DNA of 64,000 bases from Blepharisma stoltei ATCC 30299. Taxonomy: Eukaryota; Protista; Ciliophora. This document shows positions 1 through 64,000 of the stretch, one piece after another. The notes beneath the pieces were generated by a model. The model made no database searches and had not been told where the DNA came from. It saw only the letters and a list, made by a program, of their open reading frames with translations. Every line of letters starts with the position of its first letter. The first letter of the stretch is position 1. The stretch is taken from positions 682,001 through 746,000 of the forward strand of contig CBFDEM010000057.1 of the NCBI GenBank assembly GCA_965603825.1. Direction: 5' to 3'. The translations under genes and the position numbers were made by a program.

Positions 1-331
1 GCATTCCAGATTTAGATAATCTTAAACCTGGACTATTTGACAAGTTTATAGATTAAAAAATTTCATTTATAGATAATCAAATTTTTAAAAGAAGAGGCGA
101 GATCTCATTTTCTGCTAAAATTTAAGCCAAGTTAAAATAAATAATAATTATTTTATATACAAAAAATAATTTTACAATTAAAATGTTTGAACCCCAACTG
201 TGGCTTTTAGTTAATCATTTTTAAATCATAAATAAATTTGTTATGTTCCAACAGAATTTTCGCATATCTTATTTAAAGGATTTTTATTTATTATTACTGC
301 TTCAAATAGATCATAAATTATAACAATATAA

Positions 332-730
332 ATGTCAAGCATATTCGAGCACTTTCAGTCAAAGCTTAAAGAGAGAGGCATTACTTCTCAAAATTTACTT
401 CGTGCAACTTATATTTTCGTTGGCTTAAACGTGGTGTGAATTGGAACTCTGTGAACTTTTTGTTTTATTGTTAGTCCAACCAAAAATATAGTAAGTAAGC
501 TACCTTGGCAATTTGTTAAAAATGCGTTTGCAAAGGTTGAATATAAAGCAAATGCTCAGAAACACCCTAAACGTCTTCCAGAAGAGAAAAGAGGAAGGCT
601 TAGTATCTCGTTTGTAGAGATGCTTGTAATGAAAGGATTATTAGGACCAGTGGCATTGCCCATAAAATTATGGCTTGCAATTAAATTGACTAATTTTTCC
701 CAGACTGCACCTCCCAATTCTACACAATAG
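332..730 (+). CDS. small membrane protein (132 aa), possibly DUF1279/FAM210-like; absent from the ORF track
   Basis: ATG 332 to TAG 728-730 is open if two TGA codons are Trp (MSSIFEHFQSKLKERG...VGLNVVWIGTLWTFCFIV...GPVALPIKLWLAIKL); two hydrophobic segments. Confidence 0.65.
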
Positions 731-1149
731 CTAAATAGATAATCCCATTTAAAGAAATAATACCTATATAGAATTGATATAAAGTATTTTGCAATTAAGC
801 CAAAATTTTATTTAATTTTTGGTTGTTATCATTCAATATATAATAGACCAACCTTCCTTTCAGCAAAATCTGAATTTTTTAATTAATTTACAGCATTATT
901 AAGTCGCTTAAAATCTCATTTCTTTCTTTTCTATTCATGGCTGGTATTATAAAATCAATGATAGATCCCATTTCATTATTCCTTTCTAATAATTTATTTG
1001 AGTTTTAATTTCTGATATCCTGCATAATTCTCTAGTATATAGACTAATTTTAAAATTTTATTTAAAAACGATGAATTAATTTTCAATTTTTAAATAAAAT
1101 AAATGAAGACTTTATTTTAACTTATCTGCATCAGTTATAAACTATTCTA

Positions 1150-2151
1150 TTATGCAAGCAAATAAACTATAATTAATGACGAAAAAAACATATATTTCGC
1201 ATGTGTGATTGTGGCAATAGTATCCCAATAAAACCCTGTAAATATGTCCTTAATACAATCGTCATTTCCTTGCAATTGTGGATAAAAATAAGTTCTGTAA
1301 TAATACAAAAACAATTCCTCAGAGTTCGGCTTATCCCAAAACTGTGAAATGCAATAACTAGATAGCCTTCTCACTGTATTACACCTATCAGACATTTCAC
1401 TGTTAATCCAATTAGTGATCACAGTTATCAAATGTGCATATATCAAATCTCCAGGAAATAGCGTGCAATAGCTGGCTCCTTCAGGGTTCATCCCACACAT
1501 ACAATCAGAATAAAAAACTCTATGGCTACTAGCCTCTGACGTACAATCCATATATGAATTGCATTTTCTCGGCAAGGCACTTTCATTAAAGGACTGGACT
1601 GGATCTATGCAGAGTCCTTGTCAGCACATCCCTCCTGCACAAAGTTCAGAAAATTGGCTAAAACATCTTGATGTGGACGCATTGGCTGGGAGAGAAAAAT
1701 ATTGTATGCATTCTCCTTCACTACAAGCAGCCCAGTTTACACATTCATAGTCTGACTTGCAGCCAGTTGCCCCAAGCTCTAGCTGCTTTACACATTTATT
1801 ATTGCTGCAATAAAGACCTGGGTTGCATTCTTCATCTAAGTTACAATCTTCTTTGAGTGCTTTTGATTGGCAGTAGCCTTCAAGGCATTCTCCGTATTTA
1901 CAGTGTTTTTTCTTATTGCAGGGTTCTCCAGGATACGAAAGCTCTTCTGGGAAAAGTGGGTTTGCGGTGCAATATGATACATCAGTGCCTGAATCACAAA
2001 ATGGTTTATTATTGTCTTTACAAGGCTCGAGATATAAAGTGTTGTTTACAAGGTTGACACAAGATCCTGCAGGCATTTGAACTGCTCCATTATTACACAT
2101 CATAGGATGACATTGCATAGCAGCGAGCTGTAAAAGCAAAAATCGATCCAT
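1150..2151 (-). CDS. cysteine-rich secreted or GPI-type surface protein (Dickkopf/EGF-like Cys repeats)
   Basis: ORFs 1621-2184 and 1150-1575 join in frame through TGA=Trp (GGMC-W-QGLCIDP); likely start MDRFLLLQLAA (signal peptide); hydrophobic C-terminus FFSSLIIVYLLA. Confidence 0.8.
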
Positions 2152-2262
2152 TATTAATTTTAGTTTATTTTCAACACATTTCATGATATCTTACCCATAT
2201 GAAACCTTTATCAAATTTTAATAAAGAAATGAGTTAGGATAATAACATTTATTGGCTACAAT

Positions 2263-3327
2263 ATGTCAGGCTGTTTAGGTAGACAACCTAAAAGAAAGAG
2301 ACTTAAAGTATTCGAGTCCTTGACAGACGCGCGCGACGACAAAGTTGCAGTGACTCGAATGCTTGAAGTCTCCAATTCGCCATGCATTGCTACTTTACTT
2401 GCCCATTGCCGAACACTTGGGGAAATTCAACTTTTTGACTCATCGAGGGCTTTCTTAGGAATTTTTAGGATTGCTTATTACGACATCCGTGACGCTGAGC
2501 GGGCTAAAACTGAATTAGAAACACTATACGACGTTTTATACGTTTCCCCAGGTTCTGATTCCAAATTTTCCGACTATATAATAGTCCCTCAAGCGAATTT
2601 TAATTACCAAGCGCATCTCAGGTATGGAGAAATAATGAGCACAGAGCTGATTGGCTCCTATATAATTGTTCGATATTTTGACGTGCGAGCTTCTAAACGA
2701 ACTTATTCAGAGCCCTACGAATTCGAAGAAGACGAGTTCTACGAAAACGAGTTCCACGACAGCCCATTATTATCTTCACAGCTTGATTTAAGCATAAGCT
2801 CAGAATCGACCTCGCCAAGCCCTTACTTTTTCTTTGGTTCTGAAGGCTCAAATCAAGACAGTCCTTATGATGAGAGAAAAAAGCCACGCAAAAAGCCGCT
2901 TGATGAAGAAGAAAAAATATTTTTTATAATTAGGCTAGATACAATTTTGTCAGGAGAAGAAAAGAGGACGACGATCATGATTAAAAACATCCCAAATAAA
3001 TATACTCAGCAGATGCTGCTGGATAGCATAGACAAGCATTTTGCAAAGACTTATGATTTTTTTTATTTGCCAATTGACTTCAAAAATAAATGCAATGTAG
3101 GCTATGCGTTTATCAATTTCCTGGACCCGTATACCATTATTGAGTTTTATAAGGAGTATAATGGGAAGCGCTGGGAAAGGTTCAACAGTGAAAAAATCTG
3201 TGCTCTTGCCTATGCACGAATCCAAGGAAGGCAAGGGCTAATCCAGCATTTTCAGTGCTCATCTGTGATGAATCAGGACGACATCAAGGTAAAGCCTCTT
3301 ATTCTCCAAATTAATCCTCAATTTTAA
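2263..3327 (+). CDS. Mei2-like RNA-binding protein (RRM3-type C-terminal domain)
   Basis: TTIMIKNIPNKYTQQMLL...YDFFYLPIDFKNKCNVGYAFINF...WERFNSEKICALAYARIQG. Confidence 0.9.
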   Translation: MSGCLGRQPKRKRLKVFESLTDARDDKVAVTRMLEVSNSPCIATLLAHCRTLGEIQLFDSSRAFLGIFRIAYYDIRDAERAKTELETLYDVLYVSPGSDSKFSDYIIVPQANFNYQAHLRYGEIMSTELIGSYIIVRYFDVRASKRTYSEPYEFEEDEFYENEFHDSPLLSSQLDLSISSESTSPSPYFFFGSEGSNQDSPYDERKKPRKKPLDEEEKIFFIIRLDTILSGEEKRTTIMIKNIPNKYTQQMLLDSIDKHFAKTYDFFYLPIDFKNKCNVGYAFINFLDPYTIIEFYKEYNGKRWERFNSEKICALAYARIQGRQGLIQHFQCSSVMNQDDIKVKPLILQINPQF

Positions 3328-3342
3328 ACAATTTTTATAAAA

Positions 3343-4734
3343 ATGGGCTGCTGCAGTGCTACATCTTGTAAAACTAATACAAAAACACCTTTAACTTCAA
3401 TAAGTTTAAGAGAGTACCCCAGAAAGACCATTCTCAGTATAAAGTCAAGAGCTCAGAATTCCATTAAAAAATCTAAATTAGATGATGTAGAATTTGATCT
3501 CACAAATCCAGTTTTCGCATATTCAAAGCGCTTTAATCTAGGCGATAAAACATTTTGAGCTTCTGCCTGCGTCATTCCAGGGTTTGATCCTAAAGGTGAA
3601 ATCCCTAAAACCTGCCAAGACTACTCTTCATTTTTGAAAGATGACAAAAGCGCTTTACTAGTCCTTTTCGACGGACACGGACCTGAAGGCGAAAAAGTTG
3701 TGGAGCGCTGCGGAGAAATTGTTGAGGAATTTTTCTCAACAAGAAAAGCAGAATTTGAGGTAAAATGAATATAGGAAGACCCATCAAGCTTTTTAAATGA
3801 GCTTACCAAAAGTTGTGATGACGAAGTCCTTGGGTCAACTAAATTTGATTCTTATTATTCAGGCTGCACAGAAGTCTTAGTTTATTTCCACGGAAATAAT
3901 ATACATTGTGCTAGCCTTGGTGACTCAAGAGCTATAATTGCAACGACTGAGCCGCCTGAAGTAATGCCTGCACCTACTGCTGCATGAGGAGAGGACAAAA
4001 AAGTGTTGGACGAAGTGAGGAAGAGAAGAAACAGCGTGGTAAATCCGGAAATCAAAGCAATCCAGCTTACAAAAGACCAGAAGCCAGAAGACCCAGAAGA
4101 ACTGATGAGAATTATTAAAAGTGGAGGAAGAGTCCAAAGGACAGTTGACGAGAACGGCAATAGAATTGGACCATTCAGAGTATGAGAACTCAATGTAAAC
4201 GCCCCAGGCTTAGCCATGAGCAGGTCTATAGGAGATGGCATGGGCACCAGGGTTGGCGTCATTGCAAAGCCAATATGCACAGAATACCAGCTTAAAGGAG
4301 AATCTGACTATTTTATAGTAGTCGCGTCTGATGGGGTTTGAGATGTACTTGATAACCAAGATGTAGTCAATTTTGTGGAGTATTATAGAAATAAATGCAG
4401 GAGGGAAATAGAAGTAGTGTCAAATGAGGAAAAAGTCACACAGGAAAACGCGTGTATTGCACAGCTCCTGTGTGAAGAAGCAAGAGTTAGATGGTTTTCT
4501 ATTGTAGAAGAAGAGGATGTGCTGATTGATGATATTTCGTGTGTGATTTTAGAAATAAATGAAAGCCAGTTCTTTATTGGACAAAGTGATATGAATAAGC
4601 GGCCGAATTTAGAGCCTTCAATTAGTCATATAGAAATGCATGAGCATAGGACACCATCTTTAGATGATGTAATTTTGAGAGACCCAAGAAGAAGCTCTGT
4701 TGTAGGAAAGGATGAAGATTTATTAAAAGAATAA
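3343..4734 (+). CDS. protein phosphatase 2C (PPM family), N-terminal MGCC acylation motif
   Basis: With TGA=Trp and intron 3760-3774 removed: CQD, LFDGHG, LGDSRA, GLAMSRSIGD, VASDGVWD, DDISC. Confidence 0.9.
3760..3774 (+). other. 15-nt spliceosomal intron
   Basis: GTAAAATGAATATAG; ends in an in-frame TAG; removal restores the PP2C frame; A at position 10. Confidence 0.9.
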
Positions 4735-4785
4735 ATTAAACGTGGACATTATATATAGCTATGATTTATATAGGTAATATTTATA

Positions 4786-7700
4786 TTACTTGCTGCTACA
4801 TTGTGATTCTGCCTGGTGAAGCTGCTTCAAGGCTTCCTCTTTAATTTTATTTCAGTCCCGCTTCTCTTCATTGATTGGCTCAGGACAAGGGCTCATTTCT
4901 TTACTTTTATCCTTTTTTTTGATTAATGAGCTTTTAATAAGGCTGCTAAGTACTACTGATAAATTATTCATTTTGTGTTCAAGAATTTCCATTGAAATAT
5001 CTACTGTACCATAAAACTTGATACATTTCGAAAAATTATCCATTAAGATACTTTCTATATGACTTTTTGATATATTTTGCAGAGGCAGCACCGCACTTTT
5101 TGGATCCTCATTAATGATTTTTTCAATTTTTCCACAAGCCTCAGAATCTTTTCCAGCCTTTAAAATTCTTTTTATTTCATTTATTTGATTTACAATCCCT
5201 TTAACAGCTTTTTCAATAATTTCAGGATTTTTTGACACGAAAATTTCTCTTAAAGTTTGTACTAAGCTTGAGTCAGCTTTTATATGGTCAAGAATAAAAT
5301 GTGGGGAGCTATCATACATTTTGCAGATTTTATTTAGAATTTCATCTGATTTTTTCCTATCTGCTTTTAGCCTCCCAATACAATTATAAAGCTGATTGAT
5401 GTCTTGCTCTTCAAGCTCTTCCTGAAGCTCAGACACAATGTCGTATAGCTTTTGTAGATCAACATATAATGCATCTCGGTCGTTTTTTAAGTCAATTACT
5501 CTATCAATTAGCAAATTGGGGTTATCTTCATCAAGTTCTTGGCAGAGATTTTCAATGACTGCGTTTAAATTGGGGAAAGAGTTGATTTTTTGTCGCTCAT
5601 CTTCGCTCAGAATTTTTCTACCAGTTGTTGGGCGAGGTGTAAAAGCGCCTGAAGAAATTATTGAATTTCTTGAGCTTATGTCTCTTTTTAGATCCTATAT
5701 AAATTATACAAGTTTTGGAAACCCATCAGTATTTTTTACTTGGTCAAGGTCTATTTGTAGACGTTTCTGATTACTTATTTGTTGATTCAAATCATGAATT
5801 TCATGATTTTTTGTTTCTATTTCTGCATTTAGCTTATTTAGTAAATTCTCCAATTCTTTTTTATTCACTCCTAATAATGATATTTCTTTTTCCTGAATTT
5901 TGCATTTGTCCTCAAGCTCTCTCAGCTTGACTTTCAAAGTATCCCTTTCCTTAATGCCTTCTTTTTGTATATCAGCTGCATAATTTGTGATATACTCATT
6001 ACTTTTTGTGAGGTCCATCTTTTCTGCTTCTATCCCTCTGATTTTTTCTTCTAAAAGCTTAATTCTTTCAGCTGATGCATCTTTTGTCGGCTTTTTTTTG
6101 TTAATTTGTTGCAGTCTTTCAAGGTCTAATATTCTGGCTTGGTTTTCTTTTAGTTTTTTATTTGCAGCTGCCAGCTCACTTTCCAGCTGGGCTATTTTTA
6201 TTTGGCCATCCTTAATCTTTTTAATTGCGTTAGAGCTTGTCCTTTTCGCTTCTTTCAGCTCATCTTGAAGACTTTGCTGACCATTTTCTAAATCAACTAC
6301 AGGGCTTCGATTTCTAGGGCTTACAACCTTTTTTTGGCTCAATTTTAGCTGGTCTAATTCTTTTTGTAAATTATCATAATTTTTATATACACTTAGCAGC
6401 TCATCTCTTTGGGCTTTGATTATTTTTTCTAATTCTATTGGGGAGTTTTTCAGTGTTGGGCTGCCTGGTTCGATTTTAAACGATGCAGCACTTTCATTCA
6501 AGCTTCCCCCTTTATTCTTTTTTGCGTCATTCAGCTCTTTGGCGATTTTCATGGCTTCTTCTTTCAGCGCTTCTTTATCATTTTCAATTTCAATTTCTCT
6601 ATTTTTGGCTTCTTCAAACTTATTTTCATAGTCAAGGCATACTTCTTCAAGATAAGAGATTTTCTGCTGAAGCTCGTTAATTTCTTCTTCTTTAGTTTGC
6701 GATAAAGCCTCGTATTTTCCAGTAAGTTCATCTATTGATTTTTTCAGAATTTTGCTTTCTAAGTCGATAGAAGTAAGTTTTTCAGTTAGTGAGTGGATAT
6801 ATTTGTCTTTTACTTGGATTTGGGAATTTAGCTTCATTTCTTCTTCGAAGTCTCTTCTCATGAAGCCTCTGGAAGACTGGGTGCCTCCTAAAGAAGAATT
6901 TTTTGATTTTTCTTTTAGAAGCTGAGATAATGTTGGGATTTGGCTTTCATATTTTGCTAAGGACCTTTCTTTTTGGTTCAGCTTTTCTAATATTTCTGCA
7001 ATTTTTTGGTTCGTTTGTGCAGAAAATTCATTTATAGCCTCTGCAGCCCAATTTTTAAGGGAAACCATTTCAAAGCCTCCTCCTGACCCAAAAGAGTTTG
7101 ACCTTGAAAGTCTTACCTTATCAGAGTCTGACTGAATCGACTTCATATGCATTTGATATTTTTTCACAAATTTCGTCATTTCTTGATACTGTTCCTGCAG
7201 AAGTTCTGACTCTTCCCTCACTTTTCTCAGTTTTTCTTTCAAGCCCTCAATATTTTCTTTCAAGCTTGAATTTTCTTCTAACAAAGCAACCATATCTTGT
7301 CCTTTCAAAGTATCTTTAGGATAAGGCTGCTCCAAGTTGCACTTCCCCATTGAATTCTCAAACTGAAAAGTCGTGCTTTTCGACAAATTAATCGAATTAA
7401 AAGACCCTAGCCTTTTTGGAGAAAAAGAAAGTGACATCGTCTTCGACTCAAGCAAATCCCCATCAAGCATTTTCACTTTACTCGTAATCGCTTCTATTTT
7501 TTGCTTTAATTCATTCACTTCTAGCTGCTGCATTCTTTCATATTCAATTTCAAATTTCTTTTTTCTCCCAATTAACTCTTTTAACTCCTGAAAAGTGTTT
7601 TTAAAATCAAAAGCCGAGCTCTTCACGACCGAAGTCCAAATAAAGGAATTCAAGTCAGTAAAGGCTTTTGCAATCACTTGCCTGATCATATCATCAGATA

Positions 7701-8052
7701 ACTTCTTGCTATCCTTAATAGAAAGAATCAACATTTGGCATTGCGCTTCTGATAACTTTTCACTAATCGCAGTCAGAACCCTTTTCAAGCCTTCACTTCC
7801 TGGGTCTTCTAAATTTGTGATCAGCTGCTCTAAATTTTCATTAGATTTTTGTATTTGTGATTCGAGGATGTCTAATTTTAGCTCATGATCTGAGCTAGAA
7901 GTTATAGATGGGGCTGTTAAAATACTAGAAATGTGGTTTACAACGGAAAAGTATTTTTCCTCAAGGGCACTTGGATTTTGCTTGAAATCGCTTATGGAGG
8001 ACTCTTGAGGGTTCTTTGTGCCTCTGGGGGAAATTATCTTATTTCTTTGCAT
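4786..8052 (-). CDS. large coiled-coil protein (~1080 aa)
   Basis: ORFs 5704-8052 and 4852-5514 join after removal of intron 5695-5709; the TGA at 4852 reads through to TAA at 4786-4788; heptad-rich E/K/L composition. Confidence 0.8.
5695..5709 (-). other. 15-nt spliceosomal intron
   Basis: minus strand GTATAATTTATATAG contains in-frame TAA and TAG; removal restores the ORF. Confidence 0.88.
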
Positions 8053-8096
8053 ATTTATTATATGCAGAATTTAGAAAACTTATGAAAAAAAATTGG

Positions 8097-9095
8097 TTAG
8101 AAAAGGATGTCTGCAGTTGGCTGGGCTGATGTAAAAGAGCTGCGGCCTCGGAGGACTCCACAGTCAACGAGGCCTAAGATATTTAGTTCGACGTGCTGCA
8201 AAGAGACCATAAGAATTTTGGCGCCTTCGTCTTCGATGTAGTTGTGGTTGAGAGAAAAAATTTTAAGCATTGTGAGTCTTGGGAGCTCTTTTGCAAGGCA
8301 CATTATGCCTGATTTTGTGATGCTGTTGGTGTCAAGGTATAGCTCGCTTAATGAAGAAGGAAAAGCTTGAGCAAGTGGGAGCAAGCCTTCAGATTGGATA
8401 TTGTTTTCGCTTAGTTTAAGCGTTTTTAAGCCTAAAAGGCCTTTAATTCCTGCTGCAATTGACCGAGTCCCGTCAATTCCAATTTCATTTTTCTCGAGAT
8501 CTAAAACTGCTAAAGATGATAATGAAGCTAGTGTATTCCCCAAAGATGCAGCACCCAGGTCTCCTATCATATTTTCTCCTAAATGTAATACTTGAAGAGC
8601 TTTTAATCCATAAAGTCCAGTTGCAATATATTTAATCCCTTCATCTCCTAAACTTGCATTTTGAATTAGTAGTCTTTCTAAGGAATACATAGAATCTAGT
8701 GCTTCAGCCACCCTTTTTGCACCTTCAGTGCCTATGCTATTAAAGCTTAATTCAAGCTCTTTGAGATTAGTTAAGTCTTTTAACGGATCTGCTAGAATTT
8801 CTCATACCTCATTTCCTGTAAACGCCGAATTTAGGATTAATTTGTGCAGGTGGTAATAGTAAGGCAAGACCACAGATAAAAAGGAGGTATTTTCTTCGTT
8901 AATTTCTTTATAGCTTAAATTTATTGTAGATAAATCGGTTTGTTTTTGTTGGTAAACTAGGTCTACCAAGTGCGATATAGATTTATTCATATTGCTACAG
9001 CTATATGGATAGGCAGTTGGGTCTTTTAAGGAGTGCCGAAGATTAAGTAAATCTGAGTCTGGAGTAGAGCGGTAGCATGCGCAATTACTGCCCAT
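8097..9095 (-). CDS. RNI-like leucine-rich repeat protein (NLRC3/RanGAP-type LRRs)
   Basis: ORFs 8802-9095 and 8097-8711 join via TGA=Trp (GNEV-W-EILADPLKDLTNLKELELSFNSIG); ~28-aa LxxLxLxxNxIGDxG repeats; MGSNC N-terminus. Confidence 0.85.
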
Positions 9096-9214
9096 TGATA
9101 TTTAACTTTTATTATTTTTATTGGATCTTTTATTTATCATTGGCTTACTAATTTTCAATTTATTTATCAATCAACAAAAATTAGTATTTTATTTAATTAT
9201 ATCATAGATAAATC

Positions 9215-9595
9215 AATACCAAAATCTTATAGGAATCTCTTTTATCTTCTTCAGAAACTCATTTCTTGTCCCAATATTTTCTGATGCCATATCTTAGCTA
9301 ATTCTTTACTGGTTTTATCATAATTTAGCTCTATGAATTGTTTGAACCTTTCTATATCTATTATTAATCTGCGATGACCTGTGTGATATCCTGTCTTTGC
9401 TTTTATATCGCCTGTTTGCTTTTTTAATTTCTTCCATTTTATTATAGTCTTTCTACTAATTTCAAATATTTTACTAGCTCTTTTATCGTGTTACCATCCA
9501 ATAAAAAATTCATTACTCTTAATCTTAAATCATATGAATATGCTTTTGCCTTAACGTTTAACCAGTAGTATTTATATAGTTTGACTTAAGTATAA
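9215..9595 (-). mobile_element. decayed bacterial IS630-family transposase (N-terminal HTH plus start of the catalytic region)
   Basis: Minus strand reads AKAYSYDLRLRVMNFLLDGNTIK, then after a frameshift ASKIFEISRKTIIKWKKLKKQTGDIKAKTGYHTGHRRLIIDIERFKQFIELNYDKTSKELAKIWHQKI, then after an apparent deletion IGTRNEFLKKIKEIP. The expected ATG reads AAG at 9550-9552; a possible TA-flanked end lies near 9593. Confidence 0.8.
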
Positions 9596-9753
9596 ACTAT
9601 TTTATACATGAAGTCACTACATTATGGCTTTATGCTATATTTAGAAGATAAACGATATCATACGTAACTTATAAAAGCAAAAAACAAAGTCTTAATGACT
9701 TTATTTAGTGATTTTTTTCCTTACTGTTACCTATATTTTAAGGAAGTTTGGGA

Positions 9754-9864
9754 TTAAGAGATGCTCTCAATAAATATCCAGCACCTCAGATATTTAATAG
9801 TCAGCAAGGTAGCCATTATACAGGGCATGATCATATTGAAATATTAAAAAATAATAATATTCAA
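9754..9864 (+). mobile_element. fragment of a bacterial IS3-family transposase (integrase core)
   Basis: LRDALNKYPAPQIFNSQQGSHYTGHDHIEILKNNNIQ resembles the IS3 core motif ALxxYGxPEIFNSDQGSQYTSxxxxxxLxxxxIQIS; catalytic D reads Q. Confidence 0.7.
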
Positions 9865-9868
9865 AGAT

Positions 9869-10534
9869 ATGAAAAATTATTATCGAGCCACACAAATATA
9901 TAGTCTGGCTATTGATTACTTATCTACCGCATCTAGAACTGAGTCCCAAAAGGGATTGACTACAGAAGTACAAAAACTCTACTCTGGAGCGAGAAACAAG
10001 TTTATCAATACTCTAACCTTTGGTATAGGTGAAGCAGCAGTATTTTTGGCTTACTTTCATAGCAACGGCAAAAGTGTACCAGTTGATTTCGAATTAGCGG
10101 AGTTCTTTATCGTTTTAGGTAGTAAGCTCAATGACTCATTATCTATTCAATTGATAAATGAAGTCTATGATTCTGAAAGTCCTATTAACATGAGTATTGA
10201 GTATCAGCGATCTCATCATGATTATTCAAGTTATTTAGAATTAGCGCAAAAATATCGCGACATTATTCATGTCATTACTCAAAAATATCCCGTTAGCACA
10301 GAGTTTGATGTTAGTGCGCAATTATGGGCCATGAAGCTTATTCATGATGAAGCTGGCCCTTTATTTGATATACATAATGATTACAATGATTATTTTCCTA
10401 ATATTCCAGTATTTCAACCATATAGTCTTTCTCATCCGCTTGCACCAGCAAGCATAGAAGAATATGAAGTAAACACAAACGGTCAGTATAATGAGGAAAG
10501 TTCAGCTCATTCTTGTCACTGTTATATTTTTTAG
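9869..10534 (+). CDS. bacterial-type protein with a Sel1-like repeat and C-terminal CaaX box (putative endosymbiont effector)
   Basis: 221-codon open frame; GIGEAAVFLAYFHSNGKSVPVDFELAEFFIVLG is Sel1-like; ends SCHCYIF*; abuts the IS3 fragment. Confidence 0.6.
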   Translation: MKNYYRATQIYSLAIDYLSTASRTESQKGLTTEVQKLYSGARNKFINTLTFGIGEAAVFLAYFHSNGKSVPVDFELAEFFIVLGSKLNDSLSIQLINEVYDSESPINMSIEYQRSHHDYSSYLELAQKYRDIIHVITQKYPVSTEFDVSAQLWAMKLIHDEAGPLFDIHNDYNDYFPNIPVFQPYSLSHPLAPASIEEYEVNTNGQYNEESSAHSCHCYIF

Positions 10535-10617
10535 TGTATGAACTTTCTATGGCACTGTTAACAAAAATAATTTAATTATTTAATAAATCATGCTATAATT
10601 CACTTATTCATAAATAA

Positions 10618-12171
10618 ATGTCAGACTCTAGCAGCTCTGAAGAACTAAGCCCTAGACAAAAGCAGCTACGAAGTTTCAAACAAACAGCTTTAGGCATGCT
10701 AATCACTTCAAGTTTTACCAGAAATCCTTCAGAGCTTCTCACACAAAAACGAATCCAAATAGAGCAGCTCAACAGTCAAGCTTTTTCAATGCATCTCCAA
10801 AACTTAGAACAAGAAGAAGAAAACCAGCCCAATGCCAAAAATCGCTATTACAAAATGCCAATTGTAAAAAGGCTCCCATCACGATATAAACGAATTTCTC
10901 CTTTAAAACGCCCATCCCACGATCTGCAAGAAACAAAAGAGCCTGATTTTCCAGAAATCGGAGAAGTTTTTTGGTCAAAAATCGACACCCATGGCTGGAT
11001 CCCTGAAACTCGGCAAAGTGCATCATTAACTGAAGCTGGCTCAAGGCTTTATTTAATAGGAGGCACAAGTCGAGATGTCCATTCTGATATCAATGTATAT
11101 TACCCTTCACAGAAAAAATGAGAAAAAATCAAAGCAAAAGGCATTGAAGCTGACCCCAGATTTGGGCACACAGCTGTAGAACTTAGAAGAAAAATCGTTG
11201 TATATGGAGGAGAAACCAGCCACTCTAGAAGTAACAGTCAGCTGAGAGAGTGTTTAAATGAGGTAAAAGCGTTTTCTATTGATGATAATGAATGAATTTA
11301 TATTAGGACAACTGGTGTTTTGATACAGTCAAGGAAAAATCATTGTGCAGCTGTAGTAGGAAAACATATGCTTATTTATGGAGGGTTAAACCAAAAAAAT
11401 AAAGCATTAGGAGATGTCGCTGTACTCAACATGAAAAATTTTAAATGAAAAGCATTAGAAATCGCTGGGCAGAAGCCTAAAGAAACTGCATTCCATGCCT
11501 GTGCAACTGTGCTAAACACAGAACAGCTTAGAGCTGAAAGCATTTATAATATACCTACAGCAAGCAATCTAGATATAAAGATCCCTGGGATTTATATATT
11601 TGGAGGTGTAGGAGATGATAGAAAACCTAATAACGATCTATGGATTTTGAATGTGGGTGGAAAAACACTATCATGGACTAAGCCAGTTACAACAGGAGAG
11701 CCACCTTCTCCGAGATTTCAGCATAGTATGGCTTATAATGATAGAGCAAAGGTATTATGTGTTTTTGGAGGGAGAATTGATACAGGCGGCTCATCGCATT
11801 ATACATGTTTTAATGATATCCATATACTTAAACTTGATAATTTGATGTGGGCGACTCTCCGGGTTTTTGGAAATATCCCTGCTTCAAGATCAGGACATTC
11901 TGCAGCTTGTGCTGGGACAAAACTGTTTATTTTTGGAGGAGTAAGCAATACATGTTTTTGCAATAGTGATTTATATGTGTTGGAATTGAACCAAAAAGCT
12001 GTAAGATATACAATTGAAGAGGAAGAAAGAAAAAAGCAGCAAGAAATAGAGATGGCTTTAATGAAGGAAAGAAAGACAGAGGAGCATCAGAAGAGGATTA
12101 GCCCTGCAAAGCTTAGAGGGATAGAAAGACCAGGGGTTAAGTTTCACTTAAGTGATAATGTATCAGCATAA
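10618..12171 (+). CDS. Kelch-repeat beta-propeller protein
   Basis: Continuous with TGA=Trp at Kelch W positions; repeats PRFGHTA..VYGG, RKNHCA..IYGG, PRFQHSM..VFGG, RSGHSA..IFGG. Confidence 0.88.
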
Positions 12172-12272
12172 TTTTAATTTAATATTTTTATTATTTTAGA
12201 TATAAAAGTTACCCTATCATTATAGACTATTTTTCCCGAATCCATCCTAATCTAAAATGGCTTATAAAAATA

Positions 12273-14228
12273 ATGACATTCAAATTAAGTGAAGAATTCA
12301 TTCGCCCCTATAGAGAAATAAAGCCAAAATTCGGGTTTAACGGCCTTGGAGAAATAATTTTCAGAAGGTCCTATTCAAGAATGAAAGACGATAGATCTTA
12401 TGAAAGCTGGTCAGAAGCCTTAGAAAGGGTCGTAAATGGGACCATAAATCTGATGCTCAAAAAGTCTCAAAGCCCCGTTGAAAACCTGACAGAAACCGCC
12501 GAAAAAATGTATGATAAAATGTTCAACTTCAAATTTTTGCCTCCAGGAAGAGGGTTATGGAACATGGGCTCAAAATGCACAGAAGTTGACAATTTTTATA
12601 CAAATTTGAACAACTGTGCTTTTGTTTCTACCAAAGATATAGACAATGGAAACCCAAGCAAGCCTTTTGCTTTTTTAATGGAGGCGTCATTTTTGGGCAT
12701 AGGGGTGGGCTTTGATACTAAGGGGGCAAATAAAATTTCAATTTGTTCACCAAATGGAATTCAGGATTATTCAGTTGAAGATACAAGGGACGGATGGGTA
12801 AGTTCAGTAGCCCTTCTGCTAAACAGCTATTTTAAAGCTGATCAGCCAGAAATCACTTTTAGCTATGAGAATATTCATGATGCTGGAACCCCTGTCAAAG
12901 ATTTTGGAATCTCAAGAGGCTCAGACCCTCTTCAAAATTTGCACTCAAGCATAAGAAATCTGCTAACACCTCAAATCGGCCAAAAAATTACCTCACGGCT
13001 GATAGTAGACATCATGAATTTAATAGGGAAATGTGTGGTAGCTGACAACGTCCGAATGCCAGCAGAAATTGCATTTGGTGAGCCAAATGACCTAGAATTC
13101 CAAGATCTAAAAGACTATGAAAAAAATCCAGAAAGACTCGAATTCGGCTGGAATAGTAACAACTCAATACTAGCTGAGCTCGGAATGGACTATCAAACAA
13201 TTGCAGAAAAAATCATAAAGAATGGAGAGCCAGGCATCGCCTGACTAGAAAACATGCAAAAGTATGGAAGAATGCAAGACGCGCCTAACAACAAAGACAA
13301 GGAAGCCTTGGGTGGGCCTCCTTGTTTAGAGCAAACCTTAGAGTCCTATGAGCTGTGCTGCTTGGTAGAAATTTTTATCAACAACCACAGCTCTCTAGAA
13401 GAATTTTTAGACACGTTAAAATACGCGTTTATTTATGCAAAAACAGTGACTCTTGGGCTTACTCATTGGCCTGATGTAAATGAAGTCATGACCAGAAATA
13501 GAAGAATTGGAACCTCGCTGACTGGAATCGCCCAATTTTTAGGGAGAGAGAGTTTGGGAGCCCTAAAATTGTGGTGCTGTAAAGGGTATCGATATCTGAA
13601 GAGACTTGATAGGCAGCTATCAAGGCTTTTTGGTGTTTCAGATTCGATAAAAATTACAACAGTCAAGCCAAGTGGAACCATTTCTTTATTAGCTGGTGCG
13701 TCTTCGGGGTTGCATTTTCCATTTGCTCACACTTATATAAGAAGGATTCGTATGCAGTTATCAGATACGAACTTGCTTAATAAGCTGCAAGCACAAGGAT
13801 ATCATATAGAGCCAGATTTTATGAACGAAAACGCTATGGTAGTCTCAATTCCAATAAAAGAAAACGAAAACGTGAAGGTTTTAAAAGAAGTCAGCATGTG
13901 GGAGCAGTTAAGTCTGGCTGCCTTTATGCAGTATTATTGGGCTGACAACCAAGTTTCATGTACAGTTACTTTTGATCCAGAAACTGAAGGAAAATTAATT
14001 CCTGACGCTTTGAATTATTTTCAATATAAGCTAAAAGGAATTTGCTTTTTGCCTTCAAGACAAAGTTTGCCTTATCCTCAAATGCCATATGAAGAGATAA
14101 GTGCAGAAAAGTACTTGGAGATGCAAAAAAGCATAAAAAGTGACGTGGAGTATCAACAACTCTCAGAAGAAGTCGAAAGAGCTAGAGTGCCCGTTGCATT
14201 TTGTGACGGCTGCACTGCAGTTGTCTAA
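12273..14228 (+). CDS. nrdJ: class II (adenosylcobalamin-dependent) monomeric ribonucleotide reductase, divergent, 651 aa
   Basis: ORFs join via TGA=Trp at 13242 (NGEPGIA-W-LEN); FLPPGRGLW, LNNCAFVS, GIGVGFD, SNNS, PCLEQTLESYELCCLVE, RRIGTSLTG, TTVKPSGTISLL, WADNQVSCTVTF, YPQMPYEEI, C-terminal FCDGC. Confidence 0.9.
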
Positions 14229-14285
14229 GTATTTATTAATATACATATTTTAATAAAGGTTTCGGTCTTAAATAATCATTTATAA

Positions 14286-15110
14286 ATGGAGCAGTTCAGT
14301 CCACTAAACCAGCCTTATTATTCGCCTATCATCTCTCCTTCAATGCCACTTTCACTTGGTCTAACCTCTGGCTTCAATTTAAGACAAGAGCAAAACAGCC
14401 TCGCAAAATCCCCTTTTATTATTGGCATCTGTGGAGGCTCCTGCTCAGGAAAATCCCTAATAGCTGATACACTTAAGCGAAGTCTTGACTTTTCAGCAAG
14501 TGTCGTCAATGAGTTTGATTTCTATATGCCGACTGAAAATCAGACGCCTGATTATACACACAACTTTGACGATCCAAATGCAATAGACTGGGAGTCGCTT
14601 AAAGCTTGCTTGGAGTCCTTAAATGGTCACAGACCGTTTGACTGTCCTCAGTATAATTTAGAGAAGCAAAAAAAGAAGAAAAAAACCATAAAAATATTCC
14701 CAACACCAGTTGTGATTATTGAAGGACTGTTTTTGTTTTGCAAGCCAGAAATCAGAGAACTAATTGATATGAAGATTTTTGTGGATTGTCCTGATGATGT
14801 CAGATTAGGACATAGGGTCAGAAAATTTATTGGGAGAGGACTTTATACTTTACAATTTATTACTGATTATTATCAAAAATACACAAAGCCAGCTTTTGAG
14901 CAATATATTGAGCCGAGCAAGGTGCATGCAGATTTGATTATCCCTAATTTTGGGATATTTAATAACAGCAAAGATGTAGAATCTATGGTGTCGCATATTG
15001 CAAATGCGATTTATGGAAGGCAACCACCTACTGAGCTGATCAATAGATTGAGATATGCTCCAATGAGAATTGCTTTTAGAGGAAAAGAGCCTACACTTTT
15101 AGATATATAA
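14286..15110 (+). CDS. uridine/cytidine kinase family protein
   Basis: IIGICGGSCSGKS P-loop, HNFDDPNAIDW, VVIIEGLF, KIFVD..DVRL, KPAFEQYIEPSK.HADLIIP. Confidence 0.88.
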   Translation: MEQFSPLNQPYYSPIISPSMPLSLGLTSGFNLRQEQNSLAKSPFIIGICGGSCSGKSLIADTLKRSLDFSASVVNEFDFYMPTENQTPDYTHNFDDPNAIDWESLKACLESLNGHRPFDCPQYNLEKQKKKKKTIKIFPTPVVIIEGLFLFCKPEIRELIDMKIFVDCPDDVRLGHRVRKFIGRGLYTLQFITDYYQKYTKPAFEQYIEPSKVHADLIIPNFGIFNNSKDVESMVSHIANAIYGRQPPTELINRLRYAPMRIAFRGKEPTLLDI

Positions 15111-15249
15111 GTAAATCTAATTGAATTAAGTATTTGTAATAAATGATTAGAGGGGATTGCCCGTTTTAAGTATATTAGCATCTAGCTTTAAGAATTTAAA
15201 AGTTTTGCTTTTTTGCAATTTATTACAGAAGGACAATGAAATCTTAAAA

Positions 15250-15885
15250 CTATTTATAATTATCCTTAGAAAAAGACAAGTTTTGGTTTTTCAACTGATA
15301 TTCTTTATCAGGAGAAAAGTTTCTCAGCTTTAAACTTGGTGTAAAGCTTCTTTTGGACATTGGAGTTGTACTTCTTACTCGATCTATATATCTAAAATCT
15401 TCACTAATTTCATTTATTATACTGTTCCTTTTAGTTTTTAGGCGACCAAAATCCTCTTCAACTTTTTCTGATACAGGATCAATATTTTGAACCCCGCATT
15501 TGCACTGTAGTCGTCTGCAGATTTTACATTTATATCCTAACGATTTTACATCAATAAATTTCTTATATAAAGAATGTCTAAATAAAGGGACTTCAATTTT
15601 CGTTTTAGGATATGGACTGATTGATTTGTTTTGTCTTGATTTTAAGCGAAACCTTTTAGCTGGCTTTGTAAGTAATTTATTTTGATTTTCCCCAATTTTG
15701 GGGAATTTAGATTGTCTATGATACATTTTAGGAAAATTATTGTTAGCTCGAGCTCTTGGAGAAAAGTCAGAAATGCAATCACTCGCAGGTTTATAAAGTG
15801 AAGCAAGGTTGAAAATAAAGTTACTGTTTAAAAGCATAACACTTTTGGCTTGAAAATCAGAAAAAAAATCGTCTTGATAATCCAT
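15250..15885 (-). CDS. hypothetical basic protein
   Basis: 211-aa ORF ending TAA; K/R/S-rich with CKICRRLQCKC. Confidence 0.7.
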   Translation of the reverse strand: MDYQDDFFSDFQAKSVMLLNSNFIFNLASLYKPASDCISDFSPRARANNNFPKMYHRQSKFPKIGENQNKLLTKPAKRFRLKSRQNKSISPYPKTKIEVPLFRHSLYKKFIDVKSLGYKCKICRRLQCKCGVQNIDPVSEKVEEDFGRLKTKRNSIINEISEDFRYIDRVRSTTPMSKRSFTPSLKLRNFSPDKEYQLKNQNLSFSKDNYK

Positions 15886-16272
15886 TGACTTTTTTATTGT
15901 AATTTATTTGAACATTTTTAATGTTTTTATGCTAAATCAGTTATTATCAATTGATAATTTTTATTCTTAAAAGTTTGCATTTATATGATTCTATTTTTTA
16001 TATAAATTATAAAATTCCGACCCTAAAAATCGTAAACTTATAAATATCTAGAAATATATTTCAGGGCTTCTTTATTAATTTGACATAAATTAACAATTAA
16101 AAGATAATGCATTTAATTAAATTTTGACTCAATAAATTTCTTCAAAACGTGGCTGAGGGACAAACTTTCCCTTTACCTAAAAAAGTTCTATGCTAAATAA
16201 TTGATTAAAAAAATGATTAACCTTGGTTGATAACTAATGAAAAAGCAAATAACATGCTAATTAATAATTTGA

Positions 16273-17805
16273 ATGGGCTGTACAAAAAGCCGACCTCACG
16301 ATGTCATTGTTCCTGTCCGCGCAGGATTATCAAATCCTAAACTCGAAGATAAAAGACATAAAGATGAAACTCTAGCAGAAAATTCATTTAAATCCCCTAC
16401 AAACGCTGAGAATATTCAAAATGAAAAAAAAATATTTAGCGATGGTGAAAGTTTTACCGATATTTATGATACTTTTGATATAATAGCTACATTTCCTTAT
16501 GCAGAATATAGAAAATGTGTCCATAAGCACACCGGCCTGATTAGGTCTGTTAAAATCGTCCCAATTCCAAAAGGCAACAAAAGCTATGTTGATGAAAAAA
16601 GCTTAAAGCGCGAAGTAAAAGCGTTATCCAAGCTAGACCATCCCAATATACTGAAAACCTATGATATTTTAGCTGACGACAATAAATTTTATATTGTCAT
16701 GGAATACTGGGATGGCGGACTTTTACTTGACAAATTACAAGAACGAAAATTTTTAACTGAAGCCCAGGTTAGCTCTATTGTAGAGCAATTGCTTTCTGCT
16801 GTTGCATATGCTCATAGCCATAAAGTGCTGCATAGAGACCTTTCTCCAAACTCAATTTGCCTTATGAACAAAGGAAACGATTTAATAATAAAAATCATAG
16901 ATTTCGGGGTTTCAGCCTTTGTGGACTTAAATTTGCAGTATCAGGGAAAGCTTGGAAATTCATTTTTTATAGCACCAGAAGTGTCTGATGATTTTTATAA
17001 CGAAAAATGTGATATTTGAAGCATAGGCTGCATCATGCATTTACTGCTTGTTGGAAAGCCTCCATTTGGTAACAACACAGAAAAAGAGCTGAAATTAAGT
17101 GTTAAACAAAATTCCTTAGACATCTCCTCGTTAGAGAATTTAACTATATCTGAAGAAGCCATAATTTTACTTAAAAACCTCCTAAATAAAGATTTTACAA
17201 CAAGAATAAGTGCTATAGAAGCCTTGCAAAGCTCTTGAATAAAAAAACCCAAAGAAAATTCCAAAGTAAACTCGGCTGCTATACAAAAGTCTATGGAAAA
17301 TTTAATCTCTTATCACTGTTCATCAAAGCTAAAAGATGGGATCCAGACTTTTATTGCTTCTCAAATAATGACCCATGAAGATACAGAAAACCTATTAAAG
17401 TCTTTTAAAAATATTGATAAAAACAGTGATGGAAAAATAAGCAGCCCAGAGCTTTGTAGATTTTATTCTACAGTAATGGGAGATGGAATTGGAAGAGAAA
17501 TTGCTAAAGATGTCATAAAAAATGTAGATACTGATAGAGATGGCTATCTGGAGTATACTGAATTTATAAGGGCAAGTGCTGAAAGGAGGATTTTACTATC
17601 CAAACAAAATCTAGAAGCTACATTCACAATGCTCGATAGAGACGCCAGCGGTAAAATTTCTGTATCTGAGCTCCAAGAAATTCTTGAAGACACGATCCTT
17701 ATCCAAAATCAAGCATGACAAGAAATTATTAAAGAAGCCGACCAAAATCTTGATGGCGAAATCGACATAAAAGAGTTTTACACCCTACTAATCAATAAAT
17801 TTTAA
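16273..17805 (+). CDS. calcium-dependent protein kinase (kinase plus four EF-hands), atypical catalytic motifs
   Basis: Three TGA=Trp join the ORFs (KCDI-W-SIG; SS-W-IKK; QA-W-QEI); HRD, DFG, APE; EF-hands DKNSDGKIS, DTDRDGYLE, DRDASGKIS, DQNLDGEID; stop TAA 17803-17805. Confidence 0.88.
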
Positions 17806-17825
17806 ACCATTTTTATCAATAAATT

Positions 17826-20800
17826 TTAGCTAATTTCGCTTTCCACAAATTCAGTAATATTGAAGCCTTCTGTTTCCTTGCTCGTTTTCTCTTCTTTCTT
17901 TTCTTTCTGTGGTTTCTTAGGTCTTTTGTTCATCCCAATAAACATTTTGGTATGGCTCACATGGTCAAATTCATTGTCGTCAAGTAAAAGTTCAGTCAGT
18001 TCTGATGGTCTGAAAATGTCAGCTTTAAAAGCTCCTCCTGCATAAACTGTTGTCTGGACTGTTTGTTTTTGTTTTGCCCTTTTCAGGATTTTTTCTTCAA
18101 CTGTATGAGATGTGATAAGCCTATACACGTCGACTGGCTTAGTCTGGCCAATTCTATGGACTCTGTCAGTAGCTTGAGCGTCCATGGTAGGGTTCCAATC
18201 AATATCATAAAAAATCACAGTGTCAGCGGCTGTTAAATTTACACCTAGACCTCCTGCTCTTGTTGAAAGAATAAATGCGAAAACTTCAGTGCTGCTTTGG
18301 AAATCGTCAATTAAGTCTCTACGCTCAGCAATATTTGTAGACCCGTCTAGTCTTAAAAAGGAGTATTTCCTGAAATATAAAAAGTCTTCTAAAATGTCAA
18401 GCATTTTGGTCATTTGGCAGAAAATTAATACTCTGTGGTTTTCGTCGTAAAGCTTTTTGAGAAGTCTGTCGAGAATTTTTAGCTTGGCACTGTCGTGAAG
18501 AAGCTTTTCAATGCTTGGCAAATCGACGTAACAAGGGGTGGGAGCATTGAAACAGTAAGAAAATGGTATGTCTATGTTTTGGCCTTGGCACTCATAAAAA
18601 AAGCTTGGTTTGAATTGGTTTCCGAGTAAATTTTTTTTAAGGGCAGGAGACTGCTTGAGATATTGCCAATTCAGCTTGAAGTGTATTGTGGAACAAGAAA
18701 ATTCAATAGGAGCAGCTACAGCTACAGGTGTTACTAAGTTTACCAAAATTCTGGGAATGATATCATCAGAGATTTTCAAGGGCGCTTTCTTATTCCTATA
18801 AACCAGCAGCGGCAGCTTAGCTTCTTCATACTTAATAAGCCTTGAATACCGTTTAATATAATGCAGCGCTATAATCCCTCTTATCAGCTGAGGCGATTCA
18901 ATAATTTTGATCCCTTCATTATAGCTCATCCCTAAAAGCTTGAAAAACCAAAAATACTCCGTATCAAAAATGCTTGGCAATTTTTTATTTTCCAAATACA
19001 GTTCATTGTAAACTATCCTTGGGATATTGAAATTTATTGGGTTTTTATTTCCAATCCTCACCTCAGTAAGCTGATTAAACCCTGGTTTAGGCTGGCAATT
19101 CTGCAGCAGAGGGTCTTTAAAAGTAATTGGTGTATGTTCCGGCCTTCTCTCAAACAGATCAGGATGATTGCAAACCTTTCTAAACTGCATCATTAAATTC
19201 ATCAAATTTTCCACCTTAGTCTTGCTATCAGCCATTGAGAACAGCTCACTAATATTCAACTTCCTTTTAATCATACTATAAAGCATTTTCTGCCTATTTG
19301 TCAGTTCACAAAAATACTCATGCTCTGTTTTCTTGCCAATTTCGCTTTCCACATCTTTTTTTACTCTTCTAAGCATAAATGGCTTCAATATTGCATGCAG
19401 CCTCTGAAGCTGCTGCTGATTTAAAGCTCCTGCATCTTGTGAGTGAGCCTCAATGTCTTTTGAAAACCACTCTTCAAAGTGCTCGTGGGAGTCAAAAAGC
19501 TTTGGCATAATAAAATGCAATAAAGCCCACAGTTCTGCCATAGAGTTTTGTATAGGCGTCCCTGTCAATAATAGCTTATTTCTAGCATTAAATCCTAATA
19601 AAACGTTCCACCGCTGAGTGGCTGTATTTTTTATAGCATGAGCTTCGTCAAGAATCATATATTTTCACATGACTTTTTGGAAGTTTTTTTCATCTGCAAG
19701 GACAAGCTGATAAGAAGTAACGCAGACGTGGAATGAAGAGTCGTCGTTGCCTAGCTTTTTGTTTTGCATGTAACGGCGAAGGGATTTTCGCTCTTTCATC
19801 TGTCCCCAGTAAGGAAGAGTTTTTAAGGTTGGGCAAAATTTGTTAAGCTCGGCTAGTCAGTTGTGGAGGGTTGAGGCTGGGCATACGATGAGGAATGGCC
19901 CCCAGATATTTTTATTGTAGGCAAGATGGGCAAGTAAAGCGATTGTTTGGATGGTTTTCCCAAGACCCATTTCATCAGCTAAAATCCCATTTATTCCTTG
20001 ATCGTAAAGGTTGTCAAGCCATCTGAGTCCTTTCATTTGGTAATCTTTGAGGTCTCCAGTAAAAATAGGTGGGGTCTCTTCAATTCTTGAAAAAATTTTT
20101 GTTTCGTCAACCCTGTCAAGCCCTGTCAGCCCTACATCTTTTAGGTCTTCATTATTCATATTTGAGGTATCCCCAAACTGCTTTAAATGGTCTCTATGCT
20201 CTTTTATCATAGTTTTCACGCTTTCTCTTGCTTGGTCTTCATCTACTCCAATGCTTGATACATGTGTAGTTGCAGTCGGCATAATTCCTAGCTTCTGAGC
20301 CATAAAAATCGCATAAATGTCTGACTGTCTCATGATATATTCTAATTTTTTCCTCTGTCTAAGCGACTCTTCCTCTTCTTCTCTTTTTTTCCTGGTCTCA
20401 TTTTCTTCTCTTTCCCTTTTTCTCCTCATATCTGCAGTTTCCCTTTCTTTTCTTTTTCAATAACTCACCATTTCTCTTTGAAGCCTTTTGGCTCTGACTG
20501 GCGCTTCTTTAGCTTCTCTTTGCATTTTCCCCGCCTTTTTGGCGACTTCTTTAGAACAAAGCTGGCTAATTCTTTTGCAATTGTTCCTTAGGTCTCCTCT
20601 TTGTTTCTGCATGCCTTTAAAAGCTTTTGGGAGATCTCGCTTAATGAGAAAGCTTAAGGCTTTTTTGATCAAAATGCTTTCTACTTTTTCTGATACGCTT
20701 TTACTTGTACTGCGGGGCTTTTGCACCTTAGTTGGTGCGCGTGGGAACTCTTTTGATGCGGTGATTTTGCGAATTGATGTGTTGTGAATCTTTAACGCTG

Positions 20801-21380
20801 AGGTAGGCTTCACTCGGGCAAGAAGCGCGCTTAGCTGTTCTGGTCGGAAACTTTCAAAGCTGAAGCTTAGCTTAGGTAATTTATTTGGGTCAAGTTGGTA
20901 TTTTTTGATGGCCATAATGTCACTTCGGCGCAAGCCCAAATACCTTTCTTGATCCAGTGAAAAATCTTGTTCATATGCTTTCTTGAGCAGATTTTCTTCT
21001 TCTGCCCTTTCTTCTTCTTCAGTTTCTGAGAGCTCACATACCTTTTTTAAATAATGTTCAATCTTGTGGGCCCGATTGTTCAGCTTGAGGGCTTTGTATG
21101 GGAACATTCCGTCTTCGCATGGGCTTTCTTTAGAAGAATTCAGTATTCCTCTCACCTCCAGCTCGTAGCGCTGGCGCTTCTGAGGAAGAAGAGGGGTGCC
21201 GATGGTAGAAAGAGATGGGAGACTTAGGAGAGGAGACTGAAGATGGGTCTCTAAAGACACTATGGGCTGAGATTGATCCTCAAATGTCGTAAACTCTACT
21301 GATCTCTGTATGAATCTTACCTCTGAGGTGTTTCTGAGCAGATACGCAAGCATCGATAAATCACGTCCACTGGTCGACAT
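17826..21380 (-). CDS. INO80: INO80 chromatin-remodelling ATPase (SNF2 family)
   Basis: Joined via TGA=Trp; DBINO-like region ([13 protein letters not shown]...[16 protein letters not shown]), [17 protein letters not shown], split helicase with insertion, [11 protein letters not shown]; possible in-frame 15-nt intron at 21306-21320. Confidence 0.92.
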
Positions 21381-22366
21381 ATTTCGTGCAAGATTCGTCT
21401 GTGATGGCTTCCATCTTTCGGAAGGGGTTCTACTTAGGCATTAACGAAGATAATTAAATTTTAAAATATTGACACTTTATATGGAAAGAAAAAATTATAT
21501 TTGAAGATATATAGGGATTTTTTGCCTTGGATAAAAAGAATTTTGGCTTAAAATTGGTAAAATGGTTTTAATATGTGGAGAAAGGATAAGAAATTTGAGT
21601 AAACACTATACAAATAATTATGAATTCAAATATACTGGTTTTCGGTTCATTTAATTGAAAGCTATTTATAGGGTGGGGAAATTTTTAAAAATGTTGCTTC
21701 TTCAGTATGAAGTTAATTTTAAAAGAAGGGTTTGGATAATTAATTTAATTAAAATTGTGAATAAATCAGTCTTAAATTTAATATATCCATACTAAACTTT
21801 GTGTAATTTAGAAATTTTTCAAATATATATTATAAAAAGAAAATACAGGGTGGAATTTATTTTTATAATAAATATTTGTAAACTCTATTATAAGCTTTTA
21901 TAATAAATAATTTATTATATAATAACCTCCCAAAAAGAGTCACAAAACAAGTAAATTGATATAATAAAAATACTTAAAATTTATATAATCTTTGCTCTTA
22001 ATTATATCAAAAATAAATTTAAAGTAGTACACTGTCCATCGTAATTGTTTGCATTTCCCATGATCTTAATAATCTTTATTTACTTCACAATAAATTTAAA
22101 AATTTTATTTTATGTATAAAAATTACAAAATAATTTCGAGATTTCATAATTTCCATATTTTCCGCATCTTATATTCACTATATATTTCAAAATTATTTAT
22201 TATCTAATCTCCATCCTTTATTCTTTTATTCACCATTTGGCCTTTACTACTCAATTAATCATTTTATCCATATTTAAGTCCAATTTTTTCAATCCATTCA
22301 CTAAAGTATCCCAAAAATCAACTAAGATCTCATTTTATTCCAAAGCTTCATTTATTTTATAATTTT

Positions 22367-23803
22367 ATGGGAAATTGGTGTATAAATGCGTCGCAAAAAA
22401 TCCAAAGCATTTCAGGTAAGTTTCATTTAGACCTGCAGTATTTCAACTCAGTGTCTCTCAAAGTAGCCGATCGCGATCACGTCGGGCACATTACTGGAGA
22501 AAGCCAATGCTTTGTTCACCTTCCAGGTCCAATCCATCAGCAAAGTCTTCTTACTACTGTTTATAAATTACCTTTAAGAATATGTGGTAGCGTTCTCCCA
22601 AGTCTAAATCATCTCGATGGCAAGGCAAGTCCTTCGCTAGACACCTATGCAATCCTTTCCAAAAATGGTTGCCTCTTCTGCATCCTTTTTGATGGGCACG
22701 GAACAGAAGGTGGCAAAATCATTGCTTTTTGCAAAAAGTTTATGCTTGACTTTTTCTCAGAAAATTTCCAGAAGTTTGAAGAATCACCTAAAGAGACCAT
22801 TATTGAGATGGTGCATCAGTGTGATGAAAAATTAAGCCAAAGCGGGATCAGCTGCTCACTGTCTGGATGTACAGCAGTTGTGCTTGTTATGAACAAAGAA
22901 GGGATCCATGTAGGGAGTGTAGGCCACCCACAAGCAGTTTTAGCGAGTTTACCTAGTGACGACTCGCCTACACAAAATGATGAAGCATCTATAGAAATAG
23001 GTGATGAAATTGAGGCGACCCAGTATATCAGAAGTATAGAGCCATCAAGGATTTTAGCACCTATTGCATTGACGCTGAAGCAGAAGCCAAATCATGAAAT
23101 AGAATTTAAAAGAATAACTGAAGCTGGAGGAATCGTGGAAAGAATGGTAGATGATTTAGGACAGCCTATTGGGCCATATAGAGTTTGGTTGAACCCAGGA
23201 AACCTGCCTGGATTAACAACTTCAAGGACTATTGGTGATGCTCTTGCTAAAGAAATTGGTGTAATCTCTACACCAATCTGCAACTCTTTCAAAATTTATA
23301 CCGGAGCTGACCAGTTTATTGTAATTGCCAGCAATGGAATTTGAGATGTCATGGACCAAACTGAAGTCATCAATTTTGTTGAAAAATTCAGGACATCTTG
23401 CAAAGGGAAGTCAGCTGATTATCCAGCTAACGCTACAAACTCGTCAATTGCAAGACTATTGTGCGAAGAAGCGAGATATAGGTGATTTGGGATCGTGGAA
23501 AAACAAAATGCGATGATTGATGATATTTCATGTATAATTATTGAGTTAAGTAATGTAGTCCCAACAATGCCAACAGGAGAGTCTGCAAAGGTGACAGCTT
23601 CAAGAGCACTAGAGCCTTGGAAAACAATTGCTATTGATAGTGAAGTTTATGTGGCCAATAAACATGCGATAAGAAATGACCCTGCGAGAGGAAGTATGAC
23701 GACTGGAGAAATCCATAACGAAATTATTGAAGCTGCCATGGAAATTATTAGAGAAAAAGAAGAAGAGGGAGAATCAAATCAAAACGCGTTGGAGCTACTT
23801 TAA
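22367..23803 (+). CDS. PP2C-family protein with degenerate metal-binding motifs (probable pseudophosphatase)
   Basis: Joined via TGA=Trp; LFDGHG and DDISC retained, but GHPQA replaces GDSRA and ASNGIWD replaces ASDGVWD. Confidence 0.82.
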
Positions 23804-23947
23804 AGCTATTAAAAATAATCTGACTAGTTCAGGTTCATTAGTCTCTTTATTATATTAAATATCCTCTATTTCATAATAATTAGGGCTAATTTTGCTATTG
23901 TGACTGTCTAATTTAATGCATTTGTTTAAATTAAATTTAAAATAAAC

Positions 23948-25408
23948 TTAACTAGTTTTACTTGGATCATTATTTATCTGGCGGGCCAAATAAATTTCTT
24001 TTGACTTTGCTTGAAAATCTTTAATCGTCAGTGGCACGTTTTCTTCAGTCTCTACATCCTCCACAATATTATCAGCCTGTAAAAGTTCGCTTAAAAACTT
24101 CGGTACTTCTTTATCAGTCTTACTGGGCAGATCATCAGCTAAAATCGCTGACAAAGCAGCTCCTTTTTTCCCATTTTCATAGGCAAGATGCGTAATCAGG
24201 CTGCTCAAGTACTCTTCTAATTCTCCCAAATACTGCTCCACATTTTGTTCATTTACCAAAAACCCTTCATCTCTGGTCAGTTTTTTATTGAATTCCAAGG
24301 TAAAATTGCACTCTTCGAATTCCTTGATCATTTCTTCAACAGGCTCTTGGATTGAGCTGATTTCGTCTTTCAATGACTGGATTTCTTCTTGAGTTGACTG
24401 TTTTTCTTCATTAAGTTGCCTTATTTGGTCATTTAGCTCAGTTGCCACTGCAATATTTGACGACTTTTCTTGATCTAAAATGTTTCGTAATTGTTCATAA
24501 TGCTTAGATAAGTACTGATATCTTTCTTCTAAGCCGTCAAGTTCTGTATTTAAAGAGTTTACATAAGAATAAAGCGCATAATGCTGCTCTTCACTTTTAA
24601 TAAAGGCTGTGACCATTTCGTCAATATCGTCAATCCCAGTCGCTTCTCTGATTTGGTTAAAAGCATCACTTAGGATCCTTATGTTTTTATGGTATTGATC
24701 CACCACTCTTTTGCGTTCTTTACAAGCTGATGACCATTTATTATACAAAGCTTCCAAAACTGTGTGAGGATCCACAGCATCTTCACTATTTCCTTTGCCG
24801 TCTGGGCTTGTTAATGTATTTGCAATCTCTTTTACAGCTGCATTTTGTTTTTTTCTGTCTTCTTCAATTACACTCTGCATAGCTGTAAATTGGCTTTGAA
24901 GCTGGGCGATCTCGTCTTCAGCTTTTGCTTTTAATTTCAGCATTTTCAACTTGTATTTTTCTTCTGCTTTTGAGCTTTCTAAGTGCTCTTTATTGCATTT
25001 TTCAGCTTCACGGGCTTTGTCAATGAGCTCTTGTTCCATGTTGTCGAACATTTCAAGGTAGGCTTGTTTTTCACGTCTGAGGACATTGATTTTTTCTCTC
25101 AGCTCTTTGTTTTTGGACTGCATGTCGTTAAGCTTGACCATTTCTTGCTGCAGGTTGCTTTCAAGGGTCCTTATTTTTACTTCAAGCCGCCTTTCTTCTT
25201 TTACTGAAGGAAGCTTAGCTTGGAGCTCGTCTTTTTTGGCTCGGACTTCTTTGGACATGTGGCCGACTTGTTCGTCTAAGCTGGCGTTTCTTCGACGTTG
25301 CTGCTCTAACTTGTGGGTGAAGTTATCGACTTCTCGTTGGAGGCGGTCACTTTCGCTTTCTAATAAGCGAGACTTGCCATGCATATAGGAGAGATCAAGG
25401 TTTGACAT
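23948..25408 (-). CDS. outer dynein arm docking complex subunit (ODAD1/CCDC114/CCDC63-like)
   Basis: Coiled coil with NKELREKINVLRREK and AFNQIREATGIDDIDEMVTAFIKSEEQHYALYSYVNSLN. Confidence 0.8.
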   Translation of the reverse strand: MSNLDLSYMHGKSRLLESESDRLQREVDNFTHKLEQQRRRNASLDEQVGHMSKEVRAKKDELQAKLPSVKEERRLEVKIRTLESNLQQEMVKLNDMQSKNKELREKINVLRREKQAYLEMFDNMEQELIDKAREAEKCNKEHLESSKAEEKYKLKMLKLKAKAEDEIAQLQSQFTAMQSVIEEDRKKQNAAVKEIANTLTSPDGKGNSEDAVDPHTVLEALYNKWSSACKERKRVVDQYHKNIRILSDAFNQIREATGIDDIDEMVTAFIKSEEQHYALYSYVNSLNTELDGLEERYQYLSKHYEQLRNILDQEKSSNIAVATELNDQIRQLNEEKQSTQEEIQSLKDEISSIQEPVEEMIKEFEECNFTLEFNKKLTRDEGFLVNEQNVEQYLGELEEYLSSLITHLAYENGKKGAALSAILADDLPSKTDKEVPKFLSELLQADNIVEDVETEENVPLTIKDFQAKSKEIYLARQINNDPSKTS

Positions 25409-25647
25409 AACTGATAATTAAAATGATATTTAATTTATGAATATTTGTGATTGGGTGGAATTTGAAGGAAGTATAAGTAGATTACTTCAAGGGAGAATTT
25501 TTTAACTGATTTTATTAATAGAGAAGGAGATATAGAGCAGCTATGTTGAGAGAAAAAGATATAGGGGTTTGAGAATGAGCTATAAATTCAATTTCATAAA
25601 TTAATGGCTTGCTAGGCCAATTTTTCTATTATTTTATTGAGCTTAAA

Positions 25648-26479
25648 ATGTATGGAATAACGCATTCAAATCACTCCTCTGAAGGAGGCACTTATGATAC
25701 GTTAGAATTCAGCGAAACTCCTAGCAGAATAAAACTTCAAAAACTATCTAGCAAGCTTATAAGCTACCAAACTGGCATCGAGTCTGAAAAACAAGCACAA
25801 GCTGACTCATTTAAATATAGGATGCACCAGCTTGAGGATAAGCTCTCAAAAATTCAGCTATCTGACGACTCAAAATTTTCTGTAATTTCTTACCCAGGTC
25901 CTCAAAGACCAGCTCAGTAAAATCCAAGAAAATCTTTCAACCGAACATCTAGCTCTCGAAATCCTTGACGAGCGTAAAGTAAAAGAGCTTAAATTATGCG
26001 AAAATAACACCCACATCAACCTATCCTTAGAAAGACAAGGCCGAAAAGAGCAAGAAGTAAAATTATTGAAAAATATTGAAGACAAATTTTTTGAAATAAA
26101 AATAGAAGTAGCAAAAGAAAAAAAAATCAGGGAAGAAAAAGAAGAAGAAAAAAACGCAGAATTCGGGGAACAACTGGAAACGTTACAAGGGGAAATTGAA
26201 AATGAAATGAGGACGAGAGAAGATGGGTATGATAAAATTATAAAAAATATTGGAAGTGAGCTGCAAAGATGCTATAGTGAGCTGGAAGTAGATAAAAAGA
26301 AAAGAGAAGAAGAGCATACGATTTATGCGAAATTTATTAATGAGATGAAAGCCAGGGTTAAGAATGAGATTAATTTGGAGAAAAAAGAAAGAGAAGCGAC
26401 AGAGGAGACCTTGATAAGATTGCTAGAAGAGACATGCCAGAAGGTTGAGACGGGGATAGGGCCAAAGCGATATTTTTAA
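25648..26479 (+). CDS. SF-assemblin/beta-giardin-like coiled-coil protein
   Basis: ATG 25648; removal of the 16-nt intron 25882-25897 joins the frame of ORF 26066-26479; EKKEREATEETLIRLLEETC motif. Confidence 0.75.
25882..25897 (+). other. 16-nt spliceosomal intron
   Basis: GTAATTTCTTACCCAG; A at position 11; required for the frame change. Confidence 0.88.
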
Positions 26480-26577
26480 TTTAAATTTTTAAACAGATAA
26501 ATTACTGTTGTAGCTTCACATTATTAAACCTGAATAATTCTAAAGAAGTTTAGGATTCAATCATTTACTTATTAATT

Positions 26578-28284
26578 TTAATCCTCATCAGAATAATTAG
26601 CTGTCTCTGATTGCTCTGGATCAACTTCTATATCCAAAGGTAAAGAAACGCCTGCACCAAGATACGAATCTGAAATCGCATTGACTTCCAAAGATATTTT
26701 GTTATTTTTAAAAGAAGGAAAATCATCTTTCGCATGAAACCTAAAACCTTCATGAACTGTAATTTTATCAATAGCTTCTAAAGATCTCACATAATAGATT
26801 TGTCCTGTTTTAGGATCGCTAATAAGTACCCAATATTTTTCATTTTTCATAAATGGAAGCCAAGAGTGGACTTGCCCAGTTTTTTCGTTTTCCTTTATAT
26901 TTGCTTTATTAATAATAATACTAACAGTTACAATATCTCCATATCTTATATCTTCTTCATCTTTTACACACGCAGAAACACTGGCTTCCATTTCTGGAAA
27001 ATATTGCAAAGACAGTTTTACATCTTCCAAACTTTTTATCTGAAAATTCTGCAAAACATCCAAATTTTTCTTTAAATCAGAAATAGTGTTAATTCTTTTG
27101 GTTTTTAAATTATTGATGATTTTTGAATCGTTTAGATAAGGAACCATTCGCAATTCATTAGAATTCTCAGGCAAGCCTTGTGTGATACATTGAGAAACTT
27201 CGATGATTTTTTTAAATAAATTGATTTTAGAGACTTTGGAGTCTTTGACGTAAACTGAGAGAATAAACCCAAGCTCAATAATGGAATTAAGAATATTCGG
27301 TGTGTGCAAAAGAATAAAGTCTTGCTGATTTTGAAGAGGAGCGGAAAGAGCCTTTCTATTTATATGTGAGAGTAATAATAGAACTGTTTTTAAATGAGAA
27401 ACACTTCAATCTTTTGATTTTTCTCTTAAAATTTCTGAAAATTCTGCCTTTATTTGTTCGATTTCTGTTTCCTCAATTAATGGGAGTTTACTAAACTCTT
27501 CGCTATTGGCTATAATGTACAGAATGTCAAGAAAATCTGAACTTGTATCTAATAGCTCGGCATAGATGTGCTTATTATTTTCAAACACTCCATTCTTATC
27601 TTTCTTTTGTCCGCAGCTGAGCCAAATTATGACACTAATAGGAATTCCTAATATCATAATTAAAAATCCTATTAAAACTGGGACTTTGTTTTCTGGATTC
27701 ACCAAAAACTCAGGCAGCCCTATTGAAAACTACATAAATTTTACAATTCTTCTTTGTGGCCCATCAGGATGGCCATATTTTATTAAATTTCTCTTAGCTT
27801 CTTCATTAGTAAGGGATTGATAAGCTTTGACTATTGTTATGTATTTTTCTTCATAATCTGGGTTTTTATCAGGGTGATACACTTTGCTTAATGACCTAAA
27901 CGCCGCTTTGATCTCTTTTTCAGAAGAACCCTCACCTATACCTAAAATCTCATAAGGGTCAAAAATTTCTTGTGGAGTTTGGTCAAGCTTAATTGACTCT
28001 ATCGTATACAAAAGCAAATACCCTACAGTAACTATATAAACCAGCTGGAAAACCCCCGCTTTTCCAAAAGTAGGCTTAACTCTGCATTTCTCCCTTTTAT
28101 CTTCACAAAAAGCACATATACACTGCTGCAGATTTTCATTCTTTTTTTCAGTTTGTTTTTTCTTAAAGATTTTGTACAAAATAAAGTGATACAAAACCGG
28201 CAGCAGCATTAACAGAAGGATTAAGGCAGAAAAATAAAGAAAAGCTGTGTCATCATGATTGATGCTTCTATATTGTTTAGGCAT
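26578..28284 (-). CDS. SEC63: translocon subunit Sec63 (TM, J-domain, Sec63/Brl domain)
   Basis: DDTAFLYF TM, FDPYEILG..YHPDKN, KYGHPDGP-(intron)-FSIGLPEFL, DSYLGA; intron 27730-27744 and TGA=Trp join three ORFs. Confidence 0.9.
27730..27744 (-). other. 15-nt spliceosomal intron
   Basis: minus strand GTAAAATTTATGTAG ends in an in-frame TAG; removal gives the conserved FSIGLP. Confidence 0.9.
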
Positions 28285-28291
28285 ATTTATA

Positions 28292-29593
28292 TTATTTTAA
28301 TCTAGTCTCATTTAATAATCCTTCCATATACGCTTTAAAATCGCTTTCCGATCTTTCGCCAATACAAAGCAAAGAAGTGTCTGTGGCTCTTGACATATAA
28401 ATTTGCTGCTCCACGACCATTTTGGTTAAAATATTATACTCTGTAGAGTCTTTGAATTTAGGGTAATAATCAAGCTGCAACTTATTGAAAGCTGCGTTTT
28501 TTGCTTTAATTACGGTGGAGATATCTAAATTTTGGTTGATTGCGAAGCTGTCTGTAATTTCTTCAACAATAAAATCCCCATGCTTGTCAAAGAAACTTTG
28601 CAGTTCATCATAATTGTGCCTTTGTTCTTGCTCATGTAAACAAATGACACATTTTATGTAAAATTGAAGCAAGTCTTCACCTTTGAATTTTATGTCACGA
28701 GAAACTGTGGATTGTCTGTCTTCTTTTACTAAGAAGGCATAGAATTTTTGGAAGCACTCGTCATTTTGTAAAATAAGGTCTAGGGAATCGAGCATTTCGA
28801 GAGTCAGAGTTGTTAAAGCGTTGGTTTCGGAGGTGGTGTAGGTAAGAATAATAGGGATTATAGAAGATCTAATCATAATCGCAACATCTCTAAAAATTGT
28901 TGGCACCAGCCATCTTCCACCATCACTCTGTGCAAAAATCGAAGACATCGGAGTAATTTGCCATAAAACCGCTACAAAAATCAGCTCACTCGTCATATTA
29001 AAATCATCATTAATATTTCTGATTGAAAAAACCATCATTATCAGTACCAGCTGCTCAATAAAACAAACCAAAACGTATATTCCCCCTGCTACTGCCTCCT
29101 GAGTTCCACTATCATGCTCATCTGCAATAGGCAGAAAATGCACAGCTGAGTTATAAGCTAGCAATACAATGCACAAAATCAAAACAGGTATCATCCCTAT
29201 AAACAGTCATTTCAGCAGTCATTTTCTTTTAATTTTATTCAAATTCTTTTTATAAGCTTCATTTGGGTCATTAATATTGTCAAGTTTAAACAGATAATAC
29301 AACCTAAAGCAGCGTAAAATGTAAGGAAGATATACAAGATAATGGGCTAAGACTAAGCCGCATTGCCTTAACTTCCACAAGTTGTCATCGACCTTATTCG
29401 AGTCTTCTCCATCTTGTAAAGAAGTAGCTGTAGGGAGGATCAGGATGACCTCTATTAAGTTTGCTAGATGAGAAATGTACAGCAAGGTGGGAGATCTACT
29501 TCGGATTTGGGGCTTTTTGGATCTGTAAAGTAAAAGAAACCAAATTGCTAAATATATTGCGCAGAGTATGGCAGATAAGATGTAGAATAACAT
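28292..29593 (-). CDS. multi-pass (7TM-like) membrane protein with C-terminal RGS domain
   Basis: ORFs join via two TGA=Trp (KRK-W-LLK-W-LFIG); IRSRSPTLL, RCFRLYYLF, INDDFNMTSEL; RGS-like LDLILQNDECFQKFYAFL..EDLLQFYIKC..YYPKFKDSTEY. Confidence 0.75.
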
Positions 29594-29649
29594 TTATTAG
29601 GCTAGATAAATTATCATAATTGCCATTTAATATGACAAACTGGTAGACA

Positions 29650-30102
29650 TTAGAAAGTCAGTCTTGTCGAGGAATATCTCTTTGATAAGATTGTTGAGCC
29701 ACCAGTCCATTTTGAAGAGTCAAGAAAACGGCTTTTTTCTTTTGATTTTATTATTGCTATGCCTGCTGTTTTGTTTGCAAGGGCATTTATGACATGTCTG
29801 AGCTTAATAGGGGATACTTTTGTTAGATCTATGCGTCCTTCTTTTGATTTATTCCTGATAAGCCGATGAGTTTTAGAAAGAGATGATTTTTCATGGTCTG
29901 AGATTATTGTTCTTTGTCTTGTACCAAGACGAGCCACAGATCGCGCTCGGGTTGTAAAATTTATTTTATCTTGGGGCATAACTATTGATGGTACATGATC
30001 TGGATATAGCCTATTTTTAGATCATGTTTTCATTGGAGAAATTGCAGATTTACTTGCACTTCTTAAGAGCTCAATAGTTCCTTCAATATCATAACTACTC
30101 AT
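29650..30102 (-). CDS. hypothetical basic protein
   Basis: ATG 30102 (MSSYDIEG) reads through one TGA into ORF 29650-29979. Confidence 0.65.
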
Positions 30103-30147
30103 TTTTCTCCTTTACTATATACTTAATAGAGTGTTAATCTTTATAAA

Positions 30148-30534
30148 ATGGCATTGCGAGGAATTCGATTTTGTAAAGAATGCGCTAACATCCTCTATGC
30201 TCGAGAACAATTTGACAATGAACGCGAAGAGCGTAGACTGATTTACTCCTGCAGGATTTGCGATTACACAGAAAAAGCAGTTAAAGCTGAAGATAATCTA
30301 GTCTATCACAGACAAGTACGAAGACTAGCTGAGCACGTAGACGCAGACTATAAAGATTATCCACTGGATCCTACACTTCCAAGGACGTTTGATATCGAGT
30401 GTCCCAGATGTGGATACAATGAAGCTGTTTTTTTCCACGCAGAGACTGAAAGTGGAGAGTCAGGGATGAGGCTTACGTATGTGTGTTGCAATAGAAGTGA
30501 AGAAAGGGCTTGTGGATATTCGTGGCAAACTTAA
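30148..30534 (+). CDS. RPB9: RNA polymerase II subunit RPB9
   Basis: IRFCKECANILY..YSCRICDY..DPTLPRT..CPRCGYNEAVFF..LTYVCC..CGYSW. Confidence 0.92.
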   Translation: MALRGIRFCKECANILYAREQFDNEREERRLIYSCRICDYTEKAVKAEDNLVYHRQVRRLAEHVDADYKDYPLDPTLPRTFDIECPRCGYNEAVFFHAETESGESGMRLTYVCCNRSEERACGYSWQT

Positions 30535-30588
30535 TAGATAATCACTTTTAATCATTAATGTGTTTTGATAATAGATTATATGTACGAG

Positions 30589-31389
30589 CTAATTCAATTT
30601 TTTTTTGAAAATATTGATCATCTGTATATCTTTTTTCTTCAATTTTTTAGCTCGGGTTCCTTCTCTACTGGTTAATGGAATTTTAATTTTGCTTTCAACA
30701 CTTTTTTTATACAGTTGATCGCAGCTATTCATAATTGAATGAAGCTGTTTCAAAGCTTTAGCTTTTTTCTGACCAACATCCGAAGTAATGATAAGTCTTG
30801 ATGTTTTGGCTTTCAAAGCGGGAAGTTCATCATTTTTCGAAACTTCATTTTGCTTTATAAATACTCGAGTTTGGGCATGCTGGTCCATTATATGTGGCTT
30901 ATCCGGGTTTGTAAATGAATTTGAAGACTTGGCAGCTTGCTGCAGATATTTATGCCGCATTATATTGGCAGCCTTTCGGAGCCGAGGACTAGATAGCAAT
31001 CTTTGTGTTAATTTTTGTCCTCATAAATCCGCCAGTGTAATTGTCTTTCTTTTTGGTGTATGCTCTGCATTTGGATCTATACCTTGCAACAGTGGTTTCA
31101 ATTCTAGATCATTATATATCCCAAATTCTTCAAATACAGCCATAGCTTTGGAGGTTTTCTGGATCAGACGGTCGCTGATTGGAGAATCTTCGAAATTTTC
31201 TTGGGTCGAGAATATTGTTTCCCATGGTTTTTTATTTTGCAAGAAATTATTGGAGAAGGTATCATTCCCATTGCATGGGGAATTTCCTGCAGATTTATTG
31301 TTTACAGTCAACGCTGATTTAGTTAAGTGTTTGTGATAGGGCACTCTCAGATGATCTTTTTCAGTTTTTAATGCTTTTTCTTGCTCCAT
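30589..31389 (-). CDS. hypothetical protein
   Basis: ORFs 31021-31389 and 30589-30999 join in frame via TGA=Trp. Confidence 0.7.
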
Positions 31390-31696
31390 AAGTTATTAAA
31401 TTTATCAGCTGGCACAATTTGTTATTTGTTTTTTCCTTTACGAACTGATAAAAAAATTTAAATTTATTAAGGCTAATTGATTCTTTTTTATTATGATTCA
31501 AGCTCATATCTTACAGGTATCATCATTTTCTTGATTAGTTCTAATTTAGCTTTTGCCCTGGTTTGATTATTTGAAATTGCAAGTGCTGTTACTGTAGACG
31601 ATTGTGATAAAAATCTCAAACTCCTGTCTTGCTGACGTCTAGTTTCAATATTTGCTGGTTTTGAAGGCATATTTATTAGAATTTACAATAAATCTA

Positions 31697-32668
31697 TTAC
31701 CACTCGAAAAATGGATCATCTATCTTTTTCATTGCAGCTGGGACTTCAAACGAGTCAGGATATTTCTGATGACTATGGTTTCTTTCAGGGCTTACAATTG
31801 GAGGCAAAAAAGGTGCTGGAAGCTGCTTCGTCATTAAGCCTTGCCAATCAAACCCTGCAAAAAACCTATGATTTTTTATGTCTCTAGTACCTCTTTTTAA
31901 ATTTCCATACCGTTTTGATAAATCTTTGACTAATAAATGCTTTATTAAGCTTTTTGCATACCTATCAAAATTTCGAGGGAAAGCAAGCTTTACTTTGACG
32001 ATGTTTTGGAATATTTCCATTGTGTCATCATCTGCAAATGGGTCAACCCCAGTTAAAAGCTCATAAAGAAAAACCCCAAAAGCTCACCAGTCAACTGCTT
32101 TTCCGTGCCCTTGGTTTAATAGCACTTCGGGAGCCATATAATTTGGAGTCCCACATAATGTATAAGTCCTTCCCGGGACAATTTTTGAGAAGCCAAAATC
32201 AACGAGTTTTATATATCCATCAAAATTGATTAGAATATTTTCTGGCTTTAAGTCTCTATAAATAATATTCTTGGAGTGAAGGTACTCAAAAATGACGACA
32301 ACTTGAGCTGAATAAAACCTTGCTTCTCTTAATTCAAAATAGCCACTTGAGCGAAGCAAATGGTATAATTCGCCTCCAGGTACATATTCCACTACAAAAT
32401 AAATATATCGAGAATCTTGATGCATAGAGATGAAATTGTTAACAAAAGGATGATTAAAAGTCTTTGAAATGTTCATTTCATTTCGGATGTGAATTTCTTG
32501 CTTTTTTCTAATGATTTCTACTTTTTTAAAAATTTTGACAGCAAAATAAATATTTTCTTTTTTTGCAAGTTTGACGACCCCATATGCCCCTTTTCCAAGT
32601 GTGTGTAAAAGTTGGTAGCCTGGCATGTCTAAAAATTTCTCTTTTATTTGTGGAGGCTGGCTATTCAT
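31697..32668 (-). CDS. cAMP-dependent protein kinase catalytic subunit-like (AGC kinase)
   Basis: GKGAYG, YRDLKPEN, DFGFSK, TYTLCGTPNYMAPE, GHGKAVDW-W (TGG TGA), RYGNLKRG, C-terminal DDPFFEW. Confidence 0.9.
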
Positions 32669-33100
32669 TTCTATCTTTATTCCATTTTTGAAAATAAAAG
32701 AAGGAGAGAAATTAGAAGATTCAATTATAAAAGAAGACGCTTAATTAGGCAAATAACTGTTTTGCTTTTATGTATGGAAAAATGATAAAACCCTAGTAAT
32801 AGTTCTATATGATACAATGCTTTGATTAAAAAATACTATAAATAGATTAGACTTTTATAAACAATTTTCTACAGTGAGAATCAGAATTTATAGCAAGAAT
32901 ATTGACTTCAAGAATTCACTAATTCGATGAAGTAATCTATTTTGAGCTTGCCTGCATTATTCCACAGCATAGCCTATAAGAATGAATTTTATTCTTCTGA
33001 TACTTTTATGTGTCACTCTATAAGCTTATATTTAGGATGAAAATTAAAATCTCTACAAGTTTAAGATTAAATACCAATAATAATTTCATTTACCCAAATA

Positions 33101-35803
33101 ATGCTTTCAAGAATCTCAGCTTCAGATTGGCTAAATCCAAGTCCAAACGTAAAAAAAGCATTGGGCTTGCTTTTAATTGGTGGTGTCACAGCATATGCAA
33201 TTTATTCATACAAAAATTGAAGAGCTTCTTCTCAGAAAAATGAAGCTATAGATTGTCTCACATCTTCAGATGCTGCCATAAGGTCCCAAAATATTTCAAA
33301 TGTTGAATATTATTTGAAGCTTAACACCCAAAAAGGAACATCATACTGAGGCTGCTGCACAATTATTTTCAAAATAATTAACCCTCAAATTCCAACATTT
33401 TTAGATTTCGAAGGAGATGAAATTTTATCAATTCTTATTAACGGCCAAGAATGCAACGCCTGCAGGACAGTTGGAAAAATTTACTTAAAAAATTTGCAAG
33501 TTGGAGTAAATAGTGTAGAAATTCGCTACAAGAATAAATATTCAAAAGATGGAAATGGGTTGCATAGATATGTGGACACAATAGATGGTGAAGAATATTT
33601 AAATACGCAATTTGAGCCTTTTTATGCTCATAGGATGTTTCCTTGCTTTGATCAGCCAGATATAAAAGCCATACTAATCTTGTCTGTCAAATGTCCAGCA
33701 TACTGAAAAGTAATTTCAAATGAGCCTATCAGAAAAATAGAAAATTCTCCAGCAGTAAACGATTCAATTTATTTATACGGCAATGATGATTGCCAATTAA
33801 TAACATTTAGCTCCACAGACAGAATAAGCACTTATTTATATGCCTTATGCGCTGGCCCATTTTTGGAATTCAGAAAAGATGATAATGAACTAAACATCCC
33901 AATAGGCTTTTATTGTAAAAAAAGTTTAGAAAATCAATTTAACGTTGACGTACATTTAAATTGGACAATAAGGAGCTTTAAATTTTACCAAGAATTTTTT
34001 GGGATTCTTTACCCATTTAAAAAATACGACCAAATGTTCCTTTCTGAAATGAATTATGGGGCTATGGAAAATGTAGGATGCGTCACATATCGAGAGCATT
34101 ATTTAAATCTTCTATCAAGCATTAAAAAATGTAAGGTTGGGAACGTATTTCTGCATGAAATGGCTCACATGTGGTTCGGAAACTTAGTTACTATGAAATG
34201 GTGAGATGATTTGTGGCTTAATGAAAGTTTTGCCACTTTTATGTCCCATTTAAACTATTCTCAATCATTAAATGACGAATTTTCTGACGTTTGGCTTGTC
34301 TTTTTAAGAAGAAAACGCTCCGCTTATGAACTAGACAGTATTAGTACATCTCATTCCATATGAACTCCTGTAGAAAACACATTAGAAACCACCACAAATT
34401 TTGACGCAATTTCCTATAATAAAGGCTCATCAGTCTTAAAGCAGCTGCACTATGTTTTAGGCCCTGAAATATTCCAAAAAGGAGTCAGAGCTTATTTAAA
34501 CTCTTTTAAGTACCAAAATGCTAAATTTGATGATTTAATCAATGCATTGAATTTTGAAGCAAAACAAAATAACCTAAAAATTGATCTGAAAGAATGGGCT
34601 CAAAGGTGGGTAAAAACCATTGGTGTTAATTCTCTTACCCCTGAGCTTGAAATTGAAGATGGAAAAATTCGCGAATTTAAGGTAAAGCAGCTGGGCAGCA
34701 CGCTATATCCGACGTTAAGAGACCATAAAATTTTGGTAGAGCTGTTTGACGATAATATGGAGTCAATTTGTAAAGAAGAAATTTTTATTGAGCCACATTA
34801 TAATACATTTTTTGGAAAAATGATAGGAAAAGCAGCTCCAAGTTGTGTGGTTTTAAATGTGGAGGATTATGGATACTGCAAAGTCAGATTTGATAAAATT
34901 TCACTGGAAAATATAAAATTAAAATTAGACAAAATTGGAAATAAGATGACGAGGATGCTGATTTTGTCTAATCTATATGAGATGGTAAGAGATTGTTTGA
35001 TGCCTGTGAACCAATTTTTAGAGGTCTGTGAGAATCAATTTGTGAAGGAAGAAGTCGAAATAATTGAAAGCTATATATTAGAAATAGCTCATGATGCAAT
35101 TACAAATTGGGTTGAAAAACAGTCTGAGAAGGTAAAATTCTATACTTTTTTTTTCCATGAAATTTTGAAAAAATTGTCAGAAAAGCCTAATCTTAGAGAA
35201 CTAAGATATAAACTGTTTAGGTTTATTCAGAAAAAAGACGATATAGTTCTTGCTGTCTCTTGGATTAAATCTAGCAGTGACGAGCCTGGCCTTAAGTTAA
35301 CAATTGATGAAAGTTGGGCTGTTTTGAAGGCATATTCATCAATTTTAAAAGGTGAAAAAACACTTATTGAAGAGTTCAAGGAAAATGATAAAACATCAAC
35401 TGGAGTGCTTGCATATAGTTATTGCTTAGCAGCATATCCAGAAAATAAAGAAGCCACTTGGAATAAAATACTTTTTGAAGGTCCTGAAATGTCTGCACAT
35501 CATAGACGTGCTATTATGACTGGATTCATGATTAAATATCAGAAAAAAATCCTTCAATTCTACACCAATCGCTACTTTAAAACTATCACTTCAATAATCA
35601 AAACCCACGATCTTCAATTTGTGCTTGATTTCTGCGAGCACTTATTCCCAAGTTTCGAGCCTGAAGGATTTTTGATTTCTGAAATCAGAAAAATATTAAA
35701 GAAAATTCCTCAATCATTTTACCCAATTATTAGATTTTTCAATGAAAAGAAAAATAAATTGGAAATAAGCCAAAGAGTCAAATCTTTTTCACGAAATTCT
35801 TAA
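33101..35803 (+). CDS. M1 aminopeptidase N with N-terminal signal anchor (900 aa)
   Basis: ATG 33101; continuous with TGA=Trp; TQFEP..[52 protein letters not shown]. Confidence 0.9.
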
Positions 35804-35863
35804 TAAAAGGAATTAAAATAAGCTTCATATTAAAAAAATAAAATATAAACAAAATTTATTTAG

Positions 35864-36463
35864 TTAAAAAGGAGATGGGATATCTCGGTCTGATAATGCA
35901 GGGACTTCCCAATAAGAAGTTCTTCCGCTTTCCCATCCTCCTGATGCGTTTTTCATCACAGGTAAAGATCCTCTGCCTTCTTGAATCTTTAGTTCATAAA
36001 ATACTTTAAGAGTAGGATGTTTAAGAGATTTAGGATGTTTTGGATTTCTTTTGAAAAATAAAGGCTTGTATTGTTTTTCTTTAAAATTCATTCAGTAGCC
36101 TTTGGATTGTGGAGTATTTTTCTTGCCCTCATTGCTACTATATTTCCTTACATGCACAAAAGGCTTTAATTCCACTGAATCTTCAGTTGAGCTTCCAAAT
36201 GAACTTTCATGTCTTTTATTTGTCTGAGAATAAGATCTAGGCTTTAAGTTTTGGGTTAACACTGCACAAGGCCTATGAGATTCTCTAAGAGCAGAATTCC
36301 TTAACACAGAATATTCACCTGTTTTAATACTCATCTCTTCAATTGCTTTTATAGGACTTGTAACTTTTAGCGCTAAAAGTCTTGGTGGTGATTTGTAAGG
36401 GCAACTCGGAATAGATGAAGGACAAAAAGGACTGCTTTTGGATTTTTTGTGTTTTAAAATCAT
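35864..36463 (-). CDS. hypothetical protein
   Basis: Two ORFs abut in frame across the TGA at 36092-36094. Confidence 0.65.
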
Positions 36464-36919
36464 ATTAAATAATATATGCTTTTAAAATTTTGTTGAAGCT
36501 TTATTTAAATATTTTTTATATTATTTATTACAATTAAACAATTTCTTTACTCCATTACAGTGACAAGAATTTATAATTGAACCTTTGAATCATGATAATT
36601 AGGGTTTCTGTGAACGATAAAACCATATTTATGAATCCTAGATTTTGAAGTGTGTTATTCTTAAATAGTTAATTGAAACTCTTATGATTTTTATAATTAA
36701 TAATCATCAATCAAAGAAGTTTATACTCTTAAAATGCCATACCAGTAATATTCTATAATTATAACATAACCTATATGAATTTGGAAAGAATATTTCATTC
36801 TCAAAATTCCTATTGAAATCTCTATCACTTTTTCTCCTTTTATTCTTTCTAAATTTCCCCCTTTTCGCTTCTGACTGCCAAAATGCAACTCACTAAATAA
36901 AAGATTTTTTTAATAATTG

Positions 36920-37717
36920 ATGGAATACATTAAGCGTCAGCAGTCAGATGAACAAGAAATCCGCTCCAACAAACTTTTCCCGATCGTTTTTTCTCCCTCA
37001 CATTCACCTGCATCAACTCGCAACTCTTTCTTTTCGATAACAGACTTTTCAGTCCATACTCGAAGAAGCTCATTTATCCCTTTCATTCATGAACGAGGAG
37101 ACACAGGAAAGCTTTTACCACCAGATCCAGACCCTGTGATTCTTCCACGCTCTTTACGAGTGTCCCCTGAGCCTATATTGAGATCCAATAAAAAAGAATC
37201 TCCTAAAGGGATTGCATTTTTAAGTACCTCGAACAAGACTTTGCCAAGGACAAAGCGAAAGCGTTATAATATACCTGAGCCTGGGTACTATAACCCAAAG
37301 CCAGCATATGAAATTGGGAATAAGCATAGCATTTATTTATCAAATACTCCTACTAAGAGAAATCAGCTTGAAAAAAGGAATGCTTTATCAACTGATTACT
37401 TAGATATGGATGCGATACATGAACATTTGCATGGACATCACGGAACACTTAGTATGGACAAGCAATTAGCAAGAATGAAAACCAAAGAAGATTATGATCT
37501 TGACGAAAAAATGCTTAAAAGTGCCAAAATGGAACTTCCGGAACATTTAAAGCAATTCAAAGGACTTTACCACATTGGGAAAATTTCGTCGCAGAAAGTA
37601 GATAATTTTCCAAAAAATTTTATGGATGTGGCAAAAGACTTGAATGAAAATATTGCAAAAAGAATGGATGAATTAAAAAAAATTGGAAAACAAATGAAGG
37701 TTTCTGCTTATAAATAG
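36920..37717 (+). CDS. hypothetical protein with a PGPG-like (PEPGYYNP) motif
   Basis: ATG 36920 to TAG 37717; low-complexity S/K/P-rich. Confidence 0.7.
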   Translation: MEYIKRQQSDEQEIRSNKLFPIVFSPSHSPASTRNSFFSITDFSVHTRRSSFIPFIHERGDTGKLLPPDPDPVILPRSLRVSPEPILRSNKKESPKGIAFLSTSNKTLPRTKRKRYNIPEPGYYNPKPAYEIGNKHSIYLSNTPTKRNQLEKRNALSTDYLDMDAIHEHLHGHHGTLSMDKQLARMKTKEDYDLDEKMLKSAKMELPEHLKQFKGLYHIGKISSQKVDNFPKNFMDVAKDLNENIAKRMDELKKIGKQMKVSAYK

Positions 37718-38657
37718 TGCACTGTATGTAATTTGCATAAAAATTAATTTTTTATAATTAAAAGTGAATTGTTTTAGCTTGATTTTATGATAATTCATTA
37801 TATTATGAGCTCATAATTACTATTATGAACTCCATGTATCAAAAATTTGGCATTAGAAGTGAAGTGTTCAGCCGAGCGTATATTTACCTTTGTGAGCAGC
37901 AGAAAAAGAAAGCTATCATTCTAAAATGGACCGAATTCTCTCCTCAATATCAATAATTGCTAAAAAAAGAAACAAGATTCCTGGAAACTTTCATTAATGC
38001 ATATATTAGGCATCTGGCTAAAAGCCTCAACTTTGAAGCATGCAAACTATTTAACAAGAAGCATTCAGCTGGCTAATGGTTTTATGCAATCGTTAGACTA
38101 GGCCTATAGTTTCATTTCTATTATTACTCCCAGAATTTTAGAAAAATTTCCAGCATGCCTTTTTCCAGAAATCTTCCATATTCACCTACATTAGGCGTAT
38201 CTATTTCCTTTCATACTATGCTGCTCAACCCCATCCTTCCTTCTATTTTGTTTTCAAGAAGCATTGATGCCTTACTTTTCAAAATTTTTTTGAGACTCAG
38301 GCAACTTTAAGAAATATTATAAAGGCATTATACTAATAAAGAAAACTAGCTTAAGCTTACTAAATCTATAAATCTTTTCGATTTATTCCTCACTCTAACT
38401 TCCATAAATAAATCTTAATATAAAATTAAACTTCTGCCATTTCATAAAAATCCCTGACATCACAATGCTGTTTCCCTTGACTATTTTTCTCCAAACCATA
38501 TAAAAAATTTACCTCTCTAAATCATTTAATTATATCCTCCCCACATCGCAGCCATCTCCGTAAAAAATAAAGCTTCAAACTATTTCCAGTTTAATTTTGA
38601 ATTGAGAAAATGGATTCCTTCAGACTGTTGATACCTAAATAATTGTAATAATACTCA

Positions 38658-40262
38658 ATGTAAAATCCACACAGGTCACGCTCAAGCAGTATCTCTCGTC
38701 ACCGTACCTCCTCAACACACTCCAAAAGTATAGGACAATACATTATAGGCCGAACAATTGGCGAAGGGACATTCGGCAAAGTAAAACTCGGCACTCACAT
38801 TTTGACTAACGAAAAAGTGGCTGTCAAAATCCTTGAAAAAGACAGAATCAAGGACGCTTCAGACATAGAGCGAGTTTCCCGAGAAATAAAAATCCTGAAA
38901 ATGCTGAGATTTCCACACATAATCCAGCTATATGAAATTATTGAAACTCCTAAACAATTATATCTCATCATGGAATTTGCCAGTGGCGGGGAGCTTTTTG
39001 ATTACATTGTAGCAAGAAATAAAGTAAATGAGCCTCAGGCGTGTATTTTTCTTCAACAGATTTTATATGGAATTGAGTATCTCCATAAGCTAGGGGTTGT
39101 TCATAGAGATTTAAAGCCAGAAAATCTCTTATTAGATGAAGAAAAAAATATAAAAATCGTGGATTTTGGGTTAAGTAACACTTATAAGCCTGGAGAAACA
39201 TTAAAAACCGCCTGTGGGAGCCCTTGTTATGCTGCCCCAGAGATGATTGCAGGAAAAAGGTATATTGGCAGCCAAGTCGACATATGGAGTTGTGGGGTAA
39301 TTTTATATGCCATGCTGTGTGGATATTTACCATTTGAAGACCAAAATACTGCGACTTTATATAAGAAAATCAGAAGTGGGGAGTATAAGGTCCCTAAACA
39401 TCTTTCTTTAGAAGCTATTGATATTCTTAAAAGGATTTTGAATACAAACCCTGAAGAGAGATACACGGTTGAACAGATTAGAGGGCATCCTTGGTTTAAA
39501 AAACATGCGTCGCATACTAGGAGGGTAGATGATAGTAAAATTACTATAAACGAAGAAGGCTTGGATGGGCTGGTAACTTTTGGGATTGATATAGAGCATG
39601 CAAGAGACAATATATTGCAAGGAAGACATAACAACATTACAGCGACTTATTATTTGTTATTAAAAAAACAGAAAAACGAAGCAAAAGCTCCTAAGTCGCC
39701 TACAAACCAGGAAAAAAGTGTTCTCCAAACTTTTCATGCACCTCACCCTCACCCTCCACCAAGACCTATTATTACAGAAAATCAGCCAATTAACCCTAAA
39801 ATAAAACGACTTATAGAAAACCAAAGAATAGAAAGCACAGGAGGTAGCTCATCAAGAGAAATGGACCTTGCTACAAAAACTCAAGGGATCTCTACAATAA
39901 TTTCAGGCCGTGACCGCAACAATTCTTCTCTTATAAAGCCATCTCCAAATACCAGAGTTTACGCCGCATCAGTATCTCCTATCAGCCGTCGTGACAATTC
40001 TACTTTCAGAAGCACCGAAAGGCATGTCCCGAAAGAGCCTGAAAAGCCTAAACCAAGCATCACGCCGCGCCCAATCCGTAACTTTTATATAGGAGGCCGT
40101 CAATATAAAAGAAGAGAGAGAGTTAAAACTCCAGTCACTTATAATGTAGATCTATACACTACTCTTAACCTGTCTATCAAACATAGTCCACGAGCTGGAA
40201 CTGCTATAGGGATTCAAAGACCTCGTAGAATTGAATCCAATGAATTTTCTTATAAATTTTAA
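38658..40262 (+). CDS. SNF1/AMPK-family (CAMKL) Ser/Thr kinase with UBA-like segment
   Basis: IGEGTFGKV, VAVK, HRDLKPEN, DFGLSN, LKTACGSPCYAAPE, HNNITATYYLL; the only in-frame ATG is formed by splicing 38660-38674. Confidence 0.9.
38660..38674 (+). other. 15-nt intron inside the start codon (AT^G)
   Basis: AT|GTAAAATCCACACAG|G TCA CGC; A at position 10; the unspliced sequence reads ATG TAA. Confidence 0.8.
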
Positions 40263-40310
40263 TTTTTATTATAGTTGAGTATTAACTGTTGCATAAATTA
40301 AACACTGAAG

Positions 40311-42317
40311 ATGGAAAATAAAGAAGATTTCGCAGGGACGTTTTATAGTAATTTAAGATCGCTGATTACGCTTGTAGATCATTTAAGAGATGCAGGGCTT
40401 CAAAAATACATAAAACTGCCGAGAATAGTGACATTGGGACTTCAGAGCAGCGGGAAAAGCTCAGTTCTTGAGTCTATTGTAGGGCTGAATTTTTTGCCGA
40501 GAAGTGAAGGAGTTTGTACAAGGCGGCCGTTAGAGCTGAGGCTGGTCCACGAAGAAACCCAAACGCAGCCATGGGCCATTTTTGAAGGAAATTCGAATAA
40601 ATATACTGAGTTTGAAAAAGTCAGAGAACAGATTGAAAGGTTAACGGACGATAGAGCTGGAAGAAATAAAGGTATTGTAGACGACCCTATTATACTCACA
40701 ATCCACTCTTCTACTTGTCCGGATCTTACCTTAATCGATCTCCCAGGAATCACCAGAATTCCTTTAAAAAATAGCGATCAGCCTGCAGATATCGAAAGAA
40801 TTACTAAAGAAATGGCTTATAGGTACATCTCAGACCCAAGGACTATTATTTTGTGTGTAATTGCTGCCAATACTGATATCAGCACAAGTGAATCACTATT
40901 AATGGCAAATAAAGTTGATAAGGCTGGGATCAGAACTTTAGGGGTCATCACCAAAATTGATATCATGGACAGAGGCACAAACGCGAAAAAAGTGATTATG
41001 GGACAAGAAGTCACATTAAGACTAGGCTTTATAGGTGTAAAAAACAGATCCCAAGAAGACATTAACAATAACGTCAAAGTTGGTGCTGCTTTAAGAGAGG
41101 AGCAAGAATACTTTGCACAGCACCCTGTATATTCAACTATGCCGCCTGGATATCTCGGCACAGACGTCCTTACTCAGCGGCTAACCCAAATTTTATTTAA
41201 CCATATAAAACATTTTTTACCAGAAATTCTAAAAGAAACAATGTACAGGATCAAGGACTGTGATGAAAGATCAAAAGATCTTGGTCCAAGTACCCCAGTT
41301 GAGCCAAAACAAAAAACCCAAATGCTATGGAATATGATCACAGACTATTGTGAGACTTTTAAAAATACAATTAGAGGCAAATTCGAAAGGAGGGGGAACT
41401 CAAGAATTGCTAAAGACTTGGCTGGAGGGGTAACGATAAAACATTATTTTAATACCCTGCTAGAGGATTATTCTGGGAATTATAATGCTACAGAGGATTA
41501 TAGTAATGAAGAAATTCAAAGAATTATGGCCCAGCATGAAGGGGATAATATCCCTGGATTTCCATCTGTAGATGTCCTGCTGTTTTTATTGCATCCACAG
41601 CTGGAAAGGCTGAAAGGGCCTGTTTTGGACTGTTTAAATGACGTGCATTCCTATTTAGACCAGCTTTCGAGGAAAATTATTGAAAGGGTTTTTTATAGGT
41701 TTCCATCGTTGGTAGCAGAAATTGGGGATATTTCGTCTCATGTTTTAATTAAAGAAAGAGAAAACTGCAAGACTATTGTTGAGGAGCTGGTGGATGCTGA
41801 GGAAGGATATATTTTTACTAATGATGTGGAGTATTTAGCAAAAAGGACGGATTTGATACCGAAAAGTGATAATAAAGTCCCAAAAACCGCAGAAAGTCTA
41901 TTTGTGGACGAAATCAGGAGCAGAATTGATACTTATTTTAGAATTGTGGTAAGAAATGTAAGAGATACAGTGCCAAAGATCATTGGATATTTCTTAGTAA
42001 GATCAGTTATGGATAAAATGCAAATGCAGCTTTATGAAAGCATTAATAGAAGTGAAACAGTGCTAAATTTATTGAGTGAGCCTGCACATATTTCAACTGA
42101 AAGAGAAAACATCAGAAAGCAGCTTTCAACATTAAGAAAAGCAGAGAAAATCCTAAAGCATGACCCAAATCTTGCTTTGCAAGCAAATTCAATTGAAGAT
42201 GAAATCAGTAAGATTGAAAGCGAAGCGAGCGAAAGTGGGACTGCAAAGAAAAAGGCAGACGAAGACAGCACGATAGGCCAAAGGCCAAGCAAAACACCGC
42301 CGAAAGGAATCTTTTAA
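40311..42317 (+). CDS. dynamin-related protein (GTPase, stalk, GED)
   Basis: LPRIVTLGLQSSGKSS, CTRRPL, DLPG, TKID, GED YFRIVVRNVRDTVPKIIGYFLV. Confidence 0.93.
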   Translation: MENKEDFAGTFYSNLRSLITLVDHLRDAGLQKYIKLPRIVTLGLQSSGKSSVLESIVGLNFLPRSEGVCTRRPLELRLVHEETQTQPWAIFEGNSNKYTEFEKVREQIERLTDDRAGRNKGIVDDPIILTIHSSTCPDLTLIDLPGITRIPLKNSDQPADIERITKEMAYRYISDPRTIILCVIAANTDISTSESLLMANKVDKAGIRTLGVITKIDIMDRGTNAKKVIMGQEVTLRLGFIGVKNRSQEDINNNVKVGAALREEQEYFAQHPVYSTMPPGYLGTDVLTQRLTQILFNHIKHFLPEILKETMYRIKDCDERSKDLGPSTPVEPKQKTQMLWNMITDYCETFKNTIRGKFERRGNSRIAKDLAGGVTIKHYFNTLLEDYSGNYNATEDYSNEEIQRIMAQHEGDNIPGFPSVDVLLFLLHPQLERLKGPVLDCLNDVHSYLDQLSRKIIERVFYRFPSLVAEIGDISSHVLIKERENCKTIVEELVDAEEGYIFTNDVEYLAKRTDLIPKSDNKVPKTAESLFVDEIRSRIDTYFRIVVRNVRDTVPKIIGYFLVRSVMDKMQMQLYESINRSETVLNLLSEPAHISTERENIRKQLSTLRKAEKILKHDPNLALQANSIEDEISKIESEASESGTAKKKADEDSTIGQRPSKTPPKGIF

Positions 42318-42706
42318 TCTTAATCTTTTATAGGGAATAATTAAATAATAAACAGTTAAAAATTAAACTGAAATAAATTTTGAGGTAAATTTTTTTTTTG
42401 GTAGAATTTATTAGGTCCCGAACTAAACTAATAGATCTAAAATTTCTCTTTAAAAATTAATAGCTCTGAGCTAAAAAAGGTTTTAAAGATAGATACATTG
42501 CTCAAATTTCAATTTGGCATATTCAGCTCTTTCAGGCTATGTAATAAAATTAATATTCAGATTTTTTCCTAAAGGTAATTAAAAATTAATAATGATAGTC
42601 TGTTAGCTTAATTACATGTGCAGGTCTAGTCCATTTTAAAAATTCACAGATATTTGAAAAATTATTTCCACTTCAACAAAAGAGTCAATCCCTTGACTGT
42701 TGAAAA

Positions 42707-42802
42707 ATATCTATTCTGTTAATTTTCATCCAATTTATATCAGCTAAATTGAAAAAATATATCTATTCTGTTAATTTTCATCCAATTTATATCAGCTAAA
42801 TT
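42707..42802. repeat. direct repeat, 44-bp identical unit, 52-bp period
   Basis: ATATCTATTCTGTTAATTTTCATCCAATTTATATCAGCTAAATT at 42707-42750 and 42759-42802. Confidence 0.9.
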
Positions 42803-42909
42803 AAAAAAATAAAATTTTACACTTCAAAATCTACTGTTGAAAAAATCATTCATACCTAATTAAATCTATATTGACATTTTGAGATCAGTCTAATAAAAAT
42901 TGAAAAATA

Positions 42910-44343
42910 ATGGTCAGGTACTTTTTAGTTCTTACGCTGCTTTCGTTGAGCACTATGACTAGTTCAACTTTTTCTATTCCTTGTGATCTGGAAAATGATA
43001 AAAATCCTTCTAAGCCTTGCTCAAATATAAGTTCTTGGGATTATAAAAATTTCTCATATTCCAATGCTAATGAGGAATCAATCTTTCAAAACTCAAAAGC
43101 AAACCATCCTCATGAAAAATCAAAGAAAATGAAGATCGCGATAATCGGATGTCTTTTTATCGGACACATAACCCCAACAATTGACATGGCGAAATCCTTA
43201 ATATCAAGAGGCCATGAAATTATCTATTATGCTCCAATACAAGCTGAAAAGCTAATACAAGCGTCAGGGGCAAAATTCATCCCATACCCCAGCCCACAAA
43301 TTTCAAAGCTTAAACCTGTTGATAGTGTCAAACTGAAGCCAACTGAAATTGGCTTAATATTTGTAAACAAATTCGGCTCATTTACTGAGTTTATTATGCC
43401 ATGGTTTAAAGAGTCATTTGATAAAGAAAATTTTGATGCTGTCATCTTTAGCTCATTTACTGTCTGAGGAAATACCGTTACCAATTACTTCAAAAAGCCA
43501 TTTTTATGCTTTGAGCCTTCTATATTGCCAGCAGAAGACGAATTTTGGCTACAGACTCATTTCTATGATGATGGGAAAGAAGAGCAAACTAAATTTGCTG
43601 AAAAGCTTCACAATAAGTATGATTCTATTGGAAAAAATCTTGTAGAAATGCTATCATGCAGTTATGCAGAAAAAGTTCTAATGTTTTCTCCTCAAAAGTT
43701 TCTTGAAAAAACTATTTCATCAAAATTTCCCAATCCTGATAAATATATATTTTTAAACAGTGTTTCTTCTCAGACATCCAAAAACCCTATTCCTGAATTG
43801 AAAGAAAACAGTTTAATATATTTCTCATTAGGAACCATAATAAATCAAAGACTTGATATTTTTGGCTCAATTATAGAATTCTTCTGCAATACAGGATATA
43901 AGCTAAAAATCAGCTGTGGAGGAAATGAAAATCTTTATCAAGAAATTATTTCTAAATATCATTATGATAACATCGAAATTAATTTCTTTGCAAGCCAGCT
44001 TGATATCCTCCAAGAAGCCACGATTTTTATTACTCATTCAGGGCTCAATAGTGTAAGAGAAGCAGTTTCTAATACGGTCCCAATGATTACTATTCCTCAG
44101 GGTGCCGATCAGTTCGAAATATCCAGAAGTGTCACTGAGCTTGGACTAGGTGTCTCATTTGAAGATTATGAAGGAAGCTTAGACGATAAAATCAAACTTG
44201 CTTTTAATGAGATTGAAAGCAATTTTACAAAATATAAAGAAAATCTAAAAAGGGCTCAAAAGTCGTATTTCGATGAGCCAGCTTATAAAGATTCCATATC
44301 AGAAGTGGAAAATTATTTACTTAATATAACTCATAAGCTTTAA
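42910..44343 (+). CDS. UDP-glycosyltransferase, GT1/MGT (OleD/YjiC-like) with signal peptide (copy A1)
   Basis: MVRYFLVLTLLSLS signal; IGHITPT, LISRGHEI, IYFSLGT, FITHSGLNSVREA, IPQGADQF; TGA=Trp at 43465. Confidence 0.88.
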
Positions 44344-44366
44344 TTTATTTCCAAAAATTTATAAAA

Positions 44367-44861
44367 ATGTGGATATATCTATTAGGGATTTTATCAAATT
44401 ATTTAATAGCTTGAGGTTATGAAGAAGCAATAGGAAATCAACACAGTTGCAAAGTAATTAATGAATTTGTGAATAAAAAAAATCGATTTCAGTGCAGTTT
44501 AGATGAATATGATATATTTTCTGAAGCTTTAAATAAAGCAGCCACCAAAAGGAAAATTGGAATAATTGGATGTTTTGGCACTGATCACGTTATTCCTACA
44601 ATAGATGTAGCTAAATGGCTTACATTAAGAGGCCATGACGTTGTATTTTACGGTTCATTACACATTCAAGAAAAAAATTGAACTCTCAGGAGCAAAATTC
44701 GTCCCATACCCAGAAGAATTTTTCACATTTTAAAAAGATGAAATGAAACAAAAATTGTGGCATGCGGCGCAATTGTTACAGTTGACTAATTTATTAATGA
44801 TAATAATATACTTTGATTTTTAGGACTATTTTTCATCATTTTGCAATATTTAGGTTTGCTG
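44367..44861 (+). pseudogene. 5' fragment of a type-B glycosyltransferase, frameshifted and fused to a dynamin fragment
   Basis: Near-identical to 47695 onward up to ~44670; then a +1 frameshift, stops and small deletions; homology ends at ~44861. Confidence 0.88.
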
Positions 44862-45580
44862 TTGGCTGTAGGGGAAAACAAATAACCATTATTTTAATAC
44901 GTTTTTAGAGGATTATTCTGGGAACTATAATGCTACAGAGGATTACAATAATGAAGAAATTCAAAAAATTATGGTCCAGCATAAAGCGGATTATATTCCT
45001 GGATTTCCATCAGCAAATGTCTTGCTGTTTTTGCTGCATCAACAGCTGGAAAGGCTAAAAGGGCTTTTGACATTTTAAATGGGATGCATTCCTATTTAGA
45101 CAAGCTTTATCGGAATATTTAGTATTTTGCACAAAGAACGGATTCGATACCGAAAAGTGATAATAAAGTCCTAAAAACCGCAGAAAGTCTATTTGTGGAC
45201 GAAATCAGAAGTAGAATTGATACTTATTTTAGAATTGTGGTAAGAAATGTAAGAGATACAGTTCCAAAGACATTGGCTATTTCTTATGGATAAAATGCAA
45301 ATGAAGCTTTATGAAAGCATTAATAGAAGTGAAACAGTGCTAAATTTATTGAGCGAGCCTGCTGAAATAGAAAACATCAGAAAGCAGCTTTCAACATTAA
45401 GAAAAGCAGAGAAAATCCTAAAGCAGACCAAAATCTTGCTTTTCAAGCAATTTCAATTGAAGATGAAAATAGTAAGATTGAAAGCGAAGCGAGCGGAAGT
45501 GGGACTGCAAAAAAAAGGCAGACAAAGATAGCATGATAGGTCAAAGGCCAAGCAAAACATCGCCGGAAGGAATCTTTTAA
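44862..45580 (+). pseudogene. decayed 3' half of the dynamin gene (copy of 41418-42317)
   Basis: Aligns to dynamin from TTGGCTG (41418) to GGAATCTTTTAA; deletions of ~145, 13 and 12 bp plus frameshifts. Confidence 0.9.
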
Positions 45581-46237
45581 TTATAATCTTTTATAGGGAA
45601 CAATTAATTAATAAACAGTTAAGAATTAACTGAGTGGTGGTTAACAAATTTTGAGTTAAAATTTCAAAAATTGTAAATGGTGCTTCTGGTGAATTATTAA
45701 AAAATGCTTTTGGTTTTTTATAAATGGTGTTTTGGTAAAAACTCAAGGTCGCGAGCTAAACTAATCAAATAAAATTTCTCGTTTGAATTTTATAGATTGT
45801 AGTAAAACAATTTCAAATTTAGATTCATTGCTCAAATTTTAATTTGAATATTCATTTTTTCAATTTCTGTTATAAAATTAATATTCAGATTTTATCTAAA
45901 TAAATCAAAATTAATAAAGGTAATCTGCCAGCTTTAATATATGTACAGGTCTGGCCTGTTTTAAAGCTTCACTGCTATTTGAGAAATTATTTCTAACTTC
46001 AATCAAAGAACCACCTATATCCTGGTTTTCAATAAAATTTTTTCTGTTAATTTTTATGCAATTTAAATCTGCTCTAGCAAGTATTAACACTTTAAATCGG
46101 CTATAAATAATTCTAGTAAGCTTTAACACTTTTTAAATTGAAAAATAAAATTTTAAACACTAAACTCCATTCCCGAAACACCATATTTCTTCCTATTTAA
46201 ATCTGCTTGAAATTTTGAAAGTTATATAATAAAATTA

Positions 46238-47671
46238 ATGGTGAAAAGTCTTTTAATTTTTACGTTGCTTTCGTTGAGCATTATGACTACATCAGCTTGT
46301 TCTATTCTTCATGAGCTAGAAGATGATAAAACTACTTCTAATCCTTGTCCAAAAGCAAGTTCCTGGGATCATGAAAACTTAGCATATTCTAATGCTAATG
46401 AAGAATCAGTCTTTCACAATTCAAAAGCCAACCATACTCAAGAAAATCCAAAGAAAATGAAGATAGTGATAATAGGATCTCTTTTTATGGGCCACATAAC
46501 CCCAACAATTGACATGACAAAATCGTTAATATCAAGAGGCCATGAAATTACCTATTATGCTCCAATACAATCAGAAAAGCTATTACAAGCGTCAGGGGCG
46601 AAATTCATCCCATACCCCAACCTAGAAATATCAAGGCATAGTACTGTTGATGGTACAAAAGTGAAGATAACTCAAATTGGCTTACAGCTTATGCACATAC
46701 TCGGTTCGTTTACTGACTTTATTATGCCATGGTTTAAAGAGATGCTAGATAAAGAAAGTTTTGATGCTATCATCTTTAGCTCATTTACTATATGAGGAAA
46801 TACCGTTACCAATTACTTGAAAAAGCCATTTTTATGCTTTGAGCCTTCTATATTTCCAGCAGAAACCGAATTTAGGCTACAGACTCATTTTTTCGATGAT
46901 GGGAAAGAAGAGCAAGCTAAATTTGCTGAAAAGCTTCACGATGAGTATAATTCCAATGGAAAAAATCTTGTAGAAATGCTATCATGCAGTTATGCAGAAA
47001 AGATTTTAATGTTTTCTCCTCAAAAGTTTCTTGAGAAAACTGTTTCATCAAAATTTCCCAACCCTAATAAATATATTTTTTTACACAGTATTTCTTCCCA
47101 GACATCCAAAAACCCTATTCCTGAATTGAAAGAAAACAGCTTAATATATTTCTCATTAGGAACTCTACTAAATGAAAGGCTCGATATTTTTGGCTCAATT
47201 ATAGAATTCTTCTGTAGTACAAAATATAAGCTAATAATTAGCAGCGGAGGAAATGAAAATCTTTATCAAGAAATTACTTCTAAATATCACTGTGATAACA
47301 TTGAAGTTAAGTTATTTACAAGCCAGCTAGAAGTTCTCCAAGAAGCCGCAATTTTCATTTCTCATTCAGGGCTCAATAGTGTAAGAGAAGCAGTTTCTAA
47401 TACGGTCCCAATGATTACTATTCCTCAGGGTGCCGATCAGTTCGTAATAGCCAGAAGTGTCACTGAGCTTGGACTAGGCGTTTCATTTGAAGATTATGAA
47501 GGAAGCTTAGACGATAAAATCAAACTTGCTTTTAATGAGATTGAAAGCAATTTTACAAAATATAAAGAAAATCTAAAAAGGGTTCAAAAGACACATTTCG
47601 ATGGGCAAGTTTATGAAGATTCCATGTTAGAAGTGGAAAATTATTTGCTTAATATAACTCATAAGCTTTAA
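46238..47671 (+). CDS. UDP-glycosyltransferase, GT1/MGT-like with signal peptide (copy A2)
   Basis: Paralog of A1; MGHITPT, FISHSGLNSVREA, PQGADQF; TGA=Trp at 46793. Confidence 0.88.
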
Positions 47672-47694
47672 TTTATTTCCAAAAATTTATAAAA

Positions 47695-49110
47695 ATGTGG
47701 ATATATCTATTAGGGATTTTATCAAATTATTTAATAGCTTGAGGTTATGAAGAAGCAATAGGAAATCAACACAGTTGTGAAATAATTAATGAATTTGTGA
47801 ATAAAAAAGATCAATTTCAGTGCAGTTTAGATGAATATGATATATTTTCTGAAGCTTTAAATAAAGCAGCCACCAAAAGGAAAATTGGAATAATTGGATG
47901 TTTTGGCACTGATCACGTTATTCCTACAATAGATATAGCTAAATGGCTTGTATTAAGAGGCCATGACGTTGTATTTTACGGTCCATTACACATGCAAAAA
48001 AAAATTGAACTCTCAGGAGCAAAATTCGTCCCATACCCAGAACAAAATATAACATTTAAAAATAATCGTGAAAAGGAGGAAATGGAGCAAAAAATTATAG
48101 CATACGGCGCAATTGTTAAAGTTGATTACTTTATCAATAATAATCTACCTTGATTTTTAGAGAGCTGTGAAAAAGAAAATTTCGATGGGATTATTTTTCA
48201 TCATTTTGCAATATTTGGGTTTGCTGTAGCTAAATACTTAAATCTGCCAAACCTCTGCTTAACTTGTGGAGCTGTGCCGCCTGAAAGAGAAAAAATCGGG
48301 GATGATTATCCTAAAAATTGGAAAAAAAGAAAAATCGATTTTTCAGCTGAAGTCCAGAAGCAAGTTCCTTATATTGGGGAAATATCGAAAAAAGTCCATT
48401 CATGCAGCAATGTTGGCAAAGTTTTAATGGTGACTCCTAAAAAATTTGTCGAAGCAATTGCGAATCGAACTATTAAAGAGTCTTATCGATATATACATTT
48501 AAGCTCAATTATGTCAAAAAATTCTCATGATTATGTACCAGAACTGAAAGAAAATAGCTTGATTTATTTTGCATTTGGAACAATTTTTACTCGGTATAGC
48601 CAAGATATATATGATTCTGTCGCTAAATTTTTTTGTGGAACTAAATATGAACTTATTATGACAACAGGAGGAAATGAAGAACTTTATCAATATTTGTTGC
48701 CAAAATATAGCAACTGTAGCAATATAAGTATTAATTTATATGTAAATCAGATGGAGGTTCTTAGAAGAACAGCGATTTTTATAAATCATGCAGGGTTTAA
48801 TAGTGTTCAGGAAGCAATTCCACTTATAATTCCAATGATAGTAATCCCACAAGGAGCTGATCAGTATGCTATTGCCAGATGCATACACAGTTTAAAAATT
48901 GGAATTAATTTTAGGGATTTAAAATGAACTATTACCCAAAACTTGAGGTATGCTCTTAATGAAATAGAAAAAAACTTTACTAATTATAAAGAAAATATAA
49001 AGAAAGTACTTAAAACGCATTTTGATGGTGAAAAGCTTGAAGATTCTATCATAAAAGTTGAAAATTATTTGTTTAATTCAACAAGAATTAATAAAAAACT
49101 CATGTTTTAG
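47695..49110 (+). CDS. UDP-glycosyltransferase, GT1/MGT-like with signal peptide (type B)
   Basis: ATG 47695 (MWIYLLGILSNYLIAWG); GTDHVIPT, IYFAFGT, FINHAGFNSVQEA, PQGADQY; three TGA=Trp; stop TAG 49108-49110. Confidence 0.85.
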
Positions 49111-49171
49111 CTATTTAATTGATAAATTTTTTTTGGAAAAAAATTCTAATTGATTAGTCAACTGCTTTTAA

Positions 49172-49640
49172 ATTCGGGTGTATTCAGCTGCGCCATAAAT
49201 GGGTTTAAGCTTTATTTAAGGGCATAGGAGATATTTTTGGTAGATTTCGCCAGGATCTGAAAGAGTTTAATATTTATTGATCTAGTTGGAGGGGATATGC
49301 CAAGCTCTTGTGAGGTAACTTTTTCCCAGAGAGCAGGCATAGATTTTTGGTAAAAAGAATATAAACTTCCTGTTCTAAGCATATAGAATGCTTGTTTTGT
49401 TATCGTCCGCAGCCTTATATTGCTATTATCCTATATATGCGTTACATTGAAGCAAAGCCATAAGTTGGGCAGCCCAATGGTGTAGAGATCCCAAAATAAT
49501 GACTTAGTATCTATTAGGTTATTTATTTCAAGTAATTCCAAGAGATGAGGATAAATTTCCATGTTTTGATTATTTAAATGAGCAATGAAACGCTATAGAT
49601 TTTAATAGGCGCTAGCTATGATATCGTAATGCTTTATATA
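49172..49640 (-). pseudogene. inverted, internally deleted relic of the USP gene at 60432-62558
   Basis: Reverse complement matches ~60350-60647 (upstream region, ATG at 49562, retained intron GTAACGCATATATAG at 49431-49445) joined to 61826-62044. Confidence 0.88.
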
Positions 49641-50501
49641 AAAAGCACTTAAAAAATACTGAAAAAAGCTTAGAATATAAGAAAACTAAAAAAATTATTT
49701 TGATGTTTCAAGCTTGATGAGAATTTAATGGAGTTATAAAATTACTTATTCAATATTGTGAATAAATAATGAATAAAGTTAGCTCTCTTTTAAATTTAAG
49801 TCCATATAAGCCTGTGATATTACTAAAACTAGTCCTTGCAAGGCACAATAATACTTGTCCAAATTTCCAAAATAATTATAAGCACTTAAAATTCAAATAT
49901 GTTATACAATTAGATAGGCTAATGGTCTGATTTATTTTAAATTTTATTAGACAAATTTTTTGTATATTTCTAAAACAGGATTAAAGTCAGTTACATTATT
50001 TTAGCATTTTACTTTTAGCATTTAATTATAAATACAAAATTATTCCGAAACTTTTGGTATTTTTTATTTGCAAGTCGTTAAATTAGATGGTGAAATTTTA
50101 GTTAAAGGAATATTATAAAGACTTTTAGCAAGCTGAGCCAGCGAAAAAAGTTTTATTTCGAGATAAATTTATATATGAATAAGATTTAATTAAAATTTTA
50201 CTTTCAACACTAATAATTAACGATATAATAAAAATAATTTTTGGTTTGATCATACACTAATACTTGATAGTAAAATTCTTAATTTAAAATTCATCAACTC
50301 TAAACTAAGATTAGCCTTTTAATGCTTTTAAAAAAGAAATAATTATTTTGCATTTATTTATTATGAGTAACCTTGATCCATTATCAAATAACAAATTTTT
50401 GACCAACATTTAATTTTTTAATGCATGAAATTTTTAAATTAAAATCCTACTCTGTTTTTCGGTTTTTAGAGCCATTTCAAGTACTGGCAAAGATATAAAA
50501 C

Positions 50502-51941
50502 ATGGAAAAACTTAGCAAAAGTTTACTATTTTTTATACTTACTTTCAGTTATTTTTTCGCTGTCGCAGATGCCAGCATTAAGACTATAAAAAAAGCTAAT
50601 ACTCCAGTCTATTGTGAGCTGTCAATGCTGGATGAGTCTTCCCATGAGGATAGTTTTCGATCAAAGAATATTCCAGAAAAATCTTTACCACAAAGAGCTG
50701 AACAAAACAACAGCACTGGAAGGAAATTAAAGATCGCTATCATAGGCTGTATTGCTGTTGGTCATATAACCCCAACAATCGATATGATAAGAGCTTTAAA
50801 ATCAAAAGGTCATGATGTCGTTTTTTACGCACCCATTTATACTCAAAATTTAATAGAGTCAACCGGAGCGAAATTTATCCCATATCCAGAACAAAAGCAA
50901 GCTAAAATTACACCAATTGATAGAAAAGAGATTAGGGTCAATGAAACTGGATTGCAACTTATGTCGATTTTTGGTGGCTACACAGATTATATAATGCCAT
51001 GGTTTTTAGAAAATTTTGAAAAAGAGCAATTTGATGCTGTTATTTATAGCTCCCTTACTATTTGGGGCAATGCTGTAGCAAGCTATTTCAAAATTCCATA
51101 TTTATGCCTTGGAATTTCAGTTCTGCCAGCAGAGGACAATGCTTGGAATCAAACCCATTTTTACGATGAAGGAAAAGAGCAGCAGCTAGAATTTGCAAAT
51201 AGGCTTCATAATCAATATAATACTACAGCAGTTAATTTGATAGAAATGTTTTCGTGCAGTTATGCGAAAAAAGTATTGATGTTTTCTTCACAAAAATTCT
51301 TAGAAGCAGCATCAAATTACAGGTTTTCAGAGCCAGAAAAATATTTTTTTTTGAATTCCATTTCTTCTCAAACATCAAAAAATTTTATTTCTAAATTAAA
51401 AGAAAACAGTATTATATACCTATCACTTGGAACAGCTTTTAATCAACGCCCAGACATTTTTGAATCTATAATAACCTATTTCAACCAAACCAAATATGAG
51501 CTGATTGTAAGCACTGGGATGAATGAAAACCTCTATCAAGCTCTTACGTCTAAATATAACAGCAGCAATATAAAAATTAATTTATACACCAATCAGGTAA
51601 GGCTGCTTAAAGATGTAGCTATTTTTATAACCCATGCTGGGCTTAATAGCATAAAAGAAGCAATTTCTTTTACAATACCAACAGTTGCAATTCCTCAAGG
51701 GGCTGATCAATTTTGAATTTCAAAAGCTATTACAGATCTTAAAATTGGAGCTTCAGTTGAAGATTATGAAGGTAGCTTAGATAATAAGTTTAAAGCTGCG
51801 TTTCAGGAGATTGAACAGAACTTTGAGACTTATAAAGAAAATCTGAAGAATGTTCAAAAAAATTATTTTGATGGCCCAAGTTTTGATGAGTCTATTATGG
51901 ATTTAGAAAACTATTTATTAGATATAACGGATAAGCAATAA
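50502..51941 (+). CDS. UDP-glycosyltransferase, GT1/MGT-like with signal peptide (copy C1)
   Basis: MEKLSKSLLFFILTFSYFFAVADA signal; VGHITPT, IYLSLGT, FITHAGLNSIKEA, PQGADQF-W; stop TAA 51939-51941. Confidence 0.88.
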
Positions 51942-52534
51942 TAGACTTATCATTAATTATTAGCAATATTATGCATATTTATAAAATCATCAAACATTAT
52001 AGATTTCATATTTCAATATATAAATATATAAATATTTAGCATTTATTTATTTAATTATCGACAAATATAATAAATTTAGATGCATTAATAAGATTAAAAT
52101 TATTTAGAGAATATTAAAAAGACTTTAGCAAACTGAGCTAGCGAAAAATGTTTTATTTCGAGAAAAATTTATTTATCAACTCGAATTGGATCTAATTAAA
52201 ATTTGCTTCCAGCATTGGTAATTAACCTTTAATAAAAATAAAATAGTAAATTTCTTAATTTAAAATTTATCAAATCTTAACTCAGCTGAGCCTTTTGATC
52301 GTCTCATTTATAGTAAACTATATCGATATTTAAAGCAAAGGCACAAAAATACTTAAAACTTCAATAATTAATTGAATACCTTTTAATAAAGAATTAATTA
52401 TTTTCCTTTATATTTTATCAGCAATCTAATCCATTTTTAAATAAAATTTTGAATAGCATTTAATTTTTAATGCATGGTTATTTTTAACATATAGTCTCTT
52501 AAAGCTATTTTAGGTACTGATAAGTATATAAAAC

Positions 52535-53956
52535 ATGGAAAAGCTTGCTAAAAGTTTACTATTCTTTATACTTACTGCCAGTTATTTTTTCGCAGTTGCA
52601 GATGCCAGCACTGAGACTCTAAAAGCTGACACTCCAGTCTATTGTGAGCCGTCAATGCTGCATGAGTCTTCCCATGAGGATAGTTTGCGATCAAAAAATA
52701 TTTCAGAAAGAGCTGAACAAAACAACAGCACTGGAAGGAAATTAAAGATCGCTATCATAGGCTGTATTGCTATTGGTCATATAACCCCAACAATCGATAT
52801 GACAAGAGCTTTAAAATCAAAAGGTCACGATGTCGTCTATTACGCGCCCATTTATACTCAGAATTTAATAGAGTCTACTGGAGCGAAATTTATCCCATAT
52901 CCAGAGCAAAAGCTAGCTAAAGTTACACCTCTTGATAAAAAAGAGATTCGGGTCAATGAAACTGGATTGCTACTTATAGCGGCGTTTGGTGGTTACACAG
53001 ATTATATAATGCCATGGTTTTTAGAAAATTTCGAAAAAGAACAATTTGATGCTGTTATTTATACCTCCTTTGCTATTTGGGGCAATGCTGTAGCAAGCTA
53101 TTTCAAAATTCCATATTTATGCCTTGGGACTAGCGTACTGCCAGCAGAGGACAATGCTTGAAATGAAACCCATTTTTACGATGAAGGAAAAGAGCAGCAG
53201 CTAGAATTTACAAATAGGCTTCATAATAAATATAATACTACAGCAGTTAATTTGATAGAAATGTTTTCGTGCAGTTATGCGAAAAAAGTATTGATGGTTT
53301 CTTCACAAAAATTCTTAGAAGCAGCATCAGATCACAGGTTTTCAGAGCCAGAAAAATATTTTTTTTTGAGTTCCATTTCTTCTCAAACATCAAAAAATTT
53401 TATTTCTAAATTAAAAGAAAACAGTATTATATACCTATCACTTGGAACAACTTTTAATCAACGCCCAGACATTTTTGAATCTATCATGACCTATTTCAAC
53501 CAAACCAAATATGAGCTGATTGTGAGTGCTGGAATGAATGAAAAACTTTATCAAGCTCTTACGTCTAAAAATTACAGCAGCAATATAAAAATTAATTTAT
53601 ACACCAATCAGGTAAGGCTGCTTAAAGATGTAGCTATTTTTATAACCCATGCTGGGCTTAATAGCATAAAAGAAGCAATTTCTTTTACAATACCAACAGT
53701 TACAATTCCTCAAGGGGCTGACCAATTTTGAATTTCAAAAGCTATTAAAGATCTTAAAATTGGAGCTTCAGTTGAAGATTATGAAGGTAGCTTAGATGAT
53801 AAGTTTAAAGCTGCGTTTCAGGAGATTGAACAGAACTTTGAGACTTATAAAGAAAATCTGAAGAATGTTCAAAAAAATTATTTTGATGGCCCAAGTTTTG
53901 ATGAGTCTATTATGGATTTAGAAAACTATTTATTAGATATAACGGATAAGCAATAA
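52535..53956 (+). CDS. UDP-glycosyltransferase, GT1/MGT-like with signal peptide (copy C2)
   Basis: Close paralog of C1; two TGA=Trp; stop TAA 53954-53956. Confidence 0.88.
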
Positions 53957-54196
53957 TAGACTTATCATTAATTATTAGCAATATTATGCATATTTATAAA
54001 ATCATCAAACATTATAGATTTCATATTTCAATATATAAATTTTAGCTAATAATCTAGTCTATTTCTTAGGTAAAAATATTGATTATGAAGTCAATTATAA
54101 TAATTAGGCAAATTTATCTTGTTTAAACAACTAATATAAGAAAAAAATGCATTTAGGATAAATGAAAAGTTAAAAATTTTACTTACAAAATAAAAT

Positions 54197-54613
54197 ATGC
54201 AGGTAAAAGCGATAATTGCATATTCTACTTGTGTTCTTATTTACTTTGTCTGTCTATCTGGATTTATCTACGATCTCATCACACGTGCAACAGTTATTGG
54301 ATTCGACCTCAGAAAAAATAGAGTAGAGTATGTTCATCGAGGTCATAGAGAACAATACGGAGGTGAAGGTATTGTAATGAGCTTTTTAATATGTCTCTGC
54401 GGCTGTGCATTAGTAGGAATTAACAATTTAAGAAAATTGCCTCCTTGAATCGTTAGAATAGGTGGACTGTTTTGCTTGATGATACTAGTTTTTTCATACA
54501 GAAAAGTAATTGAAGTTTACAGAATTAAAATGCCTTGGTATGGGCCTGGGTTTTATCCGCCTTCACATTATGTCAAAGGCCCTTTAATTAATGACCAAGG
54601 CTACTCTATATAA
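54197..54613 (+). CDS. oligosaccharyltransferase subunit, OST3/OST6/OSTC-like
   Basis: YFVCLSGFIYDLI, REQYGGEGIVMS, VYRIKMPWY; reads through TGA 54446 to TAA 54611-54613. Confidence 0.78.
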
Positions 54614-54660
54614 TTTTACAAAAATTGTATTAATTTTTCAATTCACAATTCTTAATAAAT

Positions 54661-55797
54661 ATGTTTGTCGAAGATGATTCTTCAGTTATAGCTGATAAAA
54701 CAACCTTTATAACCCACACCGATCAAAACGATACAACCAAACTTTTCCAAACAAGTTATACAGAAAAACCTACCGTTGTCTTCAAAATCGAGGAAGCTCA
54801 ACCACCTGAAGTACTTTCTTCATCAGCCCCTTTGCCAGAAAATTCAAACCTCCGCAGGGTGGTTGACAATATTTTTAATACCATGAAAACCAACAACCCA
54901 AAGTTTACCAACCCAATGGTCGAATCAACCTGAAAAAAATACTTTGACACCCAAGAATGCAAAGACATAATCGGGGATATGTTTTGATATTGTGTAATAA
55001 AAGTCGAAAAAAGGAAAAAATACGACACCTATAAGAAACAACTGCTGGAAAGAATTTCACATAATTATATCCAGCTTTTTGTAAATGTTGAGCATGAGGA
55101 TAAAGAAATTTTCTTCGAAAATTTCTATGATTGTATTGCTCAGGCTGTGTTTTACAGCATGTATTTTGCATACCCAAAGTCAAGATCTAGGCTAAATAGT
55201 GAAGAGTTTAAAAGGAGAATTTATGAGTATGTGTCGTCAAAATTAACAGGAATTGCTGTAAGCAATCAAGGCTATAAAAAATGGATTTTAGATCTAGGCG
55301 CTGGGAATGTGCTATCTAATCAAGGCTCAAAGCAGCAAGAAGGACTTTATAATATTCTGCTTCCTCCTATTAGAAAAAAACAAACCAAAAGAAAAATGCA
55401 GCAGCTAAGGTATAGCCCTTTAGTTAAAAGGTATTTAAGCACTAAAAGGTATGAAGCAATTAATGCTATTCCTGTATGAAATATGAGGTATACTTTGAGA
55501 AACCCAGATAAGGAAAAAGAGCTTGATAGAAAATTTAGCTATTATAGGAAAATGGCGATTAGCTGTGAAAGAAAAGCTGTTGAAAAAGATAAAGAATTTC
55601 AAGATTTCAGCTTCAGAGTTGAAGAAAAAATTAAAGAAGACCACAGAGAGTATTTAAAGCAAATAAAAATCCTTAATGAACATACTCAAAAAGTGTTGCA
55701 AGAAAATGCTAATGAGTATGCAAATAAACTTGTTGCTCAGTCTAAAAAAGAGAAAGAAGAGAAAACTAAAAGAAGTTCTTCGTTCAAAGAAAGATAA
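54661..55797 (+). CDS. FAM227-like (FWWh domain) protein
   Basis: Three ORFs join via TGA=Trp; DMFWYC, RISHNYIQLF, FFENFYDCIAQAVFYSMYFAYPKS, SPLVKRYL. Confidence 0.72.
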
Positions 55798-55813
55798 ATG
55801 TTAATTTAATATT

Positions 55814-56407
55814 TTATCAGTATCTTAATGTCGAAATGTCAGATGTCTTGTTTTGGAGCAAAGCTCGCTGCATTAAATGAACTTTTCTTGAATAAGGAAT
55901 CGTAGGGTCAGTCCTAATATCATCTAAAATATCATCAATATTCGGTGCATCTTCTTGTCTCTGGTTTGGCTTAAAATAGCTACTTTTTGCAAAACGGTCC
56001 AAATAATCCACAAATTTACTTTCATTTATTGTATTTGGGATATGTTCTCCATTATTATGCCTTGTAGTTTTAATATTTCTTTTCGGAATTTCGCTATATT
56101 TTGTTGGAGAATTGGCCAAAGAGTTGTCTTTTTCTTTCAAATTAATTTTCTTTGTAAAAAGAGACGCGAGATCTGATGAAAAAATTTCTTCTCTTACTTT
56201 AGCTGTTCTTCCAGACCTTGAAATTGAGATTTGGAATGTCTTATCAGGAGAAAGGGAGCGTGCTCCTTTATATGAGTCTGCAAGAGTCCTAAGCATTCGT
56301 TTTCTTATTGAATTTTCTGTATTAACTCGGTCTTGTCAATAGTGATGTACGTCATTTGGAGACAGAAATGCTGCTTTAAACGGCTTTTTATTCTGTTGGT
56401 TTATCAT
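55814..56407 (-). CDS. hypothetical protein
   Basis: ATG 56407 reads through a TGA into ORF 55817-56296; ends TAC TGA TAA. Confidence 0.65.
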
Positions 56408-56468
56408 TTACTATAATTCCATATTTTATCACATAATTATTATCAATGATAAATTAACAAAAATTCAA

Positions 56469-57875
56469 TTAATTAACATAATTTGTTATTAGCGCGTTAA
56501 TCCTAATCATTTCAAGTTTTGAAATTAGTTTTTCATATAATTCTTCATCTACCTGTCTCTTAACAGTATTTAGCTTTCCTAAATAATTGTCGATATGAAT
56601 AATATCTAGCCTATACTCGTCTTCTATATAATCAGTCATGGCATGAAGTATAAATTCATCAGTCTCTTCATCTTTTCCTAATTCTTCTATTAAAATTTCT
56701 CCGATCCCTAAATCTAATATCCGCTTTGATTGCAAAGGATTGCAAGCTGAAGCTGCATTGCAAAGTGCATAAATTCCTTCTTTTTTCACAACCAAACTTT
56801 CATTCTCTAGTGTTAGCCTCATTAATTCAAAAAATCCACATTTCAAGGCTTCTTCAATTATTTCGTCACTTTCTACAAATAAATTGTATAAAATCCAATA
56901 AATTTCTTTTTTTAAACATTTTAATTGAGTTTCATAAATAATTTGATAAAGGCTCATTAAAATGCCAGAATTGATTAAAAGATTTATATTTGCATCTGTT
57001 ACACAGTAATTTCCAAAGACTTTCAAAGATGGGAATGCAAGGCAAACTTCAGGAGAATTTATTAAAGATATAATTTTTATAATGAGGGGGTCTGGGAAAT
57101 ACTTTGGAGAGCTGTTTTCATTAGTTAAATATCATAAAGACCATAGTGCATTCATCAGTGTTTCTGTGTCTTCACTATATAAAAGAGCCCTTGTTATAAA
57201 AGGAATAAAAGGCTTAATTTCATGATCATGAGGGATTGGCTGGATTTTTATCAAATTTGAAACACTTCATACCAAAGTAAAAGAAATTTGTGACTCATCT
57301 AGCCCATTTAAATAGCCCACTACCGTCTTCATATCAATTTCGTTTAAAATTAAATTTCTATACCTAGCACTCTCGGCAGCAATATTCCCAATTGCCCACA
57401 TAATTTGTGTAAAAAGTCGAATTCCTGCCTTTTTAATTAATCAATTAAAAAGCTCAATGCTCCTTATAGATAATACATATTGTATACAGATTTCATTGCC
57501 TGATGCCAAATTTGATAAAATTCATGCTATTTCGAGCGCAAAAGTCTCGTCATAATTTGGGATAAGTTGGATTAAATGCGGGATTATTCAAGAACTCATA
57601 ATTTGCTGGAATGGAGGGTCTGTTTCTTTACAAGTGAGATTTCTTATAATATGGGCTGCTTTGATATGGCTTGTGGAATCCTCAGCTTGGATTAAAGAAA
57701 TTGCACATTTAATTAAGTCTTCGTTAGGTAAATTTAGCTGATTTAGCTCAAAATCAGCTGAAAAATCTGATGATTTTGCTTTGTGGATGTTTAAATTTGT
57801 GAACAACTCTGATAGAGTGTCTTGGTTAGATTCAATCTGTGGCGGATTATCATTTCTATCATTATCACAATCCAT
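56469..57875 (-). CDS. importin-alpha-like ARM-repeat protein without a recognisable IBB domain
   Basis: Continuous with TGA=Trp: EIAWILSNLASG, QIMWAIGNIAAES, LVWSVSNL, KKEIYWILYNL, KKEGIYALCNA. Confidence 0.82.
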
Positions 57876-57987
57876 AGTAAAGGTATTTTATCTTATATTA
57901 TGTTCAGAATTATTAGCTTTTAATTATAAAATCAAAGTGTAAAAATTTATTTTGATTTTATTATAATTAATTACAAATCTTTCCCCT

Positions 57988-58998
57988 ATGATAAGATCAA
58001 GAAACAAGCGACAATCTGAAACACCCCTCAAAAGGAAAACTACTGCAAATTACAATTCATTTCGCACAAATTCTCTTATTGAAAAGTCTAATATTTCTCC
58101 TATAATTGTCCCTAAAATGATTAGAACAGTAAGCTGCTATTTAACTGCATCAACCGTAACCTCCCCTCCTCCTCTGGATTTGGAATCAGAAGCAGAGCCT
58201 AATTGATCTAGACAAACTCATAAATATGAACAGAAAATTCGTGTAGCTCATAGTCCAGAAGATGATTTATATCTTAATAAAGCCATAGATTTCTTAACAA
58301 CCATTGAAACCCAGTCAAGTGAAGGAGCAGTCGAAAGGTGATCTAGCGAAGATTCGACCCCAGAATCAGAGAGCTTTCGTTGATTAGCTGAATCAGGGGC
58401 TGTTAAAGAATCATTTAGGAATTGCCTCATTTTTTCTGACTGAAATCAGTTTCCTATCATTGACCTTAGCGATATGCCTTTTGCGATCCCCAATTCTTTA
58501 ATAAAAGATAACCTTAATGAAGAATTCAAAGAAAAACACCCATTCCTTCACCAAAAATTGACGCTAAGCAAGATAGTGAACTTAAGAGAGGATCTGGTTT
58601 CAAAAATGTGCAGAAATATGGATATTGAGGCTTGTACTTTAGCAATAGCCTGGGTATATTTTATAAGGCTACTTAGTAAAAATGTGATTACGAAAGCTAA
58701 TAGAAAATTATATGGAGCTATCTGCGTCTTATTAGCGTATAAATTCAATGAAGAATCTCATTTGGATGACAACAAAGACCAGATAAATACAATTATAAAA
58801 TTTGTAGGCTCAATGGACAAGCATGGTTTGCTGCAGCATAAGCATATCTCTAGAATAGAATTTGAGGTTTACGCCCATTTAAATTTTTCGCTTTTGCTGA
58901 AGTATGAGGAATTTAAAGAAGAATTTTTATATACTTTATGCAGGATGGGCATTACATTTGACGACTACATTGGTGGCTTTTATGATGATTTAGCATAA
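57988..58998 (+). CDS. CABLES-like cyclin-box protein
   Basis: Four TGA=Trp; LNEEFKEKHP..LTLSKIVNLR, AWVYFIRL, NRKLYGAICVLLAYKFNE, EFEVYAHLNFSL. Confidence 0.78.
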
Positions 58999-59212
58999 TT
59001 CATTATTAGCTTTTAATTGGTATAATAATTAATAAATTTCCCTATATTAGCTGTCTTTATGCTATATTTTATTTTTAATAAATTCTAGTAGAGAGATTCA
59101 ATAAAAATTAATTTATTATATAAATATTATTAATCCGACCAAACATTACCTTAAAAATACAAAAATTTCGTTAAAGACACAAAATTTATTAATTATTAAT
59201 TATTTTGTGAAG

Positions 59213-60106
59213 TTAATGAAACCCTTCTAATCTCTTATTGTGTTGATTGTTTTTGTTTCCTCTTTTTCCGGAAAGCATTTTAAATATAGACAAGCAGCTT
59301 GATACAAGCCCACAAGTACTCACGAAAATATTACTCATATGCTTTGACAGCGGAAGTCTTAAAGACTTCGTGATTGAAATTATTTTAAAAATATTGATGA
59401 CAATTTCTAAGAACTGAAATCTCCTTTTCTGTCGTGCTTTTAATAAACAATTTGTGTTTTTATACCCTAAAGTCCCTATACCAATTGACTTTTCAGGGTT
59501 CAATTCTAATTCTTGCAAAATATCCTTTTCTTTTATATACCTCTTATGCGCAGTTGCCAAATTAATTAAAATTCTCAGCGCAGACCTTGCAAACGCCACC
59601 ACATCTTTTGTGCTTTCCAGTCTCAAATTTGCATACAAAATAACTTTGCTGATGACCCCAATTCTAGCGATTCATAATAAATTGTCGATAAGGTAATAGA
59701 TCGTCCCAATAAAATGTTTCAGTAATTTAAGTATAAGCACAACGTCCATAGGCTTCCTAATCTTTTCGCCGAAGCCTGAAAGTTCTTCCATTCATCTGAA
59801 TAACCGAAAGATCTTCCGGCCATCTTTCATAGATTCCTGGATTGCTTTAGAGTTCCTTACAGATAATGGTCAGTCCCTTATTCGGAGAGAGGAAAGATAG
59901 TCAAGCATACATTGCTTGTATAGGTCGGCGAGGTATTGAACGACGCCTAACAGTTTATCTCTTCCTCTGGTGGAGCGGAGTAGGTGTGATACATTTGAAG
60001 AAATAAACAGAATCAAGTAAGAGCCTTTTAATGTAGGGTGGGAAAGCTTTTCGAGGATCGAGATTGATGGACTCTTTTTCACTCCTCTATGATTAGTAGT
60101 CAGCAT
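59213..60106 (-). CDS. PEX11: peroxisomal biogenesis factor 11
   Basis: STRGRDKLLGVVQY, MKDGRKIFRLFRW, YYLIDNLLWIARIG, CGLVSS; three TGA=Trp. Confidence 0.82.
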
Positions 60107-60431
60107 TTTTATTGGTTTATTTAAGATATATTAGGTCACCACTATTATCAGAGCAATTTTTCTGAATGATGTTTTGTTGTGGGCAGATTATTTAGGAAAA
60201 TATATTTTATTCAACAGAGTAAAATATTTAAATATTTTAACTGATTTAAGGATCTATATAAAAACTAGGGTGATATAGCAAAATAGATCTAAATCGGGTG
60301 AAATTGGCTTGGTAATTTTTATTTCTGATTATAGAAAAGGATTAATAAGGTTATATAAATCATGGTGATGTCATAATTAACGCCTATTAAAAGTCTATAA
60401 CAATTTCATTGCTTGTTTAAATAATCAAAAC

Positions 60432-62558
<2,127 letters not shown>

Positions 62559-62644
62559 TTTATCTATTTATCATATAAATATTATCTAATTTCTTATGGT
62601 CCTACACAACTAAAACTTTTTTATTATCTAAAATTTTAAGTTAA

Positions 62645-63502
62645 ATGGAAGGAAACAGCGAAAAACCTAGACGAAAGCGTAGAGGTAGAAAACTCAAGAA
62701 AAAGCACCAATTCAAAGCCTCATTTCTCCAAACAACCCCTGCAGAAACTGTCCCACAATTCGAAAGAAAAGAAACTGTCACTAAATTCAAAGAATTAATT
62801 GATTTGCAACAAAAAAACAAGGAATATAAAACAGAGTGGCTCGGCCTTTACACCACAATGAAAGAAATCCCTCTAAAGCGATCTCTAGTCCGCGACACTC
62901 TGCCATCTCTTCAAGCAGAAAAATTCTCATCTGACTCATCTGCATCAGCTACCAAAAAAATTCCTGCAATGAGGCAAACTTTTGACAGCTCCAGAATTAA
63001 TATGCTGCTGGTTAGTTCCCAATCAGTTCCTTTAATCACTAATCGTAATAGAAAAGAAAAAACTGAAAGGGAAAATTCGACCCAAACTAGGCTTTCCACA
63101 ATGAGAAAATCAGGTTCAGCTGTATCTAAAGACTACCATGAAGGGAATAATGATTTTAGGGTTATTATTCCGAAATCAATTGAAAGGTTAGGAAAAGCGC
63201 AAAGGGCTGAAAACAATTCGCCAAGTGAAATGCCATCACAGAGGCTTTTATCGACTACTCAGTTAGAGTTTAGTCTTCCACTTCAGCAGAAAATTGGACA
63301 AAATTCAGATTTTTCTGTACCGTCAATAAAAAATTCACCTGTGACAAAGCCGAGAAAAGCAAATGATGCTATTAAGTCAGTTTCTCCAAAAGCATTTAAT
63401 CCTGCTGTAATTCCTGAGCTGCCAAATCCAAAAGTTACTATAAATGATATTCTATTTTATATAGAATACCTTAATAAAAAAACTAATCGCTTTTGTGTTT
63501 AA
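62645..63502 (+). CDS. hypothetical basic low-complexity protein
   Basis: 285-aa ORF, NLS-like KPRRKRRGRKLKKK. Confidence 0.7.
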   Translation: MEGNSEKPRRKRRGRKLKKKHQFKASFLQTTPAETVPQFERKETVTKFKELIDLQQKNKEYKTEWLGLYTTMKEIPLKRSLVRDTLPSLQAEKFSSDSSASATKKIPAMRQTFDSSRINMLLVSSQSVPLITNRNRKEKTERENSTQTRLSTMRKSGSAVSKDYHEGNNDFRVIIPKSIERLGKAQRAENNSPSEMPSQRLLSTTQLEFSLPLQQKIGQNSDFSVPSIKNSPVTKPRKANDAIKSVSPKAFNPAVIPELPNPKVTINDILFYIEYLNKKTNRFCV

Positions 63503-63652
63503 TAAATACTGTTATAAATCCTTATTATTTATTTTAATATTTAGCATTTTATAAATAAAAAATATTATTAAACCTAAAATATATAGCAGAAGTTATTTAA
63601 AAAGCAATTATTTATGTTATCAATACAATACACGTCAAATATGATTTTGTAA

Positions 63653-64000
63653 TTACGATAAATATTTGCTGGGATGACTTCCACGTCTATGTTTATCAAC
63701 TTTTTCTGTAAGCATTTCATACTGATTATTTATCCACCCTTCTTCATGTTTAACAAGAACTGTCTGGTTTCTTGCAACCAATCTTCGAGCATTCCAATAC
63801 GCCTCATTGTGCTTCAGCTGATTTATAATATTTTCTTCTATTTCCCTTGAATTTACAACGTTATTCATAGCTGAAAATAAAGGAAGTGCAATATTTTTAA
63901 TAAACCCAGACTGAGATTTGGCTATATCAGTTGTTTCTTTATCACAGTACATAGAAACAGGCAGTCCCAAGGATTTTTCTATGTCGCCTTGTGTAAAAAA
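63653..64000 (-). CDS. class I cyclic-nucleotide phosphodiesterase, C-terminal part (runs off the window)
   Basis: FTQGDIEKSLGLPVSMYCDKETTDIAKSQSGFIKNIALPLF..NEAYW. Confidence 0.85.
   Translation of the reverse strand, partial: FFTQGDIEKSLGLPVSMYCDKETTDIAKSQSGFIKNIALPLFSAMNNVVNSREIEENIINQLKHNEAYWNARRLVARNQTVLVKHEEGWINNQYEMLTEKVDKHRRGSHPSKYLS

Follow-up and report, generated by a model that had tools for sequence, protein, structure and literature searches.

Results

Structure of the locus

The window analyzed in this study (the whole stretch of 64,000 nucleotides) comes from Blepharisma stoltei, whose somatic (macronuclear) assembly, as examined here, comprises 41.46 Mb in 64 contigs. Long genes were obtained in the window with one reading only, in which TGA codes for tryptophan and TAA and TAG serve as stops. 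Two genes read in this code, encoding an LRR and a Kelch-repeat protein, flank a piece of bacterial DNA (Table 1), as had been stated in an earlier note on this sequence. The extent given there (9215-10560) was correct with regard to the bacterial nature of the DNA, but not to its boundaries, since the retained piece spans positions 9232-10618. The region 9150-10620 is present in a single copy in the somatic assembly.

A second contig version of the locus (GCA_914767885.1, locus L015) was reached via a look-up of the 221-aa ORF carried by the bacterial piece. This germline-like version is consistent with the MAC+IES assembly published by Seah et al. (10.1101/2022.05.02.489906). That assembly consists of IES calls inserted into the somatic backbone, and is not an independent de novo assembly; the IESs were called from micronucleus-enriched long reads, with at least 10 subreads per junction (10.1101/2022.05.02.489906).

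Table 1. Features of the locus in the window and in the germline-like assembly (L numbers), and further Rickettsia-like inserts
Feature	Position	Strand	Remarks
Host LRR gene	8097-9095	-	Left flank; read through TGA=Trp; two IESs within its germline version
Left junction	9230-9231	.	TA target duplication of the 7,119-bp TIR element; boundary of the 3,514-bp germline-limited segment
Retained bacterial piece	9232-10618		1,387 bp between the LRR and Kelch genes
IS630 relic	9232-9639	-	Extends into eliminated DNA as far as the first catalytic-Asp motif, LVFLDE
AT-rich spacer	9640-9752	.	Possibly decayed IS3
IS3-family integrase-core fragment	9753-9865	+	Approx. 110 bp around the second Asp motif
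221-aa ORF	9869-10534	+	Rickettsiaceae RP277-like family; Sel1-like helical domain, disordered tail, terminal CHCYIF (CaaX-type)
IS5-family left inverted repeat and leader	10547-10618	+	Coding start in eliminated DNA
Right junction	10608-10618	.	11-bp TA-containing direct repeat; bounds the 2,270-bp germline-limited segment
Host Kelch-repeat gene	10618-12171	+	Right flank; read through TGA=Trp
Left segment	L015 1850-5363		3,514 bp, TA boundary; excised at window 9231
Right segment	L015 6751-9020		2,270 bp; excised at window 10618
Second insert	Contig 15, approx. 435,400-437,750 (L098, approx. 4400-6750)		IS481 relic and 204-aa ORF without TGA codons
Third insert	Contig 51, approx. 677,600-678,950 (L099, approx. 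4600-5950)		IS481 5' part and 133-aa ORF

Relics of three insertion sequences

The earlier note had identified two IS relics from short peptides, and both identifications held. The peptides assigned to an IS630 N-terminus, AKAYSYDLRLRV and SKIFEISRKTIIKW, were located on the minus strand in two frames, which are joined via a one-base frameshift near 9477/9478, and the peptide assigned to an IS3 integrase core, YPAPQIFNSQQGSHYT, was located on the plus strand at approx. 9775-9822. A third element, the IS5 left end starting at 10547, had been missed.

The IS630 relic is 68% identical at the amino acid level to Rickettsia IS630, and 77% at the nucleotide level (over 287 nt, E 1e-53; 77-78% across copies). 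Its best matches among 72,556 plasmids are the IS630 elements of Rickettsia asembonensis and R. felis, while a search of species genomes, limited by its exact-pattern seeding, returned only cyanobacterial copies (43-52%). The relic was also recognized by the profiles HTH_Tnp_IS630 of Pfam (PF01710; E 4e-4 and 2e-3) and IS630 of NCBIfam (NF033545; E 1.8e-4), and the IS3 fragment by rve (PF00665; E 2.5e-3) and NCBIfam IS3 (NF033516; E 3.1e-3); both relics score below the curated cut-offs as a result of their short length.

The left end of IS630, with a TA at approx. 9638-9639, matches that of the Rickettsia copies, and the right end is absent. Besides the frameshift, the damage includes the loss of the start codon (9552) and an internal deletion of approx. 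75 nt near 9275. A complete DDE domain with an open frame is not present: only the first Asp motif occurs, and only in the germline version. This element is a relic and is not active. An origin from eukaryotic Tc1/mariner elements or retroelements, which the earlier note had regarded as fatal to its reading, was ruled out by DNA-level identity that extends over the bacterial IS left end.

The best plasmid matches of the IS3 fragment, which carries FNSQQG where FNSDQG is expected, are in three plasmids of Ca. Megaera polyxenophila (65% amino acid identity to the integrase), followed by Cardinium, and in one Rickettsiaceae genome the identity reaches 87% over 106 bp of DNA. Reliable alignment is confined to approx. 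110 bp, and neither OrfA/OrfB nor the full triad or terminal repeats are present.

In the case of IS5, the start codon and approx. 40 codons of a DUF4096 domain are located at L015 6764-6881, within eliminated DNA. The IS5 piece is colinear with an IS5-family element of Tisiphia (63% nucleotide identity over 203 nt, 55% at the amino acid level), whose ORFs match PF13340 and PF01609. The fragment alone gave no match in plasmids, Pfam, NCBIfam, metagenomes or the Atlas, and was recognized only in Rickettsiales genomes. The similarity ends at approx. codon 40; the DDE domain and the right end are absent.

The 221-aa ORF

The ORF of 221 aa (666 bp) is open, is present in a single copy and has been called as a gene in the public B. 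stoltei record. Since its frame is readable in the host code (with a TAG stop and no TGA), it could be expressed. A word-indexed protein search, which covers only proteins of similar length, returned only the ORF itself. HMMER analysis of 1.84 billion representatives revealed six weak relatives. Four of these are generic Sel1-repeat proteins; the other two are clusters that have no Pfam domain and whose named members are Tisiphia and Rickettsia proteins. Further relatives, most of them 200-240 aa in length, were identified in 301 Rickettsiales genomes (proteins named from Rickettsia and Tisiphia endosymbionts, R. felis and R. typhi), and a profile search added RP277 of R. prowazekii. All of the named family members belong to Rickettsia or Tisiphia (Rickettsiaceae). 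Pairwise E values between the ORF and its relatives range from 1e-12 to 4e-5, with identities of 23-39%.

The ORF shares with the RP277-like family a degenerate Sel1-like core and a Cys-ended tail, with a Cys at position -4, as in 13 of 16 relatives. Its score against Pfam Sel1 (PF08238) is 15.9 bits, below the curated cut-off of 30.7. The predicted structure comprises a confident helical domain (approx. residues 5-160) followed by a disordered tail. The nearest folds are Sel1-like repeat proteins, the best being LpnE of Legionella (Z 10.4, rmsd 2.8, 109 residues), a Z value in the range common for helical repeats, which says nothing on function. The ORF resembles LpnE in its Sel1-like helical fold, and differs from it in having one to two degenerate repeats below the Pfam cut-off and only 17% identity. 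AnkB and SifA are bacterial effectors bearing a CaaX motif, and the ORF resembles these in its terminal CaaX-type motif. Judged by this anatomy, the predicted protein is most likely a host-lipidated, membrane-anchored Sel1-like adaptor of the bacterium, which would be secreted and lipidated. The term effector-like, as applied to the ORF, refers to anatomy only, with the CaaX-type tail taken as a motif alone. No paper addressing what the RP277-like family does was found in literature searches.

The synonymous codon usage of the ORF is rickettsial: its score (+0.041) lies beyond the host range (-0.107 to -0.001; 21 host genes) and within that of Rickettsiales (median +0.056; 97 ORFs). In a tree with its relatives the ORF is found on a long branch and is unplaced, and the donor is therefore an unsampled lineage of the Rickettsiaceae. 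The 3' break of the IS3 fragment abuts the ATG of the ORF, and its relatives have longer N-termini; for these reasons the ORF may be approx. 10-20 N-terminal residues short. The earlier note had called the ORF intact, which is true of the open 221-aa frame, but may not be true of its N-terminus. With the IS3 fragment at the ATG, the own upstream region of the ORF has been lost. Matches to sigma-70 promoters were found at the level expected by chance (10 found versus 9.2 expected).

The germline version of the locus

Comparison of L015 with the window revealed seven insertions in the germline-like version, two of which flank the bacterial piece. Within the left segment are the 1.06-kb left arm, which carries a RING ORF, as well as a 172-bp tandem array, a nested TIR element rich in AT and an ORF in host code; the segment also takes in the final 29 bp of the IS630 relic. 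The right segment contains the IS5 coding start, an inverted 173-bp array, telomere-like repeats and the right arm, and also takes 50 bp of the native upstream spacer of the Kelch gene. Both are germline-only and bounded by TA-containing direct repeats, as are Blepharisma IESs. Direct repeats considered previously as a target duplication (D1/D2) were rejected as AT-rich chance matches; the true boundaries come from the germline comparison.

The two segments and the 1,387-bp middle together hold one element of 7,119 bp with a TA on both sides. Its inverted arms (1.06 kb) differ by 2 substitutions in 1,060 bp and 11 gap columns; each contains a small RING-type ORF. Tandem 172-bp arrays, inverted relative to each other, are located inside both arms, and there are exactly two occurrences of the terminal motif, one at either outer end. 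With its TIRs, target duplication and relatives at unrelated sites, the element has the properties of a cargo-carrying non-autonomous TIR transposon, and its length is close to that of the longest IES of the assembly (7,251 bp). Without the 7.1-kb element, the host spacer between the LRR and Kelch genes (approx. 190 bp) rejoins cleanly.

Both cuts were made inside bacterial DNA, 29 bp from its end on the IS630 side and 131 bp on the IS5 side. At the left junction, the IS630 frame runs 29 bp into the eliminated segment, completing the LVFLDE motif at the position predicted by four IS630 references. Homology on the eliminated side averages 18.75 of 29 nt, versus 8.75 of 29 for the somatic flank, and the score of the eliminated side is reached by one of 234,431 background 29-mers (the four references were chosen after a first pass with a stricter anchor cut-off). 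At the right junction, the IS5 colinearity of 203 nt gives an alignment score of 45, versus 6 for the somatic version. The left cut makes use of a TA located 29 bp inside IS630 and of the element's own TA, and the right cut of the 11-bp repeat common to the leaders of IS5 and of the Kelch gene (a match of this kind arose in 7 of 300 shuffles). The right cut overshoots the element by 50 bp, which in the somatic version places bacterial IS5 DNA directly before the Kelch ATG.

The two assemblies thus reveal bacterial parts, a TA duplication, near-identical arms and a fragment broken mid-IS at both ends; relatives of the element are cut out whole at the TA, and here two deletions remove the arms, leaving 1,387 bp. 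The earlier description of the insert as not eliminated applies to this middle part, but the fragment as a whole extends further, and its two ends are eliminated along with the arms of the element.

Several other features were observed within the eliminated DNA. At L015 7686-7712, in the right segment, there are 3.4 copies of an 8-bp unit that matches the Blepharisma telomere repeat; these telomere-like repeats may mark a healed break. A germline-limited host-code ORF inside the element (L015 4478-5361, plus strand) abuts the IS630 break, and neither a Pfam match nor a somatic paralogue was found for it. The nested AT-rich element of the left segment (L015 3136-3925) has C-rich inverted ends, and related ends occur in other IESs.

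Other members of the element family

Two further family members, located on other contigs, were reached via the RING ORF, at L020 8418-10834 (2,417 bp) and L021 7989-10845 (approx. 2.86 kb). They have the same ends and TA flanks, are located inside host genes and are absent from the somatic genome, i.e. they are excised whole. Both display terminal repeats of approx. 285 bp, tandem arrays of approx. 200 bp and a RING-type ORF. The arms of the 7.1-kb element are only 88% identical to these members. No match to a transposase was obtained among the element ORFs scanned.

Blepharisma is known to carry mobile IESs, including MITIES, Bogo and BstTc1; Bogo, BogoMITE and BstTc1 are characterized by a C-rich terminal repeat, a TAA or TATA target and a DDE_1 or DDE_3 transposase (Seah et al., 10.1101/2022.05.02.489906). 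The family reported here was not found in the parts of the preprint covered (10.1101/2022.05.02.489906), and to that extent is apparently undescribed. The 7.1-kb element resembles Bogo, BstTc1 and MITIES in being a germline-limited TIR element whose target duplication forms the IES boundary. Its outer ends are unlike the published repeats, and it differs further from Bogo and BstTc1 in its TA target, arms of approx. 1 kb, RING ORF and 172-bp arrays, as well as in having no transposase seen, a foreign cargo and excision in two pieces.

Long inverted termini and internal tandem repeats are also features of the Tlr elements of Tetrahymena, and Pack-MULE-type elements are TIR elements with captured fragments in their interior. 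By description, the Blepharisma element is similar in architecture to both, with inverted termini, internal repeats (as in Tlr) and interior cargo (as in Pack-MULEs), the cargo in this case being bacterial.

Further Rickettsia-like inserts

A profile search of the somatic genome for IS481 revealed relics on contigs 15 and 51, which are 74-82% identical to Rickettsiales copies and have their top matches in genomes that also best match the IS630 relic. The germline-like assembly also contains the contig-15 insert, inside and next to which there are IESs. The insert on contig 51 is located between a host retroelement and a cathepsin-like gene, and its IS481 is 83-87% identical to the contig-15 copy.

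Further integrase-core matches were recorded on somatic contigs 50 (398328-398768) and 36 (88492-88698), in a TGA=Trp or host-code context. These are probably host retroelement or domesticated integrases.

Discussion

Probable transfer of rickettsial DNA as transposon cargo

The best matches of all four parts of the fragment (IS630, IS3, the ORF and IS5) are in Rickettsia, Megaera or Tisiphia, and with the rickettsial codon usage they support, as the earlier note had proposed, a putative transfer of DNA from a bacterium of Rickettsiales type to the nuclear genome of the ciliate. We consider it probable that the whole of the locus is explained by a Rickettsiaceae fragment carried as cargo in a recently inserted TIR element, the arms of which are excised and the middle retained.

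According to this cargo explanation, a random piece of at least 1.55 kb of a Rickettsiaceae chromosome, broken mid-IS at both ends, would have entered the B. stoltei germline, and could have been patched into the interior of a TIR element by double-strand-break repair. The non-autonomous element would have been moved in trans by a host or germline transposase, and would have inserted recently at a TA in the LRR-Kelch spacer, before or after capture of the fragment. In terms of the scan-RNA model, the repeated arms would be marked by the editing machinery, which would cut at whichever usable direct repeats are nearest (29 bp and 131 bp inside the bacterial DNA), so that the single-copy middle would be missed; being present in the parental macronucleus, this middle may thereafter be protected. 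The dead IS relics did not mobilize the bacterial piece, and the ORF is most likely a passenger, which would still be open because the event is young.

A more far-reaching version, which we regard as unlikely, is that the TIR family acts as a vehicle capturing symbiont DNA and the IES machinery as an installer that leaves an expressed somatic cargo gene; if true, B. stoltei would transcribe a prenylated rickettsial effector-like protein, and the Kelch gene would have gained a new upstream region.

Although DNA elimination in ciliates is often described as defending the genome, and should prevent horizontal transfer, bacterial genes are numerous in ciliates. The locus appears to catch a transfer early, with its germline and somatic versions both public, and suggests one way past DNA elimination, in which a repeated vehicle is removed and a unique foreign middle is kept. 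It would in addition be a trace of a Rickettsiaceae infection that has not otherwise been reported for B. stoltei, whose genome holds at least two further inserts, and it indicates a germline element family that is yet to be described.

The presence of rickettsial DNA in a protist nucleus is already known, and it is the foreign cargo in a germline TIR element, trimmed to a bacterial core, that appears to be new. Kawafune et al. (2015) described rickettsial DNA in the nuclear genome of Volvox carteri (PMC4324946), and both cases involve kilobase-scale Rickettsiaceae DNA in the nucleus of a strain without a known current symbiont, as the footprint of a past infection. Unlike Volvox, Blepharisma has separate germline and somatic genomes, and the piece lies inside a TIR element that excision cuts through, with the middle kept. 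Transfer of genes from Rickettsiales to a ciliate has also been proposed for the Megaira-like ATP/ADP transporter genes of Mesodinium rubrum (bioRxiv 10.64898/2026.07.09.736142); in contrast to that gene-level phylogenetic candidate, the Blepharisma locus is a raw genomic fragment, which contains IS relics, has the codon usage of bacteria and can be traced to its junctions. No report of Rickettsia-like inserts in Blepharisma was found in literature searches, outside whose coverage many subscription papers lie. The main text and appendix of the Blepharisma somatic-genome paper make no mention of Rickettsia or symbionts, and the germline preprint (10.1101/2022.05.02.489906) makes none of symbionts.

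Alternative explanations

The matches point to a member of the Rickettsiaceae as the donor, for which there are two candidate routes: it may have been a symbiont of B. stoltei itself or of its prey, e.g. a Rickettsiaceae symbiont of green algae. The prey route, which is compatible with the cargo explanation, seems to us somewhat unlikely. Rickettsiaceae do occur in volvocalean algae (PMC4324946), the laboratory food is Chlorogonium, and literature searches found no rickettsial symbiont of Blepharisma reported; however, with at least three separate Rickettsia-like inserts in the genome, long intracellular residence is the better fit, and Rickettsiales are well known as ciliate symbionts (10.64898/2026.07.09.736142).

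Also compatible with the cargo explanation is a real transfer followed by domestication of the ORF, which would be transcribed in the macronucleus and selected as a prenylated adaptor, with the two-cut excision maintained in order to preserve the gene. An open 666-bp frame beside three broken IS elements, a conserved CaaX-type tail, an AT-rich leader and the gene call in the public annotation would agree with such a history. However, IS decay is normal inside Rickettsia genomes, as in truncated IS630 copies, and the arms are so young that an open frame needs no selection; the codon usage of this single-copy ORF has not been ameliorated and its N-terminus is possibly shortened. We therefore doubt that domestication has occurred, and rate it as improbable.

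A very unlikely alternative to the cargo explanation is that the bacterial DNA integrated first and that two copies of the RING element landed later on either side of it, in inverted orientation, so that the two segments would be ordinary IESs and no capture would have taken place. The family is mobile, the two sides are excised separately and the spacers between arm and array differ between them, all of which could be expected of separate insertions. However, there is no inner terminal motif, one TA duplication flanks the entire 7.1 kb and the spacer rejoins cleanly without the element, and the arms are near-identical to each other while being only 88% identical to family members elsewhere.

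We regard it as highly improbable that the locus is an artefact of assembly, in which reads of a contaminant or symbiont were joined to host contigs, or the inverted arms arose from fold-back chimeras of reads. The cultures were fed a green alga, and the arms differ by 11 gap columns, which are indicative of consensus noise in long reads. However, the homology to two different IS elements is continued by the germline-specific extensions, across both junctions and into sequence from a different library, the middle is not palindromic, the same element ends recur at unrelated loci, and the piece is single copy and lies mid-contig (>1 Mb) in the germline-like version.

Other features of the window

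A gene for a Class II (B12-dependent type) ribonucleotide reductase is located at 12273-14228 (plus strand); it has the host code and host codon usage, and its germline version contains three IESs. At 42910-53956 (plus strand), glycosyltransferase-like genes form a tandem array, five of them full-length and one broken; they have signal-peptide-like N-termini and low GC3, and their codon scores (-0.03 to +0.01) reach or exceed the upper end of the host range. Near 45286-45531, within the region of this array, the 3' end of the dynamin gene is present as a decayed duplicate.

What the first reader, a model, noticed from the sequence alone, without database searches (positions are those of the whole stretch)
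42910..53956. Tandem cluster of five bacterial MGT-type glycosyltransferases retargeted to the secretory pathway
Seen: five intact, apparently intronless GT-B genes (A1, A2, B, C1, C2) and one pseudogene. Each has a signal peptide, a Cys-containing linker, N-glycosylation sequons and no C-terminal membrane anchor. The core motifs (GHITPT, RGHxVxxY, IYxSLGT, FITHAGLNS, IPQxADQ) resemble cytosolic bacterial OleD/YjiC macrolide and phenolic glycosyltransferases. Known: MGT enzymes glycosylate antibiotics and polyphenols, and Blepharisma stores phototoxic polyphenolic blepharismins in extrusive granules. Inference: this may be a horizontally acquired, expanded luminal or secreted small-molecule glycosylation system for pigment tailoring, self-protection or detoxifying prey compounds in food vacuoles.
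Basis: partly seen in the sequence, partly recalled or inferred. Interest (0 to 1): 0.8.

Follow-up and report, generated by a model that had tools for sequence, protein, structure and literature searches.

The report
Symbiont-derived secreted glycosyltransferases in Blepharisma
The pink ciliate Blepharisma carries six sugar-attaching enzymes that most likely came from bacteria living inside protists; they appear routed into its secretory system and have all lost a standard active-site acid, which hints that they sugar-coat acidic small molecules, but their real substrate is unknown.

Summary
Confirmed. Read with TGA=Trp, 42910-53956 of this Blepharisma stoltei contig holds five intact GT1/GT-B genes and a pseudogene, built by tandem duplication; a sixth paralog lies on contig C14. 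The cores are under purifying selection (dN/dS 0.11-0.49 within the cluster). All six have a signal-like leader and no C-terminal anchor. Sequons are not enriched.

Three corrections. (1) They are not MGT/YjiC/OleD members: TIGR01426 scores are 110-149 against a cut-off of 260, and that grouping is rejected (AU p=0.033). They nest in a separate subfamily of AT-rich bacteria whose named members are Holosporales amoeba symbionts. (2) Ten of 37 kin in that subfamily already carry leaders (0 of 221 classical MGTs), so the ciliate need not have invented the retargeting. (3) New: all six keep the catalytic His and the UDP-glucose motifs but lack the dyad Asp (kept in 35/37 near kin). By PtUGT1/QsFucT precedent this points to pre-ionised acceptors (acidic phenols, carboxylates, thiols).

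Best reading: luminal small-molecule glucosyltransferases for detoxification or storage. A blepharismin link has no direct support, and no expression data were obtained.

The parts
42910..44343 (+). GT gene A1, 477 aa (TGA=Trp): signal-like leader (~1-22), variable linker to ~73, GT-B core, no C-terminal anchor; catalytic His86 kept, dyad Asp replaced by Ser
   Evidence: P0003
44367..44862 (+). Pseudogene copy of B: 5' part only, frameshift, deletions, stop; 86.5% DNA identity to B
44862..45664 (+). Decayed fragments of the upstream dynamin-related gene (copies of 41418-41678 and 41830-42393, 84-88% identity), carried along in the A+B segmental duplication
46238..47671 (+). GT gene A2, 477 aa; core 82% identical to A1; dyad Asp replaced by Ser
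   Evidence: P0004
47695..49110 (+). GT gene B, 471 aa, most divergent in the cluster (41-43% core identity); starts 23 nt after the A2 stop; dyad Asp replaced by His; not returned by any public-protein search, so possibly unannotated
49172..49641 (-). Inverted decayed fragments of the locus at 60351-62044 (75-85% identity)
49688..49781 (+). Relic of the 3' end of a further C-type GT gene (75% identity to the C1/C2 ends)
50502..51941 (+). GT gene C1, 479 aa; His88, Ser183 at the dyad-Asp position, UDP-sugar motif H378-G380-N382-S383-E386 and D402-Q403
   Evidence: P0001
52535..53956 (+). GT gene C2, 473 aa; core 92% identical to C1; dyad Asp replaced by Thr
   Evidence: P0002
42413..48227 (+). 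Segmental tandem duplication: 42413-44862 matches 45746-48227 at 84% identity
50098..54040 (+). Tandem duplication of the C unit: 50098-52025 matches 52100-54040 at 87% identity
40311..42317 (+). Intact dynamin-family GTPase gene, a eukaryotic neighbour and source of the internal fragments; shows the cluster sits in host DNA

Best explanation
A single GT1 gene entered the Blepharisma lineage from a little-known subfamily of AT-rich bacteria associated with protists (named members: Holosporales). It adopted the host code and gave a dispersed copy (C14) and a birth-and-death tandem cluster. The proteins enter the ER by an N-terminal signal, have no anchor, and work as soluble luminal (ER, Golgi or granule) inverting glucosyltransferases using imported UDP-glucose. 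The dyad Asp was lost before the six paralogs diverged. They are therefore most likely tuned to acceptors that need little base catalysis (acidic polyphenols or quinones, carboxylates, thiols, possibly aryl amines). Conjugation would detoxify or package such compounds for storage or exocytosis. SHOWN: genes, fold, motifs, Asp loss, purifying selection, tree position, and host genes for luminal UDP-glucose use. INFERRED: direction of transfer and donor group (~0.8), secretory entry (~0.75), activity with UDP-glucose (~0.7), acidic acceptor class (~0.5). The identity of the acceptor is open.
For: Pfam UDPGT is above its cut-off. The AlphaFold model matches OleI, OleD and YojK best. In the careful tree the ciliate clade (100/99) lies inside a 24-row subfamily (96/95), with bacterial lineages branching first. 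Named kin are Ca. Paracaedibacter symbiosus and Ca. P. acanthamoebae, Holosporales. Kin sit on bacterial contigs with ankyrin, LRR, NRPS and IS genes. AU tests reject grouping with animal UGTs (p=0.044) and with YjiC/OleD types (p=0.033). Core dN/dS is 0.11-0.49 within the cluster, and leader dN/dS is 0.43-0.62 in the recent pairs. His, H-x-G-x-N-S-x-x-E and D-Q are kept while the dyad position reads S,S,H,S,T,S, against D in 35/37 near kin and D/E in 218/221 far kin; it aligns to YjiC Asp106 (dyad as in BcGT1, PMC8662728). PtUGT1 Asp122Asn is S-specific, and O-glycosylation needs the dyad (PMC8819650). Dyad-Asp variants of carboxylate-glycosylating GT1s stay active (PMC12728629). The genome has UGGT, UAA-family transporters and UDPGP.
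Against: Signal peptides were judged by hydropathy only, and sequons are not enriched. Identity to the nearest kin is only 24-30%. The sister position (93/84) is not starred, both AU p-values are near 0.05, and eukaryotic outgroups were limited to two long animal UGT branches. The closest sister pair includes a leaderless, Asp-retaining protein from another eukaryote (P0027), so an older eukaryotic history is possible. The rule linking Asp loss to acceptor class comes from engineered plant enzymes.
Confidence: 0.5

Rival explanations
1. The enzymes glucosylate Blepharisma's own metabolites: hypericin-like blepharismins or their precursors, or the carboxylate/phenol pheromone gamone 2. This would store them in a harmless form in cortical granules. 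It is a specific case of the best explanation.
For: The pigments are hypericin-like and sit in cortical granules, and gamone 2 is a hydroxybenzoyl-lactate (PMC9542385). Hypericin-type bay hydroxyls are strongly acidic (own knowledge), which fits Asp loss. These six are the only UDPGT/MGT-like genes found in the genome.
Against: The review text searched has no mention of glycosides. None of the eight strong ketosynthase hits is on this contig. No close homologue from the stentorin-making Stentor was recognised among the top hits (hits are unnamed, so this is weak).
Confidence: 0.15
2. The leader is an uncleaved type II signal anchor, so the proteins are membrane-tethered luminal enzymes with a ~50-residue stem like Golgi glycosyltransferases. 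Alternatively, shorter cytosolic forms start at an internal Met.
For: The layout hydrophobic segment, disordered linker (pLDDT under 50 for 13-71), catalytic domain is the usual type II layout. A1 and A2 have a Met directly before the core.
Against: The hydrophobic stretches are short (about 9-14 residues) and are followed by small-residue cleavage-like sites in C1/C2. B, C1, C2 and the C14 copy have no Met at the core start. The leader frame is open in all six.
Confidence: 0.15
3. Loss of the Asp marks a shift away from transfer: the proteins are secreted or food-vacuole binders of polyphenols and pigments, or act in reverse (deglucosylation, transglucosylation) where UDP-glucose is absent.
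For: The dyad is broken in all six. There is no ER-retention signal, so the default route leads out of the cell or to vacuoles.
Against: Every UDP-sugar contact and the catalytic His are conserved across paralogs only 27-43% identical, and the donor-binding domain has the lower dN/dS in most pairs.
Confidence: 0.1
4. They glycosylate lipids (sterol, triterpenoid or ceramide), standing in for the sterol glucosyltransferase the genome seems to lack.
For: No PF03033 hit in the genome. Luminal UGT8-type lipid glycosylation is known (own knowledge).
Against: Neutral alcohols need the full dyad (PMC8819650). There is no membrane anchor, and rapid birth-and-death turnover fits xenobiotic more than housekeeping roles.
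Confidence: 0.05
5. The family is old in protists and the bacterial kin are symbionts that took it from their hosts, so there was no bacteria-to-ciliate transfer.
For: The named kin are intracellular symbionts. A second eukaryote carries a sister sequence (L024). The tree is rooted on two long branches only.
Against: The two eukaryotic lineages nest inside at least three bacterial lineages. Bacterial members lie in NRPS and fatty-acyl gene clusters. The whole subfamily adjoins thousands of MGT-like proteins, and no model ciliate protein was recognised among the near hits.
Confidence: 0.08

Closest known systems
Bacterial MGT/YjiC/YojK/OleD glycosyltransferases (TIGR01426, CAZy GT1)
   Same: GT-B fold, catalytic His, UDP-glucose signature, best HMM and structure matches.
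   Different: Scores 110-149 bits against a cut-off of 260; separate clade (AU p=0.033); dyad Asp absent; 55-75 residue leader and linker; 24% identity or so.
Unnamed GT1 subfamily of protist-associated bacteria (Ca. Paracaedibacter WP_032113935.1 and metagenomic kin)
   Same: Same clade (96/95); a quarter of members have signal-like leaders; two (P0023, P0026) also lack the Asp.
   Different: Bacterial leaders join the core almost directly, without the long linker; most keep the Asp; many lie in NRPS clusters; no function is described for them.
Spider-mite (Tetranychus) UGTs of bacterial origin
   Same: Bacterial GT1 transferred to a eukaryote and expanded for small-molecule conjugation (PMC10731231, PMC4943190).
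   Different: TuUGT202A2 has neither signal peptide nor TM and keeps His25-Asp140. Whether the donor differs was not tested, since mite sequences were not in the tree.
Animal ER UGTs (UGT1/2, insect and nematode UGTs)
   Same: N-terminal signal and luminal catalysis with imported UDP-sugar: the way these proteins are proposed to work.
   Different: No C-terminal TM or retention signal; not in the same clade (AU p=0.044).
Baculovirus ecdysteroid UDP-glucosyltransferase (EGT)
   Same: Soluble, signal-bearing, anchor-less GT1 acting on small molecules (own knowledge).
   Different: EGT derives from insect UGTs (own knowledge); not compared by sequence here.
Endosymbiont-derived Euplotes genes with added N-terminal signal or TM extensions
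   Same: Ciliate genes from endosymbionts with 42-50 residue targeting extensions (PMC13071891).
   Different: Different ciliate class; that paper does not describe GT1/UGT proteins of this kind.

Membership tests
GT1 / GT-B UDP-glycosyltransferase | Pfam UDPGT above gathering score and two-Rossmann GT-B fold | tested here: met
   PF00201 30-38 bits vs 19.5; Foldseek prob 1.0 to OleI/OleD/YojK; Atlas TM 0.72
GT1 / GT-B UDP-glycosyltransferase | Catalytic His after strand 1 | tested here: met
   His in all six, aligned to YjiC His16
GT1 / GT-B UDP-glycosyltransferase | Dyad Asp after strand 4 (widely but not universally conserved) | tested here: not met
   S,S,H,S,T,S in the six paralogs; aligned to YjiC Asp106
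GT1 / GT-B UDP-glycosyltransferase | UDP-sugar signature Q...H-x-G-x-N-S-x-x-E...D/E-Q | tested here: met
   All kept; N to S in the C14 copy only
GT1 / GT-B UDP-glycosyltransferase | Sugar transfer from a UDP-sugar to a small molecule | not testable with these tools
   needs an enzyme assay
MGT subfamily (TIGR01426; YjiC/OleD) | HMM score of at least 260 bits | tested here: not met
   110-149 bits for full-length proteins; B 150
MGT subfamily (TIGR01426; YjiC/OleD) | One clade with Bacillota/Actinomycetota MGTs | tested here: not met
   AU p=0.033, moderate strength
Macrolide-inactivating Mgt/OleI (NF033129, NF000362) | HMM score of at least 700 bits | tested here: not met
   42-83 bits
Animal-type ER UGT | N-terminal signal peptide | tested here: inconclusive
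   hydropathy heuristic positive in 6/6; no SignalP available
Animal-type ER UGT | C-terminal TM helix and retention motif | tested here: not met
   no hydrophobic C-terminal segment
Animal-type ER UGT | One clade with animal UGTs | tested here: not met
   AU p=0.044 with two long-branch animal rows; marginal
Sterol glucosyltransferase (UGT80/Atg26) | PF03033 N-terminal domain | tested here: not met
   no hit in these proteins or in the genome
Holosporales-associated GT1 subfamily | Nesting in the supported clade with Ca. Paracaedibacter protein | tested here: met
   96/95 support; 94 and 97 in quick trees
Baculovirus EGT | Sequence clade with EGT and insect UGTs | not tested
   no EGT sequence was returned by any tool

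The most novel reading that the evidence does not exclude
Blepharisma turned a symbiont-derived, already secreted GT1 into a dyad-less luminal enzyme family that glucosylates its own acidic phototoxic pigments or gamone 2 for safe storage in extrusive granules. These would be the first tailoring enzymes for a ciliate defence pigment, and natural examples of GT1s selective for pre-ionised acceptors.
Probability: 0.15. Interest if true: 0.82.

Novelty: new variant of a known kind. Interest (0 to 1): 0.52.

Why it matters
Bacteria-to-eukaryote transfer of GT1 enzymes is known from spider mites, and leader-bearing symbiont genes are known from Euplotes, so the broad pattern is not new. Three things were not found described in the searched library: a soluble, signal-bearing GT1 family in a ciliate; its origin in an uncharacterised subfamily of protist-symbiont bacteria, a quarter of which carry leaders themselves; and the shared loss of the dyad Asp. 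The last gives a sharp biochemical prediction and six natural enzymes for S-, N- or ester-selective glycosylation. The family also offers a short RNAi list for ciliate pigment and xenobiotic chemistry, where I found no tailoring enzyme described.

Tried and rejected
Contamination rejected: the genes use TGA=Trp, have host-like GC3 (0.21-0.28 against 0.28-0.37 in neighbours), lie on a 1.1 Mb host contig, and are interleaved with copies of host dynamin DNA. Sequons as evidence of secretion: rejected, not enriched. Lack of introns as evidence of transfer: rejected (PMC10946202). A biosynthetic gene cluster: no ketosynthase nearby. Viral origin: only 4 distant viral hits, outside the subfamily in the tree. 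A sample of 401 genomes of the class of one alphaproteobacterial MAG had no match at 1e-45, with no positive control. Gene B could be searched only in pieces because of its TGA codons. One mis-extracted row (L179) and long-branch rows were removed before the careful tree.
Full report
ORGANISM AND OBSERVATION. The window is G000:C57:682001-746000 of a 41.5 Mb, 64-contig assembly. A paralog from the same assembly is named Blepharisma stoltei in NCBI. With table 11 the region breaks into fragments. With TGA=Trp it gives five complete + strand ORFs: A1 42910-44343, A2 46238-47671, B 47695-49110, C1 50502-51941 and C2 52535-53956 (471-479 aa), plus a broken copy of B at 44367-~44862. Three of eight in-frame TGAs fall on columns where most or all paralogs have Trp. 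A sixth intact paralog (453 aa, 27-35% core identity, also with a leader) lies on contig C14. Genome scans with TIGR01426 and PF00201 find only these six, and PF03033 finds none.

HISTORY OF THE LOCUS. Self-comparison shows two tandem duplications: 42413-44862 with 45746-48227 (84%) and 50098-52025 with 52100-54040 (87%). The first dragged along pieces of the upstream dynamin gene (44862-45664). A relic of another C-type gene end lies at 49688-49781, and inverted pieces of the 60351-62044 locus at 49172-49641. This is a birth-and-death array in host DNA. Core dN/dS is 0.49 (A1/A2), 0.39 (C1/C2) and 0.11-0.30 between subfamilies, where dS is near saturation. The leaders of recent pairs give 0.62 and 0.43, so they look coding. 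GC3 of 0.21-0.28 is at or slightly below that of neighbours. Contamination is excluded.

WHAT THE PROTEINS ARE. Pfam UDPGT and Glyco_tran_28_C pass their cut-offs. The best NCBIfam model is MGT TIGR01426, but at 110-149 bits against 260. The best solved relatives are Bacillus YojK and YjiC. The AlphaFold model (pLDDT 72, residues 13-71 low confidence) matches OleI, OleD, YojK and CalG2. So they are GT1/GT-B enzymes that resemble MGTs without meeting the family threshold.

ORIGIN. A profile search of 1.84 billion representatives returned a set of nearest kin at E 1e-69 to about 1e-40, ahead of the bulk of classical MGTs. In a 39-row LG+C20 tree the ciliate proteins form one clade (100/99) inside a 24-row subfamily (96/95), apart from Bacillota, Actinomycetota, Chloroflexota and Bacteroidota MGTs (same shape). 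Forcing them with animal UGTs gives AU p=0.044. Forcing them with classical MGTs gives p=0.033. Both are moderate rejections. The only species-level names in the subfamily are Ca. Paracaedibacter symbiosus and Ca. P. acanthamoebae (Holosporales); others are labelled Alphaproteobacteria or Proteobacteria MAGs. Contigs of 27-36% GC carry ankyrin, LRR, FG-GAP and IS genes, or NRPS and acyl-transfer clusters. That the unnamed ones are protist symbionts is my inference. The immediate sister (93/84, not starred) is a pair. P0020 lies on a 2 kb contig beside an IS integrase remnant. P0027 lies on a contig that is eukaryotic: an LSM gene, spacers of 18-22% GC, and two GT-AG introns of 44 and 53 nt that join a neighbouring ORF. 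P0027 has no leader and keeps the Asp. The subfamily therefore entered eukaryotes either twice, or once long ago with leader gain and Asp loss later in the Blepharisma line. No relative above about 30% identity exists in the searched sets, so the transfer is old or the family evolves fast.

TARGETING. All six begin with a hydrophobic stretch (9-residue mean 2.2-2.8), reached by 5 of 32 other window ORFs. A 35-55 residue polar linker follows, and there is no C-terminal TM or KDEL-type motif. The six leaders share only 8-28% identity between subfamilies yet all stay hydrophobic, as signal peptides do. Sequons are at chance level (30 against 25). Ten of 37 near kin, nearly all bacterial, have signal-like leaders in at least three sub-branches, against 0 of 221 classical MGTs. 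The leader may thus have come with the gene or been gained afresh; the nearest sisters lack it. A precedent for extensions on symbiont-derived ciliate genes exists in Euplotes (PMC13071891). A luminal donor is plausible: the genome encodes UGGT, UAA-family nucleotide-sugar transporters and UDP-glucose pyrophosphorylase. Food vacuoles and the medium would lack it (own knowledge), so catalysis inside the secretory pathway is the more coherent reading.

ACTIVE SITE. His88 (C1 numbering), Thr311, Gln365, His378, Gly380, Ser383, Glu386 and Asp402-Gln403 are invariant in the six. The terminal D-Q suggests a gluco-configured donor (established GT1 knowledge). The residue that aligns without gaps to YjiC Asp106 is Ser, Ser, His, Ser, Thr and Ser, against Asp in 35/37 near kin and Asp/Glu in 218/221 far kin. 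This Asp is the dyad partner in bacterial, mite and plant GT1s (PMC8662728, PMC10731231). In PtUGT1, O-glycosylation of a phenol needs the dyad, Asp122Asn is S-specific, and N- and S-transfer can go without proton transfer (PMC8819650). Carboxylate-glycosylating QsFucT and SvFucT tolerate Asp-to-Asn, and enzymes for low-pKa phenols tolerate loss of the dyad His (PMC12728629). I infer active enzymes for pre-ionised or weakly basic nucleophiles rather than OleD-like macrolide enzymes. A substitute acid in three dimensions could not be checked.

FUNCTION. The most likely role (0.5) is luminal glucosylation of acidic small molecules for detoxification or storage, by analogy with mite UGTs in origin and animal UGTs in location. 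Endogenous candidates exist: hypericin-like blepharismins in cortical granules, and gamone 2, a hydroxybenzoyl-lactate (PMC9542385). Nothing ties the genes to them: that review mentions no glycosides, and the genome's eight KAS-like ketosynthase hits lie on other contigs. I put that case at 0.15. Type II anchoring or cytosolic isoforms (0.15), binding or reverse action (0.1), host-to-symbiont direction (0.08) and lipid glycosylation (0.05) are the other rivals.

LIMITS. SignalP was unavailable. Outgroups were few and long-branched. Most kin are unnamed. Gene B was searched only in stop-free pieces and appears missing from the public protein set: at 41-43% identity it should have had its own representative. 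Paper searches found no description of these genes, but the library omits most subscription journals.

VERDICT. A real, selected, horizontally acquired gene family, and a new variant of a known kind. Interest 0.52.

Noticed in passing
L006:1396-2757 (G000:C14:109488-110849): Sixth paralog, 453 aa, single copy between unrelated host genes; also has a leader and lacks the dyad Asp; earliest branch of the ciliate clade.
   Followed up: yes
L024:1-2534: River-metagenome contig of an unidentified eukaryote (standard code, 44 and 53 nt introns, LSM gene) with a leaderless member of the same GT subfamily: a second eukaryotic carrier.
   Followed up: partly
P0022, P0023, P0026, P0030, P0039, P0040 (L025, L115, L117): A bacterial sister group whose GTs end in acidic '-EL/-DL' tails resembling ER-retention signals; P0026 also has a clear Sec-type leader. 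They may be host-directed effectors of intracellular bacteria.
   Followed up: partly
L021, L026, L030, L202: NRPS and acyl-transfer gene clusters (AurF, TauD, racemase, MbtH) with a GT of this subfamily in AT-rich, probably symbiotic bacteria; products unknown.
   Followed up: no
L020:1-2127: Top non-Blepharisma hit: a 30% GC GT gene between 46% GC flanks with an IS integrase remnant; looks recently mobile, host unknown.
   Followed up: partly
L203-L210 (contigs C2, C30, C41, C46, C52, C53, C64): Eight stand-alone KAS-II-like ketosynthase genes, several with altered catalytic His motifs; candidates for pigment polyketide synthesis, unlinked to the GT cluster.
   Followed up: partly
window 44344-44366 and 47672-47694: Only 23 nt separate the A stop from the B start in both repeats, leaving almost no room for a 3' UTR and promoter.
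   Followed up: no
window 44335-44343 and 47663-47671: A1 and A2 end in HKL, loosely like a peroxisomal PTS1; not shared by the other paralogs and probably incidental.
   Followed up: no
window 49172-49641: Inverted, internally deleted copy of the two ends of the 60351-62044 locus, inserted between B and C1.
   Followed up: partly
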